Virus record (IMG/VR): IMGVR_UViG_2925903241_000002 | Strand: one strand, 5' to 3' | Origin: a virus | Lineage: Duplodnaviria > Heunggongvirae > Uroviricota > Caudoviricetes | Length of the DNA: 16,970 nt | In this document: one piece after another, positions 1 to 16,970 of the stretch | Numbering within the stretch: position 1 is the stretch's first letter | Layout: every line of letters begins with the position of its first letter | The notes under the pieces: model-generated | Database searches by the model: none | Told to the model about the DNA's origin: nothing | The model's input: the letters and a program-made list of their open reading frames with translations, nothing else | Made by a program: the position numbers and the translations under genes

Positions 1-1263
1 ATGAAACTCAACGCTCGCCAGATAGAGACCGCAAAGCCGAAAGAGAAAGCTTATAAAATGGCTGATGGAGGCGGTTTGTATCTTGAGGTCTCCCCTAAAG
101 GTTCTAAGTACTGGCGCATGAAATATCGCCGCCCCTCTGACAAAAAGGAAGATCGACTCGCTTTTGGTGTATACCCGACGGTCACTTTGGCTGAAGCGCG
201 GGGTAAGCGCGATGCAGCAAAGAAATTGTTGTCTCAGGGTATTGACCCCAAAGCTGAGCAAAAGGGGGCACAAGCTGAAATTGAGGGGGCATATTTATTT
301 GAAACTATCGCAAGGCAATGGCACGCAAGTAACCTTACTTGGAGCGAAGATCATAGCCGTCGTGTTCTGCTGACACTTGAGCAGTATATTTTCCCCTCGA
401 TAGGTCAAATCGATGCCAGAACGTTGAGAACCAGCCAGCTTCTCAATCCAATCAAAGCTGTCGATACGGCGGGTAAACATGATGTCGCGCAGCGACTGAT
501 GCAGCGCGTAACCGCAATTATGCGTTTTGGTGTGCAGAATGACCTCCTTGAATCAAATCCTGCATGCGATATGGCTGGAGCGCTTTTAAGCGTTAAAGCA
601 ACCCACCACCCAGCACTACCCCCAAAAAGAATCCCTGAGCTTCTTGAAAGACTATCACGCTATAAAGGGCGACTAATGACACGGCTTGCCGTTGAATTAA
701 CGCTACTCACATTTATACGTTCAAGTGAGATGCGTTTTGCTCGCTGGAGTGAGGTTAACTTTGAACGAAGCGAGTGGACAATACCCGGAATTCGTAAGCC
801 TATTCCCGGCGTAAAACACTCTGAGCGTGGGATGAAGATGAAAACTGAACATATTGTTCCGCTTAGCAAACAAGCATTTGATATTTTTAAACGTTTACAT
901 GCCTTGAGTGGTAAAGGTGAGGTTATATTTCCCAGCGATCATGATCCTAAAAAAGTAATGAGTGAAAATACAGTAAATAACGCCTTACGTGTAATGGGAT
1001 ATGATACGAAAACTGAAGTATGTGGTCATGGGTTTAGAACTATGGCGCGTGGTGCGCTAAGTGAGTCGAAACTATGGAATGATGATGCCATTGAAAGACA
1101 GTTAAGCCACGTTGAACGAAAAAATGTGAAAGGTTCATATATGCATACTTCCGAATATCTTGAAGAAAGAAGATTAATGCTGCAGTGGTGGGCTGATTAT
1201 ATTGATGCTAATAAGAATGGATCTGTCACACCATATGATTTTGCGCGTATGCATGGAAAATAA
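1..1263 (+). CDS. int: P4-type tyrosine integrase (site-specific recombinase); window starts at its ATG, so the attachment site, presumably a tRNA/tmRNA 3' end, lies upstream and out of view
   Basis: 420-aa ORF with the typical P4-integrase N-terminus (AKPKEKAYKMADGGGLYLEVSPKGSKYWRMKYR) and a catalytic-domain-like C-terminus (HGFRTMARGALSE ... SYMHTSEY). Family assignment is from motif recognition, not a search. Confidence 0.9.
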   Translation: MKLNARQIETAKPKEKAYKMADGGGLYLEVSPKGSKYWRMKYRRPSDKKEDRLAFGVYPTVTLAEARGKRDAAKKLLSQGIDPKAEQKGAQAEIEGAYLFETIARQWHASNLTWSEDHSRRVLLTLEQYIFPSIGQIDARTLRTSQLLNPIKAVDTAGKHDVAQRLMQRVTAIMRFGVQNDLLESNPACDMAGALLSVKATHHPALPPKRIPELLERLSRYKGRLMTRLAVELTLLTFIRSSEMRFARWSEVNFERSEWTIPGIRKPIPGVKHSERGMKMKTEHIVPLSKQAFDIFKRLHALSGKGEVIFPSDHDPKKVMSENTVNNALRVMGYDTKTEVCGHGFRTMARGALSESKLWNDDAIERQLSHVERKNVKGSYMHTSEYLEERRLMLQWWADYIDANKNGSVTPYDFARMHGK

Positions 1264-1292
1264 TTACCATTGGGGGCTGCGGAGAGATTTAA

Positions 1293-1931
1293 ATGAATAA
1301 TACTCAATTTGATAATAATTTGTTTTATTTTAATAGGTTAACTTACATAACGCCACACGAAGTGGCGCTTGCTATGAATGGTTTTGACTATGATACCGAA
1401 AATGATGAATTGACTGAGGTTCAATTAAAAGAGGTTATTAGATTAAGAAAGGCAATAACCAGAAATCTACAATTAATTAATGAATATAAAAACGTATCCG
1501 CCACGCAAAAAGTGGAGGCGAACTTATTATTAACTGCCGCTTATATCTTTCAGAGGGAAGGTATTGTACCTGTGGAGATTAAGGAGAGAATTGAGAACGC
1601 ATTACGACAACAGGTAAAAAATAAAGATTGGAGTGATATTCTAATGACGTTAGGAGGAAGTGAATTATATGAAGTTGGTAAAAAATTAAGGAGTAATGGT
1701 AGAGGGCAGTACAGAAAAGATGATGAGGATAATTATAGTTGTAAATTAATTTATTTACTAATTGAATTGCTTAAGAGACATGGAAAGGTAAGTTATAGCG
1801 ATAATAGTGTTATATATAATGATATTGTTTCTTTTTGTAATGAGAATGAGATTCTAATGAAAGGGGTTAAAAAAGCTACGTTTTATAAGAAAATAAAGCT
1901 TGGGAAAGACATTATAAAATACGGAGAGTAA
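1293..1931 (+). CDS. hypothetical protein; AT-rich orphan cargo gene between int and alpA
   Basis: 212-aa ORF with GGAGAG 6 nt upstream of the ATG. Composition is visibly AT-rich against the GC-rich backbone; the protein is charged and helix-prone, with no motif I recognise. Confidence 0.6.
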   Translation: MNNTQFDNNLFYFNRLTYITPHEVALAMNGFDYDTENDELTEVQLKEVIRLRKAITRNLQLINEYKNVSATQKVEANLLLTAAYIFQREGIVPVEIKERIENALRQQVKNKDWSDILMTLGGSELYEVGKKLRSNGRGQYRKDDEDNYSCKLIYLLIELLKRHGKVSYSDNSVIYNDIVSFCNENEILMKGVKKATFYKKIKLGKDIIKYGE

Positions 1932-1996
1932 ATTTATTAATTTTCTGGCTATCTCTCAATAGAAGGGCCACAAGAGGCTCTAACGGGCTATAGGGG

Positions 1997-2044
1997 GTAA
2001 TACGATGTAATATGGTGTAATACTGTGCTAATTCCTAGGTAATA
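1997..2044. repeat. helically phased GTAATA(C/T) direct repeats, candidate protein-binding array
   Basis: GTAATA at 1997, 2007, 2017 and 2039, with CTAATT at 2028, giving a 10-11 bp period in an AT-rich intergenic region upstream of alpA. Confidence 0.4.
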
Positions 2045-2308
2045 TGAATCGTTAAAATGCAATAATACCTTTTGACATATGATTTTTTGATTTTCCATCC
2101 TATCCATATGAATTCTATTGATTTTGTTTTTTTTTGTGCATTTCCTTCTCTCCGTGTTCTTTCATATGAATATTACTTCTTTTTTCAGTGGAGATTATTG
2201 TTTTTCAATAGAATCAATATTTGTCTTAATAGATTCCATTATCACTAGAATCACTTTTTCCCAGTGTTTAAAGTCACCGTGAACTTAAGTAGAACACGGA
2301 GTAACAAG

Positions 2309-2539
2309 ATGGAATATGCAAACAGCTTTTCAGATAATCAGACTCTTATCTCAGCAAAAGAGGTCTTAAGACGCGTTCAGCGTAGCAAGGCATGGCTTTA
2401 CAAACAGCTTGCAAACAATACATTTCCCCGTCCGGTGAAAATAGGAACTCGTGCAATTTCATTTGTTGAAAGCGAAGTGGATCACTGGATTCAAGAGCAA
2501 ATATATGCCTCTCGTGGTGAGCGATATGAAAATCACTAA
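2309..2539 (+). CDS. alpA: AlpA-family (excisionase-like, MerR-type HTH) transcriptional regulator
   Basis: GGAG 8 nt upstream of the ATG at 2309. The sequence LISAKEVLRRVQRSKAWLYKQLANNTFPRPVKIGTRAISFVESEVDHWI fits the AlpA pattern (FP+PVK+G.R...W.E+..W). The upstream ATG at 2264 lacks an RBS. Confidence 0.8.
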   Translation: MEYANSFSDNQTLISAKEVLRRVQRSKAWLYKQLANNTFPRPVKIGTRAISFVESEVDHWIQEQIYASRGERYENH

Positions 2540-2544
2540 TAAAA

Positions 2545-2572
2545 AAGCCCGACATAATGAATTTGTGGGCTT
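2545..2572. terminator. hairpin between the convergent alpA and RHH genes; probably a terminator for the minus-strand gene, possibly bidirectional
   Basis: Stem AAGCCCGACA / TGTGGGCTT with one mismatch. An A-run precedes it on the plus strand, which is a U-run after the stem on the minus strand. Confidence 0.4.
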
Positions 2573-2635
2573 AAAAATATTGTCGCTTACTGAAATTAAC
2601 ATGGAAACAGAGAGAACGTCTGTTGGCTTCTCTAT

Positions 2636-2821
2636 TCAACTACCTTGCTCTGGCTTATTTTTCCTGCGCTGTCGGCGTTTAATCTCGCCTTTTACAGCCG
2701 TAACAATGAATTGCGCTTTCGTTTCTCCATCTTCAAGGTTGCTTTCTAATTCTGCAACTACATCATGTGGGAAACGAGCATTAAGTTGCTGCGACTTGTT
2801 GTTAGTTGAACTCGTTGCCAT
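2636..2821 (-). CDS. small ribbon-helix-helix-like (Arc/CopG-type) DNA-binding protein, putative regulator
   Basis: 61-aa ORF with a strong SD (GAGGAG on the minus strand, about 8 nt before the ATG at 2821). The layout QLNARFPHDVV (beta strand), AELESNL (helix), KAQFIVTAVKGEIKRRQRR (basic helix) fits the RHH fold. Fold assignment is inference. Confidence 0.55.
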   Translation of the reverse strand: MATSSTNNKSQQLNARFPHDVVAELESNLEDGETKAQFIVTAVKGEIKRRQRRKNKPEQGS

Positions 2822-2840
2822 TACTGGATCTCCTCGCGTT

Positions 2841-2933
2841 AGGTGCGATTCAGTATATGCAAAAAAAATGATAATAAAAAGCTTGAAGTGCGATTCACTT
2901 AAGGGTAGCTTTAAAATTAAAGGTGCGATTCAC
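2841..2933. repeat. three direct repeats of (A/G)GTGCGATTCA(C/G) followed by an A-rich tract; candidate operator or origin-like site
   Basis: Copies at 2841-2853, 2886-2898 and 2921-2933, with a degenerate fourth (GTGCGAAGCC) at 2941-2950. They lie just upstream of the RHH gene start, between the divergent RHH gene and the primase operon. Confidence 0.5.
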
Positions 2934-3008
2934 CTTGTGAGTGCGAAGCCCGACAGTGCAGCAACACTAACCGGGCTTCTGACCAATCCGCTAAATGAGG
3001 TAACGAAG

Positions 3009-3185
3009 ATGGCTAAACAGAAGTGTACCTGGTTATTTGCGGCGATCAACCGCAGTCAACGCAATACCCGTCCTGTGATGTTAAGGATCACCGCAGATAA
3101 CGAGCGGTCAGCGCGGCGCAGACTTGCCCCGGACTATGTACTGAGCTTTGCCGGGCGCATTCCCTGCGGAGGTGAACATGCGTAA
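3009..3185 (+). CDS. possible small hypothetical protein (59 aa), first gene of the primase operon
   Basis: ATG at 3009 with GAGG about 9 nt upstream; its stop overlaps the next gene's start. It is embedded in a longer 244-aa ORF that is probably spurious upstream, so this call is weak. Confidence 0.3.
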   Translation: MAKQKCTWLFAAINRSQRNTRPVMLRITADNERSARRRLAPDYVLSFAGRIPCGGEHA

Positions 3186-3537
3186 TTATCCGCACCCCGG
3201 CGAACGCTGGCAGCATGAACGTGGCTGGACGGTCACGATTATCCGATTAATAGAAGCCTCGCCCTCTGTGGCGCTGGTTAATCCTGAATTCAGCTGTGAA
3301 GTGCTGATACGTCATGACAGCGACAACCAGCTTTCTTCCTGCCCTCTGGCATGGTTTGAACAGCGGTATACGCGCCTGTTTGATGTACCGCTCTTGAAGC
3401 CTGCACCAGCTCCTGCTGGCGGTAGTGGTTCCGGCCCGCTGACACTGCATCCGTCTGTGCTATTTATCCGCTGGCGGGAGCGTAGCATACGGCGTTCTGC
3501 TGAGCCTGACGACGGTCACTATTCAAAGTTTCTCTGA
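3178..3537 (+). CDS. hypothetical protein
   Basis: ATG at 3178 with GGAGG 6-9 nt upstream; GC-rich like the primase operon. The N-terminal 70 aa look globular and the C-terminus is low complexity, so the true stop may be misjudged. Confidence 0.55.
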   Translation: MRNYPHPGERWQHERGWTVTIIRLIEASPSVALVNPEFSCEVLIRHDSDNQLSSCPLAWFEQRYTRLFDVPLLKPAPAPAGGSGSGPLTLHPSVLFIRWRERSIRRSAEPDDGHYSKFL

Positions 3538-3568
3538 CAAAATACCGCTGAAAACGGAGTAATCCACG

Positions 3569-3853
3569 ATGAATATTTCAAACGGGCACAACGGTGCTCA
3601 GGGCCACACTTTGCCTGAAAAACACAATACCGGTGCTTTTGCCTATGGGTTGTCAGAGGACAGTTTCGGAAAACTGACCCGCGCAAGAAATGCCTGCGAC
3701 ATGCTCCAGCTTCTCTTTTCTGAATACCCGTCTCAGGCCGGAGCACTGGACGCTGGCTGTGCGCATGGTGTCGCCGCGCTGATGGAGTACCTGCTGGCAG
3801 ATTTGACGGATATTGCACACAGCTGCGCACTGATTGAAGGAGGTGCCAGATGA
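3569..3853 (+). CDS. hypothetical protein
   Basis: ACGGAG 9 nt upstream of the ATG; 94 aa; its stop overlaps the next start (ATGA). Confidence 0.6.
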   Translation: MNISNGHNGAQGHTLPEKHNTGAFAYGLSEDSFGKLTRARNACDMLQLLFSEYPSQAGALDAGCAHGVAALMEYLLADLTDIAHSCALIEGGAR

Positions 3854-4233
3854 ACCAGCCGCAGGTTTCCATTTTCCCGGCAGAAATGACCACCGCGCTT
3901 TACCGGCGGGCTATTGCTTCAGCATGGCGGCAGAAAATGCTGAACGAAACTGGCAGTGATCAGTATGGTCCGCACAGCCTGACGGTGGAGCGTATTGAAA
4001 TGGCCATTGCGCTGCATATCGAGTGCGTACTGATTAACGAGTACGGCGAAGCACAGGGCGCCGCTGCCGCGCTGGCACTGCTGACTGACATGCTGGAGCC
4101 GTCACTGCTGACCGCGCCGCCGGTACTGACCGCGCGCGGCTGTGAAGTGATGGCGGAGATGTACCGCACGCTTCCGGCGGCCTTTGATGACTTCTGCAGT
4201 ACCGGTGTGACGTTGTATCAGGGGGAAGTATGA
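3850..4233 (+). CDS. hypothetical protein
   Basis: GAAGGAGG upstream; 127 aa; translationally coupled to both neighbours through ATGA overlaps at 3850 and 4230. Confidence 0.6.
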   Translation: MNQPQVSIFPAEMTTALYRRAIASAWRQKMLNETGSDQYGPHSLTVERIEMAIALHIECVLINEYGEAQGAAAALALLTDMLEPSLLTAPPVLTARGCEVMAEMYRTLPAAFDDFCSTGVTLYQGEV

Positions 4234-6902
4234 CAATACAGACGGTTACGCAGATTTCAGCCGCCGCACGGGGGAAATGGCCCGTTATTCTCCAGATGCT
4301 GCGTATTGATGTACCTGAAAACGGCAGGCACGGTCCCTGCCCGAAATGTGGGGGCAAGGATCGTTTTCGCCTTGATGACCTTGACGGGCGCGGGACGTGG
4401 ATCTGCAGCCAGTGTGGCAATGGTGACGGTCTGGATCTGGTTAAGCTCGTAACCGGTTACAGCGTCAGAAAGGCTGCGCAGGAGGTGGCGCAGGTGCTTA
4501 ATGTGCCGGATGTGCAGGAACTGCCTGTTAAGCCTGCCAGAAAAAAAGCCCCTAAACGCGACATGGGTCTTACCGTGGCGGCGCTGATGAAAGAGAGCCA
4601 CACGGGAGAAAGCGCCTATCTGACAGGAAAAGGGTTCGCCGGATACCCGGCCTCTCTGACCGGAAGCGTGCAGCATATCAGCGGTAAGGATTTTCCTGCC
4701 GGTTCCCTGCTGTTACCACTCACGACCAACACCGGAGCCGTGACTGGTGCACAGCTTATCGCCCCGACGGGTGAAAAAAGCATACTGCCCGGCAGCACGA
4801 TGAAAGGCGCGTTTGTGTCGCTCAGCCCGTTACCGTCTGAACCACCGGTACAGGTGGTGATTACCGAAGGTTACGCTACGGCGCTGACGGTAAGTCAGCT
4901 CACTGCCGGATGCGTAGTGGCTGCCATATCTGCGGGCAACCTGCCCAATGTGGCGCAGTCGCTGCGGGCACGCTGGCCTGAGGTAAAAATTATCATCGCC
5001 GGTGATAACGATTTTCAGGACGGGGGTGAGAATCCCGGCAGAGCCTTTGCTGAACGGGCGGCAAAAGCTGTTGGCGGCTGGATGACGCTGCCACCGGGAG
5101 AGATTAAGGCCGACTGGAATGACTTCCATCGGGAGCACGGTATTACCCGCGCCCGTGAAGCCTTTCGTAACGGTCTGGTGCTGTGCGGGGAGGGCCGCAC
5201 GCAACTGCCGCACGGGTTCCGTCTTACCCAGGAATATCTCTGGTATGAAAAGCAGGTACAGCGCAACGGTGAGACGGAGATCCAGAACGTCAAAATATGC
5301 AGCCCGCTGCGCGTGACGGCAATCACCTGCGATGCCGATGGCGGTAACTTCGGACGACTGCTGGAATGGGAAGATACGTGGGGTGAGTGTCGCCGCTGGG
5401 CGATGCCGATGGAAATGCTGAGCGGCAGTGGTGAGGAACTGCGCCGGGTATTGCTGGTTAACGGGCTGTCTTATATCAGCACCACCGGTGAGGCACGCGC
5501 ACGCCTGATGGAATATATCTCACTGTGTAAACCGGAACGCCGCGTGACCTGCGTCAGTCGTACTGGCTGGCATGGTCAGGTTTACGTCCTGCAGGATGAG
5601 GTCAGCGGTGAAGGTGCAGAGGGTGTCATTCTCCAGACCACTTCCGTGCAGGGGCGTGATTTCCGCGTGTCGGGCACAACAGAGGAATGGCGGGAGCATG
5701 TATCCCGCTACTGTACCGGCAACTCCCGCGTGGCATTTGCTGTCAGCCTGGCCTTTGCTGCACCACTGTTACGGCTGGTTGGTATGGACGGCGGCGGCTA
5801 CCACCTCAAAGGGGAATCGACAGACGGTAAGACCACCACCATGAAAGCGGCAACCTCCGTCTGCGGCGGGCCTGACTACTGGCAGACATGGCGGGCCACC
5901 GGCAACGCGCTGGAGGGATGCGCCAGCCGCCGCAACGATGCCGCCATGATGCTTGATGAGATCCGGGAAGTTGACGGACGCGAGGCAGGCAATATCGCCT
6001 ACATGCTGGCAAACGGTCAGGGCAAGGGCCGTGCCGGTACGGACGGTGAGCTGCGTACCCGTAAGCATTGGCGCCTGTTGTTCTTTTCAACTGGCGAGTT
6101 GTCTCTGACCGAACATGCGGCAAAGGCCGGTGAGCGTACTTTTGCCGGGATGGAAGTCAGGATGATCCAGATCCCCAGCGATTCCGGGAAGTTTGGCGTT
6201 TTTGAGGAGCTGCACGGCTTCGACAGCGGCAAGGCTCTGGCAGAGCATCTTGAATGGGCCACGTCCTGCTACTACGGTTCGCCGTTCCGGGAGTGGCTGA
6301 AAGCACTGACCGCTGATCTTAACGGACTAACGGCACAGGCAAAATCGCTGATGAAGGAATATGCTGCCGCCCTGACTCCGAAAGATGCAGGCAATCAGGT
6401 GGGCCGGGCTGTGAACCGCTTTGCTCTGGTGGCGATGGCAGGTGAACTGGCAACCCGTCTGGGTATCACCGGCTGGCCTGAGGGTGAAGCACTGCGGGCA
6501 ACCCGCGTCTGCCTGAACGCATGGCTGAAAGATCGCGGGCACACCGCCAATCAGGAAGATATCGCCGCACTGGAGCAGGTTCGCAGTTTCTTTACCGCGA
6601 ATCAGTACAGCCGCTTTGCAGACTGGTATGACGAGCGCAACCGCCCCGGCAATATGGTGGGCTGGCGCAGGGTGGAGAAAGGCAGTACCGCGCAGGGCAC
6701 GGAAGCTGTCACTACGTTCTATGTCATGCCGTCCGGCTGGAAAGAAATCTGCAGGGGATTTGACCCGCGCAAGGTGGCGCGTCTGTGCGCAGATCGTGGA
6801 TACCTGCTGCCCTCCACTGATGGCAAACTCCAGACAACCATTCGCCCGCCAGAGATGAATCCCCGCAGGCTCTATGTCTTCAACAGCGAGGTGCCGGGTT
6901 AA
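4230..6902 (+). CDS. P4 alpha-like primase-helicase (zinc-binding domain, Toprim, P-loop NTPase)
   Basis: 890 aa. N-terminal CPKCGG...CSQCGNGDG zinc ribbon; Toprim-like EGYATALT ... IIAGDNDF; Walker A GESTDGKTT; GGGGAAG RBS. Confidence 0.9.
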   Translation: MTIQTVTQISAAARGKWPVILQMLRIDVPENGRHGPCPKCGGKDRFRLDDLDGRGTWICSQCGNGDGLDLVKLVTGYSVRKAAQEVAQVLNVPDVQELPVKPARKKAPKRDMGLTVAALMKESHTGESAYLTGKGFAGYPASLTGSVQHISGKDFPAGSLLLPLTTNTGAVTGAQLIAPTGEKSILPGSTMKGAFVSLSPLPSEPPVQVVITEGYATALTVSQLTAGCVVAAISAGNLPNVAQSLRARWPEVKIIIAGDNDFQDGGENPGRAFAERAAKAVGGWMTLPPGEIKADWNDFHREHGITRAREAFRNGLVLCGEGRTQLPHGFRLTQEYLWYEKQVQRNGETEIQNVKICSPLRVTAITCDADGGNFGRLLEWEDTWGECRRWAMPMEMLSGSGEELRRVLLVNGLSYISTTGEARARLMEYISLCKPERRVTCVSRTGWHGQVYVLQDEVSGEGAEGVILQTTSVQGRDFRVSGTTEEWREHVSRYCTGNSRVAFAVSLAFAAPLLRLVGMDGGGYHLKGESTDGKTTTMKAATSVCGGPDYWQTWRATGNALEGCASRRNDAAMMLDEIREVDGREAGNIAYMLANGQGKGRAGTDGELRTRKHWRLLFFSTGELSLTEHAAKAGERTFAGMEVRMIQIPSDSGKFGVFEELHGFDSGKALAEHLEWATSCYYGSPFREWLKALTADLNGLTAQAKSLMKEYAAALTPKDAGNQVGRAVNRFALVAMAGELATRLGITGWPEGEALRATRVCLNAWLKDRGHTANQEDIAALEQVRSFFTANQYSRFADWYDERNRPGNMVGWRRVEKGSTAQGTEAVTTFYVMPSGWKEICRGFDPRKVARLCADRGYLLPSTDGKLQTTIRPPEMNPRRLYVFNSEVPG

Positions 6903-6936
6903 GGCTTTGCGTGAGTCTTATTTATTAAGGGTAACA

Positions 6937-7124
6937 GGTGAAACAGGTGGAACAACCGTATTTTACAGGGCTGAACCTGTTCCACCTTCTGAAATAGTGA
7001 GGTGGAACAGATGTAACGCCAGCCAATCCGCTGTTCCACCTTGTTACCCGCGATGTTCCACCGGTGCAGTGTATATAAATGCCTTATAAAACAAAGCTGT
7101 AACACATGTTTCACCTGTTCCACC
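6937..7124. repeat. iteron cluster: eight copies of TGTTCCACC or its variant TGTTTCACC in both orientations; candidate alpha-binding cis replication region (crr/ori-like)
   Basis: Forward copies at 6978-6986, 7032-7040, 7054-7062, 7107-7115 (variant) and 7116-7124; reverse copies at 6937-6945 (variant), 6946-6954 and 7001-7009. The cluster lies directly downstream of the primase gene. P4 ori and crr carry the similar octamer TGTTCACC, as I recall it. Confidence 0.6.
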
Positions 7125-7212
7125 GCATCAGGGACATAAAGCAGACTGAAACAGAGGGCATTTTTATCTGGCTGGCTTTCATAGCCACGTCTGAATAACC
7201 GCAAGCGTCCGT

Positions 7213-7230
7213 TGTGCCAGCCACCACACA
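7213..7230 (+). promoter_or_regulatory. TGT-N12-ACA dyad upstream of the sid operon; candidate Ogr/Delta activator site of a P2/P4-type late promoter
   Basis: TGT at 7213-7215 and ACA at 7228-7230 with a 12-nt spacer, centred about 80 bp before the sid ATG. A second dyad at 7251-7268 sits too close to the start codon to be the activator site. Confidence 0.4.
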
Positions 7231-7302
7231 CTGAGCACCGATAGTGTGCTTGTGTCAGCCACGACACAATTGACGTAACGAACCAACCCGACAGGAGAAG
7301 TC

Positions 7303-8046
7303 ATGAACAACACCGCAGTGAATAACAACCTTTCCACTTTTCCGGCTGTAACGCAGCGGGCACTGGAAACCATGAACACAGCCAGAAACGCATGGCTTGA
7401 AGCACGTCGTCAGCAGAAAGCGGCAGCGGATAATATTGCGACAATCCGCCAGCGTCGCGCTGAAATGGAAGCCACGACGAACACACTGAATGAGGAGTGG
7501 CGCACGCTGTTTCGTGAAAGTCAGGGCGTGGTCTCAAAGGAAATGAAAAAACTGCGCACGGAAATTGCGCTGGGACGAGAAACGCTTGAGGATTTTGATG
7601 AGCTGCTGGCGGCTCAGGAAAGCGAAAATGCACTTTTGCCGCAGAAAGCTGCAGAATTAGCCGGAAAGTATATCCACGCGCATAACATTCTTGTGGATAT
7701 TCGCGCAAAACAAATCTGGGAGGATTTTATGCAGTCGCATGGAAAAGCGCTTATTCAGACGCTGAGCCTGCTTAAATCCACAATGGGCCGGGAAGCCAGT
7801 GCCGTTGTGGGTGTGGTGAATTCAGTTAATGACCCGGACACAGTGCTGAAAGACTTTATTCATAAACATATCACCAGACCGGCTCTGGCTAACGATGCGA
7901 TGCCTGAGCAGGACCCGGTGTTTAAACTGGCGGGAGTTGCCCCGGATTATGCGGCGCGTCTGGATTTCAGTAATCAACTCTCTCCGGCAGCTATGCATAA
8001 AATTAAGGTTCGTCAGGAACTTGCTGAGAAGGAGAAAGCAGTATGA
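7303..8046 (+). CDS. sid: Sid-like capsid size determination (external scaffold) protein
   Basis: 247 aa, helical and Ala/Glu-rich. Position after alpha and before psu matches P4. The segment EEWRTLFRESQGVVSKEMKKLR resembles my recollection of P4 Sid. Confidence 0.7.
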   Translation: MNNTAVNNNLSTFPAVTQRALETMNTARNAWLEARRQQKAAADNIATIRQRRAEMEATTNTLNEEWRTLFRESQGVVSKEMKKLRTEIALGRETLEDFDELLAAQESENALLPQKAAELAGKYIHAHNILVDIRAKQIWEDFMQSHGKALIQTLSLLKSTMGREASAVVGVVNSVNDPDTVLKDFIHKHITRPALANDAMPEQDPVFKLAGVAPDYAARLDFSNQLSPAAMHKIKVRQELAEKEKAV

Positions 8047-8594
8047 CGGCCCGAGGCACGCCTGACCAGGCACTTACCAGTTTTCGGAATGCCCGTATTC
8101 TGTGGGCCGGACATAATGAGAGCCGAAAAGCCGTTGAACAACAGATAACATCTCTCCTCGCTGCCACAGAAAAACCAGCAGATTATGCCCGACAGCTCGA
8201 ATTACTGCGGGAACGTCTGGATGTGCTGAAATGGCAAATTAACTGTGCTGCGCGCGAATGCATTTACTCGCAGCATTTACTGATGGAGGCCTGCACAGAA
8301 GCCGCTCTCAGCAATTTTATGCAGGCGAATGGGGCAGCCCTGACATCTGCACTGGCTCCGTTCCTGAAGGGGCGCGGAGGGGTTGACGTTGCGTCCCGTA
8401 TATTACGCAGTGCTCTGGTTCGCCAGCTGGCAATAACACCGCCTGAAATTGCCGGGGATTATCGTGAGATCCTGGATGAATCCGGTTTGATGCCTGACCC
8501 CGGGATGATTCGTGATTGCCAGGGTTCTTACACCCCGGCACAACATCTGCGTTTTCAGCAACGCCTGAATGACATTAACGATATACAGGAGTGA
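8043..8594 (+). CDS. psu: Psu-like polarity suppression / capsid decoration protein
   Basis: 183 aa with an ATGA overlap to sid. The segments LKWQINCAARECIYSQHLL, FMQANGAALTSALAPFL and YTPAQHLRFQQRLN resemble recalled P4 Psu motifs. Confidence 0.7.
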   Translation: MTARGTPDQALTSFRNARILWAGHNESRKAVEQQITSLLAATEKPADYARQLELLRERLDVLKWQINCAARECIYSQHLLMEACTEAALSNFMQANGAALTSALAPFLKGRGGVDVASRILRSALVRQLAITPPEIAGDYREILDESGLMPDPGMIRDCQGSYTPAQHLRFQQRLNDINDIQE

Positions 8595-8599
8595 TATTA

Positions 8600-8872
8600 A
8601 TGGCACTTAAATGTCCGGAATGCGGTACAGTTGCACACGCCAGAACAGCAGCCTATGAAGCTCCGTCAGTTAAACGCTCGTGGTATCAGTGCCAGAATCT
8701 GGAATGTTCCTGCACATTTACGGCACTGGAGAGTGTGGATAAGATAATCATGAAACCCCGGCGCAATGAACAGCTATCAGACAAAGCACAATCCCCGGAA
8801 AAACAACAGAAAACGCTCAATCGCTATGGCTCCGCGTCAAAACTGTCAAGCCGTCAGCAGATTCCTGTCTGA
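8600..8872 (+). CDS. Ogr/Delta-family zinc-finger late transcription activator
   Basis: C-x2-C-x22-C-x4-C (CPECG ... CQNLECSC) at the N-terminus; GGAG 8 nt before the ATG at 8600. The in-frame GTG at 8591 is less likely. Confidence 0.85.
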   Translation: MALKCPECGTVAHARTAAYEAPSVKRSWYQCQNLECSCTFTALESVDKIIMKPRRNEQLSDKAQSPEKQQKTLNRYGSASKLSSRQQIPV

Positions 8873-8892
8873 TTAGAAAGAACGCCCACGTA

Positions 8893-8919
8893 ATCCCGGT
8901 CCAGTACCGGGATTTTTTA
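8893..8919 (+). terminator. rho-independent terminator of the sid-psu-ogr late operon
   Basis: Stem ATCCCGGT / ACCGGGAT (8 bp), loop CCAGT, followed by TTTTTT. Confidence 0.7.
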
Positions 8920-9244
8920 CCCCCTTTTCCTGGCTGACATGAGAGCGCATGAGTGCATGTCTATGGCGCATGAAAACGCATGAGTCTTATGCACCATTTT
9001 TGACGAGAAAACCCTTGTGTGCTGGCTTCTGAGACGATTAATGAGGTGCATGAAAACCAGTCTGTTAAGCGAAGCGGGCAGGCGTGCGGGGCTGCCCGCA
9101 CTAACGGTGATAATTGTGATGTTGCGATATCAAGAGAGATATAAGAATGCTGTATTCAATAAGGTATTGCTTTCAATTGTTAGATTTATTTTTGTTTAAA
9201 TGTCAATGGTTTAGGTGGTTGCTGGCAGCCAGTACGCTTACTTA

Positions 9245-9272
9245 TTGAAAATCTCGCATCTTTTGCTATCCT
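9245..9272 (+). promoter_or_regulatory. candidate sigma70 promoter for the retron ncRNA/operon
   Basis: TTGAAA at 9245-9250, 16-nt spacer, TATCCT at 9267-9272, directly upstream of the structured ncRNA region. Confidence 0.35.
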
Positions 9273-9274
9273 AA

Positions 9275-9450
9275 CCCTACCTTTACGCGCGGGATAACAG
9301 GTTTATCCTTGTCGGGCGTTTCGCCAGACACTAATTTATTGTGGACATTTAGGGTTGCGCTTTAGCACTTTCAGCAAGATCCTTCATGCCACTGCGTTCC
9401 ATTCAGGATCTTGCTGAAAGTCTAAAGCGCATCCTTTAGGTAAAGGGGTC
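9275..9450 (+). ncRNA. retron msr-msd-like non-coding RNA (ends approximate)
   Basis: Two short hairpins (GGATAA-CAGGT-TTATCC at 9292-9308; GGCG-TTT-CGCC at 9315-9325), then a long imperfect inverted repeat: GCGCTTTAGCACTTTCAGCAAGATCC at 9357-9382 pairing with GGATCTTGCTGAAAGTCTAAAGCGC at 9406-9430 (one mismatch, about 22-nt loop). CCTTTAC at 9279 and GTAAAGG at 9440 are candidate a1/a2. It sits immediately upstream of an effector-RT gene pair. Confidence 0.6.
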
Positions 9451-9499
9451 GAAGGTGGCTGGTTAGCCACCTTTTCTTTTGGAGTAGGGGGTCACAAGG

Positions 9500-10486
9500 G
9501 TGAGTGATTCTGCATATATGAATGCATTACAAGAGCAGTTTGGAGATTTGAAATATTCAAATTTCACTGTTCAGTTCATGCCTCCTATTATTTTTGTTTG
9601 TGGTGGGCCGATAAATTCCACTCCAATGAGTGTACGAGACCACATATTTACTTATGTAGCAGGCCACAAACCTGAATTGTCAGATTCTCTTATTTTAGCT
9701 GAGAACTTCCATGACTACTTCAGAGAGGGGGCATATTCAGATCTAATGAGCTTTGAAGATGATATTGCAAATATTTCAACATTAGTTGTTATCTGTTTAG
9801 AAAGTGCAGGTTCGTTAGTTGAGCTTGGATTATTTGTTAATAGGAAGTCTCTAGCTCAAAAATTGCATGTAGTCGCACCATTTGAGGAGATTGAGGGAAA
9901 TGAACGAAAAAATATTCCTGCTAGATCTTCTTTTATATATTTAGGCCCTTTGGAGTATCTTAAAAAAATAGATGAGGCCTCAGTATCAGTTTATCCATGG
10001 CCAAAATCGGATCGTATGAAATATGATGAGGTTGAGCTTATCTACCATGATATTCATTCTAGATTAAAACGTGTAAAAAAAACGGAGCGATATAACCCTG
10101 AAAATACTGGGCACCTAGCTATATTGATTTACGAAATAATCCTTTTATCAGAACCAATCAAGAAAAGCGAAATAGAGTGGGCACTATACTGTATGGATAT
10201 AGATGTGCCACAAAAAATAATAACTCGTTTACTTTATTTGCTTGAAAAGATGAAATTAACCTCATCATTATCTTACAGTGGTACAGACTACTTCTATTCC
10301 CGAGGGCATAGAGAGAGTAAACTTAAATTTGGTATCAGTGCTAGTGGTAAAATAAAGGATTCTATGAATATTAAGGTTGCAATCCGACAATCTTACTTAA
10401 GTATGGATGCTAAAGATATGGACGAGACTGCAAAAAAAAGGAAAAATGCTCTAAATCAAATCAATATCGTGCGTGGAGGGGCTTAG
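9500..10486 (+). CDS. retron effector candidate: nucleoside 2-deoxyribosyltransferase-like N-terminal domain with a possible winged-helix C-terminal domain
   Basis: 328 aa, AT-rich. PPIIFVCGGP and VVICLESAGSLVELGLF resemble the NDT/Rossmann-like fold with a conserved Glu. The start is uncertain: GTG at 9500 or ATG at 9518, neither with a strong SD. The stop lies 1 nt before the RT start. Confidence 0.65.
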   Translation: MSDSAYMNALQEQFGDLKYSNFTVQFMPPIIFVCGGPINSTPMSVRDHIFTYVAGHKPELSDSLILAENFHDYFREGAYSDLMSFEDDIANISTLVVICLESAGSLVELGLFVNRKSLAQKLHVVAPFEEIEGNERKNIPARSSFIYLGPLEYLKKIDEASVSVYPWPKSDRMKYDEVELIYHDIHSRLKRVKKTERYNPENTGHLAILIYEIILLSEPIKKSEIEWALYCMDIDVPQKIITRLLYLLEKMKLTSSLSYSGTDYFYSRGHRESKLKFGISASGKIKDSMNIKVAIRQSYLSMDAKDMDETAKKRKNALNQINIVRGGA

Positions 10487-10487
10487 A

Positions 10488-11420
10488 ATGGAGTTGCTAA
10501 GTTATATTTCAAAAGGTCTTTTTCTTAGCGAAGAAGAGGCTAAAAGGTATATTGTTACTATTCCACGCAGATATAAAATTTATCCTATCGCCAAAAGAAA
10601 TGGTAATGGATATAGATTAATTGCACAACCAGCTAGGCAAGTTAAAGCCTTACAGAAGGTAGTAATCAATCATATGTTGGCTAATTTGAAAGTTCATGAA
10701 AATGCTTTCGCTTATGAAGCCGATAAAAGTATTAGATCTAATGCGTTAATGCATTGTAATAATGATTATTTGCTTAAAATGGATTTTAAAAACTTTTTTA
10801 TGAGTATCAAACCCCATAATCTTTTATCTGTCTTAAAAGATTATGGCGTTGAACTAACTGATACTGATATCTTTGTTCTTAAAAATCTTTTCTTCTGGAA
10901 GTTAAGAAGAAATAGCCCGTTACGCCTAAGTGTTGGAGCACCTTCTTCTCCCATTATTTCAAATACAGTAATGTATTTCTTCGATGAGGAAATATCGAAA
11001 AGATGCAAGGATTTGGGTATTACCTACTCAAGGTATGCTGATGATCTTACGTTTAGCACCAAAGTCAAAGGAGCTTTATTTGATGTTCCTAAGTTAGTAA
11101 GGGAAGTTCTTAACGTAGTAAATCTTAGGAATATTAAAATAAACCATGAGAAAACAGTTTTTACCTCAAGGAAGTTTAATAGACATGTAACTGGTGTAAC
11201 TATTACGACTGATGGTTATTTGTCTTTAGGTCGTGATAGAAAGCGTCTTTTAAGAAGTAAAATACATTATTATGTGTGTGGGGTTTTATCTGAGAAAGAA
11301 ATTCTAACCCTTAAAGGAGAATTAGGCTATGCGAAATTTATTGAACATAAATTCTTTGCCTCCATGATTAAGAAATATGGGGATGATGTAATCAGCGAAA
11401 TTTCAAAATATGAAATTTAA
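10488..11420 (+). CDS. retron-type reverse transcriptase
   Basis: GGAGG 8 nt upstream of the ATG at 10488. RT motifs are present: IYPIAKRNGNGYRLIAQP (motifs 1-2), LKMDFKNFFMSI (3), SVGAPSSPIISN (4), YSRYADDLTFS (5, YADD). NRHVTGVTI carries the retron-characteristic VTG motif, and about 310 aa is typical retron RT size. Confidence 0.85.
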   Translation: MELLSYISKGLFLSEEEAKRYIVTIPRRYKIYPIAKRNGNGYRLIAQPARQVKALQKVVINHMLANLKVHENAFAYEADKSIRSNALMHCNNDYLLKMDFKNFFMSIKPHNLLSVLKDYGVELTDTDIFVLKNLFFWKLRRNSPLRLSVGAPSSPIISNTVMYFFDEEISKRCKDLGITYSRYADDLTFSTKVKGALFDVPKLVREVLNVVNLRNIKINHEKTVFTSRKFNRHVTGVTITTDGYLSLGRDRKRLLRSKIHYYVCGVLSEKEILTLKGELGYAKFIEHKFFASMIKKYGDDVISEISKYEI

Positions 11421-11690
11421 TAGCTTGTTGTCCTAATAAATCAGCATGACTTTATCTAGCTTGCGCAAGGTTGGTTCAGAGGTTTGGTTGTTCTGGTTAG
11501 GCTCTGTAAGACGGAACCTAACTAGGCAACTCTATCTTGCTAATTCATTTATTGTGCTAGTTAGCAACAATAAGATTTTGTTGGGGGCACAAAATGGGGC
11601 ACAAGTCATAAGCTATAAAATTTTTATCATCATGTTCAATGAGTTATATAGTTATTCTATTCCGGCCTTCGCACCATCGGAACATCAATA

Positions 11691-11713
11691 GACGTCAACG
11701 GACGTCTTTTTTT
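11691..11713 (+). terminator. rho-independent terminator closing the retron module
   Basis: GACGTC-AACG-GACGTC hairpin followed by TTTTTTT. Confidence 0.7.
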
Positions 11714-11874
11714 GTGCCTAAAATCCAGTATCCGCAAGGCTTTCCTCGCTTTTTCACTCAACCTAAGTCAACCTGATTCAATCTACATCAACTTACTGAT
11801 GCGGGTACAACTGCGGGTATTTCCCGGTTCGATAATGTTTGTACCCACACAGAACCCTTGAAAGGATACTCATC

Positions 11875-12976
11875 ATGGCTCTGAGTGATGTGAAGGTTCG
11901 TTCGGCTAAGCCTGAAGCAAAAGCCTATAAGCTGACCGACGGTGAAGGCATGGTTTTGCTGGTTCACCCTAACGGCTCCAAATACTGGCGGCTACGTTAT
12001 CGCTTTGGCGGTAAAGAGAAGATGCTGGCATTGGGGAAATACCCCGAAGTGTCGTTGGCGGATGCCAGGGCACGCCGGGATGAGGCTCGTAAGCTTTTAG
12101 CTAATGGTGTCGATCCCAGTGAAAACAAGAAAGCTGTTAAGGTAGAACAGGAACAAGAGGCGATAACGTTGAAGTAGTCGCCAGAGACTGGCACGCCAGC
12201 AATCAGAAGTGGTCGGCATCGCATAGCGCTCGTGTTTTGAAAAGTCTGGAGGATAATCTCTTTACTGCTATCGGTAAGCGGAACATTGCGGAACTGAAGA
12301 CGCGGGATCTTCTTGTACCCATTAAAGCAGTCGAGTCATCCGGGCGGCTCGAAGTTGCCGCCCGTTTACAGCAGCGTACTACCGCGATTATGCGCTTTGC
12401 CGTTCAGAGCGGCTTAATCGACTACAACCCCGCGCAAGAGATTGCAGGTGCGGTTGCTACGGCGAAAAGACAGCACCGTGCAGCTCTTGAACTGAACCGT
12501 ATACCTGAATTACTTCATCGCATAGATCACTATTCTGGCAGACCGTTAACTCGGCTGGCGGTTGAACTCACTTTATTGGTTTTCATCCGTTCGAGCGAGC
12601 TGCATTTTGCCCGCTGGTCAGAAGTAGATTTTGAAACGGCTATGTGGACAATCCCAGGTGAGCGTGAGCAACTGGAAGGAGTCAAGCATTCTCAGCGTGG
12701 CTCGAAGATGCGGACACCACACCTTGTGCCTTTGTCGCGGCAGGCCCTAAGTATTTTGGAAAAGATCAAAAGCATGAGCGGAAATTGAGAGCTGATTTTT
12801 GTGGGCGATCACGATCCACGTAAGCCGATGAGTGAGAATACGGTGAACAAGGCTTTGCGCGTAATGGGGTATGACACGAAGGTCGAGGTTTGTGGGCATG
12901 GCTTCAGGACGATGGCTTGTAGTTCGTTGATTGAGTCGGGATTATGGTCGAGGGATGCGGTAGAGCGGCAGATGAG
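11875..12976 (+). pseudogene. second P4-type integrase, inactivated by a frameshift, a nonsense codon and 3' truncation by the IS element
   Basis: AAGGA RBS and ATG at 11875. The translation parallels the first integrase across three frames: a frame break near 12160-12177, an in-frame TGA at 12786-12788 where the first integrase has Gly, and an end at the IS inverted repeat at 12977. Confidence 0.8.
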
Positions 12977-13018
12977 TGAACCGCCCCGGGTTTCCTGGAG
13001 AGTGTTTTATCTGTGAAC

Positions 13019-15761
<2,743 letters not shown>

Positions 15762-16175
15762 CGTAAGTAAAATCAGCCACCCACAGCTGGTCAGGTCGTT
15801 CTGCCACGAACTGACGGTTTACGCGGTCGCCTGCGGCAACGGCTTTCCGGCTGATGGTCGTACGGACCTTTTTACCCCGGAGAACACCGGCAAGTCCCAT
15901 AACCGCCATGAGACGTGCCACAGTGCATCTGGCCACTCTGATACCTTCCCGTAACAACTGACGCCAGACTTTACGCACACCGTATACCTTGTGATTTTCA
16001 TCGTATACGCGCTGTATCTCTTTCTTCAGCCAGTCATCGCGCTGCGCACGGGCACTGCGTTTATCCGGATGATGTCGCTGTTGCTGACAGTGGTAATACG
16101 TTGACGGGGCAATATGCAGTTCGCTGCATAGCGGTCCGACCCCGTACTGCTCACGCAGCTTATCCAGCAGTGGCA

Positions 16176-16179
<4 letters not shown>
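15762..16179 (-). pseudogene. IS3-family transposase OrfB, 5' exon (interrupted by the group II intron after ...LWVADFTY)
   Basis: The reading frame runs into intron sequence (GVPGVQ ...) at 15761; the intron begins GTGTG on the minus strand. Confidence 0.8.

Positions 16180-16970
<791 letters not shown>

Follow-up and report, generated by a model that had tools for sequence, protein, structure and literature searches.

A Probable P4-Family Phage Satellite with a Largely Co-Directional Backbone at the leuX Locus of E. coli

Introduction

The window (the whole stretch of DNA analysed here, 16,970 nucleotides of virus record IMGVR_UViG_2925903241_000002) opens with an integrase gene and continues through a primase-helicase gene into candidates for sid, psu, and delta, raising the question of whether these genes form a satellite of the P4 family, where such an element ends, and whether its genes are ordered as in P4. 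The original prediction placed a P4-like backbone with the gene order of P4-family satellites at positions 1–9100. ORFs, domain matches, and the iteron count confirm the listed genes and iterons at their places, and the element, which extends beyond 9100, is by its gene content a P4-family satellite, as had been proposed: Sid, Psu, and Delta fall into the PHROG families of the P4 proteins. We regard it as likely, with good confidence, that the locus holds a complete, integrated satellite of P2-like phages of ~11.86 kb at leuX. The predicted gene order did not hold.

Attachment Site and Extent

1–1263, + strand: int, P4-type tyrosine integrase (Pfam Arm-DNA-bind_3, Phage_int_M, and Phage_integrase)
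11581–11677: right end, with P4-type arm repeats and attR core

The integrase is 72% identical to P4 Int over 410 aa, and the insertion site, leuX, an E. coli tRNA-Leu gene, is the same as P4's own. The attL core lies inside tRNA-Leu, ~165 bp before window position 1 (in Ec-050, tRNA-Leu is 164 bp upstream of int). At the right end, P4-type arm repeats (TTGGGGGCACAAAATGGGGCACAAG, 11581–11605) are followed by an attR core (TCCGGCCTTCG-CACCAT, 11661–11677) with one G fewer than the tRNA-Leu core; in the related element L005 the 18-nt core at the corresponding position is perfect, and the annotation of P4 (NC_001609) includes an attP core with arm repeats. This 1-nt loss may impair excision of the present copy. 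The element thus delimited totals ~11.9 kb (P4, 11.6 kb; L003, 11.4 kb; L005, 10.6 kb), and positions 1–9100 would be its left three quarters; the extent first proposed omits the cos core, the retron cargo, and attR.

The expected lack of capsid and tail genes was borne out: profile searches over 1–11700 gave no match to capsid, tail, portal, or terminase families, and no structural genes occur within the element or in its adjoining flanks. To the left stand tRNA-Leu and core genes, to the right IS debris and an integrase pseudogene. The backbone ORFs are intact throughout and free of frameshifts.

Early Region and Regulation

1293–1931, + strand: cargo slot 1, 212-aa protein (GC 33–35%; phrog_30524, function unknown)
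2309–2539, + strand: alpA, AlpA/Vis-type regulator and excisionase (Pfam Phage_AlpA, E=1.6e-11)
2636–2821, – strand: small, divergent YlcI/YnfO-family gene (NCBIfam YlcI_YnfO_N, E=2.8e-18)
2843–2932: three direct GTGCGATTCA repeats between the divergent gene and the early operon
3009–3185, + strand: icd-like small protein (NCBIfam phage_ICD_like, E=1.2e-23)
3178–3537, + strand: orf119 (phrog_30862)
3569–3853, + strand: orf94, function unknown (phrog_14861)
3850–4233, + strand: DUF5375 protein (Pfam DUF5375, E=8e-14)

The slot directly after int is variable among relatives, being occupied by a different 293-aa gene in L003 and by a 236-aa gene in the Pantoea element L010; the 212-aa protein encoded there in the present element had no match in Pfam, PADLOC, NCBIfam, or PDB. 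AlpA shares phrog_66 and phrog_2790 with P4 orf88 and is 26% identical to it (E=6e-6), and is, judged from these matches, its counterpart. The divergent gene that follows is without a counterpart in P4. The pattern of its sequence suggests a ribbon-helix-helix (RHH) fold, and we propose its product as a candidate immunity repressor and the GTGCGATTCA repeats as its candidate operators at the early promoter. GTGCGATTCA matches just three times in the window, always inside these 90 bp, and in L005 it is replaced at the corresponding places by GTGGGCCACA, beside a diverged RHH gene, so that RHH allele and repeat sequence co-vary among relatives.

The early operon is headed by the icd-like gene, whose product is 54% identical to P4 and homologous to the C-terminal part of the P4 ORF annotated "cI"; as in P4, the icd-like gene ends 8 nt inside the one that follows. 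This second gene, orf119, sits in the position of epsilon, and an assignment as epsilon was rejected by hhalign (probability 0.1%); a comparison with P4 orf151 (probability 53%, E=1.4e-4) suggests a weak homologue of the latter. A 94-aa gene at the place of orf94 is also found in L003, L005, and the Pantoea element L010 and is thus kept within the lineage. The DUF5375 protein is 40% identical to P4 orf106 (cnr) and shares phrog_5991 with it. PHROG and other profile searches and hhalign detected no epsilon homologue in the element, and Rfam gave no match to a C4/CI-type immunity RNA.

Replication Protein and Iterons

4230–6902, + strand: 890-aa primase-helicase (Pfam Zn_Ribbon_Prim, Toprim_3, and DUF927, the last with E=1.9e-90)
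6937–7124: iteron cluster, putative ori (eight TGTTYCACC copies in both orientations)

The identification of this protein as P4 alpha stands for its primase half, residues 5–316 being 38% identical to alpha, and fails for its helicase half, which is a DUF927 domain in place of the D5_N, DUF5906, and Pox_D5 domains of P4. Residues 415–640 match the PDB chains 8TCH ("Pathogenicity island protein"; E=8e-15) and 5DGK ("Active helicase"; E=2e-13), which we take to be SaPI Rep and the SCCmec Cch helicase, respectively, and the translated sequence shows a Walker A (GESTDGKT) and a Walker B (MMLDE) motif. By these domain matches the alpha-like protein is a chimera of a P4-type Zn-ribbon/Toprim primase and a SaPI-Rep/Cch-type DUF927 helicase.

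The iterons downstream are in inverted arrangement; eight were found against 0.3 expected across the window, a count reached in none of 200 shuffles. The iteron TGTTCCACC differs from the P4 type I iteron (TGTTCACC) by one inserted base, and the element has a single iteron cluster, whereas P4 has both ori and crr.

Late Operon

7213–7268, + strand: Psid-type late promoter region (two TGT-N12-ACA dyads, 7213–7230 and 7251–7268)
7303–8046, + strand: sid, external capsid-size scaffold (PDB 7JW1_E, P4 Sid, E=5.9e-10)
8043–8594, + strand: psu, capsid decoration protein and Rho inhibitor (Pfam Psu, E=1e-44)
8600–8872, + strand: delta, single-domain Ogr/Delta zinc-finger late-gene activator (Pfam Ogr_Delta, E=1e-15; start at 8591 if a GTG start is used)
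8893–8919, + strand: hairpin followed by a T-run, read from the sequence

The promoter region is homologous to that of P4: in an alignment with the sequence preceding P4 sid both dyads are invariant, and the region is kept in L003, L004, and L005. Profile searches for the three late proteins, named with the original prediction as its check, found homology for each, and the best solved-structure matches of Sid and Psu were the P4 proteins themselves. Sid (residues 12–230, aligned to 5–222 of 7JW1_E) belongs to phrog_6165, the family of P4 Sid (E=8.7e-93), and is 24% identical to P4 Sid over 226 aa; Psu matches PDB 3RX6 (P4 Psu, E=5.5e-14) and phrog_6366 and is 30% identical to P4 Psu. The single-domain delta after psu is real, as noted earlier. 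Its product carries the motif CX2CX22CX4C with all four cysteines invariant, and is 47% identical to P2 Ogr (E=6e-17) and 45% and 26% identical to the two halves of P4 delta. On these matches, all three late proteins are true homologues of their P4 namesakes. The hairpin is invariant in four elements, was not flagged by a terminator consensus scan, and is likely the terminator of the late operon.

Candidate Packaging Site and Retron Cargo

8930–9100: cos region (GCATGA repeats, then AAGCGGGCA, then GGCGTGCGGGGCTGCCCGC at 9081–9099)
9279–9486, + strand: retron non-coding RNA, msr/msd (Rfam msr 42 bits and STnc400 55 bits, both under gathering scores)
9500–10486, + strand: retron NDT-like effector (PADLOC NDT_II-A, E=1.8e-87)
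10488–11420, + strand: retron reverse transcriptase (PADLOC RT_II-A, E=7e-121)

About 240 bp after delta are kept in four elements of differing cargo, and conservation ends at ~9100. Matches to this region lie between gpA and portal, where cos is located, in the P2-like phages RE-2010 and MLG42 (Peduoviridae), and it aligns with the P4 cos junction; GGCGTGCGGGGCTGCCCGC resembles the P2/P4 cohesive end, which makes 9081–9099 a candidate P2/P4-type cos. Only about half of the positions of the 19-nt core match P2/186, with a 1-nt shift, so that any given helper may or may not cleave it. Beyond it, 9279–11420 is, by its profile matches, a type II-A retron in the cos-adjacent hotspot (cargo slot 2); NCBIfam St85-family matches for effector and reverse transcriptase both exceed their cut-offs, and the GC content of the effector/reverse transcriptase region is 31–36%.

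Gene Order, Relatives, and Alternative Interpretations

The backbone genes are all co-directional save the RHH gene, with the late operon downstream of alpha on the same strand. The annotated P4 prophage (NC_001609) reads, from int: int, hotspot, cos, psu-delta-sid on the opposite strand, ori, alpA to alpha, and crr. On the circle the modules follow one another identically in both (att/int, early/replication, ori, late, cos, hotspot), but in the present element int cassette and early operon are both inverted, which puts attP between hotspot and int and leaves the backbone co-directional save the RHH gene; hotspot and cos accordingly lie at the end of the prophage far from int, unlike in P4. 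Common to both are homologous AlpA/Vis, icd-like, orf151, cnr/DUF5375, alpha primase domain, Sid, Psu, and Delta, as well as a Psid-type two-dyad promoter, a P2-type cos beside a cargo hotspot, and the lack of structural genes. The present element differs in being without epsilon and a detectable CI/C4 RNA, in its extra RHH gene with operator repeats, in a second cargo slot between int and alpA, and in a late operon ordered sid-psu-delta, with a single-domain delta, where P4 has sid-delta-psu.

A canonical P4 organisation with delta as its sole difference, tempting as the gene set is almost P4's, is therefore refuted and retains hardly any probability. In P4, sid-delta-psu is divergent from the alpA-to-alpha operon, and hotspot, cos, and late operon part int from alpA. 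A survey of complete P4-like elements, in the part of its text available, reports the canonical order in 77% and a psu/delta swap, the commonest departure, in a further 20% (together ~97%), and lists no order variant like the present one (PMC8628076). L004, an O157-type element whose late operon is 92.5% identical in DNA to the present one, keeps the canonical order, and the two layouts are clearly distinct. With its co-directional P4-type layout, the element is a variant within a known kind. In published surveys it was probably classed as P4-like "Type C, lacking epsilon and alpha"; their Type C#01 likewise has Int, AlpA, Sid, Psu, and Delta without epsilon (Moura de Sousa and Rocha 2021, PMC8628076; SatelliteFinder 2023, PMC10085698), and a P4-alpha profile may have missed the present alpha gene. 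Unlike what is described for type C, the present late operon is not early-branching, given its identity to that of L004, and the co-directional order, DUF927 replacement, and RHH switch are undescribed in the accessible parts of PMC8628076 and PMC10085698.

A PICI-type island that uses lambdoid helpers and merely borrowed Psu-family genes appears very improbable to us. It would account for the co-directional succession of int, accessory gene, alpA, primase-helicase, ori, and interference module, shared with Gram-negative PICIs and SaPI replication modules (PMC10085698), and for the SaPI-type helicase related to 8TCH and 5DGK; DUF927 primases have been pooled with PICI primases (PMC10111431). 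Unlike PICIs, however, the element is without terS, Rpp, and Cpm (profile searches for terS, Rpp/Ppi, and capsid-morphogenesis families gave no match), its interference module is the P4 sid-psu-delta behind a P4-type late promoter, its packaging site is of P2/P4 type, and its early operon (icd-like, orf151-like, DUF5375, alpha primase) is P4-specific. A less remote reading, although still unlikely, is that the present copy is a domesticated, immobilised remnant kept as a retron or defence island, its satellite function lost. Many related clinical genomes carry the element with 100% identity, in keeping with vertical inheritance; beside it, in tandem, are a second, degraded leuX island and IS debris; its attR core is one nucleotide shorter than that of attL by deletion, where L005 is perfect; and blastn and megablast detected no second P2 terminase/capsid locus in Ec-050, AR216.2b, AR202.2 (these three among the best matches to window 1–11800), or ST167. 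Yet the backbone ORFs are unbroken; cos, iterons, and late-promoter dyads are conserved; and the single-base indel may fall outside the strand-exchange region. The search for a P2-like helper, negative in those four genomes, was positive elsewhere: among 60 genomes with the identical retron, 29 carry P2-type O–N capsid genes (megablast) and 40 a further locus matching the query's P2 terminase gene P (blastn), so that about half or more of the genomes with the identical element also have P2-like genes.

The satellite architecture is widespread. The backbone (2264–8900) has one colinear match, at least 80% covered, in 307 of 5,426 complete E. coli genomes, and the layout recurs at tRNA-Arg with another integrase and other cargo (L003) and in Pantoea stewartii (L010), where orf119 is 55% identical.

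Proposed Life Cycle

All steps below are proposals from homology and sequence features. In the prophage, the RHH-like protein bound to the three GTGCGATTCA repeats would hold the early operon off. Upon infection by, or induction of, a P2-like phage, AlpA and Int would excise the element, and the alpha-like protein, to which its domains and the iterons lend a predicted replication activity, would replicate the circle from the TGTTCCACC iterons directly downstream of its gene. In the absence of epsilon, derepression of a resident helper is probably beyond this lineage, which would instead wait for a helper that arrives from outside or is induced spontaneously. The Psid-type promoter would then be switched on, through its dyads, by Ogr from the helper and by the satellite's single-domain Delta; by analogy with P4, Sid as an external scaffold would force helper gpN into small capsids and Psu would decorate them, and helper terminase would cut and package the satellite at the P2/P4-type cos beside delta. 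The cos-adjacent retron, and perhaps also the 212-aa gene after int, would travel as accessory cargo, probably defensive.

The retronphage phiR73 resides at selC, with a different integrase and retron Ec73, and its delta is presumably also single-domain. As described, it resembles the present element: phiR73 is a P4-like satellite whose retron is adjacent to cos, and its transfer depends on P2 (Inouye et al. 1991, cited in PMC9122126 and PMC8628076).

Gene Content

The element integrated at tRNA-Leu (leuX) is a variant form of a familiar type of satellite: it is co-directional, with a DUF927 helicase, a putative RHH switch and a retron, and it is without epsilon. The core components against which it was tested are those of two surveys of P4-like satellites (PMC8628076; PMC10085698), and it has Int, AlpA, Sid, Psu, Delta, the primase of alpha and a putative P2-type cos, which upholds the original prediction of P4-family identity. 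The accompanying statement that capsid and tail genes are lacking is also borne out, with no structural family of Pfam or PHROG in the element and no phage structural genes in its flanks. All features named in the original prediction are found in the sequence; the main ones are as follows.

1-1263, int, a tyrosine integrase with three integrase domains and 72% identity to P4 Int
1293-1931, cargo ORF, 212 aa, GC 33-35%
2309-2539, alpA, an AlpA-type regulator (Phage_AlpA, E=1.6e-11)
2636-2821 (-), RHH gene, 61 aa, YlcI/YnfO family
3009-3185, icd-like gene opening a four-gene operon, then orf119, orf94 and DUF5375
4230-6902, primase-helicase, 890 aa, Zn_Ribbon_Prim + Toprim_3 + DUF927
6937-7124, iterons, eight TGTTYCACC copies versus 0.3 expected by chance
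9279-9486, msr/msd of a type II-A retron (St85 family), which occupies the cos-adjacent slot with an NDT-like effector and a reverse transcriptase

Extent and Integration Site

Over positions 1-11,800 the window has 100% identity to many E. coli chromosomes, including those of Ec-050, AR216.2b, and M217. In Ec-050 the core genes ahr and yjgR are followed by tRNA-Leu, and window base 1, the integrase start codon, lies 164 bp downstream of the tRNA gene. The tRNA-Leu 3′ end (TCCGGCCTTCGGCACCAT) is repeated at 11661-11677 as TCCGGCCTTCG-CACCAT (the attR core), and P4-type arm repeats adjoin both att copies (TTGGGGGCAT... by int and TTGGGGGCACAAAATGGGGCAC at 11581-11605); arm repeats are likewise present in the annotation of P4 itself. 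Because the tRNA end and the arm repeats recur there, the element runs from attL, just left of the window, to 11677. The range of 1-9100 predicted for the satellite backbone thus covers the backbone but places the right boundary of the element too early. The distance from att core to att core (about 11.86 kb) lies within the 10-12 kb size range of P4-like satellites. The attR core has one G fewer than the tRNA-Leu/attL core, and this 1-nt flaw may make the window copy poor at excision; the att core of a related element in strain 21AR0133 (L005, 14158-14213) is perfect.

Gene Order and Relatives

It was the predicted P4-family gene order that failed. Reading from int, the element has alpA, alpha, sid, psu, and delta, whereas P4 has psu-delta-sid, alpA, epsilon, and alpha. 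In full, the P4 prophage is arranged as int, hotspot, cos, psu-delta-sid (on the other strand), ori, alpA to alpha, and crr, whereas the window element is arranged as int, cargo, alpA to alpha, iterons, sid-psu-delta, cos, hotspot, and attR. On a circular map the two share one module order (att/int, early, ori, late, cos, hotspot); the window element has both its int cassette and its early operon inverted relative to P4, so that all genes but the RHH gene are co-directional. A survey of about 1,000 elements gives the P4 order for 77% of complete elements and a psu/delta swap for a further 20%, and it describes no variant with the order seen here (PMC8628076).

Co-directional integrase, AlpA, and primase-replicase genes are a mark of PICIs, and the element has all three so arranged; the same trio occurs in ordinary P4-likes too (PMC10085698), and neither a PICI small terminase/Rpp nor a PICI capsid-morphogenesis gene was found in Pfam or PHROG scans. 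Neither megablast with 1-11800 nor tblastn with Sid (at 1e-3) gave a match among phages, so the collections searched contain no annotated satellite "phage" that is closer.

Of 5,426 complete E. coli genomes, 307 cover at least 80% of the backbone (2264-8900) with a single colinear match; given these genomes and the other loci that share it, the co-directional layout is not a one-off. Four related loci were compared with the window element.

L003, at tRNA-Arg: order as in the window; att repeats perfect over 16 nt and 11.4 kb apart; another integrase and other genes in both cargo slots
L005, at leuX of E. coli 21AR0133: order as in the window; att core perfect over 18 nt; length 10.6 kb; psu not present as a separate gene; one cargo gene portal-like
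L010, in Pantoea stewartii: order as in the window; Zn_Ribbon_Prim+Toprim_3+DUF927 protein of 890 aa, with a Psu-family, an Ogr_Delta, and another Psu-family gene after it
L004, in an O157-type E. coli: canonical P4 layout; 777-aa primase-helicase, of P4-alpha size; late operon 92.5% identical (DNA)

The orf119 of the Pantoea locus is only 55% identical to that of the window. Its Ogr_Delta gene lies between the two Psu-family genes (L010, 14093-15821), placed as in P4 sid-delta-psu yet within a co-directional layout, and this pairing makes the psu/delta swap independent of chassis orientation. In the O157-type strain a near-identical late/cos module sits in an element of canonical order; we conclude that these hijack modules move between the two chassis types. 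At 11043-13852 the 21AR0133 locus carries one Sid/Psu-family gene (253 aa) with delta directly after it, and its cos-adjacent slot holds a small ORF and a 351-aa gene whose annotation reads "phage portal protein"; to find a portal-like gene in the hotspot of a satellite is unusual.

Late Operon, cos Region, and Helper Phage

The late genes encode proteins of 247 aa, 183 aa, and 90 aa. The first has P4 Sid as its best match among solved structures (7JW1, E=5.9e-10, residues 12-230) and belongs to phrog_6165 (E=9e-93), the family that also contains P4 Sid; the second is a Psu protein (Pfam Psu, E=1e-44; PDB 3RX6, E=5.5e-14); and the third is an Ogr_Delta protein (E=1e-15) with 47% identity to P2 Ogr. 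Profile searches thus identify all three as homologs of P4 proteins, in agreement with the original assignment. The 247-aa protein was also considered as a second Psu; P4 Psu matches its C-terminal half only, and weakly (E ~8e-5), while Sid matches over the full length, and the candidate was rejected. RefSeq names for this gene (7303-8046) vary by genome between "phage polarity suppression protein" and "septation initiation protein," the latter of which looks like a wrong expansion of "Sid."

The Delta protein matches both halves of the tandem P4 delta and keeps all four cysteines of CX2CX22CX4C. It is a single Ogr-type domain, compared with the tandem in P4, and its gene follows psu in the order sid, psu, delta, as had been proposed. 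Upstream of sid are two TGT-N12-ACA dyads (7213-7230 and 7251-7268), the motif that Ogr and Delta bind at late promoters of P2 and P4; the region aligns with that upstream of P4 sid, and both dyads are invariant.

Some 240 bp 3′ of delta are almost invariant in four elements whose downstream genes are unrelated, and conservation ends abruptly at about 9100. A search of the phage collection with this block returned matches in Peduoviridae (P2-like) only; in RE-2010 it falls between gpA/DinI and the portal gene, and in MLG42 directly after gpA/DinI, at a locus that ends before any portal gene. The P2 cos is placed in the gpA-to-portal region (PMC9122126). Alignment with the P4 cos junction reveals GCATGA-type repeats and ...GTGCATGAAAACC...AAGCGGGC in common, and the core GGCGTGCGGGGCTGCCCGC at 9081-9099 resembles the P2/P4 cohesive end GGCGAGGCGGGGAAAGCAC. 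We read this block as a candidate cos site; by alignment to P4 and P2-like phages it is of P2 type, and it adjoins the late operon and the cargo hotspot, as in P4-like satellites. Judged by its sequence, the element appears to have all parts needed for the predicted P2-dependent transfer.

The search for a helper used chimeric queries, in which a P2 gene was appended to a retron marker, and counted matching places per genome in 60 top genomes, all with an identical retron. With the terminase gene P, at least one further locus was found in 40 of the 60 (blastn); with the capsid genes O-N, a further locus was found in 29 of the 60 (megablast). Neither query gave a further locus in the genomes of Ec-050, AR216.2b, AR202.2, and ST167, the first three of which are among the best matches to 1-11800. 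For putative mobilization by a P2-like helper, with formation of small capsids, the counts of 29 to 40 carriers in 60 are indirect evidence. In genomes of the Ec-050 type, where no resident helper was detected, the element would need an incoming one.

Replication Protein and Iterons

The predicted alpha primase-helicase is of P4 type in its primase part only. Residues 5-316 (the Zn-ribbon/Toprim primase) are 38% identical to residues 4-311 of P4 alpha and are the only P4-alpha-like part of the 890-aa protein. The rest is DUF927 (E=1.9e-90), in place of the D5_N, DUF5906, and Pox_D5 domains of P4 alpha; the D5-type helicase and Pox_D5 C-terminal domain expected of a P4-like are missing. The solved relatives of this part are 8TCH and 5DGK, named in the database "Pathogenicity island protein" and "Active helicase," which are a SaPI Rep and the Cch helicase, respectively; the protein also weakly matches the NCBIfam SCCmec Cch1 model. 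The domain composition suggests that alpha was not lost but replaced by a primase::DUF927 fusion.

The iteron unit is that of P4 (TGTTCACC) with one extra C. The single cluster is both downstream of alpha, like P4 crr, and upstream of sid, like P4 ori.

Early Region and Regulation

Three GTGCGATTCA repeats lie between the divergent RHH gene and the early operon. In the 21AR0133 locus, GTGGGCCACA stands at the positions matching these repeats, together with a diverged allele of the RHH gene. From this pairing we infer a putative immunity module of repressor and operators, which would be expected to show just such a pattern.

No C4/CI-type immunity RNA was found with Rfam in the whole window, nor in 2500-3300 at E<=10; the Rfam matches there are at chance level (for example, symR at 24.6 bits, where the gathering score is 61). 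When the early leader was aligned locally with the P4 leader, only the icd-like coding part aligned. Epsilon is truly absent from the element: no window protein matches the Epsilon/Ash families (PF25738 in Pfam to E<=10; phrog_10016 in PHROG). At the position of epsilon is orf119, a weak homolog of P4 orf151 (hhalign E=1.4e-4); as a candidate for epsilon it was ruled out, hhalign against epsilon having given nothing.

The early-operon leader contains a stable hairpin (GAAGCCCG...CGGGCTTC, 2946-2980) just 5′ of the icd-like gene. It is kept in the 21AR0133 locus, and in the tRNA-Arg locus base changes preserve the pairing; its fold z-score is only -1.9, and no Rfam family covers it. It might act as a signal for processing or for attenuation.

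Between int and alpA, the 212-aa cargo protein belongs to a narrow enterobacterial family (phrog_30524) and is predicted to be all-helical. It had no match in PADLOC, NCBIfam, Pfam, or PDB sequence searches, and no relative with a known function was detected; its AlphaFold model is weak (pLDDT 64, pTM 0.41), and a Foldseek search of PDB with that model gave nothing at E<1. Since relatives hold other genes at 1293-1931, this slot looks like a second cargo hotspot.

Evolutionary Interpretation

Few mobile elements of Enterobacterales are as abundant as P4-like satellites, which are also major carriers of anti-phage systems. The surveys stress their "highly conserved organization," describe as distinctive an Escherichia subfamily that consists entirely of Type C elements, and leave open whether the functions missing from Type C are dispensable or replaced (PMC8628076; PMC10085698). 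The window element probably fits the Type C subfamily "lacking epsilon and alpha," and the locus suggests an answer for such variants, namely that alpha is replaced and epsilon absent. Regulation appears to have passed to a protein repressor whose operators co-vary with it, and the genome to have been re-oriented with its circular module order and size limit kept.

The broadest reading of these data, to which we give slightly less than an even chance, is that the element stands for an old and distinct P4-family lineage of co-directional layout, in which a DUF927 protein of SaPI-Rep/Cch type stands for the D5-type helicase and an RHH repressor-operator switch of several specificities stands for the CI-RNA/epsilon circuit, with the late-operon/cos module still swapped with canonical P4-likes. 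If this is true, the element would be a non-inducing satellite, one that waits for a helper instead of awakening one, and a natural bridge between P4 and PICI designs. In about 6% of E. coli genomes such elements may be under-classified by tools that depend on gene order or on a P4-alpha profile. The data leave the basic understanding of P4-type satellites as it was.

Retron Cargo and Right Flank

The retron was identified with PADLOC (NDT_II-A and RT_II-A) and by NCBIfam matches above cut-off; the Rfam msr and STnc400 matches at 9279-9486 are both below the gathering score. Retrons at the cos-adjacent hotspot of P4-likes are already known (PMC9122126).

To the right of attR, at 11839-13016, a further integrase of P4 type (50-58% identity to P4 Int) carries a frameshift and is cut short by an IS3-family element; it is what remains of a different island that formerly sat in tandem at leuX. 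At 13019-16502 an IS3/IS629-family element has its orfB split by a group II intron, and the window ends within a further insertion sequence.

13019-13465, C-terminal part of the split orfB (rve)
13492-13578 (-), group II intron domain V/VI
13582-15105 (-), intron RT/maturase
15697-16179, N-terminal part of the split orfB (HTH_21)
16105-16221, ALIL frameshift pseudoknot, intact
16176-16502, IS3/IS629-family orfA, intact
16605-16970, fragment of an IS21-family (IS100kyp-like) istB helper ATPase, running off the window end

Follow-up and report, generated by a model that had tools for sequence, protein, structure and literature searches.

A gene lying between the int and alpA genes of a P4-like satellite belongs to a small Enterobacterales family and occupies an exchangeable slot

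Background

What does a single AT-rich gene do between the integrase gene and alpA of a phage satellite? The question is raised by a stretch of 16,970 nucleotides from a Caudoviricetes virus (IMG/VR record IMGVR_UViG_2925903241_000002), called here the window, in which an ORF for a 212-aa protein lies directly behind int and is followed by alpA. An earlier note on this DNA had described the ORF as an orphan and had read its position and composition as those of horizontally acquired cargo, such as a single-gene defence, superinfection-exclusion or anti-defence function in a second accessory slot. Gram-negative PICIs have been reported to rely on the activator AlpA, and the inducer of alpA in PICIs of E. 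coli was said in 2018 to be a matter that "is now under study" (Fillol-Salom et al., PMC6092414). Barcia-Cruz et al. (2024) likewise ask by what means the early regulon is activated by the helper, and in what way AlpA interacts with Int and with the gene product that they call IOLG (PMC10803314).

Results and discussion

Organisation of the host element

The window opens with int (1..1263, + strand), coding for a P4-family tyrosine integrase of 420 aa (PF13356, PF22022 and PF00589) that is 72% identical to P4 Int, and in strain M217 (NZ_AP019189) a tRNA-Leu gene is found 164 nt upstream of the window start. On the other side of the 212-aa ORF, alpA (2309..2539, + strand) codes for a regulator and excision factor of the Vis/AlpA type of 76 aa (PF05930, E=1e-11), and both neighbours are thus what the earlier note had taken them for. 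A hairpin-like terminator, read from the sequence and not called by the scan, follows alpA at ~2546-2575. The next gene, a small one of the YlcI/YnfO family by its RefSeq annotation (2636..2821, - strand), is the last of an exchangeable left arm and is missing or replaced in relatives with other left arms. The right-hand recombination boundary of this arm was placed at 2948..2970, the point from which elements that have other left arms become homologous to the window (with window:2264-4230 as the query, the first matching positions were 685 and 707).

Downstream, all on the + strand, come an icd-like gene, two small ORFs and a DUF5375 gene, located between the ylcI gene and the primase, then the TOPRIM/DUF927 primase itself (alpha, 4230-6902) and the genes sid-like (7303-8046), psu (8043-8594) and delta (8600-8872). 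By this gene content the element is a P4-like satellite. The left arm, int ... alpA - ylcI - icd, follows the plan of the Gram-negative PICIs, the late genes come co-directionally after the primase, and the gene order is not that of P4 (PMC8628076). The spacer between alpha and sid (6903-7150) contains TGTTCCACC-type iterons resembling the type 1 origin repeats annotated in P4. An St85-type retron with a GC content of 0.32-0.35 (9500-11420) occupies the canonical hotspot downstream of delta, and beyond it there are a second integrase, which is degenerate, fragments of IS3 and a group II intron. In the search for attR, no direct repeat of at least 12 nt from the region between tRNA-Leu and int was found downstream. 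Among 5426 complete E. coli genomes, 204 matched the first 3 kb of the window, with an identity of 90-100%.

A constrained gene of a small family

The ORF (1293..1931, + strand) begins with an ATG at 1293, with 8 nt between this codon and the GGAG of a Shine-Dalgarno sequence GGAGAG (1281..1286, + strand, by direct reading), which bears out the good ribosome binding site reported before. The int stop codon (1261-1263) ends 29 nt before the start. At the composition of the ORF the probability of 212 sense codons arising by chance is ~4e-10. In 2000 shuffles open runs reached 98 codons at most, versus the 212 of the ORF. Compared with alleles from other genera that are 91-93% identical, its dN/dS was 0.15-0.17 (0.04 for int and 0.09-0.13 for alpA in the same comparison). 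This is a real and constrained gene under purifying selection.

The GC content of the ORF (0.307) is indeed lower than that of its neighbours int (0.447) and alpA (0.411), as had been pointed out, and the replication and late genes are at 0.50-0.59. Actually, the AT-rich block exceeds the ORF and extends from ~750, inside int, to ~2950. Low GC is common to the whole left arm and to both of the gene families found in this position (see below), and therefore it is no mark of recent acquisition.

Nor is the gene an orphan. The protein matched the HMM of PHROG 30524, a family of unknown function, over its full length (E=9.6e-109, residues 1-212 against positions 1-220 of the 220 in the profile). 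A word-indexed search of 5.8 billion proteins retrieved 23 clusters and a second profile search 35, while a profile search of 1.84 billion representatives matched only 41 proteins. The named sources were Enterobacterales throughout, comprising Escherichia, Enterobacter, Citrobacter, Salmonella, Klebsiella, Erwinia, Yokenella, Hafnia and Pantoea, together with Pseudocitrobacter, Izhakiella, Apirhabdus and Symbiopectobacterium. This set, to which we refer as family A, is a small, narrow and uncharacterised family of the Enterobacterales.

The earlier statement that the protein has no recognisable motif was correct as far as Pfam, NCBIfam and PADLOC are concerned. Pfam and NCBIfam scans of the 212-aa protein gave nothing significant, the same was true of the Pfam scan of 31 family A members, and none of the defence HMMs of PADLOC-DB 2.0 matched the protein at E<=1. 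Sequence searches of the PDB with full-length and C-domain profiles returned chance matches only (ING5 and a xylanase), a fold search of BFVD with the model of the protein gave no match, and no RNA family of Rfam was found over 1200-3300 with either gathering or E-value thresholds. In the literature, neither WP_001066505 nor phrog_30524 was mentioned in any paper found.

A constant position behind the integrase

The family A loci that could be compared came from eight genomes of other genera, from Hafnia, Pantoea and one metagenome contig, and from 15 IMG/VR contigs, to which were added an excised PICI-like element of E. coli (a circular "plasmid" of 12 kb), a PICI-like island of Klebsiella and the induced 16.5-kb capsid-encoding element vB_KppS-Ant. 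In every readable locus of this set (~28) the family A gene was found immediately after int and on the same strand. Wherever there was enough downstream sequence it was followed by alpA, at a distance of 250-630 bp, with the exception of the Hafnia locus L016 in which no alpA was called. This arrangement was shared by three types of satellite, P4-like (sid/psu/delta), PICI-like (AntA, PerC, primase) and cf-PICI-like. The integrases of these loci are 22-100% identical, the most distant pairs of loci sharing as little as 22-27%, and family A members at 22-28% identity are still located directly behind int.

The two genes are also very close. Relative to the int stop, the slot gene started at distances of -4, -4, -1, -1, 2, 5, 29 and 49 nt (29 being that of the window), and the 216-aa IMG/VR subfamilies overlapped int by 4 nt in all cases. 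Such overlaps and short gaps are the layout of translationally coupled genes, unlike that of a self-contained moron.

An exchangeable slot between int and alpA

The block from icd to DUF5375 was present in 332 E. coli genomes, only ~200 of which had the left arm of the window. The other ~130 combined a replication and late module with 98-99% aa identity with another arm, in which int, the gene in the slot and alpA were all different. Three of these elements were found to have in this position a protein of 293 aa, one of 324 aa, or a copy of something similar split by an IS1. These belong to a second uncharacterised family, designated here family B (290-324 aa, for example WP_089631386 and WP_024235423), which is AT-rich as well (0.33-0.36), has no Pfam domain, displays an N-terminal HTH-like motif and is conserved at its C-terminal end. 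In E. coli, Yersinia, Serratia and Salmonella alike, its members were always located between int and alpA. No homology could be detected between families A and B (hhalign probability 0.35%).

The most informative comparison was that of L021, carrying family B, with L026, carrying family A. Their integrases are 92% identical in aa and the genes are 82% identical in nt as far as int nt 1245. From 13 nt inside alpA onwards the two are homologous again, with 76% nt identity, and between these homologous flanks lie unrelated slot genes and differing regions upstream of alpA. The slot gene and the non-coding region before alpA are exchanged as one cassette. Furthermore, a leuX-type int that is 97% identical was joined to a family A allele of only 65% identity, with the break exactly at the int stop codon, and family A was paired with some integrases of the yicC-adjacent site (68-92% identical), family B with others. 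This lack of co-variation speaks against a specific partnership with Int, with a 65% slot protein behind a 97% int and another family behind a 92% int. That the slot family might co-vary with the type of alpA was also ruled out, by L021 compared with L026 and L027.

EcCICFT073, the Gram-negative PICI that has been studied best, has the slot without any gene. Since this PICI is fully mobile (PMC6092414), the function in the slot is not universally required. In CP4-57 of K-12 the gap between int and alpA is occupied by YfjH, on the opposite strand and unrelated to families A and B. The slot suggested in the earlier note is therefore real, its content differing between related elements (family A, family B or empty). 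Only two families fill it across >35 loci, and otherwise it is empty. No remote homology of families A and B to each other, to P4 cII or to YfjH was detected. As a separate observation, AT-richness, fast evolution and exchangeability are equally expected of cargo.

Phased repeats upstream of alpA

The region before alpA contains an array of phased direct repeats (2185..2252, + strand), with copies TCAGTGGAGAT at 2185, TCAATAGAATC at 2205 and TTAATAGATTC at 2226 recognised by a scan that combined a PWM with spacing, and a fourth copy, TCACTAGAATC, at 2242 of the same array. The units are 11-mers of the type TCAAT(A/G)GAAT, spaced by 19-23 nt (~21 bp, equivalent to two helical turns) in at least three copies per family A locus. 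In the window the array ends ~57 nt before the ATG of alpA, and across the family this distance is 60-90 nt.

The PWM was derived from five loci and applied to all loci in the set (807 kb, both strands) with chains of three hits required. Chains of this repeat were confined to the region upstream of alpA in family A loci, namely the window and L005, L008, L010-12, L016, L018, L019, L026 and L027, many of which are outside the training set of the PWM. In L020 the array was visible by eye, and among further IMG/VR loci it was detected in 13 of 15. By a rough estimate from 0.94 hits/kb, only ~0.02 chains were expected by chance in 807 kb versus the 12 observed upstream of alpA. One other chain corresponded to an unrelated repeat, TCGGTAGTATT, in an intergenic region of Hafnia (L017). 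The same 807-kb scan gave no chains in the family B loci, P4, CP4-57 or CFT073.

L026 and L027, both with family A and the array, share a 75%-identical AlpA with L021, which has family B and no array. With the same type of AlpA and a different state of the array, these loci show that the array tracks the slot gene and not alpA. The spacer before alpA differs in the same way, being long in family A loci (300-630 bp) versus 102-125 bp in those of family B.

Closer to the slot gene there is a second set of repeats, tandem iterons GTAATAY with a period of ~10 bp (1990..2047, + strand, copies at 1997, 2007, 2017 and 2039), whose sequence is element-specific. Several roles were considered for them and rejected. 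As sites for the 212-aa protein they are contradicted by a comparable array in EcCICFT073, which lacks the slot gene. As the origin for the alpha primase they were rejected because the TGTTCCACC-type iterons, with their resemblance to the P4 origin repeats, are in the spacer between alpha and sid, and because a 99%-identical alpha occurs with different left arms. Arm sites for Int would not be expected to differ where Int is 97% identical, as these iterons do, and none of them was found near attL; the other intergenic repeat motifs were also absent there. Finally, an anti-SD pairing of 11 nt (2150-2160 with 2291-2301) that might have masked the alpA RBS in read-through transcripts turned out to be allele-specific and not conserved in close relatives.

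Architecture of the protein

An AlphaFold2 model built with a 31-sequence alignment was all-alpha (pLDDT 89.3, pTM 0.62), and the family A protein is helical with two domains, N (1-133) and C (134-212). The N-domain is acidic (pI 5.5) and the least conserved part, with 30% mean pairwise identity. The C-domain is basic (pI 9.06) and includes the best conserved segment, GRGxxRKxDE..KLIxLLxxLL (54% identity). The last part of the domain reads I-Y-x-D-I ... G-[IVL]-x-K-[AS]-T-F-Y-x-K, with an HTH-like helix G-x-K-K-[AS]-T-F-Y-K-K.

This C-terminal motif resembles the helix-turn-recognition-helix of HTH proteins of the resolvase or excisionase type, and weak echoes of this were seen in profile comparisons. 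An hhalign comparison with an AlpA alignment placed 16 columns on the recognition helix, a weak match (E=0.0057, probability 6.5%), and sporadic sub-threshold HTH matches appeared among family A members, one of the 31 matching PF05930 at E=0.024. For the HTH of Xis, AlpA and Vis (PF05930 and PF12728) there was no Pfam match for the window protein and no significant profile-profile match.

Known systems with a similar layout

The nearest parallel has been described in the PICMI satellites. In PICMI115 the gene iolg, the one positional analogue studied by experiment, overlaps int by 4 nt, precedes alpA and is necessary for helper-induced excision; iolg is present in 21 of 35 PICMI subfamilies, a contiguous gene (icg) in four and neither of them in three (PMC10803314). 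The iolg/icg genes make up 13 families of unknown function with int overlaps of 1, 4 or 13 nt, and int and iolg appear to be constitutive, the phage-induced gene being alpA (PMC10803314). Located between int and alpA on the + strand with a gap of 29 nt, the 212-aa gene has the position by which iolg and icg are recognised. The likeness is positional, consisting in the order int-gene-alpA, the same strand and the overlap or contiguity with int. Moreover, the genes of both groups are diverse and fast-evolving, are absent in a minority of elements and are part of an int - gene - alpA - primase layout. They differ in that the PICMIs have Vibrionaceae hosts and are other satellite types, that a phased array is unreported for PICMIs and that the need for excision was shown for the iolg of PICMI115 only. 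Among the enterobacterial PICIs, EcCIMP1 also carries a small uncharacterised gene in the interval from int to alpA (PMC11773190). The 212-aa gene is an enterobacterial addition to this positional class of int-coupled satellite genes. Family B shares the slot of family A, sometimes between homologous flanks, although without the phased array and with a short spacer.

The Stl/Rpr repressors of the SaPIs offer a possible analogy. Like the 212-aa gene may do, they lie next to int, are expressed in the resident state, diverge between elements and control the switch to excision and replication, and they combine a DNA-binding part with a variable part that reads a helper protein, which the two domains of family A might parallel. 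In contrast, Stl/Rpr are divergent from the operon that they repress and have a recognisable HTH, whereas the 212-aa gene is co-directional with alpA and lacks a Pfam HTH. The recombination directionality factors of the Xis/Vis/AlpA group (HTH_17, PF05930) are small DNA-binding proteins, encoded beside int and often overlapping it, that bind phased direct repeats; the 212-aa protein has two domains and three times the size, and an AlpA is already present in the element. In P4 itself, whose Int is 72% identical to that of the window, the gene directly downstream of int on the same strand is cII (sce7726 family) of the Gop-beta-cII module, with a gap of 66 nt. It showed no sequence similarity to the 212-aa protein (no BLASTP match at E<=1 and no NCBIfam match), and the order that follows is cII, beta, gop, cos, psu and not alpA.

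Possible functions of the gene

Life-cycle control is more likely than anti-phage cargo as the role of the 212-aa gene. Our proposal, a plausible though tentative one, is that its product is a DNA-binding life-cycle factor, co-expressed with int, that acts on alpA or together with it in excision or induction. While the element is integrated, the int transcript would give rise to the protein as well as to Int. The basic C-domain would bind DNA, most plausibly the phased TCAAT(A/G)GAAT repeats, and in this way the protein might set the expression of alpA or work with AlpA and Int in excision, while the variable N-domain could read a signal from the helper phage or the host. It would then be the enterobacterial functional counterpart of the iolg/icg products of the PICMIs. 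The phased repeats could instead be read by AlpA, by a helper factor or by a host factor.

The best surviving of the alternatives is the one advanced in the earlier note, accessory cargo for defence, superinfection exclusion or anti-defence in a second slot by int, which we now regard as unlikely. The GC content of the ORF (0.307) is near that of the retron and unlike the core, the content of the slot swaps between conserved flanks and is empty in a functional PICI, and its protein evolves faster than its neighbours (65% where int is 97%). In addition, P4 cII, directly after int, is part of the int-psu defence hotspot (PMC9122126, PMC13586616), and PICIs continue to yield new single-gene systems that PADLOC and DefenseFinder overlook (PMC11364771). 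Against all this, PADLOC gave no match, the two families in >35 loci are far from the much wider turnover of unrelated systems in real hotspots, and family A was never seen away from int. The same family keeps the same position behind integrases only 22-27% identical in three satellite types, with start codons that overlap the int stop, something unusual for morons with their own promoter and terminator. The cassette also includes the alpA control region, with a phased array specific of one family. Moreover, the described defence regions are elsewhere. In PICIs the immune regions are at the 5' end (att-int), at the 3' end and next to pri (PMC11364771), and in P4-like elements the systems are found between int and the psu-delta-sid operon or, in a minority, between primase and att (PMC8628076, PMC13586616). 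The retron of the window already occupies the canonical hotspot of the element, and the analogue iolg is needed for excision (PMC10803314). Thus, an AT-rich and variable gene beside an integrase need not be defence cargo. If it were a defence or exclusion gene after all, the slot would be a new satellite hotspot missed by current maps.

Quite unlikely in our opinion is an architectural or directionality role beside Int, in which the protein would be part, with Int and AlpA, of the nucleoprotein complex for excision or integration at att, without any regulation of alpA. The apparent translational coupling to int speaks for it, as does the model proposed by the PICMI authors of an excision complex made of Int, IOLG and AlpA (PMC10803314). 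On the other hand, variation in the slot protein follows neither int nor the att site, as seen in the leuX int and in the integrases of the yicC-adjacent site that pair with either family, and the intergenic repeat motifs are absent near attL.

To return to a life-cycle factor acting through alpA, a more specific version of it can be imagined, which we consider improbable as it stands. Families A and B would be helper-sensing regulators in heteroimmune-like cassettes, each composed of a regulator and its own alpA operator and promoter. The regulator would be co-expressed with int in the resident state, with the C-domain on the repeats and the N-domain switched by a helper protein. If true, this would explain how the helper activates alpA, and with it excision, replication and hijacking, in P4-like elements, PICIs and cf-PICIs.

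A host-directed regulator acting outside the satellite cycle and defence, for example on H-NS-silenced or virulence genes as those of the PerC/ANR type, is very improbable, since its strict position and its link to the alpA control region would be left unexplained and no similarity to the PerC or ANR families was found (Pfam, NCBIfam and Pfam on family members), even if PICIs carry such regulators (PMC11773190) and the protein is small and helical, has a basic C-terminus and is presumably expressed with int in the resident state.

Family A is a tractable candidate for the switching of alpA in E. coli with P2, lambda or phi80 as helpers. The phased repeats are the candidate cis-element, and natural controls with the same flanks are provided by the cassettes of family B and by EcCICFT073 with its empty slot.

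Architecture of the element

The element is composed of a PICI-like left arm followed by P4-like late genes. Along window positions 1-8872 the genes run int, slot gene, alpA, ylcI (minus strand), icd and on to the primase, sid, psu and delta, co-directional apart from ylcI. This order differs from that of P4, in which int, the hotspot, psu, delta and sid are divergent from alpA, eps and alpha. The PICI EcCICFT073 has the same left-arm architecture as the window. The GC content of int falls at about position 750: it is 0.484 for nt 1-750 and 0.392 for nt 751-1263. Despite this internal drop, identity between genera is 92-99% along the entire gene.

Two insertions were found in the region of the slot gene, the ORF lying between int and alpA. 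In NZ_CP128592 (L002 3706-5307), a sibling element located at tRNA-Thr, the slot gene is interrupted by an IS1, which leaves an N-terminal piece of 62 aa and a remainder of 210 aa, and in NZ_CP116094 the window's own allele has an IS903B within its int-alpA block. In the resident state the elements seem to tolerate these insertions.

Repeats in the left arm and near the primase

PICI-type left arms carry tandem iterons with a 10-bp period just 3' of int or of the slot gene. Their sequence is element-specific: GTAATAY in the window (1990-2047), AACAAC-type in EcCICFT073 (11180-11250) and several types in vB_KppS-Ant (7130-7340). Their identification as alpha-primase iterons was rejected, and none of these 10-bp-period iterons were found near att. 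In the loci with family B, the unrelated proteins that occupy the same slot, a GGTA...TACC dyad is found immediately 3' of the slot gene (L021 6951-7057, L003 5362-5464, L004 5360-5467 and L024 6894-7007). In L021 it reads GGTACTGCAAAATTACAGTACC and is followed by TTTT. This dyad could be an intrinsic terminator of the int and slot gene transcript, or else an operator.

Upstream of alpA there is a perfect 11-nt inverted repeat, with arms at 2150-2160 (CTCCGTGTTCT) and 2291-2301 (AGAACACGGAG), the right one spanning the Shine-Dalgarno sequence of alpA. On transcripts reading through from int, this repeat could mask the translation of alpA. By shuffling, the chance of such a repeat at this place was p ~0.003; its conservation was looked for in close relatives and was absent. 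The ylcI-icd spacer contains three direct copies of GTGCGATTCA(C/G), at 2843, 2888 and 2923, directly left of the recombination boundary (~2948-2970). These copies are part of the exchangeable left arm and may serve the icd-primase operon as operators. A search of this spacer against Rfam gave no C4/CI-type RNA.

In addition, the primase-sid spacer (6903-7150) holds TGTTCCACC/GGTGGAACA about ten times, with copies in either orientation. These copies are similar to the repeats that the P4 record annotates as type 1 origin, and they probably act as origin or crr of the DUF927 primase.

Defence hotspot and right end

Downstream of delta, at the canonical P4 defence hotspot, we found a St85-family retron (9500-11420; GC 0.32-0.35) made up of an effector (9500-10486) and a reverse transcriptase (10488-11420). 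A long inverted repeat at ~9370-9450, in the spacer upstream of it (8873-9499), may be part of the retron msr/msd RNA.

An attR repeat was sought and not found. The region 11875-16500 has the appearance of a tandem island at leuX that has decayed. It starts with a degenerate second tyrosine integrase (~11875-13013), followed by IS3 fragments with a group II intron, which has an Rfam Intron_gpII match (13492-13578) and an RT/maturase on the minus strand (13582-15105), and an IS3 frameshift pseudoknot (ALIL) is located at 16105-16221.

Follow-up and report, generated by a model that had tools for sequence, protein, structure and literature searches.

A divergent control region of a P4-like satellite of Escherichia coli with a predicted ribbon-helix-helix repressor and a predicted SymR-like antisense RNA

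The window, as we call the whole 16,970-bp stretch of DNA that was analysed, is an Escherichia coli P4-like satellite sited at tRNA-Leu. In the RefSeq annotation of an identical locus in strain Ec-050, an integrase, alpA (an assignment backed by Pfam), an alpha-type primase, sid/psu and delta occur together at the tRNA gene, the content of the locus being int, alpA, icd-like, DUF5375, primase, sid/psu, delta and a retron hotspot. No epsilon/ash homologue was found in the satellite, and no direct DNA similarity of the window to phages. The control region is a 187-bp spacer between the divergent ylcI (minus strand) and icd-like (plus strand) genes; the plus-strand early operon starts at 3009 and has as its last gene a TOPRIM/DUF927 primase at 4230-6902. 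An earlier, sequence-only reading of this DNA had described a gene for an RHH protein diverging from a primase operon, and this layout is borne out. The genes flanking the spacer and their ribosome-binding sites are as follows.

2636-2821, minus strand: repressor gene of the YlcI/YnfO family, 61 aa, the predicted ribbon-helix-helix (RHH) repressor of the module
2830-2835, minus strand: GAGGAG, the Shine-Dalgarno ahead of the repressor gene, read from the sequence; a CTCC-type block occupies the same place in related loci
2997-3000, plus strand: Shine-Dalgarno of the icd-like gene, GAGG, wholly covered by the predicted antisense RNA; a GAGG/GGAG block before the ATG is conserved in the family
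3009-3185, plus strand: icd-like gene, 58 aa, first of the early operon, homologous to the C-terminus of P4 Kil/Eta and the predicted target of both layers of repression proposed below

The icd-like product scores 82.9 bits against NCBIfam NF033153 (cut-off 25) and in BLASTP is 54% identical over 46 aa to the C-terminal end of the ORF once called P4 'cI'; with tblastn it matched P4 and otherwise just two Pasteurella elements. Its stop codon overlaps the ATG of the next gene (3178). The 61-aa protein scores 65.7 bits against the NCBIfam YlcI/YnfO model NF041551 (cut-off 30), gave no Pfam match and no PDB sequence match, and returned just an irrelevant match (E = 1.6) when the PDB was searched with the YlcI profile. 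Its AF2 monomer has coil at 1-18 and helices at 19-30 and 35-55 (pLDDT 72), and its beta-strand aligns with that of Arc in hhalign (E 6.5e-4, at a probability of only 28%); an RHH-like fold is weakly suggested by these models. The arrangement of YlcI (minus), spacer and Icd-like (plus) recurs in E. coli satellites with differing replication modules.

Within the spacer, GTGCGATTCA occurs exactly three times, on the plus strand at 2843-2852, 2888-2897 and 2923-2932, which agrees with the triplet at spacings of 45 and 35 bp noted in the sequence-only reading; there are no further copies anywhere else in the window. The unit common to the three copies is 12 nt long, A[G/A]GTGCGATTCA, and copies 2 and 3 are palindromic (AAGTG-CGATT-CACTT at 2886-2900; AAGGTG-CGATT-CACCTT at 2920-2936). 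When the 187-bp spacer was shuffled 20,000 times, a 10-mer reached three or more occurrences in only 4 cases, those being poly-A overlaps. When the whole window was shuffled and one mismatch allowed, three matches were reached in 25 of 200 cases, a test that is uninformative alone. The repeats and the promoter elements placed around them are these.

2841-2852, both strands: predicted operator O1, AGGTGCGATTCA, which abuts the predicted -10 of the repressor's own promoter and covers its predicted start
2852-2857, minus strand: predicted repressor promoter -10, TATACT, preceded by a conserved T-run; placed by conservation
2883-2888, plus strand: predicted -35 of the early (icd-to-primase) promoter, TTGAAG, visible in the line-up of loci
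2886-2900, both strands: predicted operator O2, palindrome AAGTGCGATTCACTT, overlapping the end of the -35 and extending into the early-promoter spacer
2906-2911, plus strand: putative early promoter -10, TAGCTT, with a predicted transcript start at about 2918-2919
2920-2936, both strands: predicted operator O3, palindrome AAGGTGCGATTCACCTT, which would span roughly +2 to +18 in the early transcript

The position of O1 is conserved across loci while its sequence shifts with the protein variant, and in most YlcI-type loci it is adjoined by a GTATAC/GTATAT block followed by A8. On the other side, 28 of the 59 distinct family types have, with a score of 8/12 or better, TTGACG/TTGAAG some 61 nt away from the start codon of the repressor and TAnnnT 17-18 nt beyond it. 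The early promoter of the window itself is a weak match (7/12), and TAGnTT at 17-nt spacing is conserved in its subgroup. Across loci, O2 directly follows the -35 and O3 lies at or after the -10. A simple scan of the window flagged none of the three promoters proposed in this paper, so these calls are drawn from comparative conservation only. A TGT-N12-ACA Ogr/delta site picked out by eye at 2936-2957 was discarded, its spacing being 14.

What could be the role of these repeats? Over some 240 related loci, differences in the repeats go hand in hand with differences in the DNA-reading beta-strand of the divergent YlcI/YnfO protein, the three copies changing in concert from element to element; with AlpA, Icd and the primase there is no such agreement. 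Mapped over 121 unique combinations of protein and spacer, the beta-strand QQLNARF, for example, goes with three copies of GGTGCGATT, QMTTIRV with four of TGTATATCA, QT[VI]AARV with three of GTGTTCAAC, TDQYQIRL with TGTAATTACA and STKKNIRF with TGGTACGTACCA. The motif co-varies with YlcI positions 12-15 and 17, while K9, S10, R16 and P18 are fixed. Two natural swaps separate the protein from its neighbours. Compared with locus L009, the window is identical at 70 of 76 AlpA residues (92%) and 57 of 58 Icd residues but at only 35 of 61 in YlcI, and the operators differ, the L009-type sites being GTGGGCCACA. Compared with L007 and L008, it shares just 16-17 of 76 residues in AlpA and 17-18 of 66 in Icd, but 49 of 61 in YlcI, and here neither the beta-strand nor the operators differ.

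These swaps bear on the possibility that the repeats are operators of another protein, with YlcI doing something else; AlpA/Vis, a regulator from the helper phage and a factor of the host are examples. In Gram-negative PICIs AlpA is known to act as an activator (PMC6092414), and its gene lies 300 bp away, while YlcI/YnfO is a family without tested function. We nevertheless consider this quite unlikely: nearly identical AlpA proteins accompany different repeats in L009, unrelated ones accompany the same repeats in L007 and L008, and the motif follows the YlcI beta-strand over dozens of types. The suggestion of an iteron-type replication origin, in which the primase or an initiator would bind the repeats, fares worse still. 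It draws on the P4 ori and crr, which are made of short repeats, and on the location of the present repeats upstream of the replication operon; yet the same repeats accompany unrelated replication modules (a RepA helicase in L007, TOPRIM/DUF927 in the window), near-identical early-operon genes accompany different repeats in L009, and the repeats overlap promoter elements and have no other copies in the window. We find an origin scarcely credible, and the origin-like site offered in the sequence-only reading is not supported, given that the repeats follow ylcI and not icd or the primase/helicase module. Since they track the YlcI beta-strand and occupy fixed places in two back-to-back promoters, the repeats are probably operators rather than an origin. 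Repeated or palindromic sites that overlap promoters, and specificity that follows beta-strand residues, are typical of RHH repressors, and both are seen here at the sequence level. The alternative proposal of that same reading, operators for the RHH protein, thus gains comparative support from the concerted change, the tracking of the beta-strand and the overlap with conserved promoter elements, although the association must be partly co-inheritance, the repeats and the repressor gene being physically adjacent. The three repeats are probably the binding sites of the neighbouring small YlcI/YnfO repressor.

The rest of the spacer is occupied by secondary structure. The sequence-only reading had paired GAAGCCCG (2945-2952) with CGGGCTTC (2972-2979), and these are indeed an exact inverted repeat with 19 nt between the arms; other long-range inverted repeats in the window have 70-90% matches and are at chance level. 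The elements assigned to the strand opposite the early operon are listed below.

2945-2979, minus strand: hairpin 2, a long terminator-type stem with the apex GUG-UUGCUG-CAC, the same stem as in the sequence-only reading; called from fold stability and covariation
2978-2985, minus strand: single-stranded linker UGGUCAGA (family UGGUYAGA), conserved
2987-3007, minus strand: hairpin 1, the loop of which contains the anti-Shine-Dalgarno CCUC (3000-2997); called from fold and covariation
3014 to about 2940 or about 2910, minus strand: predicted cis-antisense small RNA of about 75-105 nt, its 5' end at A3014 (AGCCAU...) and its 3' end after hairpin 2 or after the O3 hairpin and U-run
3022-3027, minus strand: predicted antisense promoter -10, TACACT, 7 nt upstream of A3014 and within icd-like codons 5-7
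3044-3049, minus strand: possible antisense promoter -35, TTGATC, with a 16-nt spacer; a weak call from the sequence

The choice of strand is indicated by the hairpin itself. In all 130 unique variants the minus-strand fold of hairpin 2 is more stable than the plus-strand fold, by 6.2 kcal/mol on average; the share of hairpin cells that pair is 94.8% for the minus strand and 81.3% for the plus strand, and the minus-strand reading has 393 G·U cells to 16 A·C, so that it is the plus-strand version which carries A·C mismatches. Double-change cells number 303 against 85 in shuffles, none of 500 shuffles reaching 303, and slid controls are just 34-52% paired. Hairpin 1 shows compensatory changes at all five base pairs among 140 sequences. 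The minus-strand fold of the window RNA has an MFE of -37.4 kcal/mol (z = -4.2, with none of 200 shuffles as stable), and its third hairpin is O3, which read on the minus strand (2936-2920) is a terminator-like site, a hairpin followed by UAAUUUUAAA. The covariance model (CM) of the family scores 74.1 bits at the locus on the minus strand and 11.9 on the plus strand. It is specific, giving zero false matches in 724 kb of decoys, loci in which the search pattern is likewise present; the decoys came from an over-loose pattern scan of genome contigs in which about 105 of 120 were chance matches. Most family sequences were gathered by means of a DNA pattern in which 15 hairpin and linker bases are fixed, and the sequences are related, so the family counts are not independent events. 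The invariance of the linker in the pattern-derived loci is by construction, and it holds as well in a BLAST-derived E. coli set that was gathered without the pattern. The hairpin thus probably belongs to a cis-antisense RNA that is encoded opposite the early operon and overlies the ribosome site of the Kil/Icd-like gene, a reading made from comparative sequence evidence.

An alternative is that the plus-strand leader (about 2919-3008) is a structured, processed regulatory RNA acting on its own transcript in the manner of P4 CI, P1 c4 and N15 CA. The element does lie in the position of P4 CI, between alpA/vis and a kil/eta homologue with a leader in between, and the plus strand does fold (-29.5 kcal/mol, z = -2.0). 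The UCUGACCA that follows the hairpin bears what we take to be a resemblance to the 3' CCA tail of RNase P substrates, which also counts for this alternative. We hold it to be very unlikely, given the weaker plus-strand hairpin and the G·U pairs on the other strand, the difference in CM scores, and the location of the U-tail and the constrained -10 on the minus strand. Moreover, C4 (RF01695), isrK (RF01394) and c4-a1b1 (RF03163) gave no gathering-score match in the whole window and none at E up to 10 in 2540-3300, while as positive controls P4 scored 74.9 bits for C4 and 60.8 for isrK, the range over P4 and the loci L005 and L006 being 47-75 bits. The structured leader or P4-like CI RNA envisaged in the sequence-only reading is therefore not upheld, C4/isrK being absent here and present in P4 and the plus-strand hairpin mismatched and weaker. 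Its broader idea of a regulatory RNA survives in altered form: an RNA regulator is probably encoded here, as a SymR-like cis-antisense RNA of the opposite strand and not as a processed sense-strand RNA. A tRNA-like reading of GGTGCGATTCACC as a T-arm was rejected, its loop having 5 nt and not 7.

The promoter of the predicted antisense RNA lies within coding sequence, where its conservation can be compared with codon usage. In the two sets of family members, 83 of 91 and 39 of 49 (122 of 140 together) have TAnnnT at the fixed antisense -10 offset. At the wobble position that faces -11A, T is present in 85 of 91 and 40 of 49 members and C in none, with no fewer than 10 amino acids represented; control NNY codons have T:C ratios of 181:172 and 107:149. 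The -35 is not conserved across the family. At the other end, at least four U residues within 9 nt after hairpin 2 are found in 120 of the 140 members. In the window the intrinsic-terminator pattern detects no U-run directly after hairpin 2 and flags instead the O3 hairpin with UAAUUUUAAA, and members without a U-tail after hairpin 2 have the same O3-hairpin arrangement; the 3' end in the window is uncertain on account of the absent U-tail.

Could the minus-strand hairpin be a mere intrinsic terminator or insulator that shields the repressor gene and the promoters from stray antisense transcription, with no regulation of icd? The hairpin is long and GC-rich, and the U-run that follows it in most members is what such an element should have. 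A terminator alone, however, would need no -10 at a fixed distance with selection at a synonymous site, no second covarying hairpin with an anti-Shine-Dalgarno in its loop, no invariant linker and no architecture that matches SymR from the first nucleotide, and we regard this explanation as unlikely. An 8-nt match between the apical loop of the predicted RNA (2958-2965) and ylcI codons 10-13 (2785-2792) was also considered as a trans pairing and rejected; it is limited to close relatives of the window and, over 121 loci, the matches are no longer than those of mismatched pairs, so we ascribe it to chance.

The closest known counterpart of the predicted RNA is SymR, the cis-antisense RNA antitoxin of the SymR/SymE system of E. 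coli K-12 (Rfam RF01809; Kawano et al. 2007, PMC1891008). The Rfam SymR model matches 3014-2942 on the minus strand with 24.6 bits (E 0.028), far below its gathering score of 61, K-12 SymR scoring 95.3 bits against its own model; conversely, the CM of the satellite family matches K-12 SymR from its exact 5' end with 29.3 bits (E about 1e-5). For both RNAs, 7 nt separate the -10 from AG(U/C)CAU, which places the RNA start 3 nt past the complement of the start codon. By comparative inference, this SymR-type start is that of the satellite RNA, with A3014 lying 3 nt past the ATG complement and the -10 inside codons 5-7. Both have an anti-Shine-Dalgarno in the loop of the first hairpin, linkers that align (UGAUUAGC in SymR, UGGUYAGA in the satellite family), a long second hairpin with a GUG-UUGNNG-CAC apex, and a protein repressor site, in the satellite a predicted one, just past the RNA 3' end. 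In the case of symE, that repressor is LexA. The satellite RNA differs in its predicted partner, an RHH-type repressor, in its predicted target (Icd/Kil-like, where SymR targets SymE of the AbrB superfamily), in the classical U-tail of most members, and in its location in a mobile element at the head of a replication operon. The resemblance may be due to either homology or convergence.

We propose, with a probability of roughly 0.65, that the spacer contains two stacked repression devices, an RHH protein and a cis-antisense RNA, in the place where P4 has its CI-RNA immunity. In the first layer, the 61-aa YlcI/YnfO-family protein would bind the three GTG-N5-CAC repeats. With O2 in the early-promoter spacer and O3 at the start site, the bound repressor would silence the operon from icd to primase, and with O1 over the start of the repressor promoter it would regulate its own synthesis. 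In the second layer, an antisense RNA would be transcribed from the promoter in icd-like codons 5-7, starting at A3014; such an RNA would be perfectly complementary to the icd-like start codon, the Shine-Dalgarno and most of the 5' leader, with the anti-Shine-Dalgarno offered in the loop of hairpin 1. It would end in the hairpin at 2979-2945, or in the subgroup of the window might run on to the O3 hairpin and U-run, and would block translation of leaky icd/kil-like mRNA as SymR does on symE. Because stop and start codons overlap, the downstream genes should be affected as well. The proposal further supposes that the Icd-like product is toxic and that the repression can be relieved.

A comparable pairing of devices exists in the immI region of P22, where a divergent RHH repressor (Mnt, Arc) controls an operon promoter via overlapping operators and a short antisense RNA from inside the operon, sar, covers a ribosome-binding site, as proposed here; P22 differs in that sar targets ant and not an icd-like gene, and in having two RHH proteins and single operators. 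With P4 immunity (CI RNA, the Rfam C4, together with seqA, the isrK; P1 c4-icd-ant and N15 CA RNA are related) the locus shares the genomic slot from alpA/vis to the kil/eta gene that heads the alpha operon, a homologous downstream gene and, as proposed, the use of an RNA that keeps the early/replication operon silent. CI and c4, however, are sense-strand RNAs processed from the leader that act on sites in their own transcript. The two kinds of RNA are separable, and both C4/isrK and the predicted satellite antisense RNA are present in L005 and L006. In SaPIs and Gram-positive PICIs, the gene of a divergent master repressor (Stl/Rpr) likewise faces the satellite replication operon (PMC6092414), though Stl is a larger, HTH-type protein unrelated to the 61-aa RHH-like one. 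We found no description of a module of YlcI/YnfO, Icd-like protein and antisense RNA in the P4-like and PICI literature searched, the coverage of which was incomplete, so that novelty is unproven.

The immunity of P4 itself is explained by CI RNA alone, and the present locus offers a candidate for a satellite lacking CI, with a second, RNA layer predicted over the Kil/Icd-like gene. For the YlcI/YnfO proteins, which have no known function and are also encoded in the cryptic prophages of K-12, it predicts operators and specificity residues, and the natural pairs of operator and beta-strand would make a ready set of orthogonal mini-repressors. The orphan SymR antitoxin would at the same time be linked to a far bigger RNA family. 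It is conceivable, if doubtful, that a large unannotated superfamily of SymR-like antisense RNAs and specificity-switchable tiny RHH repressors serves as the master 'off' switch long looked for in many Gram-negative satellites (P4-like elements without CI RNA and PICIs), with chromosomal SymR/SymE as a domesticated offshoot. Being absent from Rfam at curated thresholds, the RNA is invisible to present annotation. Strains that match it at 100% identity include Ec-050, AR216.2b and M217, and many carbapenem-resistant clinical isolates are carriers as well. The module is detectable by BLAST in 487 of 5,426 complete E. coli genomes in this variant alone; Enterobacterales other than E. coli have it too, as do contigs from IMG/VR and from metagenomes.

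The 187-bp spacer between ylcI (2636-2821, minus strand; a 61-aa YlcI/YnfO-family protein) and the divergent icd-like gene (3009-3185, plus strand) is predicted to hold a module that joins an operator control region of the ribbon-helix-helix (RHH) type to a SymR-type cis-antisense RNA, both of known kinds. As the sequence-only reading had reported, it contains three copies of GTGCGATTCA, at 2843, 2888 and 2923, and an 8-bp inverted repeat (2945-2952 with 2972-2979); the window has no other copy of GTGCGATTCA, and the inverted repeat is exact. The repeat unit common to all copies is 12 nt, and the second and third copies are palindromic (GTG-N5-CAC); a 10-mer occurring three times in a spacer of this length was met in 4 of 20,000 shuffles, all low-complexity. 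Sensitive BLAST resolves the spacer into a mosaic, the left part with the repeats and the right part with the hairpin and leader matching different sets of E. coli elements.

What could the repeats be? The order of YlcI-family gene (minus strand), spacer and Icd-like gene (plus strand) is kept in 12 of 12 diverged loci, all satellites with quite different replication genes. Their spacers retain the repeat positions with the repeat sequence wholly exchanged, all copies in concert; alternative types are GGTGTATTTCA, GTGGGCCACA, ATGTATATCAC (in four copies) and TGGTACGTACCA. A YlcI-like divergent ORF is present in 155 of the 241 loci of an enlarged set, and across 121 unique protein/spacer combinations the residues aligned to positions 12-17 of the window's YlcI predict the dominant repeat. 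Recombinant loci provide natural experiments. Compared with locus L009, the window has AlpA identical at 70/76 residues, Icd at 57/58 and YlcI at 35/61, and the repeats are different; compared with L007 and L008, AlpA is identical at 16-17/76, Icd at 17-18/66 and YlcI, with the same beta-strand, at 49/61, and the repeats are the same. The repeats thus follow ylcI rather than AlpA, Icd or the replication module, which argues against the origin-like site that had been considered earlier and also against AlpA sites, given unlike repeats beside similar AlpA (L009) and like repeats beside dissimilar AlpA (L007/L008). The other initial candidate, operators for the RHH protein, gains support from this variation with ylcI: the repeats behave as predicted operators (O1-O3) of the neighbouring small protein, with physical linkage contributing to the repeat-protein association. 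In several specificity types (L003, L004, L178 and other loci) the third operator stands inverted relative to the first two; in the window all three are direct. The asymmetric 5-bp core thus has no conserved orientation.

An RHH fold is likely for YlcI. In the AF2 model an extended N-terminus precedes two helices, one source gives the protein the name CopG family, and hhalign places Q12-N14-R16 on the DNA-contacting Q9-N11-R13 of Arc (E 6.5e-4, probability 28%); searches of Pfam and of PDB sequences returned no relevant match. Positions 12-15 and 17 are variable and the flanking K9, S10, R16 and P18 invariant, a pattern that fits a putative RHH reading strand.

In related loci a TTGACG-like -35, some 61 nt away from the start of ylcI, is followed by TAnnnT at a spacing of 17-18 nt, one repeat beginning right behind the -35 and another overlapping or following the -10; the first repeat adjoins a conserved GTATAC(T) block, readable as the -10 of the ylcI promoter. 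A simple scan of the window flagged neither early nor ylcI promoter elements, the matches being weak, and we infer both promoters from conservation.

Predicted control elements in the window
2841-2852, operator O1, adjoining TATACT at 2857-2852
2883-2888, early -35, TTGAAG
2886-2900, operator O2
2906-2911, early -10, TAGCTT
2920-2936, operator O3

The conserved hairpin of the right part belongs to the minus strand. Its imperfect pairs on the plus strand are A·C, that is, G·U on the minus strand, and it is conserved with many compensatory changes; the minus-strand RNA hairpin is the more stable in 130 of 130 unique variants, by 6.2 kcal/mol on average. RNAalifold predicted two hairpins from an alignment of 140 non-redundant minus-strand sequences. 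For a slightly extended structure, 94.8% of pairing cells pair against 83.3% in shuffles (0/500 as high), pairing falls to 34-52% with slid partners, and double changes occupy 303 cells against 85 expected, although the sequences are related and such counts overstate independent events. G·U is seen in 393 cells and A·C in 16, and the plus-strand reading would pair 81.3% of cells. Since the collection pattern used for most sequences fixes ACAC-N5-GGGC-N-TCTRACC, those columns are invariant by construction, and the evidence comes from the columns outside it and from the E. coli set derived by BLAST. With the family covariance model the window gives 74.1 bits on the minus strand and 11.9 bits on the plus strand, and a U-tail, counted as at least 4 U within 9 nt past the hairpin, is found in 120/140 members.

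A promoter for this RNA is suggested by a minus-strand TAnnnT. It precedes the A in AGCCAU (complementary to ATGGCT) by exactly 7 nt in 83 of 91 members, and of the 49 members whose N-termini differ, 39 have it at the equivalent place; TAnnnT is rare at every other offset. As the hexamer lies inside the icd-like ORF, constraint from the protein needed to be ruled out. Opposite the critical -11A stands the wobble base of a codon, which is T in 85/91 and 40/49 and C in none; the codon encodes at least 10 different amino acids, and control NNY codons of the same sequences have T:C ratios of 181:172 and 107:149. Judged from these counts, the nucleotide itself is under selection, as it would be in a promoter. 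We infer the following arrangement for the window.

Predicted antisense RNA of the window and its promoter
3049-3044, minus strand, possible -35, TTGATC, not conserved in the family
3027-3022, minus strand, predicted -10, TACACT
3014, minus strand, predicted start (A3014) of an RNA with the 5' end AGCCAU
3007-2987, minus strand, hairpin 1, loop with CCUC as anti-SD, before the linker UGGUCAGA
2979-2945, minus strand, hairpin 2, followed by GCACUCAC
2936-2920, hairpin 3 (the O3 palindrome), followed by UAAUUUUAAA

The predicted RNA folds with an MFE of -37.4 kcal/mol (z = -4.2), the sense leader with -29.5 kcal/mol (z = -2.0). In the window's subgroup, unlike in most relatives, hairpin 2 is not directly followed by a U-run, and the only terminator-like site flagged by the scan is the O3 hairpin with its U-run, so that the predicted 3' end lies at either ~2940 or ~2910. 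An 8-nt complementarity between the apical loop (2958-2965) and the repressor mRNA (2785-2792; codons 10-13, those of the DNA-reading strand) is probably a chance match; pairing of loop and repressor mRNA is not a family property across 121 loci and was rejected.

How does the RNA relate to known ones? The earlier proposal of a P4-like regulatory RNA stands in so far as an RNA is predicted, but it lies on the opposite strand, the hairpin being less stable on the plus strand, and the P4 families are absent: Rfam C4, isrK and c4-a1b1 had no match in the window, whereas the P4 control gave C4 at 8420-8507 and isrK at 8615-8692. In two related E. coli elements (L005:1626-1830 and L006:2236-2421) the first icd-like gene is followed downstream by C4 matches, with c4-a1b1 or isrK, which places the RHH/antisense module and a P4-type CI RNA system in tandem in some satellites. 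These results together indicate a module that differs from the CI system of P4 and is able to coexist with it. The sole sub-threshold Rfam match was SymR, the E. coli K-12 cis-antisense RNA (minus strand 3014-2942, 24.6 bits, E 0.028); the gathering score is 61, and the window RNA is not a SymR family member by the Rfam criterion. Our family model in turn matches K-12 SymR, beginning at the first nucleotide of the SymR annotation (29.3 bits, E ~1e-5), and 724 kb of decoy loci sharing the search pattern gave no spurious match. Both RNAs have the same promoter geometry (-10, 7 nt, AG(U/C)CAU), an anti-SD in the loop of the first hairpin, similar linkers and a GUG-UUGNNG-CAC apex, but the predicted target here, the icd-like gene, is unrelated to SymE. 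The predicted RNA would work like SymR and may be a distant relative. Sequences from two MAGs also match the family model, L020:5719-5807 (DASTKI010000103.1, Ktedonobacterales, labelled Chloroflexota; outside the training set) with 52 bits and L022 (Chromatiaceae) with 42 bits; either the MAGs are contaminated or the host range is much wider.

Control by such a module would have two layers. At the transcriptional level, the 61-aa repressor would block the early promoter from O2 and O3 and limit its own synthesis from O1. Post-transcriptionally, the antisense RNA would pair with leaky early transcript over the whole 5' leader, SD and AUG, preventing synthesis of the Kil/Icd-like protein. At 3178-3185 (ATGCGTAA) the icd-like stop codon and the start of the following ORF overlap, and further early-operon genes abut or overlap likewise, which suggests translational coupling along the operon, so that downstream expression would probably be lowered too. 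Candidates for relief of the switch would be a helper protein, AlpA or dilution. The literature searched gave no description of an RHH-operator/antisense module; one paper expressly leaves it open whether a global repressor exists in Gram-negative PICIs, and according to another the satellite immunity RNAs comprise only the C4 and isrK families.

The element itself is a P4-like satellite. Chromosomes of many E. coli isolates are 100% identical to the region, and in strain Ec-050 the locus directly follows tRNA-Leu, in the order integrase, hypothetical gene, AlpA-type HTH gene, YlcI/YnfO-family gene (opposite strand), Icd-like gene, two hypothetical genes, DUF5375, TOPRIM/DUF927 primase, two Psu/Sid-like genes, Ogr/Delta gene and retron St85 pair. 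Pfam and NCBIfam confirmed AlpA, YlcI/YnfO (65.7 bits, cut-off 30), Icd-like (82.9 bits, cut-off 25) and DUF5375. The Icd-like protein shares 54% identity with the C-terminal end of what was once called the P4 'cI' ORF (kil/eta region), and the spacer thus occupies the slot of the P4 immunity region, between vis/alpA and kil/eta. Between alpA and the repressor gene end, a hairpin AAGCCC...GGGCTT (2545-2572) with a T-run next on the minus strand is probably the terminator of the repressor gene; with a loop of more than 8 nt, it escaped the scan tool. The retron St85 effector and reverse transcriptase (9500-11420, plus strand) directly follow the delta gene, in a known defence hotspot of P4-like satellites. 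Outside the satellite, among IS and integrase fragments, lies a group II intron (13492-15105, minus strand; Rfam Intron_gpII at 13492-13578, ltrA reverse transcriptase/maturase ORF at 13582-15105), and a degraded IS629-type transposase contains an ALIL pseudoknot, the programmed frameshift element of the IS3 family (16105-16221, minus strand, 120 bits).

Follow-up and report, generated by a model that had tools for sequence, protein, structure and literature searches.

The repeat cluster at positions 6928-7124 of the window (the whole stretch of 16,970 nucleotides that was analysed) is, in our judgement, quite likely the vegetative or plasmid replication origin of a P4-like satellite, read by the alpha-like protein encoded just upstream and sufficient as a single cluster. 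On this view, a P4-like satellite carries a single origin of the SaPI/PICI style. The evidence comprises the repeats themselves, their uniqueness in the window, their conservation and concerted switching among relatives, the domain make-up and fold of the protein, and a positional match to the origins of P4 and SaPI. As proposed, the origin would be built from 9-bp iterons, GGTG(G/A)AACA, of which eight are strong and about four degenerate. Two to three abutting copies at each end would face each other, with mixed orientations between them and an A+T-rich stretch (7063-7106) before the right-hand set.

The element and its surroundings

The window was found to be identical to E. coli chromosomes, in which the element forms an island at tRNA-Leu, and it is a P4-like satellite prophage with a defence hotspot, residing in E. 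coli. Its features are listed in Table 1. An attL lies at the tRNA-Leu end of the element, and a cos-like sequence is located about 2 kb from the repeats, at roughly 9068-9100. The intergenic repeat region was found in 330 of 5,426 complete E. coli genomes.

From the stop codon of the alpha-like gene it is 35 nt to the cluster (26 nt when the degenerate copy is counted), and the sid ATG follows 179 nt after the last iteron, beyond two Delta boxes. Because the early operon and the sid operon are co-directional in this element, the repeats are at once downstream of alpha and upstream of sid. The DUF5375 gene resembles P4 ORF106, which we take to be the copy-number regulator cnr, and is hence presumably a cnr homologue. 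Its neighbourhood can be set against the family at large: 90% of P4-like elements have a member of a cnr-containing gene family between epsilon and alpha (PMC8628076), and the canonical order in most of them is int-psu-delta-sid-alpA-epsilon-alpha (PMC8628076), from which the gene order in the window departs.

Table 1. Features of the element and of the proposed origin. Positions are those of the window.
Feature	Position	Strand	Basis or remark
Integrase gene	1-1263		
HTH regulator, Icd-like gene, then DUF5375 gene	between integrase and alpha-like gene		
DUF5375 gene	3850-4233	+	overlaps alpha start codon; Pfam DUF5375, E = 8e-14; 40% identity to P4 ORF106
Alpha-like initiator gene, 890 aa ('TOPRIM and DUF927')	4230-6902	+	Pfam; BLASTP; PDB sequence matches
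Predicted winged-helix coding region (aa ~796-890)	6615-6899	+	predicted recognition helix aa 846-855, wing aa 856-884
Degenerate iteron	6928-6936	-	+ strand aGGGTAACA; first of three abutting left-hand copies
Iteron 1, variant TGTTTCACC	6937-6945	-	+ strand GGTGAAACA
Iteron 2, TGTTCCACC	6946-6954	-	+ strand GGTGGAACA
Iteron 3, TGTTCCACC	6978-6986	+	exact match
Iteron 4	7001-7009	-	+ strand GGTGGAACA
Degenerate iteron	7010-7018	-	+ strand GATGTAACG; GGTGGAACG or GGTGTAACG in relatives
Iteron 5, TGTTCCACC	7032-7040	+	exact match
Degenerate iteron TTGTTACCC	7041-7049	+	looser pattern and alignment
Iteron 6, TGTTCCACC	7054-7062	+	exact match
A+T-rich spacer, proposed unwinding element	7063-7106	.	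between iteron 6 and iterons 7-8
Degenerate copy TGTAACACA	7098-7106		3' end of A+T-rich spacer
Iteron 7, variant TGTTTCACC	7107-7115	+	one-mismatch match
Iteron 8, TGTTCCACC	7116-7124	+	exact match
Distal TGT-N12-ACA box, Ogr/Delta-type activator site of sid promoter	7213-7230	+	direct repeat D4; aligns with P4 Psid box ~9494
Proximal TGT-N12-ACA box	7251-7268	+	38 nt from distal box
sid-like gene	7303-8046	+	first of sid-psu-delta late operon
psu	8043-8594		
ogr/delta gene	8591-8872		
Retron St85 system	after ogr/delta gene		

Counts and anatomy of the repeats

In the exhaustive count that the first-pass annotation had proposed, exact TGTTCCACC/GGTGGAACA was found six times in the window (expected 0.09), and none of 200 shuffles reached six. 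The exact copies start at 6946(-), 6978(+), 7001(-), 7032(+), 7054(+) and 7116(+). A search allowing one mismatch added TGTTTCACC, a C-to-T change at position 5 of TGTTCCACC, at 6937(-) and 7107(+); the sole other match of this kind in the window is isolated, at 12141. The eight sites and the limits 6937-7124 of the earlier annotation thus hold exactly, but its one 9-mer resolves into six copies of TGTTCCACC and two of TGTTTCACC. The pattern GGTGNAACA returned the identical eight sites with no further match in the window, and in 24.7 kb of matching E. coli chromosome it gave one stray copy, outside the element. In 483 kb of loci searched, 66 of 67 exact copies were clustered directly behind alpha homologues and one was isolated. 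The suggested tie between the iterons and the upstream primase-helicase is supported.

The strong copies are split three to five between the strands, and about four degenerate copies adjoin them (Table 1). Same-orientation copies are spaced 53-55 nt apart, about five helical turns, and the outer iteron sets form an imperfect inverted repeat of 18-39 nt. GC content drops to 27.5% at 7070-7109, between iteron 6 and iterons 7-8. This A+T-rich trough is flanked on either side by at least two copies, though it is not central: 6-9 copies precede it and 2-3 follow it. The copies beside the trough (7032 and 7054 versus 7107 and 7116) have the same orientation; only the outermost sets (6928-6954 versus 7098-7124) are opposed.

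As first annotated, the repeats stand in both orientations in non-coding DNA downstream of the primase gene. Two mechanical open reading frames, 6874-7089(+) and 6899-7267(-), overlap them and were rejected because RefSeq has no CDS there and the homologues carry frame-breaking indels, of lengths that are not multiples of three. No Rfam family matched at the repeats at gathering thresholds, which leaves an RNA-element reading without support; elsewhere in the window Rfam matched a group II intron and an IS3 ALIL pseudoknot. Scans of 6800-7400 for sigma-70 promoters and intrinsic terminators returned nothing. The DnaA box TTATCCACA, with at most one mismatch, was absent from 6900-7300, and its six matches in the window are no more than expected by chance. 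P4 replication is DnaA-independent, with which the missing box agrees, without giving positive support.

The first-pass annotation had seen one iteron site, and this held. No second, crr-like cluster was found in the element with the exact motif, one mismatch, GGTGNAACA, G[GT][GT]NAACA or 6-mer cores.

Relatives keep the layout and change the motif

A scan of one genome per species gave 39 loci encoding relatives of the initiator (36-100% identity), of which 21, from Enterobacterales to Betaproteobacteria, were examined closely. An iteron cluster was present about 30-420 nt past the stop codon in 21 of 21. The Enterobacterales layouts are superimposable when counted as offsets from the stop codon. 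The array opens with two to three abutting forward copies (about +26 to +50), followed by a single reverse copy (about +77 to +84) and one or two further forward copies (about +99 to +116). After a pair of reverse copies (about +127 to +160) comes the A+T-rich gap, and two to three abutting reverse copies close the array at about +190 to +220. The gap occurs at the equivalent place in all Enterobacterales relatives, and L046, a locus retrieved later, has the same layout. Neither a second cluster within 5 kb on either side of alpha nor P4 octamers downstream of alpha were found in any relative.

The motif falls into classes. GGTGGAACA is found in E. coli, Shigella, Citrobacter, Enterobacter, Pseudocitrobacter and one Pantoea stewartii element; GGTGTAACA in Pantoea, Yersinia, one Xenorhabdus and Proteus terrae; nTGGTAACA in Xenorhabdus, Morganella and Pantoea leporis; and nGGGTAACA in Proteus vulgaris. 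Metagenome-assembled Gamma- and Betaproteobacteria carry GGGGTAACA, GGTGTTACA, TTGGGGACA, GGGGAACC, GGCGTTACAG and GCTTGTCCC. Where the motif switches by lineage, all copies change together and the layout is kept.

Columns were compared in an alignment of seven sequences, from E. coli to Yersinia and including Pantoea. Invariant columns made up 57 of 64 in the iterons (89%) and 57 of 150 in the spacers (38%; Fisher p = 1e-12), and position 5 was altered in all eight copies. Invariant iterons between diverged spacers indicate selection on the repeats, with a concerted change of specificity. At the 6928-6936 copy, GGGTAACA is nearly invariant across relatives. That the repeats are functionless, products of chance or of a recent local duplication, is a general possibility and nothing more. 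The shuffled counts, the layout kept from E. coli to Proteus and Xenorhabdus, the invariant iteron columns and the diverged spacers already refute it, and we give it practically no weight.

Two relatives that lack the zinc-ribbon/TOPRIM part but have DUF927 and the C-terminal domain also have an iteron cluster. Because relatives without the P4-type primase domain keep the cluster, specificity appears to sit in the helicase and C-terminal module and not in the primase. The co-evolved specificity first supposed for the primase is upheld insofar as all copies switch by lineage, and is moved to another part of the protein.

Different iteron classes are co-resident in one genome in Pantoea stewartii (L004/L024) and in P. 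leporis (L010/L025), which fits a diversification that keeps replicons private. Two E. coli genomes each carry two copies of the same origin, an observation that runs counter to this picture.

The repeats might instead be mainly a regulatory operator, at which alpha or a Cnr-like protein binds and controls read-through into sid-psu-delta, the sid promoter or, by pairing of arrays, the copy number. Such a role would suit a cluster placed between the early operon and the late promoter, with no terminator predicted behind alpha and a cnr homologue kept just upstream of it; plasmid iteron arrays, moreover, serve both initiation and copy control. However, metagenome-assembled relatives with other downstream genes still have the cluster behind the DUF927 gene, so that its link is with the initiator rather than with sid. 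Psid has Delta boxes of its own, downstream of the cluster and distinct from it, and a regulatory role would probably add to origin function, not replace it. We consider it unlikely that the repeats serve mainly as an operator.

Comparison with the P4 origin

The P4 genome annotation places type 1 repeats, GGTGAACA/TGTTCACC, in two places, ori and crr. Six of them form ori (9310-9413), ending 170 nt before sid, and ten form crr (4291-4590), downstream of alpha. The window belongs to the same type of element, with int, a cnr-like gene, an alpha-like gene, sid, psu, delta, a defence hotspot and integration at tRNA-Leu. The first-pass annotation had likened the repeats to the P4 octamers, with a different core; the window motif is indeed the octamer TGTTCACC with one extra central base, a 9-mer versus an 8-mer. 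The iteron cores are nearly equal (GGTGAACA versus GGTG(G/A)AACA), and both systems have mixed orientations and tandem sets. Tandem copies abut at 9 bp in the window and at 10-11 bp in P4, and the window has one cluster where P4 has ori and crr 4.5-5 kb apart. GGTGAACA itself is not present in 6900-7140; its two window copies, at 3171 and 12842, are isolated.

Between the repeats and sid, the sequence can be aligned with the Psid region of P4, and two TGT-N12-ACA boxes, 37-38 nt apart, are part of the match. The cluster therefore corresponds in position to P4 ori1. Its place is that of ori1, upstream of Psid, and not solely that of crr, downstream of alpha. The distal box marks the right-hand limit of the proposed origin and lies outside the origin proper.

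A position directly behind the alpha gene, as that of crr in P4, would also be expected if the cluster were an auxiliary alpha-binding site, an enhancer or looping partner, with initiation at another site of different or unrecognisable sequence. P4 requires two cis sites, ori and crr, and the A+T-rich stretch in the window is off-centre; both would agree with an auxiliary role. However, no second cluster was found, either in the element with loose patterns or within 5 kb of alpha in the relatives, the iterons and A+T-rich stretch have the anatomy of an origin, and their place relative to Psid is the same as that of P4 ori1. Reps with this helicase type, furthermore, use one gene-adjacent origin (PMC7581432, PMC9371898). 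A second functional site with an unrecognisable sequence may exist, but we find it improbable that the cluster is only the auxiliary partner of such a site.

The 9-mer is like the P4 octamer although the two origin-binding domains are unrelated in sequence and show no detectable similarity of fold. The likeness is most likely coincidental, because relatives that have no P4-type primase, and relatives outside Enterobacterales, carry motifs of the same family. A shared constraint may lie behind it. In one version, a P4-type primase acquired a helicase and winged helix of the SaPIbov1 Rep type, and this module then adapted to an origin that came from a P4-like ancestor. In another, the iterons have two readers, because the core is also recognised by a shared component (a host factor, the Cnr homologue or the homologous primase domain). 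We regard either course as rather unlikely.

The initiator protein

Pfam assigned a zinc ribbon (Zn_Ribbon_Prim, aa 32-68), a TOPRIM domain (Toprim_3, aa 209-304) and a DUF927 helicase (aa 330-612) to the 890-aa protein; beyond DUF927 come a helical region and a predicted C-terminal winged helix. BLASTP aligned it with P4 alpha over aa 5-316 only (P4 alpha aa 4-311, 38% identity, E = 1e-48), and its sequence matches in the PDB were 8tch (SaPIbov1 Rep) and 5dgk (SCCmec Cch). P4 alpha consists of Zn_Ribbon_Prim, Toprim, D5_N, DUF5906 and Pox_D5. Its matches are SaPI5 PriRep5 (SF3) and PDB 1KA8, the structure of its own origin-binding winged helix. No similarity to the D5_N/DUF5906/Pox_D5 part of P4 alpha, including the 1KA8 domain, was detectable in the 890-aa protein, and a profile of its last 250 residues showed none to the P4 alpha C-terminus (hhalign probability 0.3%). 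The N-terminal zinc-ribbon/TOPRIM primase is thus homologous in the two proteins, whereas the helicase and origin-binding parts are, in the window, DUF927 and a different winged helix.

An AlphaFold model of aa 641-890, built with 32 sequences (mean pLDDT 82.9), has a beta-beta-helix-helix-beta-beta unit at its end, the two helices spanning aa 834-840 and 846-855. Foldseek matched the C-terminal model to 8tch and 5dgk with probability 1.00, and 1KA8 was absent among the matches listed in either structure search. The C-terminus is accordingly modelled as a winged helix of the SaPIbov1 Rep/Cch/TcpK type. By analogy, we propose this predicted domain as the reader of the iterons: the C-terminal domain reads them in SaPI Reps (PMC9371898), where it recognises the origin directly downstream of the gene, and Cch (DUF927) is related to SaPIbov1 Rep (PMC7581432). 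The idea that alpha would bind here as it does in P4 therefore needs amending: the primase part, aa 5-316, is alpha-like, but the predicted DNA-binding part is of the SaPIbov1 Rep/Cch type and not that of P4.

Comparison with SaPI, PICI and plasmid replicons

The origins of SaPIs consist of 6-12 iterons around an A+T-rich region, and their Reps are self-loading helicases (PMC9371898). The window protein shares with SaPIbov1 Rep/Cch a DUF927-type helicase with a C-terminal winged helix. Also expected of the SaPI/PICI class are an ATP-independent, specific binding and melting of the cognate origin and a replicon able to drive plasmid replication. Short iterons directly behind the initiator ORF are common to both systems, with 6-12 copies in SaPI (PMC9371898) and eight strong plus about four degenerate ones here; a cluster right behind the initiator stop codon is the SaPI/PICI origin position (PMC9371898, PMC7581432, PMC6092414). 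The differences are several. The host is Gram-negative and the element P4-like, the C-terminal sequence identity is about 8-15%, and the iterons are 9 bp long, versus 5-6 bp in SaPI. The window protein has a fused DnaG/TOPRIM primase, in contrast to the AEP-type primases of SaPI (PMC7581432). Same-orientation copies flank the off-centre A+T-rich stretch, whereas the SaPI rule is opposed iterons on either side (PMC9371898).

A PICI of E. coli, EcCICFT073, has a pri-rep-ori segment that drives plasmid replication, with two iteron sets flanking an A+T-rich region (PMC6092414). By its published description it resembles the window element as an E. coli satellite in which a fused primase-initiator is followed by the origin; PICIs differ in having no sid, psu or delta and in using other helpers. 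The EcCICFT073 Pri-Rep was not found in two 40-50 kb stretches of the CFT073 chromosome, which held a lambdoid prophage and core genes.

Iteron plasmids of the pSC101, P1, R6K and RK2 type likewise have repeated initiator sites beside an A+T-rich unwinding element and an adjacent initiator gene. In both cases incompatibility groups could plausibly arise from diverged iterons. The plasmid repeats are direct and 17-22 bp long, and the RepA-type winged-helix proteins that bind them, as dimers or monomers, recruit host DnaA and DnaB. The window differs in its 9-bp repeats of mixed orientation, in the missing DnaA box and in an initiator that is itself helicase and primase.

Residues that change with the iteron class

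Some initiators are about 97% identical yet have different iterons. In the pair L011/L012 (GGTGTAACA and nTGGTAACA), 33 columns differ, with six in the helicase core (aa 320-795), seven in the last 95 residues and the remainder in the first ~320 residues. The pair L013/L015 (GGTGTAACA and nGGGTAACA) differs in 22 columns, one in the core and five in the last 95 residues, with the remainder again in the first ~320. Positions 807, 846 and 887 are the C-terminal positions changed in both pairs. Position 846 opens the predicted recognition helix (GFD-x-RKVxRL). Position 807 is probably merely variable, since L012 and L014, of the same iteron class, differ there; these two agree throughout aa 846-890.

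All GGTG(G/T)AACA and GGGTAACA elements have Lys at residue 866 (DG-K/R), where all six nTGGTAACA elements, or seven of seven with L046, have Arg. Residue 846 is Ser in six of the seven. L046, looked at afterwards, combines nTGGTAACA iterons with Ser846 and Arg866, as predicted. Between the E. coli class (G at position 5) and the Pantoea class (T), the recognition helix is identical; the C-terminal differences cluster in the wing at 860-863 (LPST versus MASV/MASA/LASA), and 870 and 878 are also changed. The changes associated with a switch thus fall, as a correlation only, in the predicted recognition helix and wing. Because the N-terminal 200 residues also vary within the near-identical pairs, it is by correlation and analogy that we assign specificity to the winged helix.

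The same substitutions bear on whether another protein of the element or its helper binds the repeats (an HTH/AlpA-like regulator, Delta/Ogr, an integrase or excisionase, or a terminase) and acts in transcription, recombination or packaging. In favour of this, TGT or ACA, which also mark Delta half-sites, are found in every repeat. Pairs of iterons were considered as Delta/Ogr sites and rejected: none is spaced as TGT-N12-ACA, with 26 nt instead of 12 in the closest TGT...ACA pair (6978/7009), and the true Delta boxes are at 7213-7268. The cos-like sequence and attL lie elsewhere, as described above. The motif class, moreover, tracks substitutions in the winged helix of alpha and persists in elements without the P4 late genes. 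Binding by such a protein seems very unlikely to be the main function of the repeats.

Discussion

On the reading of the cluster as a single origin, the alpha-like protein would bind the 9-mers via its C-terminal winged helix and assemble over the cluster as a self-loading DUF927 hexamer (SaPIbov1 Rep/Cch, MCM-like), or as two hexamers. The helicase would then open the A+T-rich stretch and translocate, and priming would be carried out by the N-terminal zinc-ribbon/TOPRIM primase of the same protein. No crr-type second site would be required, and the cnr homologue upstream of alpha may modulate binding, an effect reported for P4. A change in the iteron would be matched by changes in the recognition helix and wing, giving each lineage a private origin. 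For binding, melting, the replication start point and the residue-base contacts, we infer from the anatomy of the site and from the literature on SaPI Rep and P4 alpha.

The design is a recombination of two known ones, the ori-Psid arrangement of P4 and the Rep-ori module of SaPIbov1 and PICIs. A full-text literature search gave no mention of DUF927 together with P4-like, and among the literature matches listed for the 9-mer none concerned a replication origin, the subjects being unrelated. We found no description of this origin, nor of a DUF927-type alpha in P4-like satellites.

The replication modules of P4-like satellites are thus mosaic, with at least two initiator designs in the P4 family. 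SaPI Reps likewise have two helicase types, of which that of SaPI5 PriRep5 is matched by P4 alpha and that of SaPIbov1 Rep by the window protein. The lineage of the window, which is not rare in E. coli, appears to manage with one origin and no crr. For annotators, the site would provide a defined origin for common defence-carrying islands of E. coli and other Enterobacterales. The main value of the relatives is as a natural specificity series, which allows a direct test of how an origin is read by a winged helix on a self-loading helicase. Near-identical initiators with different iterons narrow the candidate determinants to 846, 850 and 860-870. The series would also allow one to test how co-resident satellites avoid sharing an initiator, and it offers a compact, possibly orthogonal set of initiator/origin pairs.

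Gene order and content of the satellite

The satellite (window 1-11420) runs int, early genes, the cnr-like gene, alpha (the primase-helicase initiator), ori, sid, psu, delta, a cos-like site and the hotspot. The canonical P4 arrangement is another one: there the hotspot, cos, psu, delta and sid come after int, and alpha stands at the end (PMC8628076). Despite the non-canonical gene order, the intergenic ori region is present in 330 of 5,426 complete E. coli genomes. The positions of the individual features are collected in the table.

Features of the satellite and of the neighbouring island
Feature	Window position	Remarks
cnr-like gene	3850-4233	DUF5375; overlaps alpha start codon
T-run, then CTGGC-N-GGC	7160-7176	TTTTTATCTGGCTGGC; 40-50 nt past last iteron
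TGT-N12-ACA box	7213-7230	upstream of sid
TGT-N12-ACA box	7251-7268	upstream of sid; 38 nt from the other box
sid-like gene	7303-8046	
GCATGA/GCATG repeats	8935-9060	five in ~120 nt, downstream of delta
G+C-rich stretch	about 9068-9100	GGCAGGCGTGCGGGGCTGCCCGCAC
Long inverted repeat	9330-9440	AGCACTTTCAGCAAGATCC ... GGATCTTGCTGAAAGT
Retron St85-family effector and reverse transcriptase	9500-11420	satellite hotspot
Decayed second island	11875-16970	outside the satellite
Frameshifted integrase	within 11875-16970	decayed island
Group II intron	13492-13578	Rfam match; decayed island
Frameshifted ltrA of group II intron	13582-15105	decayed island
IS3 fragments with ALIL pseudoknot	16105-16221 (pseudoknot)	decayed island

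The gene overlapping the start of alpha is a retained homologue of P4 ORF106 (40% identity) and is probably cnr. P4 Cnr acts through the C-terminal DNA-binding domain of alpha; it was observed that the cnr-like gene has been kept although this domain of alpha has been swapped, relative to P4, for an unrelated one.

Upstream of the retron genes, the long inverted repeat may be the msr/msd region of the retron. Rfam at gathering thresholds gave no match at this repeat.

Elements between the iterons and sid

The T-run and CTGGC-N-GGC element that follows the iterons is kept at an equivalent position in all Enterobacterales relatives (loci L006-L025 and L046), and P4 has a similar sequence, TTTTCCTGGCTTGCC (L002 9460-9473). 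In Xenorhabdus, Proteus and Morganella the element lies ~25-35 nt upstream of a delta-like gene. No terminator was predicted at the window element, and it lacks the spacing of a sigma-54 site. On the L046 contig (Logan SRR19018936), an AlpA-like gene immediately precedes the gene called at 3001-4152, and a complete nTGGTAACA iteron cluster comes after it. The 383-aa product corresponds to the C-terminal part of the initiator only; either the element is truncated or decaying, or the gene call is an artefact.

The two TGT-N12-ACA boxes align with the pair of boxes in the sid promoter of P4. P4 Psid has Delta sites near -55 and -18, and the window boxes are likely Ogr/Delta activator sites of the late promoter.

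Late region

In RefSeq the product of the sid-like gene is called 'septation initiation protein', apparently a wrong expansion of the name Sid, which stands for capsid size determination. It matches Pfam Psu weakly (E 2e-9), and the RefSeq annotation of P4 Sid likewise suggests a relation to Psu. Downstream of delta, the GCATGA/GCATG repeats are followed by the G+C-rich stretch, which bears a loose resemblance to the cos end of P4/P2, GGCGAGGCGGGGAAAGCAC; together they may form the packaging site with terminase-binding repeats.

Iteron classes in co-resident elements

When a genome carries two or three DUF927-type elements, the iteron class differs from element to element, as was found for the pairs in Pantoea stewartii ATCC 8199 (L004/L024) and Pantoea leporis (L010/L025) and for a trio in one MAG (L032/L037/L039). 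As a counter-case, two E. coli genomes carry the same origin region in two copies. The differing classes in co-resident DUF927-type elements would fit selection against initiator sharing.

Follow-up and report, generated by a model that had tools for sequence, protein, structure and literature searches.

A very probable copy of Retron-Eco9 carried as cargo by a P4-like satellite at the leuX tRNA gene of Escherichia coli

Organization of the retron module

The window, meaning the whole stretch of DNA that was analysed, comprises 16,970 nucleotides of the IMG/VR virus record IMGVR_UViG_2925903241_000002. Positions 9245-11420 were found to contain a promoter-like site, a structured msr-msd non-coding RNA (ncRNA), a gene for an effector with NDT-like and winged-helix domains, and a gene for a retron reverse transcriptase (RT; Table 1). 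An earlier note, made from the sequence alone, had described the locus as a three-part retron (ncRNA, NDT-like effector and RT) carried as cargo by a P4-like satellite, and a complete, intact copy of such a module was indeed present. The effector and RT genes are closely spaced on the + strand, with the ATG of the RT gene 1 base past the effector stop codon and a GGAGG sequence upstream. The GC fractions of the two genes are 0.35 and 0.32, respectively, and the module as a whole has approximately 35% GC, compared with 0.51-0.59 for the satellite backbone, in keeping with the two tightly packed AT-rich genes that had been noticed behind the ncRNA. The module is located 3' of the sid-psu-delta genes; 11420 is the last position of the retron proper, and the cargo continues to approximately 11580. 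Of 5,426 complete E. coli genomes, 156 carry at least 80% of the stretch 9200-11720, and the effector and RT genes are both named 'retron St85 family' by PGAP.

The promoter-like site gives a predicted transcription start at approximately 9279, which coincides with the start of the msr match described below. A terminator-like hairpin separates the ncRNA from the effector gene, and a counterpart stands behind the ncRNA in the retron carried by a sister satellite (L004). This hairpin is probably an attenuator, predicted to set the ratio of ncRNA to mRNA. Two short open reading frames, at 9017-9199 (60 amino acids, no Pfam match) and 11446-11691 (81 amino acids, no Pfam or PADLOC match), overlap att or cos-like DNA and were taken as spurious.

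Table 1. Features of the retron module and its surroundings (positions in the window).
Feature	Position	Strand	Description
cos-like sequence, left slot edge	9069-9102		Last backbone sequence common to sister satellites
Promoter-like site, predicted	9245-9272	+	TTGAAA, 16 nt spacer, TG-extended TATCCT; 9/12 matches in consensus scan
a1 inverted repeat	9274-9286	+	Pairs with a2 in minimum-free-energy fold
msr	9279-9350	+	Two stem-loops
Candidate branching G, predicted	9287	+	Directly after a1; aligns to G of 'UUAGCG' consensus of Rfam msr
msd, msDNA template	9351-9439	+	From inverted repeats I1/I2 and fold; long hairpin 9351-9436
a2 inverted repeat	9440-9449	+	Pairs with a1 in fold
Terminator-like hairpin with T-rich tail	9451-9474	+	Between ncRNA and effector gene; 10-pair stem followed by TCTTTTGG
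Effector/toxin gene, assigned as rcaT-Eco9	9500 (GTG) or 9518 (ATG) to 10486	+	328 or 322 amino acids
Retron RT gene, assigned as rrtT-Eco9	10488-11420	+	310 amino acids
YADD motif	11034-11045	+	RT residues 183-186
VTG motif (region Y)	11187-11195	+	RT residues 234-236
Two direct integrase arm-type repeats	11584-11606	+	GGGGGCACAA and TGGGGCACAA; satellite att site, right cargo limit
attR core	11661-11677	+	Imperfect copy of tRNA-Leu (leuX) 3' end; satellite right end, from three-way alignment of empty site, attL and attR
Chromosomal leuX intrinsic terminator, not retron	11690-11707	+	Hairpin and T7 run; 270 nt past RT stop codon

The msr-msd non-coding RNA

The folding energy of the region 9268-9450 was calculated as -75.1 kcal/mol, against -44.8 +/- 4.2 kcal/mol for 200 shuffled sequences (z = -7.2), and no shuffle folded as well. 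Two long inverted repeats, I1 (9353-9388) and I2 (9400-9434), lie within it, so the structured ncRNA with a long inverted repeat that had been recognised upstream of the genes was borne out. The a1/a2 pairing in the fold joins 9281-9286 to 9440-9445, and 9274-9277 to 9446-9449, and 25 of 30 related loci have an exact a1/a2 complement at the corresponding position. The msr includes a conserved hairpin with a UUU loop, GUC-GGGCG-UUU-CGCC-A-GAC, at 9310-9330, and the msd stem includes a GATC/GATC duplex (9378-9381 and 9407-9410). The features by which a retron ncRNA is recognised, namely a1/a2 repeats, a candidate branching G, msr stem-loops and an msd hairpin beside an RT operon, were all found. 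The msDNA is likely to be approximately 80-90 nt long, as predicted from the template hairpin, rather than the 70-75 nt originally proposed.

The covariance-model check suggested in the earlier note gave a divided answer. The Rfam msr family (RF00170), the seed of which consists mostly of other retron types, matched 9279-9345 over its full length and with significance (E = 3e-6), yet the score of 42.2 bits is below the gathering score of 52. Similarly, Rfam STnc400 (RF02058) matched 9350-9486, a stretch that takes in the terminator-like hairpin, with 55.4 bits (E = 4.5e-10), below its gathering score of 80. A purpose-built covariance model matched 57 of 71 distant loci, always approximately 1.1 kb upstream of the RT gene and on the same strand. 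Since 59 of these 71 loci encode an effector homologue directly before the RT and 57 contain the msr match, the three-part layout is conserved. The msr stems were also observed to covary: across 59 sequences, 12 of the 15 pairs were changed on both sides, and 89.7% of the cells in the alignment were paired, compared with 25-47% when the partners were slid.

The effector and the reverse transcriptase

The effector consists of an N-terminal NDT-like N-glycosidase domain and a C-terminal winged-helix domain. It was matched by the PADLOC model NDT_II-A (1.8e-87), which agrees with the NDT-like N terminus, as in type II-A effectors, that had been read from the sequence. Both proteins passed the NCBIfam models of the St85/Sen2 family (NF038232/NF038233), with the effector scoring 223.8 against a cut-off of 100. 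In the terms of the Mestre et al. classification the module is type II-A, as a separate effector with NDT-like and DNA-binding parts is encoded beside the RT.

The only significant full-length structural match for the effector was the effector of Retron-Eco1 (PDB 8QBK, 8QBL and 7XJG), with E of approximately 1e-10 and a TM score of 0.52. The two proteins are 18% identical and share an ES-GS--ELG motif, with an invariant glutamate equivalent to Eco1 E106. Because of this fold match and this glutamate, the effector may act as an N-glycosidase on NAD(P)+ or a nucleotide, and its E102 (numbered from the ATG at 9518) may be the catalytic residue.

The RT is compact and has the YADD and VTG motifs, as the earlier note had pointed out, and it scored well above the cut-offs of retron models (Table 1). 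It was matched by Pfam RVT_1 (1.5e-27), by PADLOC RT_II-A (7.9e-121) and by NCBIfam retron_St85_RT with 333.9 bits against a cut-off of 235, and its closest solved structures are retron RTs. A tblastn search of phages recovered only relatives of at most 41% identity.

The P4-like satellite, its cargo slot and the leuX site

The satellite encodes an integrase (Arm-DNA-bind_3 and Phage_integrase domains), Phage_AlpA, a protein with Zn-ribbon, Toprim and DUF927 domains, two Psu-family proteins (Sid-like and Psu) and Ogr_Delta. The core genes of a P4-like satellite (integrase, AlpA, alpha primase-helicase, Sid, Psu and Delta) were therefore all present, together with PHROG Psu-like matches. From attL to attR the satellite measures approximately 11.9 kb, and it is integrated at the leuX tRNA gene of E. 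coli.

The retron occupies a variable, cos-adjacent cargo slot that extends from 9103 to approximately 11580 behind sid-psu-delta, which upholds the placement of the module after the late operon in a variable cargo position. The left border was defined with L077, the same satellite with other cargo, in which homology runs from 1 to 9102 at 98.5% and then ends; homology ends at 9093-9108 in hundreds of other P4-like elements. At this edge, 20 of 24 bases agree between 9069-9091 and the P4 cos junction, with a score within the shuffle range, and the exact P2/P4 cos 19-mer is missing from the window even when up to three mismatches are allowed. A cos site near the left slot edge is thus only suggested by the sequence. 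At the right border, the same pair of arm-type repeats precedes attR in L077; two copies of the motif were also seen in the interval from leuX to int, and int itself contains it at 265 and 286. An open reading frame, ORF212 (1293-1931), was considered as a second hotspot gene and rejected, as it forms a fixed block with the satellite integrase in 204 genomes.

Satellite-free genomes match the window from 11661 onward only, and a tRNA-Leu is annotated there. Owing to a 1-nt deletion in the attR core, no exact repeat of 12 nt or longer from the leuX region was found, and the repeat was recovered by alignment. The strong terminator that had been thought to close the module is present as a hairpin and T run at 11690-11707; however, it belongs to leuX and lies outside the satellite. 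It is identical to the sequence immediately following leuX at the empty site of strain O111:H2 12A, and is host DNA beyond attR, displaced by the satellite insertion.

The same backbone was found with three different cargoes, namely the retron described here, another St85-family retron with RipA (L004), and an AAA ATPase pair (L077). The defence hotspot described previously in P4-like satellites (Rousset et al. 2022, PMC9122126) is a variable slot of approximately 2.5 kb beside cos, after psu/delta, and its more than 300 arrangements include retrons.

Identity of the retron

The sequence at 9245-11420 is very probably Retron-Eco9 or an essentially identical allele, that is, a type II-A, St85/Sen2-family retron composed of msr-msd, rcaT and rrtT. 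Retron-Eco9 is the name given to rcaT/rrtT from E. coli NILS-16, described by Bobonis et al. in two 2020 preprints (10.1101/2020.06.22.160168, 10.1101/2020.06.22.160242) and in Nature in 2022. Seven primers used to clone the NILS-16 retron (JB368-371 and JB390-392) are colinear with the window, at 9501, 10474, 9251, 11443, 9578, 10488 and 11381. The sites fit the stated roles of the primers (msr start, rcaT start and end, +107 nt of rcaT, and RT start and end), with JB391, JB392 and JB371 placed at the RT start, at the RT end and just beyond the RT end, respectively. The differences consist of dropouts of 1-2 bases, in a primer text that was machine-read, and one real mismatch, in JB392. In addition, a 2026 paper names four serines of RcaT-Eco9, Ser155, Ser181, Ser254 and Ser292 (PMC13645617), and all four positions are serine in the present effector when numbered from the ATG at 9518, in register and without indels over 292 residues.

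This comparison with the NILS-16 element covered approximately 190 nt of primer sequence and four residue positions. The locus could in principle be a diverged Eco9 allele, with a different msd or specificity, and the true mismatch in JB392 and the Salmonella and Klebsiella members of the 90% cluster would be compatible with this. Such an allele is nevertheless improbable, given that every primer site agrees, including those within msr and at +107 nt of rcaT, that the residue numbering holds throughout, and that the E. coli genomes at the top of the matches listed carry the module with 100% identity, with at least 80% of the query present in 156.

The earlier note had been struck by a resemblance to Ec73 and had left identity with it open. 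Ec73 (Retron-Eco3 of retronphage phiR73) is likewise type II-A, with an accessory open reading frame between msr-msd and the RT in a P4-like element, and the msd hairpin core of approximately 74 nt superficially recalls the '73' of its name. The phage collection searched does not include phiR73, so Ec73 was examined through published primer sequences; in that collection no DNA match to the retron or to sid-psu-delta was found in either near or distant mode. Neither TAGTATTTTAGCTATGCCCGTCGTT nor ATCGACGTGCTCAAGTAGGTTT, the primer-derived msd flanks of Ec73, could be matched to the window, the RT termini differ (RIYSLIDS... and ...NLHNKGE in Ec73, MELLSYIS... and ...ISKYEI here), and phiR73 is found at selC whereas the present element is at leuX. 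That the module is Ec73 or a close variant was therefore rejected as scarcely credible.

A non-retron RT (group II intron, Abi or DRT) with an unrelated hairpin upstream is hardly conceivable: a real group II intron does lie 2 kb away in the window and the RT gives weak cross-matches to group II and Drt models, but these are far under their cut-offs (45.5 versus 300 for group II intron RT and 38 versus 390 for Drt2, with Drt3a also far below), whereas the retron models are exceeded widely, the nearest solved structures are retron RTs, and the msr stands at a conserved distance upstream in relatives, with covariation.

Proposed mechanism

Retron RTs bind the msr stem-loop, prime from the 2'-OH of the branching G and copy the msd into msDNA. 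At the present locus, a single transcript would be driven by the predicted promoter near 9245-9272, and the hairpin at 9451-9474 would probably pass only part of transcription on to both genes. Priming would take place at about G9287, and the msd would be copied leftward from about 9439 to give an msDNA of roughly 80-90 nt.

In the published work, Eco9 is described as a tripartite toxin-antitoxin and abortive-infection system in which the RT-msDNA complex restrains the RcaT toxin (10.1101/2020.06.22.160168, 10.1101/2020.06.22.160242, PMC13645617). According to the same sources, production and function of the msDNA require RNase H and exonuclease VII, and the RT-msDNA complex binds and neutralises RcaT, with the RT providing pairing specificity and the msDNA being required for antitoxin activity. 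The toxin is freed, and infection aborted, by phage functions that degrade or modify the msDNA. The triggers given there are RecE for Eco9 and Dam methylation of the GATC duplex for Sen2; Eco9 is stated to defend against T7 at low multiplicity of infection, and the T7 kinase to counter it by phosphorylation of RcaT.

Killing by RcaT may proceed through N-glycosidase action on NAD(P)+ or a nucleotide, judging from the Eco1 fold match and the glutamate. By analogy with Sen2, the GATC/GATC duplex in the msd suggests that Eco9 may also be a sensor of phage Dam-type methyltransferases. The native operon, finally, may be devoid of a strong terminator of its own and use the attenuator hairpin at 9451-9474 and the displaced leuX terminator. 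That all three hold together, with E102 of RcaT-Eco9 in an Eco1-like NAD(P)+/nucleotide N-glycosidase, sensing of Dam-type methyltransferases and an operon lacking its own strong terminator, is a tentative proposal that we would sooner doubt than adopt. If Eco1-like activity, Dam sensing or a borrowed terminator were true, the classification of the module would be unchanged.

Comparison with known systems

The element is already known, as an experimentally characterised anti-phage retron that is named by a standard annotation pipeline. The finding is real but ordinary, and carriage of retrons in the P4-like cos-adjacent hotspot has already been published. What was gained consists of corrections: the retron is assigned to Eco9 and not Ec73, the leuX terminator lies outside the satellite, the slot borders are 9103 and approximately 11580, and the stretch was found in 156 of 5,426 genomes. 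The locus also provides a clean natural case of one satellite backbone with three cargo systems. A native P4-like satellite context at leuX is not mentioned in the available parts of the Eco9 papers.

The effector of Retron-Eco1 (Ec86) is an N-glycosidase and NAD(P)+ hydrolase with the glutamate E106 (PMC12673091). Retron-Eco1 is found in a P2-like prophage and differs from the present module in gene order and in msDNA. Retron-Eco3 (Ec73) of phiR73 shares with it an effector with NDT-like and DNA-binding parts, and a P4-like, P2-dependent satellite as carrier. The present backbone has all its genes from int to delta on the same strand, with attP separating the slot from int, whereas in P4 itself and the EDL933 element int comes after the slot and is encoded on the other strand.

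The NCBIfam families matched by both proteins were founded on Retron-Sen2 (St85; STM3845/STM3846 of Salmonella Typhimurium). A genome-contig scan with rather too specific search patterns did not recover the Salmonella Sen2 itself. The three-part layout of Sen2 is the same as here, the msd stem of both retrons contains a GATC duplex, and the msd region of Sen2 appears to be Rfam STnc400. The published identity between Sen2 and Eco9 is 43% for RcaT, 49% for the RT, 85% for msr and 58% for msd (10.1101/2020.06.22.160168). The cognate RT-toxin pairs of the two retrons are not interchangeable. Relative to Retron-Eco9, no difference was detected in the compared stretches beyond the primer differences noted above, and the present module has the same gene order, msr-msd, rcaT and RT, and belongs to the same family.

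Identity of the retron

The retron in the window is Retron-Eco9, as compared over seven primer sites and four residues. Bobonis et al. (bioRxiv 10.1101/2020.06.22.160168) give in their supplement the primers used for cloning Retron-Eco9 from E. coli NILS-16, and 7 of 7 mapped to the window, colinear and each at exactly its stated role, with differences confined to one mismatch and to 1-2-base dropouts of the sort that machine reading of PDFs typically leaves. Independently of the primers, Ser155, Ser181, Ser254 and Ser292 of RcaT-Eco9, named in a 2026 paper (PMC13645617), were all found as serines in the window effector when it was numbered from the ATG at 9518.

The earlier note had likened the layout to that of Ec73 (Retron-Eco3, from the retronphage phiR73), but the element is not Ec73. 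The published msd flanks of Ec73, …TAGTATTTTAGCTATGCCCGTCGTT and ATCGACGTGCTCAAGTAGGTTT… (primers in the supplement of PMC8563936), have no match in the window, its RT ends read RIYSLIDS… and …NLHNKGE (PMC8563936) against an MELLSYIS start and ISKYEI end here, and phiR73 lies at selC whereas the window element lies at leuX. The retron is already characterised and already annotated, the PGAP names being "retron St85 family effector protein" and "retron St85 family RNA-directed DNA polymerase", and it is not a new variant. A 9200-11720 query was covered to at least 80% in 156 of the 5,426 complete genomes of E. coli; identity was 100% in the top-listed E. coli matches, many of which come from carbapenem-resistant clinical isolates.

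Features of the window, with the Retron-Eco9 cloning primers (JB numbers) at their mapped positions
Feature	Position	Strand	Remarks
P4-type integrase (int)	1-1263		
AT-rich ORF	1293-1931	+	212 aa, 31% GC; directly after integrase
AlpA, then small P4-like genes	between the 1293-1931 ORF and alpha		
Alpha-type primase-helicase	4230-6902		zinc ribbon, Toprim, DUF927
Sid-like protein	7303-8046		
Psu	8043-8594		
Delta	8591-8872		
Promoter-like site	9245-9272		TTGAAA-16-(TG)TATCCT
JB370	9251		msr start
a1	9274-9286		paired with a2 in fold
Candidate branching G	9287		first unpaired G past a1; aligned to G of msr consensus
msr stem-loop	9310-9330		one of two; 9-bp stem, UUU loop
msd hairpin	9351-9436		
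Long inverted repeats	9353-9388 and 9400-9434		
Paired GATC/GATC	9378-9381 and 9407-9410		in msd stem
a2	9440-9449		paired with a1 in fold
Terminator-like hairpin	9451-9474		10-bp stem, T-rich tail; between ncRNA and effector start codon
Effector gene (rcaT)	GTG 9500 or ATG 9518 to 10486	+	
JB368	9501		rcaT start
JB390	9578-9606		+107 nt of rcaT
JB369	10474-10491		rcaT end
RT gene (rrtT)	10488-11420	+	1-nt gap after effector; GGAGG before ATG
JB391	10488		RT start
JB392	11381-11420		RT end
JB371	11443-11466		beyond RT
Two integrase arm-type repeats	11584-11606		right border; motif also between leuX and int, and within int
attR core	11661-11677		imperfect copy of leuX 3' end, 1-nt deletion
Hairpin and T-run	11690-11707		host leuX terminator
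Integrase pseudogene	11875-13013		P4-type, frameshifted; begins just past displaced leuX end; own GCGGGTA-type repeats upstream
IS3-family transposase fragment	13019-13498		truncated; adjoins group II intron
Group II intron	13492-15105	-	Rfam Intron_gpII 64.9 bits at 13492-13578; ltrA-type RT/maturase ORF 13582-15105
IS629-like (IS3 family) transposase pseudogene	15763-16502	-	ALIL frameshift pseudoknot, Rfam RF01497, 120 bits, 16105-16221

Reverse transcriptase and effector

The features listed in the earlier note were all present, namely the inverted repeat and fold of the ncRNA, two packed AT-rich genes, the YADD and VTG motifs and a hairpin with a T-run, and its classification of the element, as a retron of type II-A carried by a P4-like satellite, was correct. 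PADLOC assigned the RT to RT_II-A (7.9e-121) and the effector to NDT_II-A (1.8e-87). The RT carries YADD at residues 183-186 and VTG at residues 234-236, and matched Pfam RVT_1 and NCBIfam retron_St85_RT (333.9 bits, cut-off 235). The clustering with non-retron RTs that had been named as a refutation was not seen: the group II intron RT model scored 45.5 (cut-off 300), Drt2 and Drt3a were also far under their cut-offs, and the closest solved structures were those of retron RTs.

The effector matched NCBIfam STM3845_fam (223.8 bits, cut-off 100). Its start is ambiguous: the GTG start (328 aa) is used by PGAP and by the Bobonis cloning primer, with a G-rich Shine-Dalgarno-like run upstream; the ATG start (322 aa) fits the residue numbers in the 2026 T7-kinase paper (PMC13645617). 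An AlphaFold2 model of the effector (100 homologues as input; pLDDT 90.5) was compared with the PDB using Foldseek, and the sole significant matches were to the Retron-Eco1 (Ec86) effector (8QBK, 8QBL and 7XJG; E about 1e-10, TM 0.52, full length), of which 8QBL is described as "inactive effector E106A". The effector motif ESAGSLVELG (9800-9829) aligned with PESPGSFTELG of Eco1, and E102, numbered from ATG 9518, is therefore the equivalent of Eco1 E106. E102, FxCGG and SFIxLG were invariant across the 100 effector homologues.

Structure and conservation of the ncRNA

The fold of 9268-9450 reached -75.1 kcal/mol, compared with -44.8 +/- 4.2 in 200 shuffles, none of which was as good (z = -7.2). 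Rfam msr (RF00170) gave a significant full-length match at 9279-9345 (E = 3e-6), its 42.2 bits falling short of the gathering score, which is 52. A Salmonella "sRNA" entered in Rfam as 'Gammaproteobacterial sRNA', STnc400 (RF02058), matched 9350-9486 (E = 4.5e-10; 55.4 bits against a gathering score of 80), covering the msd hairpin and the terminator-like hairpin after it. STnc400 is probably a retron msd and not an independent sRNA, because the family consensus resembles the msd and trailing hairpin of St85-type retrons.

An msr covariance model built on the window together with one other E. coli retron found a match at 57 of 71 RT loci of distant relatives (30-49% RT identity), in every case on the RT strand and about 1.1 kb upstream of the RT. 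An effector homologue lay between msr and RT at 59 of the 71 loci, and thus the three-part layout is conserved well outside E. coli. In the msr alignment, which was fitted to the covariance model and so is biased towards the structure, 12 of 15 pairs had both-sided changes and 89.7% of cells were paired, against 25-47% with slid partners. Most of the 30 loci examined for it had an exact a1/a2 complement 57-82 nt beyond msr. The retron of a sister satellite in E. coli MLI114 (at thrW) has conserved msr flanks, an msd stem wholly different in sequence with its pairing kept, and an equivalent hairpin 3' of its ncRNA.

The satellite and its cargo slot

The window is identical to a chromosomal segment of E. 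coli strain 51008369SK1 and starts 164 nt past tRNA-Leu (leuX). GC content is about 35% in the retron region and 51-59% in the backbone. The 1293-1931 ORF had no match in Pfam, PADLOC or NCBIfam, its sole match being phrog_30524 (labelled unknown function); with the integrase and AlpA it forms a fixed block in 204 complete E. coli genomes, and hence this position is not a variable slot. Over 1-8872, all genes lie on one strand, from int by way of alpha to sid, psu and delta; the slot and then att come after delta, with att placed between the cargo slot and int. In P4 and the EDL933 element, unlike the window, alpha and sid are divergent, and int comes after the slot in convergent orientation, on the other strand; alpha is 890 aa in the window backbone versus 777 aa in P4.

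The same satellite in E. coli 130119, inserted likewise at leuX, was 98.5% identical to the window over 1-9102, with homology returning only at 11666, and carries (at 19985-23069) an AAA-family ATPase (745 aa) and a 280-aa hypothetical protein in place of the retron. The MLI114 satellite has a near-identical alpA-to-delta backbone (98.6% to window 2934-9095), and its slot (10961-13561) holds another St85-family retron (effector 38% and RT 43% identical) and a convergent RipA-family membrane protein gene. Homology of hundreds of other P4-like elements ends at 9093-9108. The final shared bases, 9069-9091, resemble the cos junction of P4 (20 of 24 bases agree), a likeness that alone is not above chance. 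The cos-adjacent hotspot of P4-like satellites, with retrons among its contents, has already been described (Rousset et al., PMC9122126).

The strong terminator that the earlier note placed at the close of the retron module does exist, but it lies beyond attR. Satellite-free genomes match the window from 11661, immediately past tRNA-Leu, which makes the hairpin host DNA and the terminator of leuX; the empty site in strain O111:H2 12A has the same hairpin and T-run immediately after the tRNA. The insertion has displaced this native terminator, which is neither a retron nor a satellite feature. Between the RT stop and attR, no terminator comparable to this hairpin was found. Past attR comes an older, decayed island with a second P4-type integrase (frameshifted), fragments of IS elements and a group II intron. 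The integrase pseudogene appears to be what remains of this earlier island at leuX, and the satellite would therefore be a tandem insertion.

Proposed mechanism and comparison with known retrons

From the sequence, transcription would start from the promoter at 9245-9272, the branching G would be that at 9287, and the msDNA would be about 80-90 nt. The 9451-9474 hairpin could act as an attenuator, and may keep the ncRNA more abundant than the toxin/RT mRNA. Published work on Eco9 (bioRxiv 10.1101/2020.06.22.160168 and 10.1101/2020.06.22.160242; PMC13645617) shows that rcaT is toxic alone while the whole retron is non-toxic, that RNase H and exonuclease VII are required for msDNA production and antitoxin function, that specificity comes from the cognate RT, which msDNA of either retron can activate, that RecE is a trigger and that RacC blocks RcaT. 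The same work describes defence against T7 when the multiplicity of infection is low, and its disarming by the T7 kinase via RcaT phosphorylation.

In Eco1 the effector acts as an N-glycosidase on NAD(P)+, which it hydrolyses, and methylation of the msDNA activates it (PMC12673091); RcaT may be an Eco1-like N-glycosidase using E102. In Retron-Sen2 of Salmonella Typhimurium, Dam triggers the toxin by methylating a GATC duplex of msDNA-Sen2 (10.1101/2020.06.22.160242). The GATC/GATC duplex of the Eco9 msd (9378-9381, 9407-9410) is a Dam site of the kind through which Retron-Sen2 is triggered, and Eco9 could likewise be sensitive to Dam.

Follow-up and report, generated by a model that had tools for sequence, protein, structure and literature searches.

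The msr-msd gene of a type II-A retron, almost certainly Retron-Eco9, in a P4-like satellite beside tRNA-Leu

Positions 9245-9482 of the window (the whole 16,970-nt stretch of DNA analysed here) can be assigned with very high confidence to a type II-A (Sen2/St85-like) retron, almost certainly Retron-Eco9, in the hotspot of a P4-like satellite at tRNA-Leu; they make up its promoter, msr-msd gene and terminator. The original prediction had put forward 9275-9450 as an msr-msd candidate, and that interpretation is borne out: a retron effector gene and a reverse transcriptase (RT) gene lie directly downstream, Rfam models give weak yet significant matches, helices covary among relatives, and published Eco9 primers bracket the unit. 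The architecture of the RNA, its covariation, its linkage to an RT family and the identities of the genes are established by computation. The system itself is already known; Retron-Eco9 has been published and, with its Sen2 relatives, studied as a tripartite toxin-antitoxin phage defence, so that the locus has little weight as a discovery. The case does show that a reader given the DNA letters only can recognise a retron ncRNA correctly. RefSeq names both protein genes "retron St85 family" and has no msr-msd annotation under the match among the 40 records listed; the coordinates in Table 1, the predicted priming G and the rule of a2-G...a1 plus terminator can be used to annotate the ncRNA gene.

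Table 1. Features of the retron locus and its carrier (positions in the window; Eco9 primers placed by mapping)
Feature	Position	Strand	Description
Integrase	1-1263		P4-type gene
Primase	4230-6902		Zn-ribbon, Toprim and DUF927 domains
Sid-like and Psu proteins	7303-8594
Ogr/Delta protein	8591-8872
Promoter-like site	9245-9272	+	-35 TTGAAA 9245-9250, 16-nt spacer, TG-extended -10 TATCCT 9267-9272
a2 arm	9280-9286	+	CCTTTAC; pairs with a1; repeat finder, folding, relatives
Branching (priming) G, predicted	9287	+	First unpaired base 3' of a2; its 2'-OH would start cDNA synthesis
msr hairpin 1	9291-9309	+	7 bp, 5-nt loop; folding
msr hairpin 2	9310-9330	+	UGUCGGGCG-UUU-CGCCAGACA; 4+4 bp around G.A, UUU loop
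Linker	9331-9350	+	CUAAUUUAUUGUGGACAUUU; single-stranded, conserved; alignment A2
msd template stem-loop	9351-9436	+	Core of 25 bp, bulge C9366, loop 9383-9405; msDNA is the complement of the + strand
GATC, left arm	9378-9381	+	Duplex with 9407-9410 makes a full Dam site in the hairpin; sequence
GATC, right arm	9407-9410	+	Dam-site partner; sequence
a1 arm	9440-9446	+	GTAAAGG; pairs with a2; repeat finder, relatives
Intrinsic-terminator-like hairpin	9451-9482	+	10 bp, GGTT loop, then TCTTTT; a few bases 3' of a1
Effector/toxin gene, RcaT type	9500-10486	+	N-terminal nucleoside-deoxyribosyltransferase-like domain; between a1 and RT
Retron reverse transcriptase gene	10488-11420	+	310 aa
Eco9 msr forward primer	9251-9277		"Start of msr-Eco9"
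Eco9 rcaT forward primer	9501-9530
Eco9 "msd(Eco9)" reverse primer	9578-9606		Described as +107 nt of rcaT
Eco9 rcaT reverse primer	10474-10491
Eco9 RT forward primer	10488-10518
Eco9 RT reverse primer	11381-11420
Eco9 retron reverse primer	11443-11466		Just downstream of RT

Architecture and covariation of the msr-msd RNA

The core of the RNA is the 25-bp inverted repeat with a 74-nt span on which the original prediction was built; sequence inspection, a repeat finder and RNA folding all recover it, and it is the longest of the close-spaced inverted repeats in the window. Its arms, 9357-9382 and 9406-9430, are as first drawn, with 9357-9365 pairing to 9422-9430 and 9367-9382 to 9406-9421. The single irregularity is a bulged base, C9366, rather than the internal mismatch described earlier, and the loop, earlier put at about 22 nt, is 23 nt long (9383-9405) and has a few weak additional pairs inside. 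The stem extends outward through 9351-9354 and 9433-9436. RNA folding of 9270-9450 (181 nt), a check proposed with the original prediction, gave -75.1 kcal/mol, far more stable than 200 shuffled sequences (-45.0 ± 4.0 kcal/mol; z = -7.6), none of which equalled it; the complementary DNA strand of the msr-msd stretch folds with z = -11.1. The second-longest inverted repeat of the window is a 20-nt one (6998-7017 / 7108-7127; 85% complementary, 90 nt apart) between the primase and Sid-like genes.

Two small hairpins had been reported 5' of the long stem, and both are present, as are the flanking arms proposed as a1 and a2. GTAAAGG was correctly placed at 9440, and CCTTTAC starts at 9280, one nucleotide from the 9279 first given; the two arms form a 7-bp helix that covaries in relatives. 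The branching G, which the original prediction could not fix, is predicted to be G9287 from the rule in relatives that a2 is followed by G, and its counterpart in the Rfam msr model is the G of UUAGCG. A naive stem search scored a G-U-rich alternative, 9259-9267 with 9439-9447, about equal to the 7-bp a2/a1 helix. An a2 arm at 9259-9267 was rejected because it overlaps the -10 element, lies at the wrong distance from msr hairpin 2 for the family, and has no G after it.

Conservation was assessed in an alignment of 16 sequences (alignment A2) made with MAFFT and analysed with RNAalifold, which recovered msr hairpin 2 and the msd stem. The resulting structure of 35 pairs has compensatory double changes at 17 of them; pairing holds in 95.0% of its cells, whereas shuffles give 77.5 ± 1.1%, with 0 of 500 reaching the observed value, and sliding the partners by one to three columns leaves 33-44%. 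Its covariation score is 0.415 versus 0.111 in shuffles. The msd stem has compensatory changes at 16 of its 28 pairs, with 93.8% of cells paired. Hairpin 2 is 100% paired in the 16 relatives, with three compensatory and five G-U changes. Hairpin 1, whose sequence and length vary, can still be drawn in the alignment, and its helix lies outside the formal pair count. RNAalifold did not predict a2/a1 on this alignment; the helix was tested in each sequence separately because MAFFT had misaligned the TTTAC-G variants relative to the TTTA-G ones.

Several single-stranded and stem segments are conserved as well. Within the linker, alignment A2 shows little or no variation in TTATTG and ATTTAGGG, and ATCCTTTAG (9431-9439), directly 5' of a1, is invariant and is predicted to be the part of the template copied first. 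The left-arm GATCC is invariant in the 16 relatives; the right arm reads GAGC in most of them, giving a mismatch at the Dam-site adenine. The GATC duplex is perfect in the window and in two relatives (L047 and L086), and a third (L007) also has GATC in its right arm, with a broken pair two positions off. The Ec73 RT binds an msr stem of 9 bp with a 3-base loop, according to a review (PMC6868368), and msr hairpin 2 is the probable RT recognition element here.

The compensatory changes bear on whether the repeat could be a structural DNA site of the satellite (cos, att or an origin inverted repeat) rather than an RNA gene. The position would suit such a site, since the late genes and the right end of the element enclose the region and P4 hotspots adjoin cos (PMC9122126). 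Against it, compensatory changes combined with strand-specific conserved motifs (TTATTG, ATCCTTTAG and the priming G) point to a folded single strand, and the msr-msd element is found outside satellites too. The P2/P4 cos 19-mer had no match within three mismatches anywhere in the window, which also leaves a candidate cos-like site near 9081-9101 unsupported. We regard a structural DNA site as extremely unlikely.

Linkage of this RNA to RTs was examined in 40 viral and 80 metagenomic loci, fetched by way of an alignment of RT homologues; counts are given over 121 RT-relative loci. A single-protein scan of genome contigs returned one locus. BLAST of 9270-9480 against the fetched loci found the msr core in nearly all of them. 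In some it lies about 1.15 kb 5' of the RT, an effector gene intervening, and in others about 0.2 kb 5' of it, where the RNA abuts the RT. The msr hairpin-2 anchor is present in 97 of the 121 loci. A 7-nt a2 ending in TTTA or TTTAC, followed by G, and a perfect 7-bp a1 after the msd occur in 93 of 121, these loci being found by requiring TTTA(C)G and taking the 7 nt before the G as a2. The linkage of a2-G...a1 to the RT holds whether an effector gene intervenes or the RNA adjoins the RT directly. Covariation is seen in the arms (CTCTTTA/TAAAGAG, TCCTTTA/TAAAGGA, TTCTTTA/TAAAGAA, ACTTTAC/GTAAAGT, CCTTTAC/GTAAAGG), and the lineage of the window has one extra C in a2 and one extra G in a1, a paired insertion that keeps the helix.

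Rfam relatives and transcription signals

At gathering thresholds, Rfam has no match in the msr-msd region. Below them lie two weak matches, to msr and to STnc400, which appear in the right order. RF00170 (Retron msr RNA) matches full-length at 9279-9345 (E = 3.7e-6; 42.2 bits, gathering 52), the outer helix of the model misfitting the window sequence; RF02058 (STnc400) matches full-length at 9350-9486 (E = 5.6e-10; 55.4 bits, gathering 80), with a stem interior that differs in the window, as expected for a variable msd. The proposed comparison with covariance models of retron ncRNA families thus returned significant E-values, and both scores fell short of gathering. In Salmonella, STnc400 has been reported as an sRNA located between STM3844 and STM3845, with transcripts of about 55 and 190 nt (PMC2515195). 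STM3845 is the St85 retron effector, and the corresponding NCBIfam model is named STM3845_fam; STnc400 is therefore in effect the msd and terminator of retron St85.

The sRNA label raises the alternative that the region encodes an ordinary sRNA, or a terminator or attenuator of the late operon of the satellite, with no reverse transcription. The best-matching Rfam family is catalogued as an sRNA with the two transcripts just mentioned, and the window does have a real terminator-like hairpin, in a region downstream of the delta gene. Such an sRNA or attenuator is nonetheless scarcely credible: in 93 of 121 loci the RNA accompanies a retron RT, in unrelated settings that include marine metagenomes and a non-P4 island at mnmE, a terminator would have no use for the a2-G...a1 geometry, STnc400 coincides with the St85 msd itself, and the Eco9 msr-msd with its RT yields msDNA experimentally (10.1101/2020.06.22.160168).

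Upstream of the msr-msd RNA, 9245-9272 is the one sigma-70-like match in 8850-9560, and shuffled sequences give as many. TTGA and TGnTA recur at equal spacing in six diverged relatives whose flanking sequence is otherwise unalignable. A transcript from this site would start near 9276-9280.

Downstream, the terminator-like hairpin is covered by the 3' hairpin of STnc400. Of 85 distinct relatives, 60 have a hairpin with a T-run within 70 nt 3' of a1, the stems being unrelated in sequence; in these related ncRNAs the terminator-like feature, within about 10 nt of a1, separates the ncRNA from the genes for toxin and RT. Because the terminator follows a1, expression of the effector and RT proteins would need read-through. 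One unlikely extension is that the terminator serves as a dosage device that fixes the ratio of antitoxin to toxin. Most transcripts would then be free msr-msd RNA, the antitoxin precursor, and only read-through transcripts would encode toxin and RT; altered termination would shift the ratio, with Psu or phage takeover of transcription as candidate causes. The Psu anti-termination protein is encoded 1 kb upstream in the same satellite. Psu acts on Rho, not on intrinsic terminators.

Retron genes, carrier satellite and the predicted route to msDNA

Both protein genes downstream of the RNA belong to retron families. The effector starts at GTG 9500 in RefSeq, whereas a start at ATG 9518 gives a 322-aa numbering; it scores 223.7 bits with the NCBIfam model NF038232 ("retron St85 family effector"; cut-off 100) and 291 bits with PADLOC NDT_II-A. 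The RT matches NCBIfam retron_St85_RT (333.8 bits, cut-off 235), PADLOC RT_II-A (401 bits) and Pfam RVT_1 (97 bits), and its translation contains NALMH (the retron NAXXH motif), YADD and VTG, which are retron RT hallmarks (PMC6868368). The locus thus combines RT motifs, an adjacent same-strand ncRNA with a2/a1, a G after a2, and a long msd hairpin under selection. In type II-A retrons the gene between msd and RT encodes a nucleoside-deoxyribosyltransferase (NDT)-like effector whose C-terminal part binds DNA (PMC7736814), and the NDT-like effector gene at 9500-10486 occupies that place. Directly after the RT gene is an 81-aa ORF (11446-11691, +) that matches nothing in Pfam, NCBIfam or PADLOC; with the Eco9 cloning primer at 11443-11466 the cloned retron stops where this ORF starts, which places the ORF outside the tested Eco9 system.

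By its gene content the window is a P4-like satellite prophage. Many E. coli chromosomes match its retron region at 100% identity, and the msr region (9279-9356) has a match in 157 E. coli genomes, with one copy on a plasmid; megablast of the retron region against a phage collection gave no match. At the identical locus of E. coli AR435 the start of the element adjoins tRNA-Leu and ahr. P4-like satellites have a variable defence hotspot adjoining cos that sometimes holds retrons (PMC9122126), and we are highly confident, jointly with the retron identity, that the retron sits in this hotspot of a P4-like satellite next to tRNA-Leu. Strain MFDS1019527 has, next to mnmE, a different and diverged retron of the St85 family (L123). 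Near the integrase gene, a 212-aa ORF (1293-1931, +) has no match in PADLOC, the sole library with which it was scanned, and is hypothetical in RefSeq.

The right end of the satellite is expected within about 11692-11838. Immediately 3' of the retron is a second tyrosine integrase gene (11839-13013, +) with an Arm-DNA-binding domain and a partial catalytic domain; it is frameshifted and truncated in RefSeq, is cut off by an IS3 fragment, and looks to be what is left of a further element that integrated in tandem at this tRNA site. Beyond it, a group II intron (13492-15105, -) lies within a broken IS3-family element (flanks 13019-13465 and 15697-16479). Rfam places Intron_gpII domain V/VI at 13492-13578 (64.9 bits); the IS3 frameshift pseudoknot (ALIL, 120 bits) is at 16105-16221. 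The RT/maturase ORF of the intron (13582-15105, -), frameshifted in RefSeq, is a second, unrelated RT 2 kb from the retron RT.

The route from RNA to msDNA can be modelled on Eco9 and Sen2, in which the RT takes the msr as primer and the msd as template and RNase H removes the template (10.1101/2020.06.22.160168). In the same study exonuclease VII was reported for Sen2 to cut four nucleotides off the DNA 5' end, releasing unbranched msDNA; Eco9 msDNA production and antitoxin function need RNase H and Exo VII, and the RT-msDNA complex neutralises the RcaT toxin. By analogy, RNA transcribed from about 9278 would fold with a2 paired to a1, so that the end of the msd template faces the 2'-OH of G9287. 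The RT, recognising msr hairpin 2, would copy leftwards from 9438/9439 through the long hairpin, with RNase H removing the template behind it. Synthesis would stop within the linker, near 9338-9340 as judged from the St85 lengths, and trimming of four nucleotides by exonuclease VII would leave an unbranched hairpin ssDNA.

The size of that product was estimated from St85. Positions 1-78 of the STnc400 model (UAGGG...CUAG) correspond to 9350-9439, which is 12 nt longer in the window. On the premise that the 85 nt of St85 is the trimmed product of an 89-nt cDNA, the window would give a cDNA of about 101 nt (the complement of about 9338-9438) and a mature msDNA of about 97 nt, a figure drawn from published lengths and a consensus model that may be several nucleotides off. 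The exact ends of transcript and msDNA are likewise ones that we infer. The predicted msDNA contains a TAGA motif, which is linked to cleavage in relatives.

The RT-msDNA complex would keep the RcaT toxin inactive until phage activities modified or destroyed the msDNA, releasing the toxin and aborting infection. Two such triggers have been described: in Retron-Sen2, methylation by Dam of the GATC duplex that the msDNA hairpin contains, and RecE degradation of msDNA in both Sen2 and Eco9 (10.1101/2020.06.22.160242). Eco9 defends against T7, and the T7 kinase counters Eco9 (PMC13645617).

Identity and comparison with known retrons

The element is very probably Retron-Eco9, recognised indirectly, through cloning primers and four serine residues. 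The primers are those of Supplementary Table 5 of Bobonis et al. [quoted passage not shown] All seven align with the window, and their order and orientation are as expected. Each differs from the window at one to four places; these are gaps of one or two letters, many in single-letter runs, and one substitution. The discrepancies are probably losses in machine reading of the PDF, because real differences of this kind would break reading frames, and the window may be a slightly different allele of Eco9. A 2026 paper names Ser155, Ser181, Ser254 and Ser292 of RcaT-Eco9 (PMC13645617), and counting from ATG 9518 (M7) all four positions are serine in the window, in a protein of which serine makes up about 9%. 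A full-text literature search with strings of the ncRNA sequence found nothing.

The original prediction had instead linked the stem-loop to Ec73, on the closeness of its length to a 73-nt msDNA. Retron-Ec73 (Eco3) of retronphage phiR73 shares a good deal with the window: it is a type II-A1 retron, the subtype of the window, with an NDT-like effector (PMC7736814), its genes run msr-msd, effector, RT, and its carrier is a P4-like element. The agreement in length is a coincidence, since the 74 nt are the span of the hairpin and not the length of an msDNA, which is predicted here at about 97 nt against 73 nt for Ec73. In addition, phiR73 sits at the selenocysteine tRNA gene, selC (PMC6868368), whereas the element of the window abuts tRNA-Leu. 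The window agrees with Eco9 in all seven primers and in four serine positions, and the Ec73 name is absent among the 40 cluster members read. The RT of Ec73 presumably also starts differently from that of the window. That the RNA is the msr-msd of Ec73 is accordingly very improbable; the case against Ec73 is indirect, built on site, primers and serines.

Retron-Eco9 (msrmsd-rcaT-rrtT) has the gene order of the window and, like it, a Sen2-like ncRNA, and no difference between the two is established. Eco9 and Sen2 themselves are 49% identical in RT, 43% in RcaT, 85% in msr and 58% in msd (10.1101/2020.06.22.160168).

Retron-Sen2/St85 of Salmonella Typhimurium has the operon layout and the effector and RT families of the window, with a homologous msr, stem base (GGGUUGCGC...GCGC.UCCU.UAG), a1 and terminator. 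Both have a GATC duplex in the hairpin, and they share the TAGA motif, present here in the predicted msDNA. They differ in the interior and loop of the msd stem, in the aligned msd, longer in the window by the 12 nt noted above, and in a2/a1, where Sen2/St85 has TTTA-G and the window TTTAC-G, with one extra C-G pair. The type I-A retrons Ec78, Ec83 and Vc95 have close RTs (about 227 bits to the Ec78 and Ec83 PDB chains and 374 bits to PADLOC RT_I-A for the RT of the window), and their RNA lies directly upstream of the RT, as it does in many of the fetched loci with the msr hairpin. Their effectors, an ATPase and an HNH protein, are encoded downstream of the RT, whereas in the window the NDT-like RcaT is encoded between msd and RT.
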